This document shows positions 1 to 32,000 of a stretch of 32,000 nt of DNA, one piece after another. The translations under genes and the position numbers were made by a program. The notes under the pieces were generated by a model. That model saw only the letters and a list, made by a program, of their open reading frames with translations, was not told where the DNA came from and ran no database searches. Each line of letters begins with the position of its first letter. Positions within the stretch are counted from its first letter, which is position 1. The DNA comes from Candidatus Saccharimonadota bacterium (GTDB taxonomy: Bacteria > Patescibacteriota > Saccharimonadia > Saccharimonadales > Saccharimonadaceae), in assembly GCA_039920285.1 (NCBI GenBank), contig JBDSDX010000001.1, forward strand, positions 420,001 to 452,000, read 5' to 3'.

Positions 1-395
1 AGTTTCATATTAACCCTGCAGGTGATTGGGATCTTGGTGGTTTCGACGCTGATGCTGGATTGACGGGCCGAAAACTCGTCGTCGATAATTACGGACCACG
101 CATTCCAATTGGTGGCGGTGCGTTCAGTGGCAAAGATCCGAGTAAAGTCGACCGCTCGGGTGCGTACATGGCACGTAGAATCGCAGTTGATTATCTGAAA
201 AAACGACAAGCCAAAGAAGTCTATGTGTATTTGGCCTATGCGATTGGCTACGCACACCCACTTGAAGCGACAGTCATTATCGATGGCAAGCGTGAATTGG
301 TAGAAGGATATGACCTTTCGCCGAATGGGATTATAACATTATTAAATCTGAAACATATTGAGTACGAGCCATTGGCTCGGTACGGACATTTTTAA
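1..395 (+). CDS. metK: S-adenosylmethionine synthetase, C-terminal part (5' end lies upstream of the window)
   Basis: The frame is open from base 3. FHINPAGDWDLGGFDADAGLTGRKLVVDNYG...GGGAFSGKDPSKVDRSGAYMARRIA matches conserved MetK C-terminal motifs (GLTGRK, GGGAFSGKDPxKVDRS). The TTG at 60 in the ORF track is internal, not the start. Confidence 0.85.
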   Translation, partial: FHINPAGDWDLGGFDADAGLTGRKLVVDNYGPRIPIGGGAFSGKDPSKVDRSGAYMARRIAVDYLKKRQAKEVYVYLAYAIGYAHPLEATVIIDGKRELVEGYDLSPNGIITLLNLKHIEYEPLARYGHF

Positions 396-484
396 TGAAC
401 TATAACAAAATCATCTACAGTAACGAGATTGCAAATACCTGAAACCACGCTTACAATAAGCACCACTAATAAAGAGGAGTTTGT

Positions 485-1018
485 ATGCCAAAGCCAGCAA
501 TTATTGTCGCAGGAATCGTAGGAGCAGTTGTTGTTATTGGAGGCGGTACATTCCTGGCCCTCAACATGATGAAACCAGGAGCTAATTCATCAACATCGAG
601 CACGAGCTCAACCTCAAAAGTAGCCTTAGTTGACCCTGACGGTGTGTATGATTTCTTCTCAGATCCAAGCGTCACGAAGCACCCTGAAAAGAATGCTAAA
701 TTTGGTAATGGTCAAACATTCACTTTTGAATATGATGGTTCTAAAACCAATAACGACCCATACGCAACATTATCGTACCAGCTCTATTACATTCAGAATG
801 ATGGAAAAACTCAACCAATTGGTGGCGGTAACGTTGTCGGTAAGGGAAGTGGTACATTCACCGTTTCTGATAAAGTGTACGATTCAAACACGAAAGATCG
901 CAACGGATTCTTTGAACTTCAGGGGACTTACGATACAGGATTGACCGACGCGGGTGCGATCAATGGCAAGAATGTGAAACTGGGTATGTATCCTATCACT
1001 TTTGACTACGCAGAATAA
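485..1018 (+). CDS. Hypothetical membrane-anchored extracellular protein (N-terminal TM helix, Ser/Thr linker, beta-rich domain)
   Basis: AGGAG Shine-Dalgarno 7 nt upstream of the ATG. There is a hydrophobic helix IIVAGIVGAVVVIGGGTFLAL followed by STSSTSSTS. No recognisable catalytic motif. Confidence 0.6.
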   Translation: MPKPAIIVAGIVGAVVVIGGGTFLALNMMKPGANSSTSSTSSTSKVALVDPDGVYDFFSDPSVTKHPEKNAKFGNGQTFTFEYDGSKTNNDPYATLSYQLYYIQNDGKTQPIGGGNVVGKGSGTFTVSDKVYDSNTKDRNGFFELQGTYDTGLTDAGAINGKNVKLGMYPITFDYAE

Positions 1019-1037
1019 ATATTCGTAGATACGAAAA

Positions 1038-1072
1038 GTTCGCCGTCTGGCTCAAGCCAGAGTATGGCGAAC
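1038..1072. terminator. Hairpin between convergent genes (GTTCGCC...GGCGAAC with inner CTGGC/GCCAG)
   Basis: Nested inverted repeat read directly from the sequence. It lies between the stop at 1018 (+) and the stop at 1090 (-). No clean U-tract. Confidence 0.4.
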
Positions 1073-1089
1073 CTTTCGGCGAACGGGTG

Positions 1090-1494
1090 TTACTGAGCCA
1101 GACCAAGCCACTCCGCTTCGATCCTCGGATCTCCCTTTCTGTTTTGAAAAAGACGAACGAGCCGAATCATGGGATAGCGATTGCTCGCCAGCAGATGATT
1201 CGTGTTCAAGACCATCACGGTGAAGTCGAGCGTGTACTCGTCTTCGGAGATCTTTTCGATCGTTAGGTTGACGGAAGAGTCGGGCGCGAGGCTGACACCG
1301 GGATGCATGAGAAGCGTATCGATGCTGCGCTTGGCCATCCTAGCCCAGGCGCGCTCGGAATACTTCACTTTGACTGGAAACGTTACCACGAAGTGGACAG
1401 TTTCCTTGTACTCAGGTTTTTTTTCGAGCGTTCGGCGCATAACGGCCTTCCAATTGTGTCGAATGTGCGAAGGTGTAACAGTGGTAATATACAA
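1090..1494 (-). CDS. Hypothetical protein, compositionally atypical (GC-richer than its neighbours)
   Basis: 134-aa ORF with a TTG start and no obvious SD. Many codons end in G/C, unlike the flanking genes. No motif recognised. An internal ATG start (VMRR) is possible. Confidence 0.45.
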   Translation of the reverse strand: MYITTVTPSHIRHNWKAVMRRTLEKKPEYKETVHFVVTFPVKVKYSERAWARMAKRSIDTLLMHPGVSLAPDSSVNLTIEKISEDEYTLDFTVMVLNTNHLLASNRYPMIRLVRLFQNRKGDPRIEAEWLGLAQ

Positions 1495-1531
1495 TAATTA
1501 CATTAAAAAAGCAAGATAATGAACGCTGTCG

Positions 1532-3169
1532 TTATTGTGCGCCGATTTTTAGGACGTCACCACTTAGTTTGTCGCGGAAGTAGCCATCGTGACTGACATA
1601 GATAATCGCGCCAGAGTATTTACCAAGAGCTGTTTCTAATTCTTCGACACTAGGGAGGTCAAGGTGGTTCGTCGGTTCGTCGAGGATGAGAAGTTGTGGA
1701 TCATTGGCGAGCATGGCAATCAATTGAAAACGAGCTTTTTGTCCACCGCTGAGGCGTTTGACAGGAGTTTTACCATCACCTTCGCTAAAAAGGTAGTCAC
1801 TCATAATTGAACGAATCTTAGTCGTCGTGATAGGTAATTCGCGCGATAAGTACATTTTTTCGATCGCTTCTTCGAGAGGCATTTCAAAATAAGTTGATGA
1901 CACTTCTTGTTCGTAGATACCGACACGGACTTGCTTGTCGAGTGAAAGTTCGCCGTCATAAGTTGTGACCGAGTCATCACCGAGGATTGCTTTAATGAGT
2001 GTCGTTTTACCGGCACCGTTTCGTCCACGGAACTCGATTGCTTCACCTTCACGAAGGTCGATGTTGATACCTTCAAAGAGTGGCTTGTCATAGCCAAGGC
2101 TGAGGTTGCGAGCAGAGATGAGCACATGCTTGCTTCGTGATTCGTCATTTTTCAGGTTGATACGAACATTCTTGGCTTTGAACTTGTCGTATTGTGCCGC
2201 AACTTTGTAGTTGAGGTTATCAACAGAATCTTTGTCGATCCAAAATGTTGGTTTGCTACGAGTTTGGAGCTCAGCAAGTTCTTTGCGAGATTCCTCTTCA
2301 AGGCGTTTGAACCGCTGAATCGTTCCACCGTGGCGTGACTTTTCTTTGAAACGTTGGTATTCGATCACTTTTGATTTTAAGTTGACGATCCGTTTTTCAA
2401 TCATTTCAAATTCATTCATTTGACTGCCCGTTGAGACTGCATTCTGTTTCAAATAGGCATCATAGTTGCCTTTGAAACTAGCCGAGCCACCGTCTTTTAA
2501 TTCGATGATACGATCGACTTCACGAAGAACGTCGCGGTCGTGAGTAATCAGAAGCGCGCCTTCATGTGCGCCTTTGAGCCACTCAATAAACTGATCTTTT
2601 GCAATGTAGTCCATGTGGTTAGTCGGTTCGTCCACCAGTGCAAGATCGGCATCGGAGTGCATAATCTTTACAACTTCAACCAAACGCTTTTGGCCACCAG
2701 AGAGCGTAGAGAATTCGCGGTGAGCAACATTAGGAAGTTGGAAGTTAGTGAGTTCACGCTCAATTTGTTCTTCGATTTGATAAAAGCCTTTATCGTCAAA
2801 GCGACCAAGTGCTTCGCTGTACTCATGAATCTTCTTCATGTTGTCACCCATAGTTTCAGGGTAGGTTTCAATAATATGGCTAAGAGCTGCATATTCAGGA
2901 AGGCCTTGAAGAACATATTGGAGGACAGTTTTGTCACCAACGTCATGGTATTCTTGCTGCGTCGCCACCGTCACTGTTCCTGGTTTGTAGGTAATGTCAC
3001 CAGTAAAGTCTTTGTCGTCACCGGTCAAGATACCAAAGAGAGTTGATTTACCGACACCGTTGCGTCCAATAACACCGATTTTCTCGCCGTCATTAATCGT
3101 AAACCTCACGTTATGCATGAGAGATTTTGGTCCAAAGGACTTTTCGGAAATGGTGATGTCGGCGATCAT
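1532..3169 (-). CDS. ABC-F family ATPase (two tandem ABC domains, no TM domain; EttA/Uup/YbiT-like translation factor class)
   Basis: Two Walker A motifs (GRNGVGKST, GRNGAGKTT), two ABC signatures (LSGGQKRL, LSGGQKAR) and two Walker B motifs (LALVDEPTNHMD, LLILDEPTNHLD), with a charged inter-domain linker. Confidence 0.9.
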   Translation of the reverse strand: MIADITISEKSFGPKSLMHNVRFTINDGEKIGVIGRNGVGKSTLFGILTGDDKDFTGDITYKPGTVTVATQQEYHDVGDKTVLQYVLQGLPEYAALSHIIETYPETMGDNMKKIHEYSEALGRFDDKGFYQIEEQIERELTNFQLPNVAHREFSTLSGGQKRLVEVVKIMHSDADLALVDEPTNHMDYIAKDQFIEWLKGAHEGALLITHDRDVLREVDRIIELKDGGSASFKGNYDAYLKQNAVSTGSQMNEFEMIEKRIVNLKSKVIEYQRFKEKSRHGGTIQRFKRLEEESRKELAELQTRSKPTFWIDKDSVDNLNYKVAAQYDKFKAKNVRINLKNDESRSKHVLISARNLSLGYDKPLFEGINIDLREGEAIEFRGRNGAGKTTLIKAILGDDSVTTYDGELSLDKQVRVGIYEQEVSSTYFEMPLEEAIEKMYLSRELPITTTKIRSIMSDYLFSEGDGKTPVKRLSGGQKARFQLIAMLANDPQLLILDEPTNHLDLPSVEELETALGKYSGAIIYVSHDGYFRDKLSGDVLKIGAQ

Positions 3170-3225
3170 AGCTTATCCACTATAACACCTTAGGGCCTAG
3201 ATTGCTAAGGTGTTATGTAGATTCG

Positions 3226-3234
3226 TGATATACT
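3226..3234 (+). promoter_or_regulatory. Extended -10 (TGaTATACT) 7 nt upstream of ATG 3242; implies a leaderless mRNA
   Basis: TGATATACT followed by agtccga then ATG. No SD is possible in 7 nt. Confidence 0.45.
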
Positions 3235-3241
3235 AGTCCGA

Positions 3242-3790
3242 ATGATTATCGGTATCACCGGACCAGCAGGCGCAGGCAAGGATACCTCGGCAGACTACAT
3301 AGCCGATCGCTTCTCTATTTTCCACGTTTCTGGTGGCGACATACTCCGTGATATGCTCACCGATGCTGGGCTTGAACCAAAAAAAGCCGCTTTAGGGCCA
3401 TTTGGCGTCTTTGTTCGTCATATGTATGGTGCTGATGAAATAGCGAAACGTGTCGTAAAAAAAGCCGAAGGCAAATCGAACGTACTTTATAGCGGGTTCC
3501 GATCTCAAGCTGAGGCTGAAGCGGTCCATGCCCGTAAAGGTATTCTTTTGTATATTGATGCACCAAGCACACTTCGACATGTTCGAATTGGTGAACGGGC
3601 ACGTGACGGCGACGAGATTGATCCTAAGGTACTCGATGCTCTTGATGCTCAAGAAAGTACACCGGGCGCAATTGAAAATGAAAACTTACCGGCAGTGAAG
3701 GCAATTGCCGATAAGGTCATTATGAATGATGGCACCCTCGAAGATTTACATGCAAAGCTTGATGAGTTTTGCCGATCACTTCTGTTATAA
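3242..3790 (+). CDS. P-loop nucleotide/nucleoside-monophosphate kinase-like protein (dephospho-CoA kinase / dNMP kinase-like fold)
   Basis: N-terminal Walker A IGITGPAGAGKDT at residue 3. The size (182 aa) and layout are typical of small P-loop kinases. Substrate is unknown. Confidence 0.65.
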   Translation: MIIGITGPAGAGKDTSADYIADRFSIFHVSGGDILRDMLTDAGLEPKKAALGPFGVFVRHMYGADEIAKRVVKKAEGKSNVLYSGFRSQAEAEAVHARKGILLYIDAPSTLRHVRIGERARDGDEIDPKVLDALDAQESTPGAIENENLPAVKAIADKVIMNDGTLEDLHAKLDEFCRSLLL

Positions 3791-3801
3791 TAACCAAAGA
3801 T

Positions 3802-3875
3802 GGCGCGTTGGCGGAGCAGTTACGCAGCGGTCTGCAAAACCGCGTAGATGGGTGCAACTCCCATACGTGCCTCCA
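3802..3875 (+). tRNA. tRNA-Cys (GCA), CCA encoded
   Basis: Folds by hand into a cloverleaf. Acceptor GGCGCGT/ACGTGCC (one G-U), anticodon stem GCGGT/ACCGC, loop CTGCAAA, T stem ATGGG/CCCAT. The T loop is TGCAACT, with G at the normally invariant U55 position. Confidence 0.8.
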
Positions 3876-3890
3876 AATTTTCTACTATGT

Positions 3891-3977
3891 GCGCGGATGA
3901 TGGAATCGGTAGACATGAGAGACTTAAAATCTCTTGGCCGCAAGGCCGTGCGGGTTCAAGTCCCGCTCTGCGCACCA
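3891..3977 (+). tRNA. tRNA-Leu (UAA), long variable arm, CCA encoded
   Basis: Acceptor GCGCGGA/TCTGCGC, anticodon loop CTTAAAA, variable arm GGCCGCAAGGCCG, canonical T arm GCGGG-TTCAAGT-CCCGC. Confidence 0.9.
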
Positions 3978-3989
3978 GACCTTATTCTC

Positions 3990-4012
3990 ACTCGGCTTTC
4001 GGCCGAGTTTTT
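3990..4012 (+). terminator. Intrinsic terminator after the tRNA pair
   Basis: ACTCGGC-tttc-GCCGAGT followed by TTTTT. Confidence 0.65.
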
Positions 4013-4049
4013 GGTATAATAGATACACTACTTAAAAGAGGGAATTGAA

Positions 4050-4613
4050 ATGATTGCGCTTTGGATTATTATTGGAGTCGTCGTATTACTGGCGCTGTTT
4101 GTATGGGCAACCTACAACGGCCTTATCACTTTGCGTGTTCGTGTTGATGAAGCATGGAGCGATATTAATGTGCAACTCAAGCGTCGTCTTGATTTGATCC
4201 CAAACTTGGTTGAAACGGTCAAAGGCTATGCGAAGCACGAAAAAGGTGTCTTTGAAGCGGTAACAGAAGCCCGTACAAGTGTCATGAATGCAAAAGGTCC
4301 GAAACAAACTGCAGCTGCAGAGAATCAACTTGAAGGTGCATTGAAGAGTATCTTTGCTGTCGCTGAAGCATACCCTGACCTGAAGGCCAGTCAAAACTTT
4401 ATCGAATTGCAACAAGAACTTGTCGACACAGAAGACAAAATTCAAGCATCTCGCCGTTTCTACAATGGTGGTGTTCGTGATCTTAATACTAAGATTCAAA
4501 CCTTTCCTGCAAACGCAGTAGCGGGTATGTTCAATTTCAAGATTCGTGAATTCTTCGACGTTGACGATTCAGAACGTGCTGCAGCCAACAAACCAACTGA
4601 CGTTAAATTCTAG
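4050..4613 (+). CDS. lemA: LemA family membrane protein
   Basis: N-terminal TM helix, then YNGLITLRVRVDEAWSDINVQLKRRLDLIPNLVETVKGYAKHE...RRFYNGGVRDLN, the typical LemA signature. TATAAT at 4015-4020 and an SD GAGGGA lie upstream. Confidence 0.9.
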   Translation: MIALWIIIGVVVLLALFVWATYNGLITLRVRVDEAWSDINVQLKRRLDLIPNLVETVKGYAKHEKGVFEAVTEARTSVMNAKGPKQTAAAENQLEGALKSIFAVAEAYPDLKASQNFIELQQELVDTEDKIQASRRFYNGGVRDLNTKIQTFPANAVAGMFNFKIREFFDVDDSERAAANKPTDVKF

Positions 4614-4633
4614 TTTCACGCTAACTCATCGTT

Positions 4634-5899
4634 ATGTTTGAGACCCTCTCTTTCTTCGCGTCTATCATTGATCTGTTTGCCATTGGTGGCGGTGGAGGCT
4701 CTGGTGGAGGCGGTGGCGGAGGTGGCGGAGGAGGAGGCGGAGGCGGCGGTCACTCTGGTGGTGGATCAGGCGGAAGTAGCAGTCCTCTCAGTATTCTTAT
4801 ATCAGTCCTAATGTATATCGGTATATTCATCGCTGTATTCTATTTTTCTCGTCAAGCCGCAAAAAAGCTGAAAATCCGACGTCAGAAAATGCGTGATGCA
4901 CTCAAGGTTGCCGCCGCGGCAGATGTTATATGGGACCCGGGTGCGCTTGATACCCATGCGAAAGATACATTCATTCAATACCAAAAAGATTGGTCAACGT
5001 TCAACGTTGAATCAATGAAGACGTACATGACACCTCGTTACTATCAACATAATATGTTGATGATGGGGGCACTGAAATTGCATGCGAGGCAAAACGACGT
5101 CCAAAACCCAGTGGTTATATCGGCGGATATTATGCAGTTCCATGACAGCCCCGATGATGCGGCTGATGCGTATACGACCCAAATGGTGGTATTCGTTCAT
5201 GATGTACTCATTGATACCCAAGATAATACGCAATTATTTGCTCAGAATTTAAGTACGACTGAATTCTATAAATTTGAACGTGCAAAAAAGAAATGGTTAT
5301 TTGCGGGCATTGATCAAGCAACGGCAGATCCTAGTAAACGAAATGTTTCACTTGAACAGTTCTCAGACAAGAATGGATTCTTTTTCTCACTCGACTGGGG
5401 TCACTTGTTATTGCCACGGAGAGGACAACTTTTTAGTAAAGGTGCTTTCGGCCGATCTGATATTAACAACCATGTAATCGGACTATATAAAGACATCATT
5501 ATTCAGTTTTATAATTTCGTACCGAATCCTCAAAACACGATGGATCAATATTTGATCGCACAGACAAGTGTTCCGAAGAGTTACGGCAATATTGTGGTTC
5601 GTGTCAAAAAAGGATTCTTCTCGGGAGGCACGAAAGGTTTGCGCCAACTCAAGATGGAGTGGCAAGACTTTAATAACAAATATGAAGTCTTTGCGAGCGA
5701 TGAAGAATTGGCAACCAGTTTTGAACTTTTGAACCCTAAGTTCATGGAAACACTCGAAGCATTACCGTTCGAAGTGAACATTGAAGTTGTCGATAATATC
5801 GTTTATCTCTATAGCGCAGGCTTCGGACTCACAAACGCCGAAGCGTATACGACAATGCTTGATGTTTTAAAGGCTGCATTTAAAGAGATGAGGATGTAG
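4634..5899 (+). CDS. Membrane protein with poly-Gly N-terminus, one TM helix, a Tim44-like region and a DUF3137-like C-terminal domain
   Basis: GGGGGSG(16)HSGGGSGGSSS tract, TM helix ILISVLMYIGIFIAVFYF. A Tim44-like stretch (WDPGALDTHAKDTFIQYQKDW...) and a C-terminal YEVFASDEELATSFELLNPKFMETLEAL resemble DUF3137. Recognised by eye only. Confidence 0.55.
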   Translation: MFETLSFFASIIDLFAIGGGGGSGGGGGGGGGGGGGGGGHSGGGSGGSSSPLSILISVLMYIGIFIAVFYFSRQAAKKLKIRRQKMRDALKVAAAADVIWDPGALDTHAKDTFIQYQKDWSTFNVESMKTYMTPRYYQHNMLMMGALKLHARQNDVQNPVVISADIMQFHDSPDDAADAYTTQMVVFVHDVLIDTQDNTQLFAQNLSTTEFYKFERAKKKWLFAGIDQATADPSKRNVSLEQFSDKNGFFFSLDWGHLLLPRRGQLFSKGAFGRSDINNHVIGLYKDIIIQFYNFVPNPQNTMDQYLIAQTSVPKSYGNIVVRVKKGFFSGGTKGLRQLKMEWQDFNNKYEVFASDEELATSFELLNPKFMETLEALPFEVNIEVVDNIVYLYSAGFGLTNAEAYTTMLDVLKAAFKEMRM

Positions 5900-5937
5900 T
5901 TTTTTCTCTGTGAAAACGCTATAATAGTATAAGAATT

Positions 5938-6793
5938 ATGTATAAAGCGATTGCTGCAAATAAACGAAATACTGTGCTCATTATGGCTGTTTTTGTGGCG
6001 CTCATTAGCGTGATCGGTTATATCATTAGTCTGTATTATGGCAATACGACCATTTCTTATTTCGTAATTGGCGGAGCTGCACTCTACGCACTGATTCAGT
6101 ATTTTATTGCCAGTAAACTTGCGATGGCACTGACTGGTGCGCAAGAAATTCAAAAGAAAGATAATCCACGATTCTACCGCATTGTTGAGAACTTAGCGAT
6201 TACGCTCGGTATGAATACACCAAAGGTATATATCATTGATGATAAAGCACCGAATGCTCTTGCAACGGGACGTGACCCGAAACATGCTATGGTTGCTGCA
6301 ACAACCGGACTTCTTGAGATTATGGATGACCGTGAATTAGAAGCCGTTATGGCGCATGAGATGGGGCACGTTCAGAACTATGACATCCGTGTCACTATGA
6401 TCGCCTTCGGGTTGGTGAGTGCGATTAGCATTTTATCTGACGTTATCATACGAGTGCTGTTCTATGGTGATAATCGTCGTGATGTGAACCCGGTTGTTTT
6501 GGTGGTTGGTTTGATCGTCGTTATTATCGCGCCGATTGTTGCAACAATGGTGCAGTTAGCAATTAGTCGCCAACGCGAATATCTAGCTGATGCGACCGGT
6601 GCGCTAACAACCCGTGATGGTGAAGGCTTGGCGAATGCACTTGAAAAATTGCAAAAATACGGTCAACCAATGAAGCGACAGACTACCTCGACCGCGCACT
6701 TGTTTATTTCGAATCCACTTAAAGCTGGTTTTTTATCGAAACTATTTAGCACCCACCCTCCACTCGAGGACCGTATTAAAAGGTTACGAAATA

Positions 6794-6810
<17 letters not shown>
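5938..6810 (+). CDS. htpX: HtpX-type M48 zinc metalloprotease
   Basis: HEMGH zinc motif (AVMAHEMGHVQNYD), four TM segments, and C-terminal STHPPLEDRIKRL typical of HtpX. Confidence 0.9.
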
Positions 6811-9866
<3,056 letters not shown>

Positions 9867-10226
9867 ATGGATAAGATAAAACGATATAGCAAGCGAATAC
9901 TTGTTGGGTTTGTCGGAGGCCTCGTTATATTGATTGGAATAGTGTTGATCCCGTATCCTGGACCGGGCTGGTTGACGGTGTTTGCTGGATTTGCAATTCT
10001 CTCAACAGAGTTCGAATTCGCCAAGAGCGTACTCAAGTGGCTGAAAGAAAAATATGACCTATGGCTTGTCTGGCTCAAAAAACAACATGGAATTGTACAG
10101 ATAGGGATGTTTCTTTTTACGAGTCTGGTTGTAGCCGTCACCGTCTGGTTGATAAATGGCTTTGGCGCAGTAAACTATTTCCTCCAGCTTCACCAGGATT
10201 GGCTTAACTCTCCTTTATTCCATTAA
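9867..10226 (+). CDS. PGPGW-motif small membrane protein (TIGR02611-like)
   Basis: The ATG directly follows the ligA stop. Contains IPYPGPGWLTVFAGFAILSTEFEFAK, the PGPGW family signature, and 3 TM helices. Confidence 0.7.
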   Translation: MDKIKRYSKRILVGFVGGLVILIGIVLIPYPGPGWLTVFAGFAILSTEFEFAKSVLKWLKEKYDLWLVWLKKQHGIVQIGMFLFTSLVVAVTVWLINGFGAVNYFLQLHQDWLNSPLFH

Positions 10227-10285
10227 TATTGCTTTCCCACCTCTCATTGACTACAATGATGAACAGTTACCATAAGGAGAATATA

Positions 10286-10687
10286 ATGAACCCGAGTCAA
10301 GACCCAAAAAACTCAGCGCCAGACGTTTCAATGTCAATGAACGATCCAGCACCAGCAACTAATACAATCAGTGCTGCAACTGTTGCTAATTCCGCTGCTA
10401 TGAACCCCGGCAAAACCCTTGGTATTGTTGGTATGGTTCTTTCGATCGTAGGAATTGGCCTTGTTGGTCTTATCCTTAGTATCGTTGCTATGAACAAATC
10501 AAAGGCAGTTGGTATGAAGAACGGTTTTGCACTTGCCGGTCTTATTATCGGTATCGTTAACATCGTGTTTGGACTTATCTTTGGAATTCTTTTCATTGCT
10601 GGTCTTTCAAAAATTGCAAGTACGTGTAGTGATCTCGGCTCTGGCTCACACTATGTTGACGGCGTGACATACAACTGTGGATCTTAG
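10286..10687 (+). CDS. DUF4190-like membrane protein with a short Cys-bracketed C-terminal tail
   Basis: AAGGAG SD 6 nt before ATG 10286; the ORF-track TTG at 10229 is rejected. PGKTLGIVGMVLSIVGIGLVGLILSIVAMNKSK...GFALAGLIIGIV is the DUF4190 two-helix pattern. The C-terminus is CSDLGSGSHYVDGVTYNC. Confidence 0.65.
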   Translation: MNPSQDPKNSAPDVSMSMNDPAPATNTISAATVANSAAMNPGKTLGIVGMVLSIVGIGLVGLILSIVAMNKSKAVGMKNGFALAGLIIGIVNIVFGLIFGILFIAGLSKIASTCSDLGSGSHYVDGVTYNCGS

Positions 10688-10710
10688 TTATATCACGAAT
10701 TAAGAACCCA

Positions 10711-10744
10711 ATAAAAATAACCCCTCGGAAGGGGTTATTTTTTA
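10711..10744. terminator. Bidirectional intrinsic terminator between convergent genes
   Basis: AAAA-ATAACCCCT-cgg-AGGGGTTAT-TTTTT: a 9-bp stem flanked by an A-run and a T-run. Confidence 0.75.
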
Positions 10745-10756
10745 TGAACTGATAAA

Positions 10757-11056
10757 TTACCAGCTACGTTGGCGGAATGATCCACCATCGTTTGAACGAG
10801 GTCGGTCTTCTTTAGGGCGAGCAAGGCTAACGTTTATTGGACGTCCGTCAAGTTCTTTGCCGTTAAGTTGATCAACTGCTTTTTGGTTGTTAGCTTCGTC
10901 TGCAAATTCGACGAAACCGAAACCCTTTGAACGGCCGCTTTCGCGGTCCATGACTACTCGTGCTGAGACGACTTCGCCAATTTCTTCAAAGAAAGCCTTC
11001 ATGCTGTCATCAGTAGTAGCGTAAGCTAGGCTACCGATAAATAGATTTTGTGACAT
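10757..11056 (-). CDS. RRM-type RNA-binding protein
   Basis: RNP-2 LFIGSLAY and RNP-1 KGFGFVEF motifs, with a short Arg/Ser/Gly C-terminal tail. Confidence 0.9.
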   Translation of the reverse strand: MSQNLFIGSLAYATTDDSMKAFFEEIGEVVSARVVMDRESGRSKGFGFVEFADEANNQKAVDQLNGKELDGRPINVSLARPKEDRPRSNDGGSFRQRSW

Positions 11057-11376
11057 AGGTTGTGTTGTATTCTTTTCTTCTTCTTTACTTCGTTGTCAGA
11101 TCGACCCTAACGACAGTAGTTCGGCGAAGAAGAGAGATTTATCTTGGTGAGGATAAGCGCCCGCCTTCTAGCTTTGTACGCGTGTGCTTCTGAACTTCCT
11201 TATTTAAGCATATACTCAAGGAATATACTAGGGCAGAATGATCAAACTACTTGTGCTTTTACCAGAGGCGGTGCATACTATGAGCATGCTGATGCGCACA
11301 GGGGTACCCTTGCGCTGGTAAAATAAACACACCATAAACATGTTGTGCCCCGGGTGGGCGCGCAGCAGCCAAAGTA

Positions 11377-11403
11377 TCGTCTCTTCAACGGAGGCGATTT
11401 TTT
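11377..11403 (+). terminator. Intrinsic terminator/attenuator 44 nt upstream of the pilin-RCC1 start
   Basis: TCGTCTC-ttcaacg-GAGGCGA (7 bp, one G-U) followed by TTTTTT. No plus-strand gene ends here, so it more likely closes a leader or small RNA. Confidence 0.55.
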
Positions 11404-11446
11404 GTTGTTACGACTAGCCGGTATAGGGCTTATGGTTTATAGTTAT

Positions 11447-12982
11447 ATGAATATGAATGTGGTCCGTAACCGAGCACCTCAACAATACCGCGGTTTTACT
11501 ATCGTCGAGTTGTTAATAGTTATCGTAGTTATTGGAATCCTAGCTACGATTGCGGTAGTTGGTTATAACGGTGTATCACAACGAGCGACTGTCGCTTTGT
11601 TGCAGTCGGAGCTTAACGGAGCTTCGAAGCGTTTGAAGATAGATCAAGTAGAAAGCGGCGCATACCCAGCAACAACAGCCGCTGCAAATAATGGAGTTGG
11701 ACTCAGTGTAACCTCAGGAATAACGTACCAGTACACGGTCGATAACATGGTGAGTCCTCAAACATTTTGCCTTACCGCAACGATAGGTACTGTGGCGTAT
11801 TACATAACTAATAATAATAGTATTCCGATATCTGGGGTGTGTCCGGGACATATTGCTCCGGGTGCACCTTCTTGGCAGGCCTTGTCTCTGGGTGATAATC
11901 ACTCATGCGGTATTGTCAGTAGCAAGGCTTACTGTTGGGGGCGTAATAATTTAGCAAGCGTTAGTCAATTAGGAAATGGAAATACCACCAACACTAAAAT
12001 TCCTGTACCAGTAAGCACAAGCGGTGTTCTCTCTGGAAAAAGTGTCACAGCAATTGACGCAGGGAGTGCACATACCTGTGTTATTGCGGGAGGTGATCCT
12101 TACTGTTGGGGTATTGGTTCGAGTGGACAGCTAGGCCAAGGTGCGTCATCGAGTTCATCTGTGCCAGTCGCTGTGACGGTGAGCGGTGTATTGAGTGGAA
12201 AACAAGTGACAGCGCTAACTGCTGGAGGTAACCATACCTGTGCAATCGCAAGTGGCGCGCTCTATTGTTGGGGCTTTAATTCTTCAGGTCAACTTGGCGA
12301 CGGGTCGACAACCACGCGGAATGCTCCAGTAGCAGTCAGTGTTGCCGGTGTACTTGCGGGTAAAACTGTAACTGCCGTCTCGGCTGGGACTGACGGTACC
12401 TGTGCAATCGCAAGTGGCGCGCTTTATTGCTGGGGGTCGGCTGCCCAGGGTCAAAATGGTGACGGCACTACTGTTGATTCATTATTGCCAGTAGCTGTAG
12501 ATACTTCGGGTGCGCTGTCTGGCAAAGTACCAACGGATGTTGCTCGAGGAAATTACCATGCTTGCGCCGTTGCAAGTGGTTCGGCGTATTGTTGGGGTTC
12601 GAATACGAATGGCGCGCTCGGTGTCGGATTTAGCCCAGGCGCCAACCCTGTAGCAGTATCGACTGCTGGTGTACTTGCAGGCAAAACCGTACAAACGATT
12701 ACTACCGGCCTGTATAGTACTTGTGCGGTAGCCGATGGTGTCGCGTATTGCTGGGGGTCATCGACTGGTGACGGTACGACAAATAACGCCTTTGCTCCAG
12801 TTGCTGTCAGTACTGCTACGGGACTTGCTGGCAAGACGGTCAGCCTAGCTTCAAAAGGCACATCACACACCTGTTTAATGGCAGGTACGGAAATTTATTG
12901 TTGGGGAGCTGCTGTTTATGGGCAGCTTGGAGATAATGCGACTATAACTCGACTCGAACCTTCACTGGTTACAAACCCTTAG
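11447..12982 (+). CDS. Type IV prepilin-like N-terminus fused to a 7-repeat RCC1-like beta-propeller
   Basis: Leader MNMNVVRNRAPQQYRG followed by FTIVELLIVIVVIGILATIAVVGY (G-1, F+1, E+5 prepilin peptidase/methylation motif). Then seven repeats, each with the motif (A/L/P/I)YCWG and a following (S/N)xGQLGDG-like turn. The GTG at 11345 is rejected because it would read through the terminator at 11377-11403. Confidence 0.8.
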   Translation: MNMNVVRNRAPQQYRGFTIVELLIVIVVIGILATIAVVGYNGVSQRATVALLQSELNGASKRLKIDQVESGAYPATTAAANNGVGLSVTSGITYQYTVDNMVSPQTFCLTATIGTVAYYITNNNSIPISGVCPGHIAPGAPSWQALSLGDNHSCGIVSSKAYCWGRNNLASVSQLGNGNTTNTKIPVPVSTSGVLSGKSVTAIDAGSAHTCVIAGGDPYCWGIGSSGQLGQGASSSSSVPVAVTVSGVLSGKQVTALTAGGNHTCAIASGALYCWGFNSSGQLGDGSTTTRNAPVAVSVAGVLAGKTVTAVSAGTDGTCAIASGALYCWGSAAQGQNGDGTTVDSLLPVAVDTSGALSGKVPTDVARGNYHACAVASGSAYCWGSNTNGALGVGFSPGANPVAVSTAGVLAGKTVQTITTGLYSTCAVADGVAYCWGSSTGDGTTNNAFAPVAVSTATGLAGKTVSLASKGTSHTCLMAGTEIYCWGAAVYGQLGDNATITRLEPSLVTNP

Positions 12983-13007
12983 CTAACCTGATATAGTGGT
13001 AGACGTT

Positions 13008-15881
13008 ATGCAGCGTTACAATCCTTCTGAAATAGAACCAAAATGGCAGCAAATCTGGGAAGACCAGAAGGCTAATGAGGTAAAAGAAGACCCGACAAAA
13101 GTGAAAACATATGTCGCGGGTATGTTCCCGTATCCAAGTGGTGCTGGTATGCACACAGGACACGCCTTCAGCTACTCAATTGTTGATGCTATCGCTCGCT
13201 TCAACCGCCAACATGGCCATAATGTTTTAAACCCAATGGGCTGGGATACGTTTGGACTCCCGGCTGAAAACTATGCTATTAAAACAGGGACTGCACCAGC
13301 AAAAGTCACGGCTGAAAATATTGCTAACTTTAAAAAGCAATTCAAACGCATGGGTGTCAGTATTGACTGGTCACGTGAGATTAACACGAGTGATCCGGAG
13401 TATTACAAATGGACCCAATGGGTCTTTACGAAATTATTTGAACGGGGCCTTGCCTATCAAAAAGAGTCATTACAGTGGTGGTGTCCTGTCGATAAAACTG
13501 TCCTTGCCAACGAACAAGTAGAGGGCGGTCACTGTTGGCGCTGTGGTAGTTTAGTTGAAAAGAAATCTATGAAACAGTGGTTTTTTAAGATTACTGAGTA
13601 CGCTGATGCGCTTCTCGATGAAATTGAAGACCTTGATTGGCCACAAAAGATTAAAACCGCGCAAACGAACTGGATTGGTAAGTCTGTCGGTGCTGAAATT
13701 GAATTCAAAGTTGATGAGCGCCAAGATATTATTACCGTCTTTACGACCCGTCCTGATACTATTTTCGGTGCGTCATTCTTGGTTATCGCTCCCGAACATT
13801 CACTTGCAAAAGAGTTAGGCGTCGGTGAGTTTAAACAAGCGACGGCTGACTATATTAATAAGGCAGTCAAAAAATCCGAAATTGACCGGACGAATGATAC
13901 CAAAGAAAAAACAGGTGTCTTTACAGGAAGTTATGCAATCAACCCAGCAAATGGCGAAAAAGTGCCAATCTGGGTGGCTGATTATGTCCTTGGTGGGTAC
14001 GGTACGGGTGCGATTATGGCGGTTCCGGCTCACGACGAGCGTGATAACGCTTTCGCTGAAAAATATCGTTTACCAATTATTCAAGTTGTGACTCCAGCAA
14101 TTTTAGATCAAGATAATCCTCCAATAGAAGGTAAAGAAGATACCGATCGTGATGTCGTCATGTGTTTGATTAAGCACCCGACCGACGATACGTATCTCAC
14201 ACTTCGTTGGACCGATTTCCCGTGGCACAATTTTGTTATGGGTGGCATCGAACGTGATGAAGACGTCGAAAAAGCAGCGCTTCGTGAGATTCAGGAAGAG
14301 ACTGGATTTACCGACCTTGAGCTCGTTGATCGTCTTCCAGTTGAGATTAACAGCAAATTCTATGCTGCCCACAAAGACGTTAATCGTAATATCTTTACAA
14401 AAGTCCTCCTCTTCCAGATGAAGAGTCTTACCCAAGGCGACACGAATCGTGAAGAACACGAGAAATTTGACGTCGAATGGACTCCTGCAGATGAGCTTCC
14501 TGAGCTGAAACCTGTTTCTGAGCTCCCTCACATTCTTCGTTGGCTTGGTGGTGAAAAAATGATGCACGCTGGGGAAGGTACACTCGTTAATTCTGGCATT
14601 TTTAGCGGTAAGACAACTGATCAAGCTCGTGAAGAAATTGTTGCTTGGCTTGAAGATAAGAAACTTGGTCACGCCAAGACAACCTATCGTATGCGTGATT
14701 GGCTGATTAGTCGTCAACGATACTGGGGTGCACCAATTCCTATTATTTATTGTCCTGATCATGGTGCTGTCGCGGTCCCTGAAGATCAACTTCCTGTCAT
14801 TTTACCCGAAATCGAAGACTACGCACCAAAAGGCGATGGTCTATCAGCACTTGCCAAAGCTGATGATTGGGTGAATACGACATGCCCAGACTGTGGCAAG
14901 CCCGCGAAACGCGAAACGGATACGATGGATGGCTACGCTTGTAGTAGTTGGTACTTGCTTCGATACGCTGATCCGCACAATGCTGAGCGTGCCTGGGACC
15001 CTGAAACGGTCAATTACTGGAACCCACTTGATTATTATGTTGGTGGTGATCACGCAGTTGCTCACTTGTTGTACGTCCGGTTCTGGACACATGTCTTCTA
15101 TGACATGAAGCTCGTGAACTTCAAAGAACCAGTCAAAAAACTGATTTATCACGGCTATATTAATGCTGAAGATGGCCGAAAGATGAGCAAGAGTCTTGGT
15201 AATGTTACCGATCCACTCGACGTTATTGATCAAGGCTACGGTGCTGATGCGCTCCGCACGTACATGCTCTTTATGGGTCCTATTGAAATGGATGCTGCTT
15301 GGAGCTCAAAAGGGATCGCGGGTGTCTTCCGTTTCCTTGGCCGTATTTGGACGTTGTCTCAACAGTGTCTTGAGGCTGATAAGACCGAGACAAAGAATGA
15401 CCAAGCGATTCGAGTTATTCAACACAAAACGATCCGTAAAGTAACAGATGACTTCCGTCGTCTGAGTTTTAATACCGCGATTTCTGCCATGATGGAATAT
15501 ACCAATGAACTATACAAGTTTAAGATTGACGGTTTTTCAGAAGATGTCTGGCACGAAGCATTGACGACATTATTCCAACTGATTGCACCATTTGCTCCGC
15601 ATATGGCTGATGAACTTTGGAATCAATATGGTAATGACGGGTTGATTCAAAATACACCGTGGCCTGTATGGGACGATGCATTGATTGTTGAAGAAGTGAT
15701 CACTATTGCAGTCCAAGTGAATGGAAAACTCCGTGGTGAGATTTCAGTTGCGAAGGATCTTGATGCTGAGGAAATTAAGTCCCAAGCGTTAGCACACGAA
15801 AATGTCGCTAAATTTGTTGGCGACAAAAAACCAGCCAAGGTGATTTATGTCCTTGGCCGGCTTGTAAATATTGTCGTTTAG
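13008..15881 (+). CDS. leuS: Leucyl-tRNA synthetase with an inserted Nudix domain in the CP1/editing region
   Basis: Collinear with bacterial LeuS, including the CWRC zinc knuckle and the editing segment TTRPDT. HIGH-type motif (PYPSGAGMHTGH) and KMSKS are both present. It carries about 160 extra aa (nt 14091-14570). ATG 13008 is preferred over GTG 12996. Confidence 0.95.
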   Translation: MQRYNPSEIEPKWQQIWEDQKANEVKEDPTKVKTYVAGMFPYPSGAGMHTGHAFSYSIVDAIARFNRQHGHNVLNPMGWDTFGLPAENYAIKTGTAPAKVTAENIANFKKQFKRMGVSIDWSREINTSDPEYYKWTQWVFTKLFERGLAYQKESLQWWCPVDKTVLANEQVEGGHCWRCGSLVEKKSMKQWFFKITEYADALLDEIEDLDWPQKIKTAQTNWIGKSVGAEIEFKVDERQDIITVFTTRPDTIFGASFLVIAPEHSLAKELGVGEFKQATADYINKAVKKSEIDRTNDTKEKTGVFTGSYAINPANGEKVPIWVADYVLGGYGTGAIMAVPAHDERDNAFAEKYRLPIIQVVTPAILDQDNPPIEGKEDTDRDVVMCLIKHPTDDTYLTLRWTDFPWHNFVMGGIERDEDVEKAALREIQEETGFTDLELVDRLPVEINSKFYAAHKDVNRNIFTKVLLFQMKSLTQGDTNREEHEKFDVEWTPADELPELKPVSELPHILRWLGGEKMMHAGEGTLVNSGIFSGKTTDQAREEIVAWLEDKKLGHAKTTYRMRDWLISRQRYWGAPIPIIYCPDHGAVAVPEDQLPVILPEIEDYAPKGDGLSALAKADDWVNTTCPDCGKPAKRETDTMDGYACSSWYLLRYADPHNAERAWDPETVNYWNPLDYYVGGDHAVAHLLYVRFWTHVFYDMKLVNFKEPVKKLIYHGYINAEDGRKMSKSLGNVTDPLDVIDQGYGADALRTYMLFMGPIEMDAAWSSKGIAGVFRFLGRIWTLSQQCLEADKTETKNDQAIRVIQHKTIRKVTDDFRRLSFNTAISAMMEYTNELYKFKIDGFSEDVWHEALTTLFQLIAPFAPHMADELWNQYGNDGLIQNTPWPVWDDALIVEEVITIAVQVNGKLRGEISVAKDLDAEEIKSQALAHENVAKFVGDKKPAKVIYVLGRLVNIVV

Positions 15882-16520
15882 CTATTTATGCGCGTCTTCA
15901 ACACTTTGAATACTTGAGACATTCTGTTCATTTGTCCAAACGATACCATCGGCATCATCTTTTAGCTGCTGTATCTGCGCATCATCGAGCTCACCGCCAA
16001 AGGTATCGCGTACCCAGTCAGTACTCACTCCATACCAACGACCATTGTTGAACTCGTCAAACACATACGTTTGGCTTTCTCCCACAATTGTCCCTGCGGA
16101 CGGTGCTTCCAGAACGCCGTTGTAGTCTTCACCATCCTTAACGTGAGGACCTTCACGAAACGTTGCCCCCTCAACCACAGAAATTGAAAAGATATTTTTA
16201 TCAATTTCAGCACCATTGGGGATTTTATTACCATTGTCATCAAGCGCATTAAGACCTGCATTTGCACCGAGAACAAGGGAAGTGCCCACACCGAGAGCGA
16301 GGAGCCCTTTTCCTGCACGTTTAATCATTTTTCCACGACGCTGACGAGCGGCAAGGATTTGAGAGCGCTCATCATCAGATTCGTAGACTTGATCTTCACC
16401 TAGTTTTCGGGCAGTTTCCGAGATATTGCCTAATGAGAGTGCCTCGTCAATGTCCGACTCTGTCTGTGGGCTAAATGTATCTTTGTCGACGGGTGCTTCT
16501 GTGTTTATGTTATTGCTCAT
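15882..16520 (-). CDS. Hypothetical single-pass membrane protein (acidic N-terminus, TM helix, extracellular domain)
   Basis: 212-aa ORF with TM helix GLLALGVGTSLVLGANAGL. Its stop codon abuts the leuS stop (TAGCTA). No family recognised. Confidence 0.55.
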   Translation of the reverse strand: MSNNINTEAPVDKDTFSPQTESDIDEALSLGNISETARKLGEDQVYESDDERSQILAARQRRGKMIKRAGKGLLALGVGTSLVLGANAGLNALDDNGNKIPNGAEIDKNIFSISVVEGATFREGPHVKDGEDYNGVLEAPSAGTIVGESQTYVFDEFNNGRWYGVSTDWVRDTFGGELDDAQIQQLKDDADGIVWTNEQNVSSIQSVEDAHK

Positions 16521-16562
16521 GTTAGCTCTACAATATCATAAACCTCGAATAAGCATAACCAC

Positions 16563-16591
16563 TTGAGTACTGAGAGAGGAAATAGTATAAT
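16563..16591 (+). promoter_or_regulatory. Sigma70-like promoter TTGAGT-17 nt-TATAAT upstream of rpmF
   Basis: Hexamers and the 17-nt spacer were counted directly. It lies 43 nt upstream of the rpmF ATG. Confidence 0.5.
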
Positions 16592-16633
16592 AACGACAAG
16601 TGTTAATAACCACCTATAAAAGGAGTACTTTCA

Positions 16634-16783
16634 ATGGGACAACCAAAAAAGCAAAGTAGCCCCCGTAAAACCGGGCTACGTCGCAGTCACCTGCGTCTAC
16701 TTTTGGCACGTCGTGTGAATGGTAAATCACCAGTCAAAGCACGCGCCACTCGTAAAGAAACCGGCAAAGCACTCGCAAAATAG
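16634..16783 (+). CDS. rpmF: 50S ribosomal protein L32 (49 aa; below the ORF-track size cutoff)
   Basis: AAGGAG SD 9 nt upstream. MGQPKKQSSPRKTGLRRSHLRL fits the bL32 N-terminal pattern (PKxKxSxxRxxxRRSH). Confidence 0.75.
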   Translation: MGQPKKQSSPRKTGLRRSHLRLLLARRVNGKSPVKARATRKETGKALAK

Positions 16784-16838
16784 TGCTTGCTTCAATATAA
16801 AGAACCTTACATTACAATAAAAAGAGAACTAACGCATT

Positions 16839-17300
16839 ATGGCATCTAATCGTCATCTCGGTCGCATCGTCGCTTTACAGACACTCTATGAGTTCGAGTT
16901 TCGAACCCAGTCTGAAGACCCTACTGTTGACGTCAAGGAAATCCTTGCACGTAACTTAGCGCGTTATGAAGAAGCTATTGATGATACTGACTTCGTTTCA
17001 GCCCTCGTTGACGGGGTGCTGAAGGAACAAGCCGATATTGACATTAAGATTCAACCAATTGCGCCTGACTGGCCAATTGAACAGATTGCTCGCGTCGATC
17101 GTACGATTCTTCGTATCGGCGTCTATGAACTGCTCCATCAAGGTAAGGTCGTCCCACCTAAGGTGGCGATTAACGAAGCAGTCGAGCTTGCTAAAGCGTT
17201 TGGTTCGGATAACTCGAGTAAGTTTGTGAACGGTGTGCTGGGAACAGCGTACCGCACGCTTGTAGAGGGAGCCGAAGATGGCACCAGCACCACAGTTTGA
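16839..17300 (+). CDS. nusB: Transcription antitermination factor NusB
   Basis: RHLGRIVALQTLYEFEF...RVDRTILRIGVYELL...PPKVAINEAVELAKAFGSDNSSKFVNGVLG are typical NusB blocks. Confidence 0.9.
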   Translation: MASNRHLGRIVALQTLYEFEFRTQSEDPTVDVKEILARNLARYEEAIDDTDFVSALVDGVLKEQADIDIKIQPIAPDWPIEQIARVDRTILRIGVYELLHQGKVVPPKVAINEAVELAKAFGSDNSSKFVNGVLGTAYRTLVEGAEDGTSTTV

Positions 17301-17778
17301 TAAATTCAAAAAATATTTCAACCGCAATAAACGACCATCCATTCAGGAAATTGTCCGCGAACCGACCGCAGGTGGAATTGTCTTTCGTCGTAATGACAAA
17401 GAAGAAATTGAATTTCTCTTAATTCAGGACCATAAAGATCGTTGGACAATTCCAAAAGGTCACATTGAAGAAGGTGAAACTGCTCAACAGGCTGCGAAAC
17501 GTGAGATTGGTGAAGAAGCCGGTCTTATGAATACCGAAATGCACGGTTGGCTTGGGAAAATCCATTTCCGATACCGACGTATCGACAAGTTGGTACTGAT
17601 TTCTCAACAGGTTTATCTGATGAAGGTGAAGACTGACGGCGAAGAAATTCAAAAAGAAGACTGGATGAACGGCATTAAGTGGTTCTCATTTTACGATGCG
17701 CTCGATGCGATCGAATATGAGGACATCGGTAAGCTGTTGATGTTGGGTATGAAGCGAATTAGGCAGGAGAAATTATAG
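17278..17778 (+). CDS. Nudix hydrolase (free-standing)
   Basis: Nudix box GHIEEGETAQQAAKREIGEEAGL (GX5EX7REUXEEXGU). GAGGGAG SD. Overlaps the nusB end by 23 nt and abuts rnc. Confidence 0.85.
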   Translation: MAPAPQFDKFKKYFNRNKRPSIQEIVREPTAGGIVFRRNDKEEIEFLLIQDHKDRWTIPKGHIEEGETAQQAAKREIGEEAGLMNTEMHGWLGKIHFRYRRIDKLVLISQQVYLMKVKTDGEEIQKEDWMNGIKWFSFYDALDAIEYEDIGKLLMLGMKRIRQEKL

Positions 17779-18491
17779 TGACGGGAATGCAAGTGGGTCC
17801 GTATCAAGATTTTGCACGCGAGACGTTGGGCTTTGAATTTAGTAACCTCGATTTACTGGTGACCGCTTTTACGCATCGTTCATATGTTAATGAACACCGC
17901 AAAAGCGTTCACGAGCACAACGAACGACTTGAGTTCCTCGGTGATGCCGTCCTTGAACTCGTTGTGACTGATTTCTTATTTAATAATTACGCAGAACCAG
18001 AAGGAATCTTGACGAGTTGGCGTGCGTCATTGGTTCGGACTGAAAGTATTGGTGAAGCGGGAAAGCTTCTTAACTACGAATCGTTGATTCGAATGAGTCG
18101 TGGTGAAAAACAAGGAGGCGACCGCGCTCGTCAACAAATCCTCGCCAATGCTTTCGAAGCACTTATCGGTGCAATCTATCTTGAGCGTGGATACGACGAT
18201 GCCGCGGTATTTATTCAAAAGAATATCTCAAGCAAACTCGATCACATCATTGCCGAAGGAAGCTGGCGTGATCCAAAGTCACATCTTCAAGAAGTCATGC
18301 AGCGTAAAGACAACGTCACGCCACGCTACGTGGTACTTGAAGAAGTCGGTCCTGATCACGACAAAGTATTTACCCTCGGAGTCTATTCAAACGATCGACT
18401 TGTCAGCAAAGGAACTGGTCCGAGTAAACAAGCTGCTCAGCAAGAAGCGGCGAAAGCAGCCTTGGCCTTCTACACTGACGGCGAAAAATAA
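17778..18491 (+). CDS. rnc: Ribonuclease III
   Basis: RNase III signature ERLEFLGDAVLE, and a C-terminal dsRBD (GPDHDKVFTLGV...GTGPSKQAAQQEAAKAAL). The GTG start overlaps the upstream stop (TAGTG); ATG 17787 is an alternative. Confidence 0.95.
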   Translation: MTGMQVGPYQDFARETLGFEFSNLDLLVTAFTHRSYVNEHRKSVHEHNERLEFLGDAVLELVVTDFLFNNYAEPEGILTSWRASLVRTESIGEAGKLLNYESLIRMSRGEKQGGDRARQQILANAFEALIGAIYLERGYDDAAVFIQKNISSKLDHIIAEGSWRDPKSHLQEVMQRKDNVTPRYVVLEEVGPDHDKVFTLGVYSNDRLVSKGTGPSKQAAQQEAAKAALAFYTDGEK

Positions 18492-18566
18492 CATCTCTGT
18501 CGATTGACAAGATCGTACTCAACTTGCACACTAGACACAAGCAATATATAAAAGAAAGTTACCATT

Positions 18567-19352
18567 ATGCCACCGAGCAATAATCCTGACCCTACACAGC
18601 AAACACCTACTCCGACCCCCGAGGTGACACCGCCTGCACCAATTATTTCGTCACAACCGATGACACCTGGTGTTCCACTCGTTGCGAATAAGCCATCACA
18701 TATGAAATTAATACTTATTATCATTATCGCTGTGCTCATTTTGGCAGGCATTGCTGTCGGTCTCTTCTTGATGCTCGGTAGTAATAGTAAGACTGGTTCA
18801 AAATCAGTCATCGATAAGGCAGTTGCAACCGTGACTGCAGGTAAAGATGTCAGCGATCGTTCTGACGGCACTCTTGATGTTAGCTCGAATACGGTCGATG
18901 GAAACAAAGGCATCGCCGATCAGACATTGACCGCAAAACTGAATCAACAGGTGAATCTTAAGAATGGCCTGAGCTTGATGATTACGAAAGTTGAACGCAA
19001 CTTCACTGGATTTGATGCAAAATACTTGAGCGTTAAGTCTGACGAAGAAGTAGTTGCACTGACTTTGGTTGCTGGAAGCCGAAATACTTCAGGTAATGGT
19101 GTTCCTAACTCGGCTCTCACTTTGGTATCTCCAAGTAGCGCTAAAATTACTCCAGAATTTGTCTCAAGCCTCGCAAAAGTTGACGGTAAATTCGATAGCG
19201 GAAGCGGTATCGATCAGGGTAAACAAGTGAGTGGTCGCGTGCTCTATGTCGTCAAGAAGGACGAAGCTCCACTTACCTTCAAATACAGTGCACAGTACAA
19301 GAACTACACGACTGATGCAATTGTGACTATCGCAGCAACTATTAATCTTTAG
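18567..19352 (+). CDS. Hypothetical membrane-anchored extracellular protein (Pro/Thr-rich N-terminus, TM helix, possible DUF4352-like Ig-fold domain)
   Basis: TM helix LILIIIIAVLILAGIAVGLFLML. The C-terminal pattern (LMITKVERNF...GKQVSGRVLYVVKKDEAPLTFKY) resembles DUF4352, judged by eye. Confidence 0.55.
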   Translation: MPPSNNPDPTQQTPTPTPEVTPPAPIISSQPMTPGVPLVANKPSHMKLILIIIIAVLILAGIAVGLFLMLGSNSKTGSKSVIDKAVATVTAGKDVSDRSDGTLDVSSNTVDGNKGIADQTLTAKLNQQVNLKNGLSLMITKVERNFTGFDAKYLSVKSDEEVVALTLVAGSRNTSGNGVPNSALTLVSPSSAKITPEFVSSLAKVDGKFDSGSGIDQGKQVSGRVLYVVKKDEAPLTFKYSAQYKNYTTDAIVTIAATINL

Positions 19353-19370
19353 TAAACTACGGATAACAGA

Positions 19371-19399
19371 TTGACGTACACTTCAAAACAGTGTAGAAT
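19371..19399 (+). promoter_or_regulatory. Sigma70-like promoter TTGACG-17 nt-TAGAAT upstream of rpsP
   Basis: Hexamers and spacer were counted directly. rpsP has an SD AAAGGAAG. Confidence 0.5.
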
Positions 19400-19452
19400 T
19401 AACCGAGTAGTAAAAATATATTTAAAGAGTTAGTTAAAGGAAGTTTCATTTT

Positions 19453-19869
19453 ATGCTCGCAATTCGTTTGCAACGAGTCGGACGCGCAGGTTACGCAACC
19501 TACCGCTTAGTCGTCCAAGAGTCTCAACGCCATCCTTCTAGCGGCCGTGTCGTCGCTTATGTTGGTAGCTATAACCCACACACCAAAGAAGCCACTGTTC
19601 AAGTCGAGGCTATTCAGAAGTTCCTCGAGAACGGCGCACAACCAACACCTCGTGTGGTTAAACTTATGAAAGACGCAGGCGTCGTCCTTCCTAAATGGGT
19701 TATCGATCCATCAACAAGCAAAACGAAGACAATTCGTCACGCTGACAAGCTTCGTCGTAACCAACCAGCTCCTGAAGTTGAAGAAGTTGCTGAAGAAGTA
19801 GTTGCAGAGCCAGTCGCTGAAGCACCTGAAGAGCCTGTTACTGAAGCAGAACCTGAAACCAAAGAATAA
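19453..19869 (+). CDS. rpsP: 30S ribosomal protein S16 with an acidic Pro/Glu-rich C-terminal extension
   Basis: MLAIRLQRVGRAGYATYRLVVQESQRHPSSGRVVAYVGSYNP is canonical bS16. About 50 extra C-terminal residues (PEVEEVAEEVVAEPVAEAPEEPVTEAEPETKE). Confidence 0.95.
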   Translation: MLAIRLQRVGRAGYATYRLVVQESQRHPSSGRVVAYVGSYNPHTKEATVQVEAIQKFLENGAQPTPRVVKLMKDAGVVLPKWVIDPSTSKTKTIRHADKLRRNQPAPEVEEVAEEVVAEPVAEAPEEPVTEAEPETKE

Positions 19870-19891
19870 TCTTAGATTCTTTTCAAAAATA

Positions 19892-19921
19892 ATAATCCTC
19901 CAGTAATGGGGGATTATTTTA
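19892..19921 (+). terminator. Intrinsic terminator directly after rpsP
   Basis: ATAATCCTCC-agtaat-GGGGGATTAT followed by TTTT. Confidence 0.6.
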
Positions 19922-19940
19922 TATACAAAAGTGGGGGGGT

Positions 19941-19976
19941 GATCCCCGCTCGGCCCTGAGGCAGCGAGCGGGGATC
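19941..19976 (-). terminator. GC-rich 12-bp perfect hairpin downstream of the 63-aa minus-strand ORF (no U-tract)
   Basis: GATCCCCGCTCG-12 nt loop-CGAGCGGGGATC, 27 nt past the TGA at 20003-20005 on the minus strand. Confidence 0.45.
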
Positions 19977-20002
19977 GAACCGAGGGCCTCGACATGAGTC
20001 GA

Positions 20003-20194
20003 TCAGGCAGCCAGGAGGTAGCGATCGTAGAGCGCCTTGATCTCAAATGCCTTATCGGCTCCGAGGACTTCGGGCCAGATTGCCGTTGGATAGGTCTGAA
20101 GCGTGTTCAGGTAGTCCTGAGCAGCATCCAGCTCTTCCGGCAACCAGTTGTTGTTATTGGCGAGCTGAACCAGCTCGCCGGCGACGATGTCCAT
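20003..20194 (-). CDS. Small hypothetical protein (63 aa) in a GC-rich insert
   Basis: ATG preceded by GGAG at a 6-nt spacing. 46 of 63 codons end in G/C (hand count), versus 14 of the first 30 in the adjacent rpsP. No family recognised. Confidence 0.55.
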   Translation of the reverse strand: MDIVAGELVQLANNNNWLPEELDAAQDYLNTLQTYPTAIWPEVLGADKAFEIKALYDRYLLAA

Positions 20195-20343
20195 GTGGAC
20201 TCCTTCGGTATACGATCGTAGAAAATCTACGATAACTGATAGATTATACCACTTATGATTAAAAAAGTCAATGAAGAGGAAAGAAAAACATAAGCGTGCT
20301 ACAATAAAAATACGATATCAGTAGAACGACCATAAGGGGGAAT

Positions 20344-20784
20344 ATGTCGACCATTGACCAGCAATTCATAGAATATATCGTAAAATCAGTCGTTGGATAC
20401 CCTGACGACGTTGTCGTTGACCGTATTATTGATGAGAAAGGCGTATTGCTAACTCTGACCGTCAATCCAGAAGATCTTGGCCGAGTCATCGGTAAACGAG
20501 GCGTCACTGCTCAGAGCCTTCGAACGTTGCTCCGCGCACTGGGAACAAAGAACGATGCCCGTTATAATCTGAAAATCGTCAACAATGATGGTGGCCCAAC
20601 AACAACCATTTCATCAGATGATCGTATCAGCGAAAGTACCGAAGAATCAGCACCAGATGTCGTTGAAGAAGCGCCATTAGACGAGCCTGTGGATAATTCT
20701 ACGGATGAAGCTGTGGACAAGAGTTCTGACTATTCAAAAAAGACCCGCGCAGAGCTTGCGGAACTCGACGACCTTGATATATAA
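20344..20784 (+). CDS. KH-domain RNA-binding protein (YlqC/KhpA-like) with a long acidic C-terminal tail
   Basis: KH core LTVNPEDLGRVIGKRGVTAQSLRTLL (GxxG loop = GKRG). It sits in the conserved position after rpsP. About 65 extra acidic residues. Confidence 0.85.
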   Translation: MSTIDQQFIEYIVKSVVGYPDDVVVDRIIDEKGVLLTLTVNPEDLGRVIGKRGVTAQSLRTLLRALGTKNDARYNLKIVNNDGGPTTTISSDDRISESTEESAPDVVEEAPLDEPVDNSTDEAVDKSSDYSKKTRAELAELDDLDI

Positions 20785-20875
20785 TACTGCTTAAGTTCAT
20801 AACACTCTTGAACTGCGAGAACAGCTCATGCGAGCAACAAAATACACCATTGTTGAGAGCTTATGTGTACAAAAG

Positions 20876-20904
20876 ACCGCCTTTAGAGGCGGTTGTTTGT
20901 TTTC
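20876..20904 (+). terminator. Intrinsic terminator after the KH gene
   Basis: ACCGCCT-ttag-AGGCGGT followed by TGTTTGTTTT. Confidence 0.6.
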
Positions 20905-21021
20905 AGACAGCCTGCTCATGTATCGAACATTCGATACGTAAGTTAGCTGCCTGGGGGTTCTTTCGACCCTCAGGAGCTAACGGGAGTGGGCGCAACCGTT
21001 TTGCTTCTTTGGGGAGAACCC

Positions 21022-21441
21022 TCAGACATGAGCCTTTAGGAGCGGCCTTGACCCACCGGAAGTGTCCGTGAGGAGCTGGCGATCCAGCTCCATAGCACCG
21101 CGGTGGATGTCGGGAGTGAAATTTGCACGCCACTCCTTGGACATCTTGTGGGCTACTTCACTGGACACGACACAGTAGTCGAGACTCCAGTTGTCGTCAG
21201 CGTCCGGCTTGAGGCCGAACTTGATGAGATCGATCTCATCGCGGGCGCTGCCAACGGTACGTTCACCAAAGACCGTAGTCTCAGTAATGCTCGTTACCGT
21301 CAGGCTGTAGAAGCTGCAGAACGCAATGTTCTCATCGAGCACCTGGGTGGTGCCGATGGTGTTGTACTTCACAGTGGTGATCGTGTCACCAATGTGCAGG
21401 TCGTCGACCGTGAGGGCCGACGGATTGAGTGGCGATGTCAA
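21022..21441 (-). CDS. Hypothetical protein (139 aa) in a GC-rich insert occupying the usual rimM position
   Basis: TTG start with AGGAG 6 nt upstream. The codon list is dominated by G/C-ending codons. The plus-strand ORF 21103-21465 is its shadow. No family recognised. Confidence 0.6.
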   Translation of the reverse strand: MTSPLNPSALTVDDLHIGDTITTVKYNTIGTTQVLDENIAFCSFYSLTVTSITETTVFGERTVGSARDEIDLIKFGLKPDADDNWSLDYCVVSSEVAHKMSKEWRANFTPDIHRGAMELDRQLLTDTSGGSRPLLKAHV

Positions 21442-21508
21442 TGTTGCTCCTTGATAGGCTATTGATTGACCAAAACTCTCGTAAGGTCAATTCTTATATT
21501 ATCACATA

Positions 21509-21537
21509 TTTACATAATCGTCAATCTGCCGTACACT
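21509..21537 (+). promoter_or_regulatory. TTTACA-17 nt-TACACT promoter ending 7 nt before the trmD ATG (leaderless)
   Basis: Counted directly. There is no SD before ATG 21545. Confidence 0.5.
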
Positions 21538-21544
21538 AATACAG

Positions 21545-22198
21545 ATGAAAAAGTTCCAAGTTATTACTCTGTTTCCAGAGATGTTCGACGGCGTATTGAA
21601 TAGCTCAATGCTCTGGAAAGCGCAAAAAGAAAAACTCGTCGAATTCTCGATGGTTAATTTGCGTGATTTTGGAATTGGTCCACGTCAACAAGTTGACGAC
21701 ACCCCGTATGGTGGGGGTGATGGTATGCTCTTGAAGCCCGAACCATTGTTTGCGGCCGTTGAAAAAGCCAAAGCAATCGACCCAACGGCAAAAGTACTCC
21801 TCATGACGCCACGTGGACAGCGCTGGAAGCAGTCTCTTGCTCAAGAGTGGGCTGATGCAGATCAGGGCTATATCTTCATCTGCGGGCGCTACGAAGGCTA
21901 TGACGAACGTATTGTGAGTCTTGTCGACGAACAAGTAAGTGTTGGTGACTATGTTCTCACGGGCGGTGAGTTGCCTGCGATGACTATTATGGATAGTATT
22001 GTTCGTTTAATCCCTGGTGTGCTTGGTGGGGAGAAGAGCGCTGAGATCGAAAGCTTTTCGGACGGTGAAACACTTGAATTCCCCCAATATACGAAACCTT
22101 CTGAATTCAGTGGTATGAAAGTCCCGGACGTACTCCTGAGCGGTAACCATGCAGCAATCGCCGCGTGGCGCCACGAAAATTCTTTAAAAGCTGAATAA
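21545..22198 (+). CDS. trmD: tRNA (guanine37-N1)-methyltransferase
   Basis: VITLFPEMF...[17 protein letters not shown]...[12 protein letters not shown]...[15 protein letters not shown]...[10 protein letters not shown] are canonical TrmD blocks. Confidence 0.95.
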
Positions 22199-22379
22199 AC
22201 AAACCCAAAGAAATACCCGCCAAGTTGGCGGGCACCCTCGTTGTGGTGGATATCGTAGAGCGAGACAGTCACAACATATGTTTTTGTTGGAGTTATGTTT
22301 ATTTTTGTAACTTTCGCTTGTTAGTACTGTAAAGGAGCACTCTCGAAAGCGCAAGCATAATGACAAAAATAACAACGAT

Positions 22380-22408
22380 TTGCGTACTAGAATGACGGGG
22401 TCTATACT
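22380..22408 (+). promoter_or_regulatory. TTGCGT-17 nt-TATACT promoter ending 6 nt before ATG 22415 (leaderless)
   Basis: Hexamers, the 17-nt spacer and the 6-nt distance to the ATG were counted directly. Confidence 0.55.
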
Positions 22409-22414
22409 GCAAGC

Positions 22415-22900
22415 ATGAGCTTATTACCGAAACCAACCCCTGCACCAACACCGAAAACCAAAGACGTCGCAACGATTGCAACTCTCTACGCTATCATTTT
22501 GATTATCTTGTCTGTTACCCAACTCTTTACCTATGAAGATTTCTTGCAACTCGTGGTCAGCTTTAACCTTCCAGGTGGAGAACAATTTAGCTACTTTCTG
22601 ACATCACTCCTTGTGGTAGCAGAAGTGTTCGCGTTACCATTCCTGCTTCGTTTGTCGCTTAGTAAGGCATTTCGATGGTTTAGTCTCGGGTGTATGTGGC
22701 TCGTGCCTGTTATTTGGTTGTTTATTACGTTGTGGCTGGCAGGTAAGGACCTCGATTTCGCCAATATTGGCTTTCTGGGTACTCTCGTAAACATCATGCC
22801 GGGCTGGTGGGCTATCTTTATTAGCCTATCGTTTATCATCCTCGCCGCTTGGTCAACGTGGGGTATGTGGCCACTAGGGAAGCCAGTTAAGAAAAAATAG
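22415..22900 (+). CDS. Hypothetical 4-TM membrane protein (DoxX/MauE-like topology)
   Basis: 161-aa ORF with four hydrophobic helices. The family call is tentative. Confidence 0.55.
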   Translation: MSLLPKPTPAPTPKTKDVATIATLYAIILIILSVTQLFTYEDFLQLVVSFNLPGGEQFSYFLTSLLVVAEVFALPFLLRLSLSKAFRWFSLGCMWLVPVIWLFITLWLAGKDLDFANIGFLGTLVNIMPGWWAIFISLSFIILAAWSTWGMWPLGKPVKKK

Positions 22901-22956
22901 TTGTCGAAACGCTCTCAGCGAAGTATCATAAAGCTATATAACGAAGGAGTTACAGC

Positions 22957-23496
22957 ATGGAGTTTATTAACAAGATCGAAGCAACGGTTGGTGGTTGGGC
23001 GAAAAACGTTCCACATTTGCCGCCTGCAGCGCAAAAATGGATCGCCACTAATGTTTGGTGGATTGCGCTCGTCGGTGCAATTCTTACCGGAGTTGCTATG
23101 CTATTTTCACTATTTGGCCTTCTCCTTGGTGGAATTGGTGCCTCATACATCTACGTCATTAACCCTTACTACACAACAGTTATCCTGATTTCAGGTATTG
23201 TTGACCTCGCATTCTTGGTTGTCCGCGCTATCCTTCTGGGAACTGCGGTGAAACCACTACAGAACAAAAAGCAAAAGGGTTGGGATCTCCTCTTCTTTGC
23301 ACTATTAGTGCAAGCAGTTGCCATTGTCATCAGCGCAGTCTTCAACCTCGTCGCTGTGAACATCTTAGGATTCATGCTCAGCATCATCTTCGGTGCGGTT
23401 GGTGTCGCTGTGACTGCATACTTCTTGTTCGAAATTCACGGACAATTCGCTCACGTCAAAACTGTTAAAGCTAAAGCAACAGCCAAAAAAGCCTAA
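22957..23496 (+). CDS. Hypothetical polytopic membrane protein
   Basis: GAAGGAG SD 7 nt upstream. 179 aa, 4-5 TM helices and a Lys-rich C-terminus. Confidence 0.6.
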   Translation: MEFINKIEATVGGWAKNVPHLPPAAQKWIATNVWWIALVGAILTGVAMLFSLFGLLLGGIGASYIYVINPYYTTVILISGIVDLAFLVVRAILLGTAVKPLQNKKQKGWDLLFFALLVQAVAIVISAVFNLVAVNILGFMLSIIFGAVGVAVTAYFLFEIHGQFAHVKTVKAKATAKKA

Positions 23497-23515
23497 GTAC
23501 TTTTACGTCTTACTC

Positions 23516-23544
23516 TTGAGAGATCACCTCAGTTAGTGTACAAT
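23516..23544 (+). promoter_or_regulatory. TTGAGA-17 nt-TACAAT promoter for tRNA-Gln
   Basis: Counted directly. It ends 14 nt before the mature tRNA 5' end. Confidence 0.5.
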
Positions 23545-23558
23545 TTGTTGGTGCGCGA

Positions 23559-23633
23559 TGGGATGTCGCCAAGTGGTAAGGCACCAGTTTTTGGTACTGG
23601 CATTCGGGGGTTCGAATCCCTCCATCCCAGCCA
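23559..23633 (+). tRNA. tRNA-Gln (UUG), CCA encoded
   Basis: Acceptor TGGGATG/CATCCCA, anticodon stem CCAGT/ACTGG, loop TTTTGGT, T arm GGGGG-TTCGAAT-CCCTC. Confidence 0.9.
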
Positions 23634-23641
23634 TAGAGAAT

Positions 23642-23664
23642 GACCGTCGAAAGACGGTCTTTTT
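23642..23664 (+). terminator. Intrinsic terminator after tRNA-Gln
   Basis: GACCGTC-gaaa-GACGGTC followed by TTTTT. Confidence 0.75.
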
Positions 23665-23797
23665 CTATGGCTCGAGTTGTGGCTCGAACCCCCGAATACT
23701 TTTGGAACAAAAGTTCGGGAGGTTCGGTGATCGAAGTGAAATAAAAACGTGTTTACATGTTTTTATGAACGAGCGAGAGAGCAAGCTTGCTTGCGAC

Positions 23798-23815
23798 ATC
23801 CCTCCATCCCAGCCA
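23798..23815 (+). repeat. 18-nt perfect direct repeat of the tRNA-Gln 3' end (copy 1 at 23616-23633)
   Basis: ATCCCTCCATCCCAGCCA occurs at both positions. Homology starts inside the T loop, as at tRNA-targeted att sites. Confidence 0.8.
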
Positions 23816-23825
23816 AGCTTATTAA

Positions 23826-23852
23826 ATGAGACCCAACCAGGGTCTCATTTTT
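23826..23852 (+). terminator. Second intrinsic terminator, directly after the duplicated tRNA 3' end
   Basis: ATGAGACCC-aacca-GGGTCTCAT followed by TTTT. Confidence 0.7.
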
Positions 23853-23943
23853 ATTGATAAAAAATGTAACAGGATAACTCGGTTACTTGAAATATGACGG
23901 CTTTGTTGTTATATATAAAGATCGTCAGAGATGGAGGTTCAAT

Positions 23944-24099
23944 ATGACGACGTCAAGAAGTGACGAACCGACTATTGGAGCGTTTATTCGCTCCGAGGTA
24001 CCCGATAAAGGAGACAAAGCCCTCGTTCAATATGACGGTGATGTCTACGAGGTTGAGAATATGGGTGTATTTCCGCCCATCACTCAACCCACCGATTAA
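23944..24099 (+). CDS. Small hypothetical protein (51 aa)
   Basis: ATG with GGAGG 7 nt upstream; the ORF-track TTG at 23887 is less likely. An 11-bp hairpin CCCCTACAGAG/CTCTGTAGGGG lies downstream (24116-24154). No family. Confidence 0.4.
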   Translation: MTTSRSDEPTIGAFIRSEVPDKGDKALVQYDGDVYEVENMGVFPPITQPTD

Positions 24100-24264
24100 C
24101 CCTTCTCACGACGAACCCCTACAGAGTGTTGAGCAATGCTCTTCTCTGTAGGGGTGCTGATTCTTTCATAGCTCGTAATGGCAATGAGCCGCTCAGTCTC
24201 CTTAAAATAATATTGACAAAATTTGAAACGATATTATGCATGTATGTATTATATTTAATATTTA

Positions 24265-24273
24265 TGTTATAAT
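24265..24273 (+). promoter_or_regulatory. Extended -10 (TGtTATAAT) 8 nt before ATG 24282 in a very AT-rich spacer
   Basis: Read directly. No SD, so the transcript is probably leaderless or nearly so. Confidence 0.45.
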
Positions 24274-24281
24274 ATATTTAA

Positions 24282-24662
24282 ATGGAATTCCCTGAAGAGA
24301 AGTTTAAACTAGCAAAGGATCGCTACGCTAAAACGCGGGGTGGTTCTTCAAAGTTTCTTTACATTGCTTGCGCTGAATGTGATGAACCGGCAATGATATA
24401 TCAAAAAGATGGACCAGGCCGCCTCCTTCGTTATTATGCCGACCGCATCGTATGGCCACCTGAATTAGTGAAAGCTCAAATTGAAGTATCTGTTGATTCT
24501 ATAAAAAAATTTGGCGGATTGGCATGTCATAACTGTCAGAATTCTCTCGGTACTCCTATGGTATATGAGTCTGAGAGTCGACCCGCGTACCGAGCAGTAC
24601 CGGGTTCAGTTCATGCCTACCGTAGCCCGGCGCAAGCGCTTGCTCGATCAGAATTAGAATAA
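24282..24662 (+). CDS. Hypothetical zinc-ribbon protein (CxxC...CxxC)
   Basis: 126 aa, with CAEC at residues 30-33 and CHNC at 82-85. No family recognised. Confidence 0.55.
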   Translation: MEFPEEKFKLAKDRYAKTRGGSSKFLYIACAECDEPAMIYQKDGPGRLLRYYADRIVWPPELVKAQIEVSVDSIKKFGGLACHNCQNSLGTPMVYESESRPAYRAVPGSVHAYRSPAQALARSELE

Positions 24663-24666
24663 GTAT

Positions 24667-25305
24667 TTATTTCGTAACGCTGTAGAATGTATTGACGACA
24701 TCTCGAGCAGCTTCAACTGCAGCACCGTCTCTGTTGACAATGCTAATATCAATCGCTGGATGAATAAACTTTTTGATTGCTAACGAAGCGAGTTCGTCGA
24801 GACCTGCTTCAAGACGACCATTAGTATTTCGACCACTTTCGTTCATTCGTTGTGTCCATGCAAGGATAGATTCAGGGTATACGTAAAAGTTTAATGTGTC
24901 ATATTCTGGTCGAGATAATTTATCGATAGTGGCAAGTGGGTAGTCCAGGATTGGCGTATCTCCCTTTGCAAGAGGTTCGAGGATGCCGTGGAGCGGAGTT
25001 CCATACCGAACACCATAAAGATTATTGACGACAACAAATGCGTCGTCAGACTGCATTGCATCAAATTCACCATCTGACACTGAGATCTTATCTGTTTCTT
25101 CAGGTCGATTTGCACGCGTCATAATTGGCTTTACATATTCGAGTTTTGTATCCATAAGTGGCTGCATCTCGTGAATAAGCGTTGATTTGCCCGTTGAAGA
25201 AGGACCTAATAGGAGAATGAATGTTCGTGCTTTTGCAAGTGCACGTTCACGAGTGTCGGAAATCTCTTTCAGACGTTGTTCTGAAGAAAATGAAAATTCA
25301 GTCAT
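24667..25305 (-). CDS. Guanylate kinase / PhnN-like P-loop kinase, divergent
   Basis: Walker A LLGPSSTGKST. MTRANRPEE...SDGEF...NLYGVRYGT parallels the Gmk (SxTTRxxRxGE...YGT) and PhnN (ITRDAS...SEQEF...NGLYYGV) blocks. The ATG overlaps the upstream stop (TAATG). Confidence 0.7.
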   Translation of the reverse strand: MTEFSFSSEQRLKEISDTRERALAKARTFILLLGPSSTGKSTLIHEMQPLMDTKLEYVKPIMTRANRPEETDKISVSDGEFDAMQSDDAFVVVNNLYGVRYGTPLHGILEPLAKGDTPILDYPLATIDKLSRPEYDTLNFYVYPESILAWTQRMNESGRNTNGRLEAGLDELASLAIKKFIHPAIDISIVNRDGAAVEAARDVVNTFYSVTK

Positions 25306-26189
25306 TAGAATTGCTTTGCTCGGTTAATACTATCTCGTAGATTTATGATTGATCGACGTGATGCCATTGCTAGGTCTTCACCTTCGAGTCGTTCGGGGTA
25401 TAGGATGGCTCGTGATGCACTAATCATGAGGCCGTAGCCGTTTGAATCGAGTGTCTGTGGCACGCTATCTTCGAGGCTTCCGCCTTGAGTCCCTACACCA
25501 GCAAGAAGTATCGGTGTTTCACCGATAATATCTCGAACACCATCTAGGTTGTCTTTATGCGTCGCACTTAGGACTGGAATGATGTTTCCATTCTCATTCC
25601 ATTTATCCATACTCTCTTGGAGGATGTAACGCCAAAGGGGATTACCGCCACTAAGCTGAAGATTTTGGATTTCGGCTGATGAAGGATTGGACGTATTGAC
25701 ACAAAGAATAACGACTTTATCCTGCCATCGAGTAAAAGGCTCAATAGCGTCGAAGCCCATGTAGGGATTGAGTAAGACAGCATCTGCATCAAGATTACCA
25801 AAAATTTCATCGGCAATTTTATCTGCTGTATGACCGACATCACCAAATTTACCGTCACAAACACGGAGGACATCGGGATGTTCAGCTTTTAAGTGAGCAA
25901 AAGTGTTCGCAAGTGCTTTTCGCCCTGCTTCGCCTTGAAAAAAGTTAGAATTCACTTTGAAGTCGACTGCATAGTCTGCTGTAGCATCGATTATTTTTTG
26001 ATTAAAGAGAGTTATGCCGTCAGCCATATTTTCTCGTCCACCAACTTCTTCCCAGATTTCGTCTGGAATTTTGTTAGTGTCGGGATCAATACCAACTCCA
26101 GCCATTGAATCGATAGAGATCCAACGACGGTGGATTTTATTGATTCCAGGAGCGGCGTCTGGGTATGGATTTTCTGCTGAGATAGTCAT
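25305..26189 (-). CDS. Orotidine-5'-phosphate decarboxylase family protein, type 2-like
   Basis: Collinear by eye with actinobacterial PyrF. Matching blocks are VGIDPD, FKVNSNFF (Lys), CDGKFGDVGHT (DxKxxD), DAVLLNPYMGFDAIEPF, NTSNPS and AGVGTQGG. Start moved to ATG 26189 (GGAG 6 nt upstream, 1 nt after the upstream stop) instead of 26261. Confidence 0.75.
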   Translation of the reverse strand: MTISAENPYPDAAPGINKIHRRWISIDSMAGVGIDPDTNKIPDEIWEEVGGRENMADGITLFNQKIIDATADYAVDFKVNSNFFQGEAGRKALANTFAHLKAEHPDVLRVCDGKFGDVGHTADKIADEIFGNLDADAVLLNPYMGFDAIEPFTRWQDKVVILCVNTSNPSSAEIQNLQLSGGNPLWRYILQESMDKWNENGNIIPVLSATHKDNLDGVRDIIGETPILLAGVGTQGGSLEDSVPQTLDSNGYGLMISASRAILYPERLEGEDLAMASRRSIINLRDSINRAKQF

Positions 26190-26190
26190 A

Positions 26191-27402
26191 TTATTCTCCG
26201 TCCTCTCCATAATATATACCTCTATGGAGATGTTTTGCAGCAAGGTGGTGCTGAGATCCATTAGTACCCGTAGAATGTGTCGGTCGGCGGGTTACTTGAA
26301 TACCACCAGCTATTAAGCCTTCGGCTTTTTGGCGATTATCAGTCTGAAGCATAATTGATTTAATACCAATCATACTCAAGATGCGACCAGCACCCTCGTA
26401 GGTTCGAATGTCAAAGTCAGGCCCAAGTATTTGCTTCGCAGCAGTGATCGTATCAAGAGGAACGAGATTATCAGAGTTAGTCGCGACATTAATGCCCCGT
26501 TTCAAACCTTCGGTTTCCATTTTTGTTGCAGCACCGAAGCCGCGTCCGTCTTGAGATGGTATGTGAATTACTGCGCCATTGCCAATCTCTTGAATGTCGT
26601 TCAATGCATGGTGGAGCTGTTCACGACAATCGCATCCACGATCATCATATATTTGCCCAATATCACAACCCGAGTCGATACGCACCAATAAATCTTTCGT
26701 TGGCATTTCTTCAAGAGGTCGTGGTGTGAATAATTCGTAGTACTTCCATGGGTCATTCTCGAGGACTAATCCATATGAATGAAGATCTCCACCTTCGAAT
26801 GGATATTTGCGGGCGTGAATCGTCTCGAGAACACTTGTTTCGGGTAGGTTATCGTCTTGTTCAGACGGTTTACTTAATGAAAGACGAATTTCAGGTTCGT
26901 GGAGACCAGTTATCTTGATGAGTTTTTCGAGGTGCTTCTGGCGTTTTTTCTCACTATCGGTTGGAGTGAGGCTGCGTGGGTAATAAGCCATACCAGTGTT
27001 GCAGTGACGAATCAAAACGTGTTTTCGATCAGTATCAAACTGGTTCATTAGTTGTGCATAGCCAGGATGTGAAGCAGCAGTCAGTTTGTAGCTGGCTTCA
27101 TCAATTTCGAGTAACGAAACAGGAAAGTTAGCGGCTATTAACGCTTCTTCAGGAGTGGTGTTTACGTAGAGAAGTTGAAAGTAAGAGAAAGTTTCGCCAT
27201 CATCAACTTCAACAGGACTCATCCATACGTTTCGATCACCTTGTAAATCGAGAGGACCACCATAGAAATGAGTAACCGATTTATCTTGGAATAGTATCAA
27301 CCGACTTAAAGATTCACGATATTCATCGCTTATAGGTGGAAAGCCGTTTGGCGTGTGTTGATCGAATTCAACGATACCAGGCAGTTTTACCTCTATATTC
27401 AT
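26191..27402 (-). CDS. GTP cyclohydrolase II-fold domain (C-terminal ~210 aa) fused to an unrecognised ~190-aa N-terminal domain
   Basis: VRIDSGCDIGQIYDDRGCDCREQL...IHIPSQDGRGFG parallels RibA RVHSECLTGD...LRCDCGxQL...EGRGIG, with all three Zn cysteines kept. The N-terminal half has no RibB motifs. Confidence 0.75.
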   Translation of the reverse strand: MNIEVKLPGIVEFDQHTPNGFPPISDEYRESLSRLILFQDKSVTHFYGGPLDLQGDRNVWMSPVEVDDGETFSYFQLLYVNTTPEEALIAANFPVSLLEIDEASYKLTAASHPGYAQLMNQFDTDRKHVLIRHCNTGMAYYPRSLTPTDSEKKRQKHLEKLIKITGLHEPEIRLSLSKPSEQDDNLPETSVLETIHARKYPFEGGDLHSYGLVLENDPWKYYELFTPRPLEEMPTKDLLVRIDSGCDIGQIYDDRGCDCREQLHHALNDIQEIGNGAVIHIPSQDGRGFGAATKMETEGLKRGINVATNSDNLVPLDTITAAKQILGPDFDIRTYEGAGRILSMIGIKSIMLQTDNRQKAEGLIAGGIQVTRRPTHSTGTNGSQHHLAAKHLHRGIYYGEDGE

Positions 27403-27408
27403 GTACAG

Positions 27409-27437
27409 ATTATAGCATATTTTTGCTTGATATGCAA
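27409..27437 (-). promoter_or_regulatory. TTGCAT-17 nt-TATAAT promoter ending 6 nt before ATG 27402 (leaderless)
   Basis: The minus strand reads TTGCATatcaagcaaaaatatgcTATAATctgtacATG, counted directly. Confidence 0.55.
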
Positions 27438-27444
27438 TAACTTA

Positions 27445-28074
27445 TTATTGAATATCTTGTCTTAGACTTTCGATAGCAAGTTGATCCTTGACATGCAAGT
27501 GGCAAGAGTCGAGGAAGTGATAGTAATGTCCTACTGGAAGGCCAACACGTTCAGCGATGTAGTGCTGTAATGAAATGAATTCTAACATGTTCATTAATAG
27601 TTTTTTGTAAGCGTCTGAAGAATTGGTATGAATATGTAGTTCAAGTGTACCGTGTTTGATTCTTGCCCAGATAATCTGTGTGCACGGTGAGACTTTTTGT
27701 CCTTGATCGATAGACTTGTCCCACATAGAAATCTGAGCTTCACCGACAGGATTATTTTGGTCGAGACTTTTAATGAGAAATTCGATCTGCGAGTTCGGTT
27801 CGTCAAATGAACGGTGATAGTAAAGTTTAGTCCAATCATGGACGACATTTTCTTCATTTTCGCCAGTATAGATATATCGATTAATAACATCGAGATCACT
27901 TTGGGACATTGGGAAACGTACATCTGCGGGTAGGACCAGGGGCTCAGCAATCTCAATGAGTGTTACTTCGTCGCGTAAGTATTTATCGTTACCTGTTTCT
28001 GAGCCTTGATCAAGTAAAGCAGTGAACGTTTCGAGCCAAGCTTCATTGGCGCTTATGGTAGAGATATGGATCAT
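27445..28074 (-). CDS. Short thymidylate synthase (ThyA)-fold protein, divergent
   Basis: 209 aa. ISMWDKS...KVSPCTQIIWARIKHGTLELHIHTNSSDAYKKLLMNMLEF...GHYYHFLDSCHLH is collinear with ThyA SAWNV...[34 protein letters not shown]...GDTHLY. The catalytic Cys is kept. Confidence 0.65.
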   Translation of the reverse strand: MIHISTISANEAWLETFTALLDQGSETGNDKYLRDEVTLIEIAEPLVLPADVRFPMSQSDLDVINRYIYTGENEENVVHDWTKLYYHRSFDEPNSQIEFLIKSLDQNNPVGEAQISMWDKSIDQGQKVSPCTQIIWARIKHGTLELHIHTNSSDAYKKLLMNMLEFISLQHYIAERVGLPVGHYYHFLDSCHLHVKDQLAIESLRQDIQ

Positions 28075-28091
28075 ACCTCTATTTTATCATG

Positions 28092-29249
28092 TTAAAAATT
28101 ATGCGGTATCGCGCAGGGATTAATACCTTTTCGTTGCAAGATTCGTAAAACTGATTGTGAAAACTCTTTTGAGTCTAATTCGCCAGATTGTAATGCAGTC
28201 GTTGCACGGGTAATGATCGTCTGAAAATCACTCGCAAGCTCAGGGGTTTGATCGTGTGTTTGAACGATCAGTGCAACATCGATGCCAGCTTGCCATGACT
28301 TTATAACGGCATCTTCAAGTGTTCCTGGGACTGCTTGTGCGGTGAGTGAATCACTATAGATAACTGAACCTTGATACCCATAACTTCGAAGGAGTGACAC
28401 AGCAGTCGGAGACCAAATGGCGGGCTGCCCATCTGTTAAACCTGGGGTGATAGCATTGCTTACCATGACGTCAGGTTTGTAGGTGGCAAGTTGCTGGTAG
28501 GGAAGTAAGTCTCGTGTCAAAAGCACGGAGAAAGAATCGGTGGTTGCGGTCATAAAATCAGTATTCCCAGTCGCACTTCCGAGACCGGGAAAATGCTTTA
28601 CGACTGGTGAGATACCTGAAGTCTGCGCAGCTTTAATTGCTTGCGATGCATAATTCGCCACGACTGACGGGTCGGATGAATACATTCGCCCTGGCAATGG
28701 ATTTGGTTCGACGCTTGCGACATCAACAACAGGAGCGAAATTGGTAGTGATACCAATACTTTTCAAATACTGCGCGTCACTAAGGTATAGATTGTACGCC
28801 CGTGCTAGTGTGCTGTAACTCGCTATATCACTGGCGCCAAGAAAACTTCCTTCAGCTGTGTACCGTTGGACGGTTCCACCCTCTTGGTCCGTCGCGACCG
28901 TCGGCGCAAACAGAAAACCGTTTTTAAAATCTTGTAATGACGCCGTCGATATTTCGTTCATAATAATGACACCGCCGATGTTTGACTGAATAAACACTGC
29001 TTTCTCTTCGGATAGTCGGTCCTCGTACCCTGCGGCCATTATCTTTTGACCAATTTTTATACTGTTAGGAAAAGCATCGACACAGGCAAGTTGATCTTCG
29101 GCTGGCTTTTCTGGGATAGTTGGTGATTGACTTGACTGGGTATCTTTGTTTAAAAAAAGAGTAATGCGTCCGCTCATGAGCAACCACGCGATAACTATTG
29201 CTAAGGAAAGGATGACTGCGCCAATAATAATGAGACGTTGTCTGTGCAT
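28092..29249 (-). CDS. Glycoside hydrolase family 3 N-terminal-domain protein (NagZ-like beta-N-acetylhexosaminidase), membrane-anchored
   Basis: N-terminal TM helix; DQEGGTVQR, NFAPVVDV, KHFPGLG and MVSNAITPGLTDGQPA are GH3 blocks. A -10-like TATACT lies 7 nt before the ATG. Confidence 0.8.
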   Translation of the reverse strand: MHRQRLIIIGAVILSLAIVIAWLLMSGRITLFLNKDTQSSQSPTIPEKPAEDQLACVDAFPNSIKIGQKIMAAGYEDRLSEEKAVFIQSNIGGVIIMNEISTASLQDFKNGFLFAPTVATDQEGGTVQRYTAEGSFLGASDIASYSTLARAYNLYLSDAQYLKSIGITTNFAPVVDVASVEPNPLPGRMYSSDPSVVANYASQAIKAAQTSGISPVVKHFPGLGSATGNTDFMTATTDSFSVLLTRDLLPYQQLATYKPDVMVSNAITPGLTDGQPAIWSPTAVSLLRSYGYQGSVIYSDSLTAQAVPGTLEDAVIKSWQAGIDVALIVQTHDQTPELASDFQTIITRATTALQSGELDSKEFSQSVLRILQRKGINPCAIPHNF

Positions 29250-29384
29250 AGATATTAGTATATGTCACATACTATGTTTACCGAGATTATCTTAATCAAA
29301 AACATAAGCCTATACTAAAGAGGTAGTAACTTATTTGAACAAACAAAGTACTATCACAGGTATCCGTAGAAAGGATTTTTTATT

Positions 29385-29876
29385 ATGACAAATACAATAA
29401 AAACTGTTTCTTCACCCGAGAGTATCGAAATGATTATGTCATTTCTCGAACACCATACTGAAGGAGTGCTCACCACCATTGACGAAAAGGGTCTCCCGCA
29501 CGCATCGGTCATCAACGTCCATGTAAAAAGTGATTATGATTGCTACTTTATTGTTAAAACAAATGGTTTTAAATATCATAATTTAAGGATAAATGATTGT
29601 GTCGTTTTTGTATGTTTTGACCCGTATAGTCGCGATGAGGTTCAAATAGAAGGTCGTGCACACGAGGTTACTGACCGACAGATTATTGATGAAGAAAAAA
29701 AGAGAGTCGAAGCTAATATCACTGCGGATAATAAGCACACACCACCTTATGCTAGTATCCTTACTGATGATTTTGCTGTCTTCAATATTAAACCAACGTT
29801 AATGCACACGGTTACGTATATACGAAAAGACAATAAAGTAACGTCATTTCATGAAAAAATTGAATTTGAAGACTAA
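29385..29876 (+). CDS. Pyridoxamine 5'-phosphate oxidase-like FMN-binding split-barrel protein
   Basis: The pattern GVLTTIDEKGLPHASVINVHV...YFIVKTNGFKYHNLRINDCVVFVCFD...VQIEGRAHEV is typical of the PNPOx-like family. AAAGGA SD. Confidence 0.65.
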   Translation: MTNTIKTVSSPESIEMIMSFLEHHTEGVLTTIDEKGLPHASVINVHVKSDYDCYFIVKTNGFKYHNLRINDCVVFVCFDPYSRDEVQIEGRAHEVTDRQIIDEEKKRVEANITADNKHTPPYASILTDDFAVFNIKPTLMHTVTYIRKDNKVTSFHEKIEFED

Positions 29877-29940
29877 CCAATCATTCCAGCACATCATTTA
29901 TCAAGATGTTTATGCTTACAATGACGAATCGATCATTATT

Positions 29941-29949
29941 TGATAATAT
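29941..29949 (+). promoter_or_regulatory. Extended -10 (TGaTAATAT) 6 nt before ATG 29956 (leaderless)
   Basis: Read directly. No SD. Confidence 0.45.
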
Positions 29950-29955
29950 AGATAC

Positions 29956-30285
29956 ATGGCAAGTAGCAGTAAAATAAACAGAATCATAAAAACGAACAAA
30001 AGAATCCGCCGAAATGCATTCGGGATACGACTGGTTACGTTTTTGGTCGTCGTCGTGCTCGTTACCGGCATCATGTTCTATCACTTCGTCGAGAAATTAT
30101 CTTGGCTTAATGCAACATACTTCTCTGTTATGACTATTACTACTGTTGGGTACGGTGATATTTCTCCAACGACTGATGGTGGAAAGATTTTCACTATGGG
30201 GTACGTGTTAGTGGGGCTTATTCTCATCGCAGTGCTCGCTAACCTGCTCATAAAGAGTGCGGTCGCGCGACATATAATCAAGTAA
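29956..30285 (+). CDS. Minimal two-TM potassium channel (pore-only, 109 aa)
   Basis: TM1, pore helix, selectivity filter TTVGYGD (nt 30139-30159) and TM2. No RCK/TrkA or sensor domain. Confidence 0.85.
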   Translation: MASSSKINRIIKTNKRIRRNAFGIRLVTFLVVVVLVTGIMFYHFVEKLSWLNATYFSVMTITTVGYGDISPTTDGGKIFTMGYVLVGLILIAVLANLLIKSAVARHIIK

Positions 30286-30323
30286 GCCTCTTACCTCCAG
30301 CATTTTGAGAACAGAGATAATCG

Positions 30324-30332
30324 TGGTATAAA
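30324..30332 (+). promoter_or_regulatory. Extended -10 (TGgTATAAA) 6 nt before ATG 30339 (leaderless)
   Basis: Read directly. No SD. Confidence 0.4.
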
Positions 30333-30338
30333 TTGATT

Positions 30339-30851
30339 ATGCATACAATCCAAGAAACACATGAAATAAATACTAAACACCATAAATTGGTGATTCAGAG
30401 TTATCGTGCAAAATCAGACGCCAAGCGAACACTTTCTGACAAGTTCGCTGACAAATTAACGGCAAAGTTCGGAACTGTTTTTTTCCTAGCTCTTAACGCA
30501 CTGTGGTTTTTTGTGTGGATTCCTATCAATATGAATCTTATTCCTGGAATTAAGCCGTTCGATCCTTTTCCGTTTGGTTTACTGACTATGATCGTGTCAC
30601 TCGAAGCGATTTTCCTGGCGATTATCGTCTTGATTTCGCAGAACCGTGCTGCAAAAGTTGCGGAGCTTCGTGAAGAAATTGATCTTCAGATTAATTCAAT
30701 TGCCGAGAGCGAAATTACGAAGATATTGGTATTGATGGGAATGTTACTTGATAAGAATGGTATCGAACTTGATGATCCTGACATTGCCGAGATGGTTCGT
30801 CCGATCAAGAGCAAAGATATCGAAAAAATTCTCGAATTACAACTTAAGTAA
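30339..30851 (+). CDS. DUF1003 family membrane protein
   Basis: FGTVFFLALNALWFFVWI...FDPFPFGLLTMIVSLEAIFLAIIVLISQNR is the DUF1003 signature. ATG 30339 is preferred to TTG 30333. Confidence 0.75.
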   Translation: MHTIQETHEINTKHHKLVIQSYRAKSDAKRTLSDKFADKLTAKFGTVFFLALNALWFFVWIPINMNLIPGIKPFDPFPFGLLTMIVSLEAIFLAIIVLISQNRAAKVAELREEIDLQINSIAESEITKILVLMGMLLDKNGIELDDPDIAEMVRPIKSKDIEKILELQLK

Positions 30852-30861
30852 AGAGGTGACA

Positions 30862-31359
30862 ATGACAAAATTCTATCTTCCTGTACTTGCAGGAACGACA
30901 CGTGAGCAACGTAAGAGCATTTTTGCTGCTCGCCTAGTAGCGGAGGTCGGTAATACTTTTGACGAAGTTGAGACTGAAGTGATCGACCCGAAAGATTTTA
31001 ATTTCCCCGGTGATGGTAATGACCCAGAAGGCAAAGACTCTCGTTATACGGCAATCACCGAACGTGCTGATGGCTTCTTTGTTGTTTCACCTGAATATAA
31101 CCATAGTTTCCCAGGATCGCTGAAGCGCATGCTTGATAGTGAGCTTGCAAACTATATACACAAACCAGTTGCTTTTGCCGGTGCTTCGTCGGGCCAGTGG
31201 GGTGGTGTTCGTGCAATTGAGGCTTTGGTGAGTAGTGTTCGTGAGATGGGCCTTGTTTCGACTTTTACTGATATGCAATTTCCAAAGGTACAAGAACTTT
31301 TTGACGATGATGGCGTTCTTCTAAACGAAGCCTATCGTGAATATGTCAAAGGTGCGTAG
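30862..31359 (+). CDS. NADPH-dependent FMN reductase family protein
   Basis: AGAGGTG SD 6 nt before ATG 30862; the ORF-track start at 30748 overlaps the DUF1003 gene and is rejected. ADGFFVVSPEYNHSFPGSLKRMLD is the FMN_red core motif. Confidence 0.8.
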   Translation: MTKFYLPVLAGTTREQRKSIFAARLVAEVGNTFDEVETEVIDPKDFNFPGDGNDPEGKDSRYTAITERADGFFVVSPEYNHSFPGSLKRMLDSELANYIHKPVAFAGASSGQWGGVRAIEALVSSVREMGLVSTFTDMQFPKVQELFDDDGVLLNEAYREYVKGA

Positions 31360-31446
31360 ATTGAACTTATTTGGATGACAAAGACACTCCAATACGGACG
31401 TGAAAACGTCGAGAGCAAACATCACAAAAAATAGGCAAGTAGAAAA

Positions 31447-32000
31447 CTAGTTGTCGACAACTAAACAGGTACTCTGGGAGCTTGCGTCGCCAGTGTAGTA
31501 CACATATGCCTTTTCTTCTTGGTAGTTCCAGAATTCAACTCTGTTACCACCTGTGCCACAGTCAAGTAAGGCAATGACATTTGGTGATGCCGGTTCGCTG
31601 GTAAGTGTTTGGGTGGCAAAGCTAATTCCTGTCGCGACACCGGTTGTTTCATCTTGAAGTTGAGTTGCGTTCTTTGGGTAGGCGCCTTTATTTGCATTGT
31701 ATGTCTCCACCCACTTCACGACAGCTTGGGCGTTGGCCTGTGCGCTCGTTGTGTTGGCTTTTGCAGTGATGCCATTATATGAGACGATCGTGATAGCGAA
31801 AAAGATGCCGATTCCTATAACAGTCATGACGCTACCGATAACTATTCCAGCCAACGCAAGGCCATTTGTAAAGCCAGCTCTTTTTGATTTCGAGAGAGCG
31901 ATGATTGATACGATCAGTCCTGCAAGAGAGGAGACGAAGGAGAGGATGAATCCTACAATACCTAGTGTTTTGCCGGGGTCTACTTTGGGTGCTGTTGCCA
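31447..32000 (-). CDS. DUF4190-like membrane anchor fused to a pilin-like globular domain (5' end beyond the window)
   Basis: The frame stays open upstream of the ORF-track TTG at 31854 to the window edge. It translates to ...PGKTLGIVGFILSFVSSLAGLIVSIIALSKSKRAGFTNGLALAGIVIG..., a paralog of 10286-10687. The C-terminal part (SYNGITAKANTTSAQANAQAVVKWVETYNANKGAYP...C...C) resembles a pilin head. Confidence 0.6.
   Translation of the reverse strand, partial: ATAPKVDPGKTLGIVGFILSFVSSLAGLIVSIIALSKSKRAGFTNGLALAGIVIGSVMTVIGIGIFFAITIVSYNGITAKANTTSAQANAQAVVKWVETYNANKGAYPKNATQLQDETTGVATGISFATQTLTSEPASPNVIALLDCGTGGNRVEFWNYQEEKAYVYYTGDASSQSTCLVVDN

Follow-up and report, generated by a model that had tools for sequence, protein, structure and literature searches.

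A predicted type IV pilin with an RCC1-like propeller encoded upstream of leuS in a Saccharimonadaceae bacterium, a candidate host-binding pilus subunit

An open reading frame encoding a predicted modular type IV pilin was identified on contig JBDSDX010000001.1 (assembly GCA_039920285.1) of a Candidatus Saccharimonadota bacterium, within a stretch of 32,000 nucleotides that was analysed as a whole (the window; all positions are counted from its first letter). The open reading frame occupies positions 11447-12982 of the plus strand, with the stop codon at 12980-12982, and encodes a protein of 511 aa. A previous reading of the DNA from its letters alone (the sequence-only reading) gave 512 aa, a count that included the stop codon. 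Candidate ATG starts are present at 11432, 11447 and 11453, and the NCBI record of the protein uses the last of these, which gives 509 aa. A longer version of the open reading frame beginning at GTG-11345 is disfavoured because a terminator-like hairpin, located 5' of the ATG starts, falls inside it. The features of the locus are listed in Table 1.

Table 1. Features of the propeller-pilin locus, with positions in the window and the basis of each assignment.
Feature	Position	Strand	Basis
Class III leader peptide, residues 1-16 (MNMNVVRNRAPQQYRG)	11447..11494	+	Sequence; predicted cleavage after Gly16
Pilin carrier module, residues 17-133	11495..11845	+	N_methyl, PDB sequence search, AlphaFold2, Foldseek
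Pro/Gly-rich linker, residues 134-142 (GHIAPGAPS; PGHIAPGAPS with Pro133)	11846..11872	+	pLDDT dip, variability
Seven-bladed RCC1-like beta-propeller, residues 143-511	11873..12979	+	Pfam, AlphaFold2, Foldseek
Terminator-like hairpin followed by a T-run	11376..11408	+	Consensus scan only

The propeller-pilin gene is located between a gene for an RRM protein and leuS, 14 bp upstream of the latter. No class III motif other than the one in this gene was found in the 32 kb, nor were any pilus-assembly domains, pilus machinery or PilD. A scan for promoters and terminators gave background-level signals only, and Rfam detected only three tRNAs in the window, none of them near the gene. Also encoded in the window is a pilin-head-like domain fused to a DUF4190 two-helix membrane anchor in place of a prepilin signal.

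The N-terminus of the protein contains a canonical class III prepilin signal (YRG/FTIVE), in which a short, basic leader ending in Gly is followed by a hydrophobic stretch with Glu at +5 (Glu5, E21 of the precursor). Residues 14-36 match Pfam N_methyl (PF07963) with 28.1 bits (cut-off 21.2), and the NCBIfam model IV_pilin_GFxxxE (TIGR02532) is matched with 25 bits (cut-off 16.3). The 21 homologues compared all have F17, T18 and E21, and at least 90% of them keep G16. Across the family alpha1N is 66% identical, and the leader, which varies in length between homologues, is the least conserved region (21% mean pairwise identity). In a sequence search of solved structures, F17 lined up with the first residue of mature pilins. 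The class III signal noticed in the sequence-only reading is supported by both profile matches and by the conservation among the 21 homologues.

Judged from sequence and model, the region that follows the leader is a complete, compact small pilin module, closest to the major pilin PilA4. In the AlphaFold2 model this module (pLDDT 87-88) consists of the hydrophobic alpha1N, an alpha1C that extends to about residue 70 (helix 19-70), a short helix at 80-83 and beta-strands at 93-99, 106-113, 116-121 and about 128-129. The pilin fold, a long N-terminal alpha-helix with an antiparallel beta-sheet, was recovered in the AlphaFold2 models and by Foldseek and phmmer. The NCBIfam models GspG and PilA gave partial matches over residues 12-121, and phmmer against solved structures retrieved PilA4, FimA, PilE and GspG, with the Thermus thermophilus PilA4 (6xxd) aligned over residues 17-121 (E 1.3e-6). 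When the module was modelled alone, the sole significant Foldseek match was 6xxd_A (E 2.2e-4, TM-score 0.61, 27% identity). PilA4 of the T. thermophilus wide pilus is thus the best match in both sequence and structure; it is a stand-alone 125-aa major pilin without an added module, whereas the protein described here carries an RCC1 propeller. The model and the PilA4 match overturn the earlier view that a normal pilin head of ~120 aa is missing. Two Cys residues of the head, Cys108 and Cys132, occur together in 16 of 21 homologues and are both absent from the other five, and one is never found alone. The module is separated from the propeller by the linker, where the pLDDT falls to 69 (block 131-140); in homologues the linker has 2-19 residues and a mean identity of 22%.

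The C-terminal region forms a predicted propeller with approximate blades at residues 143-199, 200-253, 254-307, 308-361, 362-414, 415-464 and 465-511. Every blade contains an H-x-C segment, a Y-C-W-G motif (seven in all) and a GQLG-type turn. In Pfam the region matches WD40_RLD (177 bits, E 6.7e-52) and RCC1 (E 1.7e-44), with six stretches matched by RCC1 and four by RCC1_2. The profile searches proposed in the sequence-only reading (N_methyl, RCC1/RCC1_2) therefore matched both parts of the protein. The AlphaFold2 model has 28 strands, arranged as seven blades of four, with pLDDT mostly >90, and its best Foldseek match is UVR8 (E 8e-35, TM-score 0.90), followed by RPGR, the RLDs of HERC1/2 and RCC1. 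BLIP-II (3qi0) was also among the structural matches (21% identity). Seven RCC1 repeats forming a seven-bladed propeller, the hallmark of an RLD, are thus present; the repeats had been proposed earlier and agree with the WD40_RLD and RCC1 matches, the seven YCWG motifs, the 28-strand model and the UVR8 TM-score. Structure prediction, also suggested earlier, gave a pilin module joined to a seven-bladed propeller.

Within the propeller family, conservation is concentrated at scaffold positions, and the loop positions vary. Fourteen invariant Cys residues form seven pairs, with the two members of each pair nine residues apart. Each pair is directly opposed across a beta-hairpin in the model, as judged from residue numbers (the sum of each pair equals that of the hairpin ends). 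Together with the pair in the pilin head, these seven conserved pairs would act as disulfide staples, as suits an extracellular protein. Eukaryotic RLDs (UVR8, RPGR, HERC1/2 and RCC1) have the same seven-bladed fold at 20-29% identity to the propeller; these RCC1-like domain proteins are intracellular. The Cys pair in each blade, a GVLxGK loop and the extracellular pilin context distinguish the bacterial group from UVR8, RPGR, HERC, RCC1 and BLIP-II.

Full-length homologues of ~500-530 aa have the same layout and are 38-50% identical to the protein. At least 34 clusters (at 50% identity) with the pilin-RCC1 fusion, five of them with a double propeller, were found among the best 150 representatives; this number is a lower bound, as the query consisted of residues 1-200 and the matches were mostly giant multi-repeat RCC1 proteins. 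At the site upstream of leuS in a syntenic genome, the propeller pilin is 46% identical, whereas the housekeeping neighbours are 71-80% identical, and tandem duplicates of propeller-pilin genes are present in two genomes. This difference and the duplication point to fast evolution, as expected for a host-contact protein. Judged from these comparisons, RCC1-propeller pilins occur widely among uncultured Saccharibacteria and evolve fast.

A carrier with 50-62% identity to the pilin module is found in plain pilins of 124-190 aa and in fusions with discoidin, NHL, Ig, LRR and FG-GAP domains; this carrier-only search was non-exhaustive, the query protein and other RCC1 fusions being absent from the matches listed. 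Related loci contain the same carrier fused to laminin-G and ALK_LTK_GRD domains. From these matches the pilin module is a general carrier, which related organisms load with discoidin, laminin-G, NHL, Ig, LRR and glycine-rich modules. One carrier with many modules suggests a repertoire of binding modules displayed on the pili of these bacteria.

The propeller-pilin gene lies amid housekeeping genes in seven genomes examined. Its separation from other pilus genes, as stated in the sequence-only reading, was observed in the window and in all seven of these genomes. The genes for a plain pilin and a PilB-like ATPase of a related genome are likewise dispersed, one by one, amid housekeeping genes, so isolation from other pilus genes is not unusual in these genomes. 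A search with that PilB-like ATPase listed 120 matches, Saccharimonadaceae-type ATPases with 81-100% identity, and none of the matches listed was on the contig of the window or on contigs of the other genomes with RCC1 pilins. Type IV pili (T4P) are nearly universal in Saccharibacteria (PMC12206443).

Modular type IV pilins were defined as a class in Raynaud et al. (PNAS 2021, PMC8179133), and their Dataset S1 already contains architectures with IPR012902 and RCC1 (IPR000408/PF13540). The succession of pilin module, linker and propeller (Table 1) has the architecture of this class. PilB (vWA) and PilC (lectin) of Streptococcus sanguinis resemble the protein in having a class III signal, a small complete pilin carrier, a short linker and a bulky C-terminal binding module, and all of them are predicted to be of low abundance and exposed at the pilus tip. 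In relatives of the protein the same carrier bears a laminin-G/ConA-like lectin module, a parallel to the lectin of S. sanguinis PilC. The differences are that the module is an RCC1 propeller here and a vWA or lectin module in S. sanguinis, and that S. sanguinis colonises animals, whereas the organism of the window is an epibiont of bacteria.

The tip adhesins PilY1/PilC of Pseudomonas and Neisseria also have a beta-propeller presented by a type IV pilus, as is proposed here. PilY1 is a non-pilin protein held by a minor-pilin complex, and its propeller belongs to another family (IPR008707/PF05567). A PilY1-like identity was rejected, as there is no PF05567 match, the structural matches are of the RCC1 type only and the protein, unlike PilY1, is a pilin.

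The closest experimental precedent is PilX2 (TM7x_02980), a T4P-2 minor pilin with a hepta-bladed RCC1 propeller from Nanosynbacter lyticus TM7x (Grossman et al., ISME J 2025, PMC12206443). Deletion of pilX2 lowered the proportion of host cells bound from ~10.6% to 4.6%, the same level as in pilA2, pilB2 and pilC2 mutants, and PilX2 was proposed as the adhesin of the T4P-2 pilus, for which the analogy with PilY1/PilC was also drawn (PMC12206443). An orthologue of PilX2 was located by means of the published primers in a Saccharibacteria MAG near-identical to TM7x. A published PilX2 primer also matched a 30% GC MAG labelled 'Bacteroidetes'.

PilX2 is from the same phylum and has the same general order, an N-terminal hydrophobic pilin-type helix and globular region followed by an RCC1 propeller. 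In BLASTP only the propeller of the PilX2 orthologue aligns with the window protein, at 33% identity. A further protein, P0053, is a full-length homologue of PilX2 (29% identity end to end) with a propeller 47% identical to that of the window protein. The N-terminus of PilX2 is non-canonical (…KKDGYSLVLIVL…), without Glu5, an N_methyl match or a predicted PilD site, whereas that of the window protein is canonical. The N-terminal domain of PilX2 is also longer (~170 aa) and unalignable with that of the window protein. The pilX2 gene lies in a minor-pilin operon, adjoining pilA2 and pilW2, whereas the window gene is an orphan. The window protein thus shares the C-terminal hepta-bladed RCC1 propeller of the PilX2 family; its N-terminus is not a PilX-like domain of ~170 aa without Glu5 and a PilD site, and its gene is not in an operon with pilA2, pilW2, pilV2 and pilZ2. 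The protein was therefore rejected as an orthologue of PilX2, because its N-terminal carrier differs and its gene is an orphan, with only the propeller alignable.

Taken as a whole, sequence, models and analogy favour a reading of the gene as encoding a bimodular type IV pilin that would be a low-stoichiometry pilus subunit with a host-binding propeller (probability about 0.62). The propeller probably binds the host cell, and an adhesive role of the extra module is inferred by analogy with PilX2 and S. sanguinis PilB. The earlier proposal of a minor or tip pilin displaying a propeller of ~40 kDa holds for the architecture, in agreement with the modular pilin class and the PilX2 precedent; its further element, a propeller in place of a pilin head, does not. 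This is a known kind of protein, as the combination of N_methyl and RCC1 had been catalogued and work published in 2025 showed host attachment of a cultured relative to be aided by a comparable propeller pilin. No new kind of system comes to light with the propeller pilin; a canonical PilD-type RCC1-propeller pilin is added to the one tested example, PilX2. Pilus-displayed binding modules are the leading candidates for the means by which ultrasmall epibiotic bacteria recognize and hold their hosts.

In the proposed mechanism the precursor would be exported by Sec, after which the prepilin peptidase PilD would cut after Gly16 and methylate Phe17. Anchored in the membrane through its hydrophobic helix, the subunit would wait until the type IV pilus machinery inserts it at low stoichiometry into a filament composed mainly of a small major pilin. 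Binding of the propeller to a ligand on the host bacterium would then tether the epibiont, a role that has been shown genetically for PilX2 of N. lyticus TM7x. Having Glu5 is characteristic of subunits docked below another one. Tip-most initiating pilins of the GspK/PilX type are reported to lack it (Korotkov and Hol 2008). The exact position in the filament is uncertain because Glu5 is invariant in the propeller pilin and absent from such tip pilins.

It is unlikely that the propeller is displayed on the cell surface without a filament, the class III signal serving only to export and membrane-anchor it or to place it in a short non-pilus assembly. The sugar-binding proteins of the Sulfolobus 'bindosome' have class III signals and form a non-pilus surface assembly of this kind. 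Such a propeller would act at the cell surface and not at a distance, and a short reach could suffice for Saccharibacteria, which are tiny and in direct contact with the host. The gene is beside pilus genes in none of the seven genomes examined, and the DUF4190-anchored pilin-head-like domain of the window suggests that the lineage does put such domains straight on the membrane. However, pilus genes are normally scattered in these genomes, and the pilin module is complete and nearest to filament-forming major pilins. The invariant F17, T18 and E21, the nearly constant G16 and the conserved alpha1N correspond to an assembly interface that would be needless in a plain anchor, and PilX2 acts as part of the T4P-2 filament (PMC12206443).

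Display on a pilus with a role other than adhesion to the host, such as binding of an environmental polymer or surface, service as a phage receptor or decoy, DNA uptake by a competence pilus, or inhibition of a host enzyme, is likewise improbable. RCC1-like propellers are generic protein-binding scaffolds, and BLIP-II, which appears among the structural matches, is a secreted RCC1-like propeller that inhibits beta-lactamases. Closely related propellers (~50% identity) also occur on non-pilin secreted proteins that have conventional signal peptides together with fn3 or TIG domains, some of them on contigs labelled Actinomycetota. Similar pilin-RCC1 genes are present on a non-Saccharibacteria contig, which has a GC content of 61.5% and a LeuS only 45% identical, so epibiosis is not a condition for the module. 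Against such roles, rapid divergence together with duplication agrees with a partner-specific ligand, and the sole experimental datum on an RCC1 pilin is a host-binding defect (PMC12206443).

A thick 'bottle-brush' filament with this protein as its major, repeated subunit and a propeller on every copy is very improbable. The pilin module is major-pilin-like with Glu5 kept, and the propeller could swing out on its flexible linker. However, the modelled propeller directly follows the head, with a linker of 2-19 residues in the family, and type IV filaments of 50-kDa subunits are, to our knowledge, not known. Placing the comparable S. sanguinis PilB in the filament body produced steric clashes in models (PMC8179133), and the plain pilins of 124-190 aa with the same carrier are better candidates for the major subunit. 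An annotation artefact, with the real start 3' of the FTIVELL segment and a plain RCC1 repeat protein as the product, was raised in the sequence-only reading and is practically excluded by conservation and structure, since the first 140 residues keep their register across 21 full-length homologues of different genomes, are modelled with pLDDT >90 and match solved pilins, and the only in-frame Met between residue 3 and the propeller is Met100, within the folded head.

The family of carriers and modules provides a concrete list of candidate host-range determinants, testable with current genetic tools for Saccharibacteria. A broader and tentative reading, considered possible but doubtful, is that environmental Saccharibacteria and some other bacteria possess a cassette-like repertoire of orphan modular pilins that sets the hosts to which they can attach. 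One conserved carrier would be recombined with RCC1, discoidin, laminin-G, NHL, Ig, LRR and glycine-rich modules, and the RCC1 propeller would be placed on two carriers, one canonical and PilA-like and the other PilX-like. The genes would be scattered among housekeeping genes, tandem-duplicated and fast-diverging, and the orphan modular pilins may be exchanged between the phyla of epibiont and host. Such pilins would then constitute a 'receptor-binding protein' system at the pilus tip, comparable to the diversification of phage tail fibres. In a neighbour-joining tree of 113 propellers, which was used only for intermixing as its motif-based labels miss PilX-like and partial proteins, the pilin-fused propellers do not form one clade, and pilin and non-pilin propellers are intermixed.

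The window protein, 511 aa when numbered from the ATG at 11447, is well supported as a modular type IV pilin with an RCC1 propeller. Direct support comes from its domain architecture, the conservation of its assembly helix and traits suited to an extracellular protein. The modular class and the N_methyl plus RCC1 architecture are already published, as is a functional precedent from the same phylum. New here are the corrected anatomy of this pilin, its distinction from PilX2 (the RCC1-propeller minor pilin of the Nanosynbacter lyticus TM7x T4P-2 pilus), the family size and orphan genomics, the fast divergence at the syntenic site and the repertoire borne on a shared carrier.

The identical protein is recorded at NCBI (MEO6109807.1 / MEO6389804.1; Candidatus Saccharibacteria MAG, 795,370-bp contig) under the name 'prepilin-type N-terminal cleavage/methylation domain-containing protein', with the start placed at 11453. 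The ATG starts are favoured over the GTG of the longest open reading frame because a terminator-like hairpin lies inside the long version. The hairpin lies in a gap of 390 bp that follows the divergent RRM gene, and could serve as a terminator or as a regulatory leader. The class III signal of the sequence-only reading, with cleavage after Gly16 and Glu at +5, was confirmed by profiles, conservation and alignment with solved structures. The match to Pfam N_methyl reached 28.1 bits (curated cut-off 21.2) and that to NCBIfam IV_pilin_GFxxxE 25 bits (curated cut-off 16.3). Among 21 full-length aligned homologues, F17, T18 and E21 are invariant, G16 is kept in at least 90%, and the leader peptide differs in length and sequence; the assembly helix (residues 17-45) shows 66% mean identity across homologues. 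A sequence search of all solved structures aligned F17 with residue 1 of mature pilins, including those of Geobacter, Thermus (PilA4), Dichelobacter (FimA), Neisseria (PilE) and Pseudomonas (PilA), and GspG.

The same reading held that the propeller replaces the pilin head, which was not borne out: a small pilin module precedes the propeller, whose onset is residue 143 in the AlphaFold2 model of the full protein (pLDDT 88). In this module, a helix of 52 residues (19-70) and a second, short one are followed by a small beta-sheet (93-99, 106-113, 116-121 and ~128). A separate model of residues 1-145 (pLDDT 87) gave one significant Foldseek match in the PDB, the Thermus thermophilus major pilin PilA4 (6xxd_A; E 2.2e-4, 120 aligned columns, chain of 125 residues), which also aligned by sequence with residues 17-121. 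Of the 21 homologues, 16 have both Cys108 and Cys132 and the other five have neither; none has only one of the two, a pattern that fits a putative disulfide closing the C-terminal loop of the pilin. The linker (PGHIAPGAPS in the window protein) is poorly conserved, ranges from 2 to 19 residues among homologues and is the lowest-confidence part of the model.

Pfam matched WD40_RLD (E 6.7e-52), RCC1 (six stretches) and RCC1_2 (four stretches) on the window protein; the proposed profile check for N_methyl, RCC1 and RCC1_2 thus returned all three families. The modelled propeller contains 28 strands (seven blades of four); its top superposition is UVR8 (TM-score 0.90), followed by RPGR, the HERC1/2 RLDs and RCC1, in agreement with the seven RCC1-type repeats originally proposed. 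Every blade contains two invariant Cys nine residues apart (H-x-C … Y-C-W-G). The two are directly opposed across the beta-hairpin in 7/7 modelled blades, since the residue-number sums of the pairs equal those of the hairpin ends in each. The model suggests one cross-strand disulfide per blade, seven in all, which is what would be expected of an extracellular protein. Scaffold positions of the propeller are conserved and its loop positions are variable.

Modular pilins, in which a short linker joins a small pilin carrier to a grafted functional module, were defined and counted at >1,200 proteins in 264 architectures; one of them, Streptococcus sanguinis PilB with its vWA module, was shown to be an adhesin that can be accommodated only at the pilus tip (Raynaud et al., PNAS 2021, PMC8179133). 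Dataset S1 of that study contains several IPR012902 plus RCC1 architectures, one protein each, left uncommented (PMC8179133). Nearly all Saccharibacteria have type IV pili, and PilX2 was proposed as the T4P-2 pilus adhesin, its deletion reducing host binding to the level of pilA2, pilB2 and pilC2 mutants (Grossman et al. 2025, PMC12206443).

The published pilX2 deletion primers led to a near-identical locus in a Saccharibacteria MAG (L001), where they flank a 583-aa open reading frame adjoining a 141-aa canonical pilin. The encoded PilX2-type protein (N-terminus MMRKKDGYSLVLIVLM…) lacks Glu5 and gave no N_methyl match, whereas the window protein has the canonical signal with Glu at +5. As the alignment of the two is also restricted to the propeller (33% identity), the window protein is not a PilX2 orthologue. 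The protein P0053 is a full-length homologue of PilX2 (29% identity from residue 8 to the end, N-terminal domain included), and its propeller is 47% identical to that of the window protein; closely related RCC1 propellers therefore ride on two different pilin-type carriers. This strengthens the view of the propeller as a pilus-displayed module. Propellers from pilins branch among those from non-pilin proteins in a crude tree.

The P0053 gene is also an orphan. Because a Pup ligase (PF03136), typically an Actinomycetota gene, is encoded on its contig, PilX2-like proteins may extend beyond Saccharibacteria. Among non-pilin proteins, the best propeller match is the RCC1 protein P0002 (53% identity), which bears an ordinary Sec-type signal peptide. 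Its Actinobacteria-labelled contig encodes a fused MFS/thymidylate kinase, a DNA polymerase III delta'-type (holB-like) protein and a PIN/PhdYeFM toxin-antitoxin pair. Actinobacteria are known hosts of Saccharibacteria, so module exchange with them is conceivable. The 21-nt primer PilX2_Up_F also matches exactly a contig of 30% GC binned as Bacteroidetes, which may be chance or a mis-binned Saccharibacteria contig.

A search with residues 1-142 alone detected the carrier at 50-62% identity on plain pilins of 124-190 aa, and also on many F5/8-type-C (discoidin) fusions of ~248 aa and on NHL, Ig, LRR and FG-GAP fusions. The syntenic relative L005 encodes a second orphan modular pilin of the same carrier type (N_methyl plus Laminin_G_3, 354 aa), which has no counterpart at the rpsP/KH-domain-gene position of the window. 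The L008 locus has four modular pilins on this carrier within about 9-10 kb, with rpsB and tsf lying among them. At L014, a 188-aa pilin whose carrier is the same (54% identity) is found beside genes for a serine recombinase, Replic_Relax, a VirD4-type coupling protein, TrbL, a sortase and a SIR2-like protein, a setting that looks like an integrative conjugative element.

The pilin-RCC1 architecture is recurrent: many matches of 500-530 aa span the whole query at 38-50% identity, and a few homologues of ~890 aa bear two propellers. When 1.84 billion representatives were searched exhaustively with residues 1-200, 34 of the best 150 were pilin-RCC1 fusions (29 single-propeller, five double-propeller), a lower bound for the family. 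The gene is also an orphan at the other pilin-RCC1 loci listed in the table. The pilin encoded at the syntenic site shares 46% identity with the window protein, whereas ligA, leuS, nusB, rnc, rpsP, trmD and other housekeeping neighbours show 71-80%; therefore the pilin gene either diverges much faster than its neighbours or was replaced by a paralogue. The L010 tandem copies are 61% identical to each other, with a gene for an 872-aa Laminin_G_3/Fibrinogen_C protein and a sortase gene nearby. The L012 pair (45-47% identity to the window protein) is on an Actinomycetota-labelled contig (GCA_030696935.1; GC 61.5%) whose LeuS is only 45% identical to Saccharibacteria LeuS, which points to either inter-phylum transfer or a wider family distribution.

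Features of the window and of pilin-related loci in other genomes
Sequence	Feature	Position	Strand	Setting or content
Window	Pilin gene, longest ORF	GTG 11345 to stop 12980-12982	+	
Window	Pilin gene, in-frame ATGs	11432, 11447, 11453	+	
Window	Nine-pair hairpin, then T-run TTTTTGTTGT	11376-11408	+	~40 nt 5' of pilin ATGs
Window	DUF4190 membrane protein gene	10229-10687	+	Two genes upstream of pilin gene
Window	leuS	12996-15881	+	14 bp downstream of pilin gene
Window	NUDIX insert of leuS	~14154-14543		
Window	ORF with pilin-like domain	31447-32000	-	Runs past window end
L003	Pilin-RCC1 gene			Between rpsJ and rplC
L005/L006	Pilin-RCC1 gene			Same site as in window; entire region syntenic
L005	Laminin-G pilin gene	17702-18766	+	Between rpsP and KhpA/KhpB-type KH-domain gene, 6 kb from RCC1 pilin
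L007	Pilin-RCC1 gene			Between thyA and folA
L008	Pilin-RCC1 gene			Between rpmE and rpsB
L008	Four modular pilins	10001-19183		883-aa double-propeller RCC1; 386 aa, module unassigned; 755-aa ALK_LTK_GRD glycine-rich; 353-aa Laminin_G_3
L010	Tandem pilin-RCC1 pair	8291-11554		Adjoining smpB
L012	Tandem pilin-RCC1 pair	8406-11554		Upstream of leuS
L013	Plain 125-aa pilin gene	10001-10378	+	Alone between ClpB/ClpC-type AAA+ ATPase gene and nusA
L013	Lone PilB-like ATPase gene	17293-18915	-	Between rplS and SpoU methylase gene
L014	188-aa pilin gene	10001-10567		
L015	P0053 gene	10001-11695		
L011	P0002 gene	8001-9767		
L002	PilX2_Up_F match	6443-6463		

The window is a housekeeping region. Genes for a SAM synthetase C-terminal fragment, an ABC-F ATPase, a kinase, LemA, an M48 peptidase and ligA are followed by those for a PGPGW protein, the DUF4190 protein and the RRM protein (- strand), and then by the pilin gene. 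Beyond leuS are nusB, a Nudix protein gene, rnc, rpsP, a KhpA/KhpB-type KH-domain protein gene and trmD, and the window also contains nucleotide-metabolism and other genes. Domain scans of the 32 kb found no T2SSE, T2SSF, Peptidase_A24 or PilM/N/O domains and motif scans no second class III motif, so the pilin gene is indeed separate from other pilus genes over this distance. Membrane or bindosome-like display without a filament is a rival to assembly into a pilus. Pilus machinery elsewhere in this genome is presumed from the near universality of type IV pili in Saccharibacteria and from the strong conservation of PilB in Saccharimonadaceae. The 828-kb Saccharibacteria-type genome of L013 shows that pilus genes are dispersed singly in its lineage, scattering being normal in the group.

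In the proposed mechanism, the prepilin would be processed by PilD and enter a filament of small major pilins at low stoichiometry. The propeller would be exposed at or near the tip, because it caps the pilin head, and would bind a host-surface ligand. The invariant Glu5 suggests that the subunit docks beneath another subunit and is not the very first one. GspK-type pilins lack Glu5. As this residue is present in the window pilin and absent in PilX2 and GspK-type pilins, the two RCC1 pilin types may occupy different positions. A propeller with a non-adhesive role is a rival to host adhesion. The window protein as a major subunit is a rival to low stoichiometry. An annotation artefact was rejected.

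The DUF4190 protein has a short Cys-containing extracellular tail (…CSDLGSGSHYVDGVTYNCGS) and is among the faster-diverging neighbours (48% identity to its syntenic relative). LeuS (961 aa) contains an inserted NUDIX domain (PF00293, aa 387-516, 52.7 bits; cut-off 21.1) just after the editing domain. Such an embedded Nudix hydrolase looks unusual for an aminoacyl-tRNA synthetase. The 823-aa LeuS of L005 has no such insert, and its BLASTP alignment is limited to residues 5-365 and 488-961. The open reading frame at the window end encodes a DUF4190-like two-helix membrane anchor, then a pilin-like alpha1C and head with a C-terminal Cys pair, and is without a class III signal. This domain matches GspG weakly and the PilA2-type pilin of L001 at 29% identity (102 aa, E 3e-12), and looks like a pilin head transferred to a different membrane anchor.

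Follow-up and report, generated by a model that had tools for sequence, protein, structure and literature searches.

Few enzymes are as conserved as the aminoacyl-tRNA synthetases. Those of bacteria are usually seen as having a fixed architecture, and additional catalytic domains are regarded chiefly as a eukaryotic elaboration. The solved bacterial leucyl-tRNA synthetases (LeuRS; 1h3n/2bte and 4aq7/4ari) are 760–880 residues long and carry, at one point of the CP1 editing domain, a loop of only 16–20 residues. The LeuS encoded in the window, by which we mean the whole stretch of 32,000 nucleotides analysed here, belongs to the same family and has the same fold and the same HIGH, KMSKS, Thr-rich and Asp motifs, but in place of that loop it holds a Nudix domain of 160 residues. 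Precedents exist for parts of this arrangement. NF040702 (isoleucine--tRNA ligase, N-acetyltransferase domain-containing) describes a class Ia synthetase with an unrelated enzyme domain; it concerns, however, another synthetase and a GNAT domain, and as the window LeuS scores 58.8 bits against a cutoff of 1999 it is a non-member, which makes the precedent an analogy only. In NadM-Nudix (PRK05379 models, matched weakly by a few members of the subfamily discussed below) a Nudix domain is covalently joined to an adenylyl-transfer enzyme, although there the fusion is end-to-end and the Nudix part an ADP-ribose pyrophosphatase, whereas the insert studied here is nested and scores far below cutoff. 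Lastly, RppH/NudH and the Ap4A hydrolases (1f3y, CT771, 3i7u) share with the insert the Nudix fold, the Nudix box and an aromatic residue about 17 positions past the box, but they are free-standing, only 16–23% identical to it, and differ from it in its acidic character and in signatures of its own, namely an NPP.EGK extension and HK..NR. A LeuS with a nested Nudix domain was not described anywhere in the literature that we searched, in agreement with the initial annotation, which had considered the architecture uncharacterised.

The leuS gene (leucine--tRNA ligase; 13008..15881, + strand) was identified by TIGR00396, a phmmer search of the PDB and an AF2 model. The mechanical open reading frame spans 12996..15881 (+) and encodes 961 aa in one uninterrupted frame from a GTG at 12996; the start used by homologues is the ATG at 13008 (M5, MQRYNP), and P0002, a protein of 957 aa, is 100% identical to the window LeuS. 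With 1010.8 bits against a cutoff of 548.4, the protein passes the equivalog HMM NCBIfam TIGR00396 (leuS_bact), the match being made of two stretches split by the insert, and T. thermophilus LeuRS was matched at 2.4e-238. The full-length AF2 model (pLDDT 85.8) reaches a TMt of 0.81–0.84 to the solved T. thermophilus and E. coli enzymes (2bte, 4aq7, 5omw). Read from the sequence, the HIGH-type signature of the synthetic site is HTGH (aa 53–56; 13152..13163, +), in which H53, G55 and H56 are invariant among 121 homologues, and the KMSKS loop (aa 729–733; 15180..15194, +) is invariant in the same set. The N-terminal part of the CP1 editing domain (aa 225–365; 13668..14090, +) is recognised by the Pfam LeuRS editing domain PF13603, at aa 225–371 and profile positions 2–146 of 185, and contains both the Thr-rich TTRPDT motif (aa 250–255; 13743–13760, +) and the AHDERD motif with the conserved Asp (aa 345–350; 14028–14045, +). 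Whether the insert is present or absent, T251, R252, P253, D254, T255, H346, D347, R349 and D350 are invariant across the 121 sequences. The C-terminal part (GEGTLVNSGIFSGK..., aa 526–565; 14571..14690, +), which leads back to the catalytic core, matches T. thermophilus LeuRS in phmmer from residue 379 on. Judging from these motifs and the predicted fold, the LeuRS itself is intact at its synthetic and editing sites; with the motifs in place and a canonical fold predicted, it remains an ordinary synthetase with ordinary post-transfer editing.

In the phmmer alignment with T. thermophilus LeuRS, residues 5–365 of the query align to 1h3n residues 1–362 and residues 526–723 to 379–578, so that aa 366–525 (about 160 aa; 14091..14570, +) stand in place of a 16-residue loop within the editing domain. 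This segment, assigned as a nested Nudix hydrolase domain by Pfam NUDIX, AF2 and Foldseek, begins with a conserved N-terminal extension (D..NPP.EGK...R). PF00293 (NUDIX) directly follows PF13603 and covers aa 387–516 with 52.7 bits (E 5.8e-14) in the whole protein, and the 160-aa segment by itself reaches 57.1 bits (E 2.5e-15), both well above the gathering cutoff of 21.1 bits. The Nudix box (GGIERDEDVEKAALREIQEETGF, aa 416–438; 14241..14309, +) is an exact match to GX5EX7REUXEEXGU with R430, E431, E434 and E435 as catalytic residues, and counting anew from the start of the ORF gave the same position. In the X-loop region (14358..14384, +), F455 and Y456 lie at +17/+18 past the box and are followed by H-K-D-V-N-R (K460, N463, R464). 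The insert alone was modelled by AF2 with a pLDDT of 93.2 and a pTM of 0.87, and the best 50 of the 522 PDB matches found for this model by Foldseek at E <= 0.001 are all Nudix-fold enzymes, headed by 2azw (E 2e-9, TM 0.71), an E. faecalis MutT/Nudix protein that has no assigned function and is no part of a synthetase; E. coli RppH came next, with TM values of 0.65–0.70. With a net charge of -16 and a pI of 4.65 the module is strongly acidic, and a pI below 7 is found in 90% of 189 family domains. Profile searches and predicted structure thereby confirm a real folded Nudix domain in a loop of the LeuRS CP1 editing domain, as had been claimed from the start: a whole domain and not a linker, nested in CP1 in a continuous frame.

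The insert is apparently catalytically competent, as far as conservation can tell. G416, R430, E431, E434, E435 and G437 are invariant among 30 inserts with identities as low as 16%, K460 (= K95) and W495 are invariant across inserts 16–40% identical, and N98 is at least 90% conserved; to keep the catalytic set while overall insert identity drops to 16–25% is a pattern typical of retained catalysis. Of 189 family domains, 139 have a strict Nudix box. In the comparison of the window with L002, the insert shows a pN of 0.053 and a pS of 0.76, and because synonymous sites are saturated there (pS 0.73–0.76) omega can be given as an upper bound only; purifying selection on the insert in the window's lineage is as strong as on the remaining gene. 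Recent transfer of the insert was considered and rejected, as its GC and GC3 (0.452/0.406) match those of the remaining leuS sequence (0.447/0.402).

The module falls into a Nudix subfamily of its own, marked by KH..(D/E)..YL.L.W, the Nudix box, paired aromatics at +17/+18 and HK..NR. Among NCBIfam families, the RppH models are those matched by most of its members (31/35), even though the best score in the PRK00714 series (RppH) is 26.8 bits, below the equivalog cutoff of 116, and the insert reaches no NCBIfam equivalog cutoff at all. Its best single-sequence match in the PDB is the lupin Ap4A hydrolase (1f3y), and the best Foldseek matches of known function are RppH, including the Ap4A complex 7sp3, CT771 and the Aquifex Ap4A hydrolases. 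A Tyr in the X-loop about 17 residues past the Nudix box is characteristic of ApnA hydrolases (Dunn 1999, reviewed in PMC5389931). Of 150 family domains, 141 have F or Y at +17 and 112 have a Tyr somewhere between +16 and +18, which is compatible with the rule, though a single aromatic is not specific and the window LeuS has Phe at +17 and its Tyr at +18. On these similarities and the predicted fold we lean towards RppH/NudH and the Nudix Ap4A hydrolases as the nearest characterised relatives. With scores below the equivalog cutoffs, the substrate assignment leans on weak similarity and a one-residue motif; a small-molecule substrate would fit so acidic a module better than would the activity of a free RNA-binding enzyme.

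Nested-Nudix LeuS is common in Saccharibacteria and other Patescibacteria, a spread of which the initial annotation had no knowledge. In the survey of orthologues called for at the outset, 107 of 121 closely related LeuS from Saccharibacteria had the insert. Independent assemblies contain the identical protein P0002 and over 100 homologues that share the insert, so that an assembly artefact can be dismissed. Of the 150 best representative clusters in a library of 1.84 billion proteins, 132 consist of LeuS, whole or in fragments, bearing this Nudix subfamily, a count biased by the LeuS flanks contained in the query; nested-Nudix LeuS was further seen in some MAGs that carry the label Bacilli or Clostridium. 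The subfamily occupies at least four different LeuS sites, three of them grouped around CP1, with up to three copies per LeuS, some in tandem, and other Patescibacteria LeuS carry nested Ham1, HAD, Ser_hydrolase (serine hydrolase) and ASCH domains. Going by sequence comparison, the insert is dispensable, for the 14 LeuS without it have nearest neighbours that carry it at a core identity of 84–92%; LeuS of the P0100/P0104 type have a loop of 5–12 aa at its place. Presence of the insert covaries strongly with the junction positions 363 and 365; away from the junction we found no convincing covarying LeuRS residue, the next position being 103 (p ~2e-6).

The explanation that we prefer, at a probability of about one half, is that the insert is an active accessory pyrophosphohydrolase of the NudH/Ap4A-hydrolase type, hosted on LeuRS and not an integral step of leucine proofreading. 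A Nudix pyrophosphohydrolase module would have been spliced into a variable surface loop of CP1, where its conserved Glu cluster and Mg2+ would serve to hydrolyse a small nucleoside-polyphosphate compound, most likely a dinucleoside polyphosphate (Ap4A, for example) or a related substrate of the NpnN/NTP type. Such an accessory housekeeping activity would be borne by, and so co-expressed with, an essential enzyme of genome-reduced bacteria, and the Patescibacteria LeuRS may be a permissive scaffold on which hydrolase modules have accreted repeatedly. The Nudix insert is probably not the new editing step that the initial annotation had ventured: the editing residues are intact and invariant regardless of the insert, close relatives are free of it, the subfamily sits at several LeuS sites and in tandem, unrelated hydrolases are nested as well, and convincing covariation with the rest of LeuRS did not emerge. 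The other idea put forward there, clearance of ApnA, fared better in part, as the RppH/NudH and Ap4A-hydrolase similarity and the F455/Y456 aromatics are compatible with it; an obligatory coupling to LeuRS chemistry found no such backing.

That the Nudix domain is wired into LeuRS, whether to destroy Ap4A/ApnA or a misactivated adenylate or to process the 5' end of a bound tRNA, appears doubtful to us. In the form that comes closest to the proposals above, the domain would act in cis on LeuRS's own products, channelled from the synthetic or editing site, and would clear Ap4A/Ap3A made from Leu-AMP and ATP or proofread misactivated aminoacyl-adenylates. This is unlikely in our judgement, even if the leaning of the similarity to ApnA/RppH enzymes suits it, the subfamily is nearly exclusive to LeuS with several insertion sites ringing CP1, a stand-alone relative adjoins thrS, and the linkers joining insert and LeuRS have a pLDDT of 83–90 in the full-length model, which would suggest a fixed pose rather than a floppy tether. 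The insert is, however, repeatedly missing in very close relatives, its site and copy number vary in a way that leaves no single conserved geometry, and the editing residues are the same with or without it, with no active-site covariation seen. The chemistry also argues against it, in that aminoacyl-adenylates are acyl-phosphate anhydrides and substrates of HIT enzymes and, to our knowledge, not of Nudix enzymes, and in that other nested domains such as Ham1 and HAD have no tie to adenylate chemistry. The near-restriction of the subfamily to LeuS and the clustering of its sites at CP1 could nonetheless mean functional coupling, and count as an observation against hosting.

A tethered RppH-like module might instead act on the 5' ends of RNAs, tRNA-Leu or others, and strip off pyrophosphate or a nucleotide cap (ppp, NAD, Np4A), with LeuRS serving as an RNA-binding platform. 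RppH is the curated family most often matched and also dominates the Foldseek neighbours whose function is known, 23 of 35 members are matched by the YtkD model ('RNA deprotection pyrophosphohydrolase'), and in LeuRS-tRNA complexes CP1 and its hinges lie near the acceptor end of the tRNA. We nevertheless find this reading quite improbable, given that every score is far under the family cutoff, that the domain is strongly acidic and dispensable in close relatives, and that mature bacterial tRNA has a 5' monophosphate after RNase P cleavage and so offers no evident substrate. The profile search brought up a further sign of the same kind, its best solved relatives being AvrM14-A/B (8dp8/8dp9; 9.5e-10, with an alignment reaching through the K-D..R region), secreted eukaryotic effectors of flax rust that are no part of a synthetase. 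AvrM14 decaps mRNA, and this relationship points toward RNA ends and away from the hosting explanation.

It is very improbable that the Nudix fold acts here without catalysis, as a nucleotide sensor or as a regulatory, structural or protein-interaction domain on LeuRS. Some Nudix-fold proteins are indeed non-enzymatic (PMC5389931), and some of the paralogous site-A copies have a degenerate box (AEI for REI, GQ for GE), but neither the window type nor any of the six insert types of Saccharibacteria departs from the full REx2EE set, despite very low overall identity. These six discrete types are 23–40% identical within LeuS cores that are 75–82% identical. Looking for recombination or cassette swapping, we saw no local signal on either side of the insert, the excess of identity related to type being uniform along LeuS (0.02–0.065 in every segment); LeuS core distances are near saturation, and the NJ tree gives no clear order. 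A cassette that diversifies fast to neutralise toxins, inhibitors or signals of a nucleotide type directed against LeuRS or against translation, and that is exchanged or shed under changing pressures, could account for the discrete types and the patchy presence and absence, and 19 of 35 members weakly match the PADLOC candidate-defence Nudix model PDC-S07. This is hardly to be expected, as the PADLOC match amounts to generic Nudix similarity (best E 5.6e-7), local recombination is not seen beside the insert, the near-saturated distances leave swapping undemonstrated, and the comparison of the window with L002 shows purifying rather than diversifying selection.

An apparently active second hydrolase, as its residues suggest, thus sits in the proofreading domain of an essential synthetase. 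Should it be coupled to LeuRS, it would tie quality control, or the turnover of the alarmone Ap4A, to a synthetase in a new way and, if this is true, give a Patescibacteria aminoacyl-tRNA synthetase a third site of hydrolytic quality control or signalling; the Ham1, HAD, ASCH and serine hydrolase nestings would then make the LeuRS of CPR bacteria a multi-enzyme hub of "nucleotide hygiene". If it is hosted only, as we favour, it would illustrate how ultra-small genomes accommodate housekeeping enzymes in those loops of essential proteins that tolerate them. Both outcomes matter to drug-target thinking on LeuRS editing domains, and to protein engineering, since natural insertion-tolerant sites are marked in CP1. 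The nested domain also matters to annotation, because fragments of such LeuS are mislabelled as free Nudix proteins, ADP-ribose pyrophosphatase or RdgB.

P0001 was the single match of a word-index search with the insert alone, a yield that reflects a limit of the method and not rarity; considered as a free Nudix protein, it was rejected, being one piece of a LeuS that is broken by a frameshift and bears this insert. The separate Nudix gene that had been pointed out at 17278–17778 is real (NUDIX 65.1 bits in Pfam) and was rejected as paralogue or source of the insert, at 26% identity over 80 aa. Stand-alone relatives do exist, 42–49% identical to the insert; a consistent gene context was not found for them, the neighbours of P0272, P0275 and P0277 being unrelated. 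P0273, an abundant stand-alone member, lies 89 bp upstream of thrS, which hints at a link with aminoacyl-tRNA synthetases and so runs counter to simple hosting.

The leuS gene is a single uninterrupted ORF of 961 aa on the forward strand (12996..15881), although its mechanical opening at GTG 12996 adds nucleotides 12996-13007 ahead of the likely true start, ATG 13008 (Met5), which is also the start seen in homologues such as P0002, a 957-aa protein that is 100% identical. Its product is called as a bacterial LeuRS by NCBIfam TIGR00396 in two matched stretches (1010.8 bits vs a cutoff of 548.4). In a phmmer search against solved structures, aa 5-365 align with residues 1-362 of T. thermophilus LeuRS and aa 526-723 with residues 379-578, and aa 366-525 (nt 14091-14570) therefore stand in for a loop of 16 residues. 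The initial annotation had described this segment as a whole Nudix domain nested in LeuS, in continuous frame and with a perfect Nudix box, and was right in all these respects, its coordinates included. Pfam NUDIX matches aa 387-516 of the whole protein with 52.7 bits, above the gathering score of 21.1, and the 160-aa segment alone with 57.1 bits (E 2.5e-15), while the box GGIERDEDVEKAALREIQEETGF (aa 416-438, nt 14241-14309) agrees with GX5EX7REUXEEXGU at every position. When the insert was modelled by AlphaFold2 with 30 homologous inserts, a confident Nudix fold was obtained (pLDDT 93.2, pTM 0.87).

The remainder of the protein is that of a conventional synthetase. The Pfam LeuRS editing domain is matched at aa 225-371 (profile positions 2-146 of 185), and the synthetic-site motifs HTGH (aa 53-56) and KMSKS (aa 729-733), as well as the editing motifs TTRPDT (aa 250-255) and AHDERD (aa 345-350), are unchanged across 121 homologues, with or without insert. 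In the full-length AlphaFold2 model (pLDDT 85.8, pTM 0.70), the part outside the Nudix domain overlays the LeuRS of T. thermophilus and E. coli with TMt 0.81-0.84, the Nudix part is the region of highest confidence (pLDDT 88-95), and both linkers are well defined (pLDDT 83-90). Because the model matches canonical LeuRS and all four motifs are intact, the Nudix domain is an addition to a complete LeuRS, and the editing site is not replaced. The window protein carries every testable defining feature of both the bacterial LeuRS family and the Nudix superfamily, and belongs to both. In the same model, the highly conserved GGYGTGA loop directly before the conserved editing Asp (aa 332-338, nt 13989-14009) has a pLDDT below 50, which might reflect mobility of the loop, and aa 300-303 (nt 13893-13904) were noted together with it.

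Base composition of the insert is the same as in the rest of leuS (GC 0.452 vs 0.447; GC3 0.406 vs 0.402), which rules out a recent arrival. Between the window and a 92%-identical relative (locus L002), pN is 0.053 in the insert and 0.052 in the rest of LeuRS, against synonymous sites that are saturated (pS 0.73-0.76), pointing to strongly purifying selection on the insert. In 30 diverse Saccharibacteria inserts, whose identity to that of the window drops to 16-25%, G416, R430, E431, E434, E435, G437, K460 and W495 are invariant.

The initial annotation had called for a survey of LeuS orthologs, and the nested Nudix proved to be real, robust and far more widespread than could be known from one sequence. 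Among the window protein and its 120 best LeuS relatives (68-100% identical; named sources are Saccharibacteria, Microsaccharimonas or "Patescibacteria group"), 107 of the 121 carry an insert of more than 100 aa at this position and 14 have a loop of 5-12 aa instead. Because the nearest neighbours of insert-free LeuS carry the insert, at core identities of 84-92%, it has been repeatedly lost or gained, and LeuRS function can do without it. Six discrete types can be told apart among the inserts (identity 23-40% from one type to another and 54-85% inside a type), carried by LeuS cores that are 75-82% identical. Their tempo is uneven: insert and core are equally conserved between the window and L002 (92%), but P0003 matches the window with 87% identity in the core and just 62% in the insert. 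Cassette swapping was sought but could not be demonstrated, the type-related signal being even along the whole protein and core distances being near saturation. A scan of species-representative genomes returned 15 LeuS loci with the insert, including the 92%-identical Saccharibacteria MAG and Ca. Saccharimonas aalborgensis, and five of these loci are from MAGs labelled Bacilli, Bacillales or Clostridium. In the latter (L012-L016, match at 4001-4400 in each), the same Nudix subfamily occupies the same LeuS site with an insert identity of 39-47%, and the cores share about 50% identity with representative LeuS that carry the Nudix; the pattern may stem from horizontal transfer, from wrong labels or from common descent. 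In another relative (L001, 36-2736), leuS with the same insert is split by frameshifts into five called genes, and JGI lists the Nudix piece (P0001) under the name "ADP-ribose pyrophosphatase YjhB", which shows how mis-annotation can hide the nested architecture.

When 1.84 billion representative proteins were searched exhaustively by HMMER with aa 346-555 as query, 418 matches were obtained at E <= 1e-3, of which 226 reached E <= 1e-10. Among the 150 best, 132 are LeuS or LeuS fragments with this Nudix subfamily and 13 have two or three Nudix copies. When mapped onto an insert-free LeuS profile, 123 copies lie at the window's site (~362-368), 11 before the WPE..K helix (~208), five at the CP1 N-terminal hinge (~238-240), two before RETDTM (~477-486) and one at ~436-440, a tally tilted toward the window's site, as the query contained the flanks of that site. 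Two or three copies are present in many Patescibacteria LeuS (P0122, P0123, P0124, P0125, P0127, P0129, P0156, P0159, P0169, P0256), with copies either in tandem or spread over the WPE..K, hinge, window's and RETDTM sites, and the box is degenerate (AEI for REI) in one paralogous clade before the WPE..K helix. Next to Nudix, LeuS of related lineages also nest further domains of hydrolase or RNA-binding type: Ser_hydrolase (PF06821) in P0130 and also in P0127 and P0164, HAD_2 in P0141, ASCH in P0019 and locus L005, and Ham1/ITPase (Ham1p_like, 197 bits) in P0178, a 1330-aa LeuS whose NCBI cluster name is RdgB/HAM1 pyrophosphatase (Candidatus Paceibacterota). P0178 has an extra segment at about profile 438. 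P0147, a LeuS with two Nudix domains and a long additional region between profile ~433 and ~481, has Trp where Gly is otherwise invariant ("QWGVEE", "EETWF"), which suggests that its lineage reads UGA as Gly and that an unsuitable code was used in translation.

As to the kind of Nudix enzyme, no curated equivalog cutoff is reached by the insert, and subfamily members (n=35) match RppH (31), NudB (29), NudE (24) and YtkD (23) with low scores. The best PDB match is lupin Ap4A hydrolase in a single-sequence search, and AvrM14-A/B and 2azw in profile searches; Foldseek places 2azw first, followed by many E. coli RppH entries (TM 0.65-0.70), including the Ap4A complex 7sp3, and then by NudI, CT771 and Aquifex Ap4A hydrolases. 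According to a review (PMC5389931), ApnA hydrolase activity coincides with a Tyr some 17 residues past the Nudix box, in the "X-loop". The window insert has F455 at +17 and Y456 at +18, and 141 of 150 family domains have F or Y at +17. Membership of the window protein in RppH or another curated Nudix equivalog cannot be demonstrated; its likeness to RppH and Ap4A hydrolases is in the fold and in the X-loop aromatic, a single residue that is not specific by itself. The insert is also strongly acidic (net charge -16, pI 4.65), and pI is below 7 in 90% of 189 family domains. Combining family matches, fold neighbours, the aromatic at +17 and acidity, we lean toward a NudH/ApnA-hydrolase-like enzyme with a small nucleoside polyphosphate as candidate substrate. 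The mechanism proposed in the initial annotation is thus partly supported at most: an ApnA-type hydrolase is plausible given the resemblance to RppH and Ap4A hydrolases, but a new editing step is unlikely, the editing motifs of LeuRS being intact.

The analysis establishes that the Nudix domain is folded, that its catalytic motif is complete and under purifying selection, and that it sits within a variable CP1 loop of a LeuRS that is canonical elsewhere. We infer that the insert would be an active Mg2+-dependent pyrophosphohydrolase, probably of the ApnA/NpnN or NTP type in its substrate, providing an accessory housekeeping activity with LeuRS as host instead of a proofreading step, and we put the probability of such a hosted hydrolase at about 0.5. 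This reading draws on close relatives that repeatedly lack the insert, on its several insertion sites and variable copy number, on the unrelated hydrolases that the same scaffold harbours, on the relatives that stand free, and on the finding of no convincing covariation with LeuRS residues beyond the junction. Against hosting, the subfamily appears to occur almost solely in LeuS, three insertion sites surround CP1, the linkers look rigid in the model, and an abundant stand-alone member, P0273, is encoded 89 bp upstream of thrS and not far from an ASCH gene. Clearance of ApnA or adenylates coupled in cis to the synthetase, the leading alternative, seems doubtful to us. Processing of RNA 5' ends is less probable again, a non-catalytic role would be quite improbable, and a conflict cassette has the lowest odds of all.

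Two well-known enzyme families are here joined in an uncharacterised nested architecture, as the initial annotation had supposed: full-text searches found no paper on LeuRS, or on any synthetase of Patescibacteria, with a Nudix domain, a comparable insert is absent from all solved LeuRS structures, and the word tRNA does not occur in a 2017 review of the Nudix clan (PMC5389931). IleRS with a GNAT domain (a curated NCBIfam model) and the bifunctional NadM-Nudix enzymes (PRK05379 models) are precedents for the design principle, by analogy only.

Stand-alone relatives of the subfamily are 160-190 aa long, with 42-49% identity. P0273 (168 aa, on 305 contigs; gene at 8001-8507 in L018-L023) has the same orientation as thrS, with the DUF3850/ASCH gene about 0.9 kb upstream and miaA, infC, rpmI and rplT close by; some LeuS nest ASCH and Nudix together. 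The thrS context was not found at the other stand-alone members examined, whose neighbours are unrelated. The separate Nudix gene of the window (17278-17778, forward strand), also pointed out initially, is real, with a Pfam score of 65.1 bits. It overlaps nusB (16839-17300) at that gene's end and adjoins rnc (17778-18491), and its subfamily is not that of the insert, to which it is 26% identical over 80 aa. Directly upstream of leuS, on the same strand, a gene at 11345-12982 encodes a protein with RCC1-repeat beta-propeller blades behind a prokaryotic N-terminal methylation (type IV pilin-like) motif.

Follow-up and report, generated by a model that had tools for sequence, protein, structure and literature searches.

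A conserved nucleotide-processing cassette is encoded in the window, a 32,000-nucleotide stretch of a Saccharimonadales metagenome-assembled genome (MAG), whose Saccharibacteria type had been supposed correctly in the preliminary description. The cassette consists of a cyclohydrolase (GCH2f), a paralogue of OMP decarboxylase (OMPdc), a Gmk-fold kinase and a small zinc protein (ZnR). That this module is real is near certain, and its chemistry we infer. The order cyclohydrolase-decarboxylase-kinase, with ZnR adjoining, was found in 22 of 25 informative genome loci from at least five lineages, the 22 being species-representative genomes of Saccharimonadales, other Patescibacteria, Dependentiae, Chlamydiae and proteobacterial MAGs. 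In a survey seeded with ZnR alone, 19 of the 46 metagenome loci that reached 5 kb show the order ZnR-GCH-OMPdc-Gmk. Adjacency is strongly kept in relatives, far beyond chance, and the cassette recurs among host-dependent microbes.

Every combination of neighbouring cassette parts also occurs as a fusion: OMPdc-Gmk (L025), ZnR-GCH (P0231/P0444) and Gmk-ZnR (P0196 and others), while locus L171 encodes a single 544-aa GCH-OMPdc protein followed by a Gmk-ZnR fusion. These fusions follow gene order, and therefore prove the coupling of the parts, though not the order of the reactions. Throughout a clade of Dependentiae, Chlamydiae and gamma-MAGs the enzymes carry signal-peptide-like N-termini. In Peribacteria, the decarboxylase and ZnR share a block with PyrD, PyrG, IMPDH/GuaC and adenosine deaminase. 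No rib genes were found near the cassette, ribB/D/H/E never adjoin it, and no PRTase is encoded in the cassette or in the window.

The ORF list and profile searches bore out the positions and folds of the five minus-strand genes recorded earlier, as well as the 17-nt gap between the first two, the 42-nt gap upstream of the cyclohydrolase gene and the TAATG overlap. These five genes do not form one unit, however: what is conserved is the four-part cassette, of which ZnR (24282-24662, plus strand) had been overlooked. The GH3 gene (28092-29249, minus strand; PF00933, E = 3e-41), whose product has a hydrophobic N-terminus, is not conserved with the block and is a neighbour unrelated to the cassette. 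The att-like scar proposed for this region stands only in part: a tRNA-Gln gene does lie at 23559-23633, and 18 nt of its 3' end recur exactly at 23798-23815, but the repeat pair encloses about 165 nt and does not bracket the gene block. The claim that three of the four nucleotide enzymes are diverged agrees with their bit scores, which fall below the respective equivalog cut-offs.

GCH2f (26191-27402, minus strand) is a protein of 403 aa. Its first 190 or so residues form a novel N-terminal domain, for which no match was found in Pfam or PDB; a zinc domain of the GTP-cyclohydrolase-II type follows, and PF00925 matches over aa 237-373 only. The zinc-binding Cys triad and the pyrophosphate-releasing Arg, equivalent to Arg128, are invariant, and Glu stands in place of RibA Tyr105. 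In Foldseek searches, the AF2 model (pLDDT 89.6) matched RibA (E = 3e-8) and the UTP cyclohydrolase 7eev (E = 2e-7) with its C-terminal domain only. GCH2f stays below every RibA equivalog cut-off. By sequence, it scores 65-76 bits against RibA/RibBA and 18 bits against 7eev, so that the URC1-type cyclohydrolase suggested in the preliminary description is not borne out at this level.

The type-2 OMP decarboxylase paralogue (25305-26210, minus strand) exceeds the TIGR02127 cut-off (164.7 against 110.6 bits) and keeps all catalytic and binding motifs of the OMP type (DxKxxD, an upstream Lys, TSN, GxQGG and SSR). Its start is ambiguous: the ATG at 26189, adopted in the earlier description, leaves a 1-nt gap, whereas the ATG at 26210 gives a 20-nt overlap, is the public gene call and fits the conserved 'MER' N-terminus of relatives. 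The protein falls into one group with the cassette copies of other phyla, to which the canonical PyrF of L013 (229 bits) does not belong; the L013 genome contains the cassette decarboxylase alongside a canonical pyrF-pyrE (PRTase) pair. Judged from sequence, it is a paralogue in a clade separate from canonical PyrF.

The third enzyme (24667-25305, minus strand; PF00625, E = 8.8e-10) is a P-loop kinase with an NMP-kinase fold of the Gmk/PhnN type, scoring 59 bits against TIGR03263 (cut-off 160) and 54 bits against TIGR02322 (cut-off 156). In HMMER alignments to Gmk structures, Val takes the place of the guanine-binding Glu (yeast E69, E. coli E72) and Ile that of Y50; with these guanine-binding residues lost, a guanylate kinase identity was rejected. 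The kinase ATG has one base in common with the decarboxylase stop codon. The three enzymes are probably encoded on one translationally coupled mRNA with its own promoter (27409-27437, minus strand; TTGCAT-17 nt-TGcTATAAT), which ends 6 nt before the GCH2f ATG. The near-consensus promoter reported in the 42-nt gap is indeed there as far as its perfect extended -10 element (TGcTATAAT) is concerned, but the -35 element (TTGCAT) matches at only 3 of 6 positions, and for this reason it was not picked up by a consensus scan. The -35/-10/6-nt/ATG layout is kept in 12 related loci (in the range L002-L014), and the transcript is probably leaderless.

ZnR is a core component of the cassette. It is a protein of 126 aa with four cysteines (CxxC...CxxC), encoded convergently with the operon, and almost every related locus has a homologue beside or after the three enzyme genes. 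A promoter-like site upstream (24223-24252, plus strand; TTGAAA-18-TATTAT) is the best in the region, with 10 of 12 consensus positions, as judged by consensus match only. The YQKDGPG motif and both CxxC pairs are among the invariant motifs, and nothing significant was found in Pfam or PDB sequence searches. The AF2 model (pLDDT 92.6) gave weak, non-significant beta-tent-like matches in Foldseek (E >= 0.25, TM 0.3-0.4). The family comprises 606 representatives, including fusions to GCH-II, Guanylate_kin and NTPase_1; lone ZnR genes have NUDIX and CYTH enzymes as neighbours, and NUDIX, CYTH and NTPase_1 proteins all handle nucleotide polyphosphates. Many loci carry two ZnR copies, of which only one is putatively exported.

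The gene upstream of the operon encodes a short ThyA-type protein (27445-28074, minus strand; 209 aa; PF00303, E = 8e-9), whose best full-length match is the methanogen-type thymidylate synthase TIGR03283 (60.6 bits, cut-off 174). The catalytic Cys and Asn177 are retained, and R126, R127 and R166 are replaced by E, A and N. Its family gave 239 matches, the top 120 at least 68% identical. Members lie beside cassette variants in L087 and six metagenome loci, and occur without the cassette in L083-L086 and L089. This protein is the usual thymidylate synthase of Saccharibacteria and a common companion of the cassette, though not a constant one. Because it is so widespread, also in cassette-free loci, the C5 one-carbon transfer proposed earlier is not an obligatory step.

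The riboflavin, URC and de novo pyrimidine pathways and defence systems were considered and none fits the cassette, no paper describing it was found in the literature, and the earlier statement that the cluster fits no recognised pathway holds. Tentatively, the cassette may be a pyrimidine-centred pathway by which host-dependent microbes scavenge or remodel host-derived nucleotides. The decarboxylase would convert an orotidine-type 5'-nucleotide to UMP or a very close analogue, and the kinase would raise the 5'-monophosphate to the diphosphate, and then, with the help of Ndk or ZnR, to the triphosphate. The cyclohydrolase might bind a nucleoside triphosphate, expel pyrophosphate via the conserved Arg and then let zinc-activated water open the base, in the manner of RibA on GTP and URC1/UrcA on UTP. 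ZnR might act as a nucleotide-binding subunit or gate common to the phosphate-handling enzymes of the cassette. In Patescibacteria the route would operate in the cytoplasm; for Dependentiae, Chlamydiae and gamma-MAGs, an extracytoplasmic site is proposed. The lack of a PRTase in both cassette and window, which leaves the orotidine-type nucleotide without an evident supplier there, speaks against the route. A uracil substrate is a guess, since the cyclohydrolase is nearer in sequence to the GTP-specific RibA than to UTP cyclohydrolase. Opening the ring of a nucleotide that the cassette has just made also looks wasteful, and an exported kinase that depends on ATP makes little sense unless it can reach the ATP of the host.

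Another explanation, possible but doubtful, is the biosynthesis of a specialised nucleotide, such as a cofactor, a signal or an effector against host or phage. Here, GTP or a different NTP would be the substrate of the cyclohydrolase, the first enzyme to act; the ring-opened ribotide would then be tailored and re-phosphorylated by the decarboxylase paralogue and the kinase, with ZnR as a carrier or specificity subunit. The GCH-OMPdc-kinase order of operons and fusions, RibA as the closest relative of the cyclohydrolase, the coexistence of the decarboxylase paralogue with canonical pyrF, the putative export of all enzymes in one clade and a SidE_PDE effector domain fused to one homologue are all consistent with this. 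None of the known products of cyclohydrolase II, however, offers an OMP-type active site a carboxylate to remove; the residues that read a uracil or orotate ring are retained in the decarboxylase, and the surroundings contain no conserved genes for tailoring, transport or resistance. It is unlikely that the cassette sanitises the nucleotide pool, removing damaged or non-canonical NTPs and returning usable monophosphates, with ZnR as a sensor or adaptor common to other house-cleaning hydrolases: an OMP decarboxylase has no obvious role in such cleaning, and four parts inherited together so strictly look more like a pathway than like a set of independent cleaners. In favour of sanitation are the NUDIX and CYTH neighbours of lone ZnR, the ZnR-NTPase_1 fusion, a THEP1-type NTPase that adjoins the cassette in six Saccharimonadales loci, the NUDIX and MazG-like genes near the ThyA-like gene of L083, and the hydrolysis of 8-oxo-GTP by E. 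coli RibA.

A PRPP-independent supply of pyrimidines is improbable. The cyclohydrolase would destroy the base of an abundant host NTP, freeing an activated phosphoribosyl unit, which ZnR and/or the PhnN-like kinase would hand to orotate for the decarboxylase to complete UMP. The kinase scores almost equally against PhnN (ribose-1,5-bisphosphate kinase) and Gmk, the OMP site of the decarboxylase is complete, the 12-kb Peribacteria locus with PyrD has no recognisable pyrE, and the cassette is spread across host-dependent lineages; but the chemistry is without precedent, L013 holds the cassette plus a PRTase beside canonical pyrF, and export in intracellular lineages is at odds with cytoplasmic biosynthesis. 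A role in anti-phage defence or toxin immunity, in which the cassette would deplete or poison nucleotide pools and ZnR would serve as immunity or regulatory partner, is very improbable. It would accommodate the paired ZnR copies with one putatively exported, the variable flanking genes, the tRNA genes adjoining the cassette in several loci and the DUF2357/PDDEXK_7 pair next to one locus. PADLOC and PHROG searches, however, matched no part of the cassette, it was not found on viral contigs, and its retention with conserved order in very small host-dependent genomes is more typical of metabolism. Least credible is a chance grouping of ordinary housekeeping ThyA, RibA, PyrF and Gmk, a reading already contradicted for the three-enzyme core. 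Although the decarboxylase passes the NCBIfam pyrF_sub2 cut-off and the widespread ThyA-like gene is annotated as thymidylate synthase, the cyclohydrolase and kinase are far under equivalog cut-offs, Tyr105 and the guanine-binding Glu are lost, rib genes are absent nearby, gene order is kept across phyla with fusions, and L013 has an additional canonical pyrF.

Among known systems, URC1/UrcA, a UTP cyclohydrolase (PDB 7eev, 7ej3; Zhang et al., ACS Catal 2021, as cited in PMC12507026), resembles GCH2f in size (about 400-425 aa), in a two-domain layout whose second, C-terminal domain is the cyclohydrolase-II zinc domain and begins near residue 240-250, in the retained Cys triad and Arg, and in a loop after the Tyr105 helix that is longer than in RibA. 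The URC pathway of pyrimidine degradation, like the proposed pyrimidine route, raises a pyrimidine NMP to the triphosphate before ring opening. GCH2f differs from URC1 in its far lower score against it than against RibA/RibBA, in N-domains without detectable similarity and in the replacement of Tyr by Glu; URC4, UPRT, urea amidolyase and malonic-semialdehyde reductase are all absent nearby, and the fixed partners are instead OMP decarboxylase, kinase and ZnR. RibA, the GTP cyclohydrolase II of riboflavin synthesis, matches the C-terminal domain best in both sequence and structure, and has in common with it the Cys triad, the QxGRG motif and the Arg that releases pyrophosphate; sub-cut-off scores, the Tyr105 to Glu change, the additional 190-aa N-domain, the lack of adjoining ribB/D/H/E and putative export in one clade set GCH2f apart.

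The decarboxylase is similar to type-2 PyrF in its above-cut-off TIGR02127 score and full catalytic and OMP-binding motifs, but forms its own clade with the signature residues LLAGxG, ILYP and LW, stands beside canonical pyrF-PRTase in L013 and has a signal peptide-like N-terminus in one clade. In the PDB it comes closest to the OMP decarboxylase domain of UMP synthase from Leishmania; UMP synthase is a fusion with OPRT, whereas the cassette protein is fused or coupled to cyclohydrolase and kinase and never to OPRT. ZnR is reminiscent of beta-tent (Mss4-like) proteins, with two CxxC pairs ~50 residues apart and an all-beta core, and all its top Foldseek matches belong to this group (cereblon CULT domain, RIG-I/LGP2 C-terminal domain, MsrB, Yippee), several members of which bind nucleosides or 5'-triphosphates. 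These matches are non-significant, though, the CULT aromatic cage is absent, and the motifs YQKDGPG and PMVY-x-x-E-x-R are not known from beta-tent families. By analogy only, and with no sequence or fold relationship claimed, ZnR might be compared with PyrI, the regulatory chain of aspartate transcarbamoylase, which is also a small four-Cys zinc protein, binds nucleotides and serves an enzyme of the pyrimidine pathway.

All five minus-strand ORFs of the block described from the sequence were found in the window at the coordinates assigned to them, and Pfam and NCBIfam searches agreed with the folds proposed for the five proteins. They encode a GH3 family protein (28092-29249; PF00933, E = 3e-41) with a hydrophobic N-terminus, a ThyA-like protein (27445-28074), a GCH-II-type cyclohydrolase with a novel N-terminal domain (GCH2f, 26191-27402), a paralogue of type-2 OMP decarboxylase (OMPdc, 25305-26210) and a Gmk-fold kinase (24667-25305), and carry locus tags of the series ABIP50_023xx on a contig of 795 kb in a Candidatus Saccharimonadales MAG. 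The spacing is largely as reported, with gaps of 17 nt and 42 nt and a one-base stop/start overlap. The 1-nt gap before OMPdc exists if translation begins at ATG 26189 and is replaced by a 20-nt overlap if it begins at ATG 26210, which the public gene call prefers; the start codon is ambiguous. Three of the four nucleotide enzymes were said to be diverged, and GCH2f, the kinase and the ThyA-like protein do fall under the NCBIfam cut-offs, with OMPdc above its own. What did not hold is the treatment of the five genes as one unit: the conserved unit is another set, which leaves out GH3 and takes in the gene of a 126-aa four-cysteine zinc protein (ZnR, 24282-24662, plus strand). A gene of a PNPOx/F420-type flavin-binding protein (29385-29876; PF01243, E = 1.5e-11) lies divergently from GH3 and, according to tblastn of the homologous loci, is not kept with this set. 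No deviation of GC content was seen across the window, and three tRNAs were the sole Rfam matches in it, with no riboswitch.

The arrangement was followed with a cyclohydrolase profile searched against one genome per species, which gave 24 loci (numbered with L) containing a full-length relative, and the proteins of the window were then compared with these loci by tblastn. The order and orientation cyclohydrolase-decarboxylase-kinase are kept in 22 loci, which belong to Saccharimonadales and further Patescibacteria (L002-L015, L017), to Dependentiae (L018, L021, L026), to Chlamydiae (L025) and to MAGs with a Gammaproteobacteria or Pseudomonadota label (L019, L020, L024); L022 comes from an unclassified bacterium. 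GH3 stands beside the three enzymes in none of the loci compared by tblastn, and ZnR adjoins them in almost all, the loci outside Patescibacteria having two ZnR copies, one on each side of the enzymes. In a reciprocal test, metagenomes were scanned with ZnR as the sole seed, and the order ZnR-GCH-OMPdc-Gmk was recovered in 19 of the 46 loci of at least 5 kb; in many ZnR-seeded loci the cyclohydrolase is shorter and devoid of the N-terminal domain. GCH2f, OMPdc, the kinase and ZnR are therefore referred to below as the cassette, which is firmly established as a conserved, horizontally distributed four-part unit handling phosphorylated nucleotides. The literature search found no paper in which it is described.

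Some loci have surroundings of their own. In the Saccharibacteria genome L013 (CP064992.1), deposited as complete, frameshifts split the ThyA-like and kinase genes (5310-5927 and 8175-8776), which are either pseudogenes or assembly errors, and the neighbours include an IS integrase, an EamA transporter, PurB and PurC. Two Peribacteria loci (L030, L066) contain a 12-kb nucleotide-metabolism block with OMPdc and ZnR, ordered as PyrD, PyrG, an unknown 327-aa protein, a short GCH-II, a HAD-like protein, OMPdc, ZnR, two AAA_28 kinases, IMPDH/GuaC and adenosine deaminase; no pyrE was seen within it. A THEP1-type NTPase (PF03266) is encoded divergently upstream of the ThyA-like gene in several Saccharimonadales loci (noted in L002, L005, L008-L011, L023 and L093), and in L023 the cyclohydrolase is followed by a pair of these NTPases and by an adenylate kinase. 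The window has no NTPase_1 gene, and GH3 occupies that position.

The promoter proposed in the 42-nt gap (27403-27444) is present as TTGCAT-17-TGcTATAAT, and its -10 box ends 6 nt upstream of the GCH2f ATG. Both this geometry and the 6-nt spacing are kept upstream of the cyclohydrolase in 12 related loci (L002-L014), and so short a conserved distance between -10 box and ATG suggests, as far as sequence can indicate, a leaderless mRNA. Since the promoter before the cyclohydrolase is conserved, the three enzymes form a probably leaderless transcription unit of their own, apart from GH3 and ThyA. ZnR has a separate strong promoter-like site of its own. The tRNA-Gln gene (23559-23633), which was suspected of marking an att-like scar, does have its last 18 nt repeated exactly 182 nt downstream (23798-23815), but the pair encloses about 165 nt and not the gene block. 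A genomic island bounded by this repeat was rejected, because the two copies are only 182 nt apart, a third copy is absent past the block and the GC content is not deviant. Related loci, too, have a tRNA gene close beyond the cassette on its ZnR side (tRNA-Asn in L002, L003 and L008, tRNA-Pro in L017), which hints at insertion beside tRNA genes.

The ThyA-like protein (209 aa) passes PF00303 (E = 8e-9; 35.5 bits, cut-off 24.3), and its best full-length match is the methanogen-type thymidylate synthase model TIGR03283, at 60.6 bits and under the cut-off of 174.55. It keeps the catalytic Cys146 (SPC) and the base-specifying Asn177 (LLMN), and in the alignment to B. subtilis ThyA it has Glu, Ala and Asn at the positions of the dUMP-phosphate ligands Arg126', Arg127' and Arg166, a pattern kept throughout the family. 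This family gave 239 matches in Saccharibacteria, the top 120 of which are at least 68% identical, and of four long contigs that were inspected, three, among them the complete genome CP025011.1, have the gene away from the cassette. Where it is adjacent, it may be upstream and co-oriented (the window, L002-L013), divergent (L087) or convergent after the kinase (six metagenome loci); one gamma-MAG has a ThyA-like gene after the cassette, with 51% identity. The protein is read as the ordinary short thymidylate synthase of the lineage, and its link with the cassette is loose and thematic. Synthesis of dTMP belongs to the minimal Patescibacteria repertoire (PMC12455944).

OMPdc passes TIGR02127 with 164.7 bits (cut-off 110.6) and keeps the catalytic Lys/DxKxxD tetrad as well as the Ser/Thr, Gln and Arg contacts reading the orotate ring and phosphate; its FKVN, DGKFGD, NTSN, GTQGG and SASR motifs align with those of the Leishmania and canonical enzymes. 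Cassette copies score 150-165 bits on the same model. Copies from all phyla have common derived motifs and cluster together in a neighbour-joining tree and in reciprocal HMM scoring, and the complete genome L013 carries, besides its cassette copy (156 bits), a canonical pyrF (229 bits) with an adjoining PRTase. On this evidence, the cassette OMPdc is probably not the housekeeping copy linked to pyrE or the de novo pathway. The kinase misses the cut-offs both for guanylate kinase (TIGR03263, 59.2 bits against 160.45) and for the ribose-1,5-bisphosphate kinase PhnN (TIGR02322, 54.2 bits against 156), and no phn genes were found near it. In HMMER alignments to 4f4j and 1s96, the guanine-binding Glu (E69 in yeast, E72 in E. 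coli) is Val and Tyr50 is Ile; the P-loop and the phosphate-binding arginines are retained.

ZnR has two CxxC pairs and a set of invariant polar residues, YQKDGPG among them, which is unusually rigid. Its sequence has no significant match in Pfam or PDB, the comparison with Pfam RIG-I_C-RD (E = 0.01) being under the cut-off, and its family comprises 606 representatives at 50% clustering. The predicted model is confident (pLDDT 92.6), and its top Foldseek matches in PDB are all beta-tent zinc proteins (LGP2 CTD, YPEL5, MsrB, bacterial cereblon), none of them significant, with E values of at least 0.25 and TM scores of 0.3-0.4; nothing meaningful was found in BFVD. ZnR genes outside the cassette recurrently neighbour NUDIX and CYTH enzymes, and have no single conserved partner. 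One such homologue (6001-6303) lies near a sigma-70 gene on a 65-kb contig filed as viral (L082, IMGVR_UViG_3300030113_000006), where its remaining neighbours have no Pfam match. The catalytic domains of the cassette come from known superfamilies, and ZnR is a genuinely new protein family.

The four parts are tied together by gene fusions. OMPdc and kinase form a single 488-aa ORF in a Chlamydiae MAG, and ZnR is fused to GCH-II (P0231; homologous proteins are numbered with P), to Guanylate_kin (P0196, P0258, P0295, P0308) and to a THEP1-type NTPase (P0286). On the contig L171/L172 (GCA_027335715.1, 4362-7041) the whole cassette consists of just two genes, a GCH-II+OMPdecase fusion of 544 aa and, after it, Gmk-ZnR, with archaeal-type neighbours (family-B DNA polymerase, V4R, DUF929). 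A ZnR-GCH fusion followed by OMPdc and Gmk (L173/L174, 1200-4938) adjoins a restriction-like DUF2357/PDDEXK_7 gene pair. Since the fusions track gene order, they are evidence of physical or functional coupling and not of reaction sequence.

The cyclohydrolase homologues fall into two clades. Members of the Patescibacteria-type clade (P0001-P0070) have no hydrophobic N-terminus, and nearly every member of the second (P0072-P0110) has a signal-peptide-like one. In the loci of this second clade, the decarboxylase and kinase have such an N-terminus too, as does the first of the two ZnR copies; the second ZnR copy is without it, as is the ThyA-like protein in L020. An exported ATP-dependent kinase would be sensible only where host ATP can be reached, which would fit intracellular lifestyles. 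A further protein of 651 aa (P0111; L175, 3533-5488) joins a SidE phosphodiesterase domain to a cyclohydrolase-II domain, suggesting an effector-like use in a Legionella-like organism.

The preferred reading of the cassette, held tentatively and at somewhat below even odds, is a pyrimidine-centred route for scavenging or remodelling nucleotides. UMP or a near analogue would be made by the decarboxylase and re-phosphorylated by the kinase; the cyclohydrolase would take pyrophosphate off an NTP and open the base, and ZnR would be a nucleotide-binding partner. Against this route, an orotidine-type substrate needs a source, the cyclohydrolase is nearer to GTP-specific RibA, and making a nucleotide and then destroying it looks wasteful. 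Competing explanations are a pathway to a specialised nucleotide in which the cyclohydrolase would catalyse the first step, sanitation of the nucleotide pool, a PRPP-independent route to UMP, and a defence or toxin module; as regards the last, the five proteins matched no defence-system model in PADLOC, and the defence and phage libraries gave no relevant match. Chance adjacency of housekeeping genes was also considered and is contradicted by the data.

In Patescibacteria, Dependentiae, Chlamydiae and comparable organisms, nucleotide biosynthesis is largely missing, and how they get and interconvert nucleotides bears on their host dependence. The cassette is compact and conserved, it is transferred horizontally among precisely such lineages, and in the intracellular ones it seems to be equipped for export, which makes it a concrete, testable candidate for a part of this missing metabolism. 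A broader proposal, which must be considered doubtful, is that the cassette is an unrecognised metabolic pathway specific to host-dependent prokaryotes, turning host nucleotides into a product that is required by the symbiont or directed against the host. Such a pathway would range over Patescibacteria, Dependentiae, Chlamydiae, reduced proteobacteria and probably DPANN-like archaea, and its parts would be a new cyclohydrolase II branch, an OMP-decarboxylase paralogue that has been neofunctionalised, an NMP kinase other than guanylate kinase and the new zinc-protein family. Its products may be, for example, pyrimidine nucleotides made by a PRPP-independent route or a secreted nucleotide-derived effector, and in intracellular lineages the entire pathway may run outside the cytoplasm of the bacterium, using ATP and NTPs of the host. 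Apart from the pathway, about 600 sequence clusters of a new zinc-protein family are linked through fusions to nucleotide-polyphosphate enzymes, and automatic 'pyrF', 'ribA' and 'gmk' labels in reduced genomes should be taken with caution, as they can imply absent pathways.

Comparison with known systems centres on the cyclohydrolase. The GCH-II domain of GCH2f (403 aa) is confined to residues 237-373, according to Pfam, and the protein fails the RibA models (TIGR00505, 65.6 bits, cut-off 205.85; NF001591, 73.2 bits, cut-off 148). Across 20 homologues, residues C246, C257, C259 and R333 do not vary, and they correspond in the alignment to Cys54, Cys65, Cys67 and Arg128 of RibA, where Arg128 is the nucleophile forming a covalent nucleotidyl intermediate; the catalytic Tyr105 is not kept, its position being a nearly invariant Glu298. 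No conserved linkage with ribB, ribD, ribH or ribE was found near the cassette in 30 loci. RibA/RibBA chains reach 65-76 bits with the family profile. Homology of URC1 type, raised in the preliminary description, was not borne out: on UTP cyclohydrolase (7eev/7ej3) the profile gives 18 bits (E = 0.012), in the C-terminal domain only, the N-terminal domain profile has no match, and the URC context (URC4/DUF1688, UPRT, urea amidolyase) is absent among the conserved neighbours of the cassette. L035, taken as a UrcA reference, proved to be an ordinary RibBA. A lead from phage AAT-1 was also dropped, as its genome carries thymidylate synthase and GCH-II but the genes are unlinked; no cyclohydrolase homologues were found on viral contigs. 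A Foldseek search with the GCH2f model (pLDDT 89.6) matched RibA and UTP cyclohydrolase about equally, and in the C-terminal domain only; neither Pfam nor PDB contains a relative of the N-terminal domain, which is about 190 residues long. GCH2f resembles UTP cyclohydrolase in total length, and in both the loop that follows the Tyr105 helix is longer than in RibA. The cassette as a whole is clearly distinct from the riboflavin, URC and de novo pyrimidine pathways and from known defence systems, and its cyclohydrolase is a putative third functional branch of the cyclohydrolase-II fold, next to RibA and UTP cyclohydrolase.
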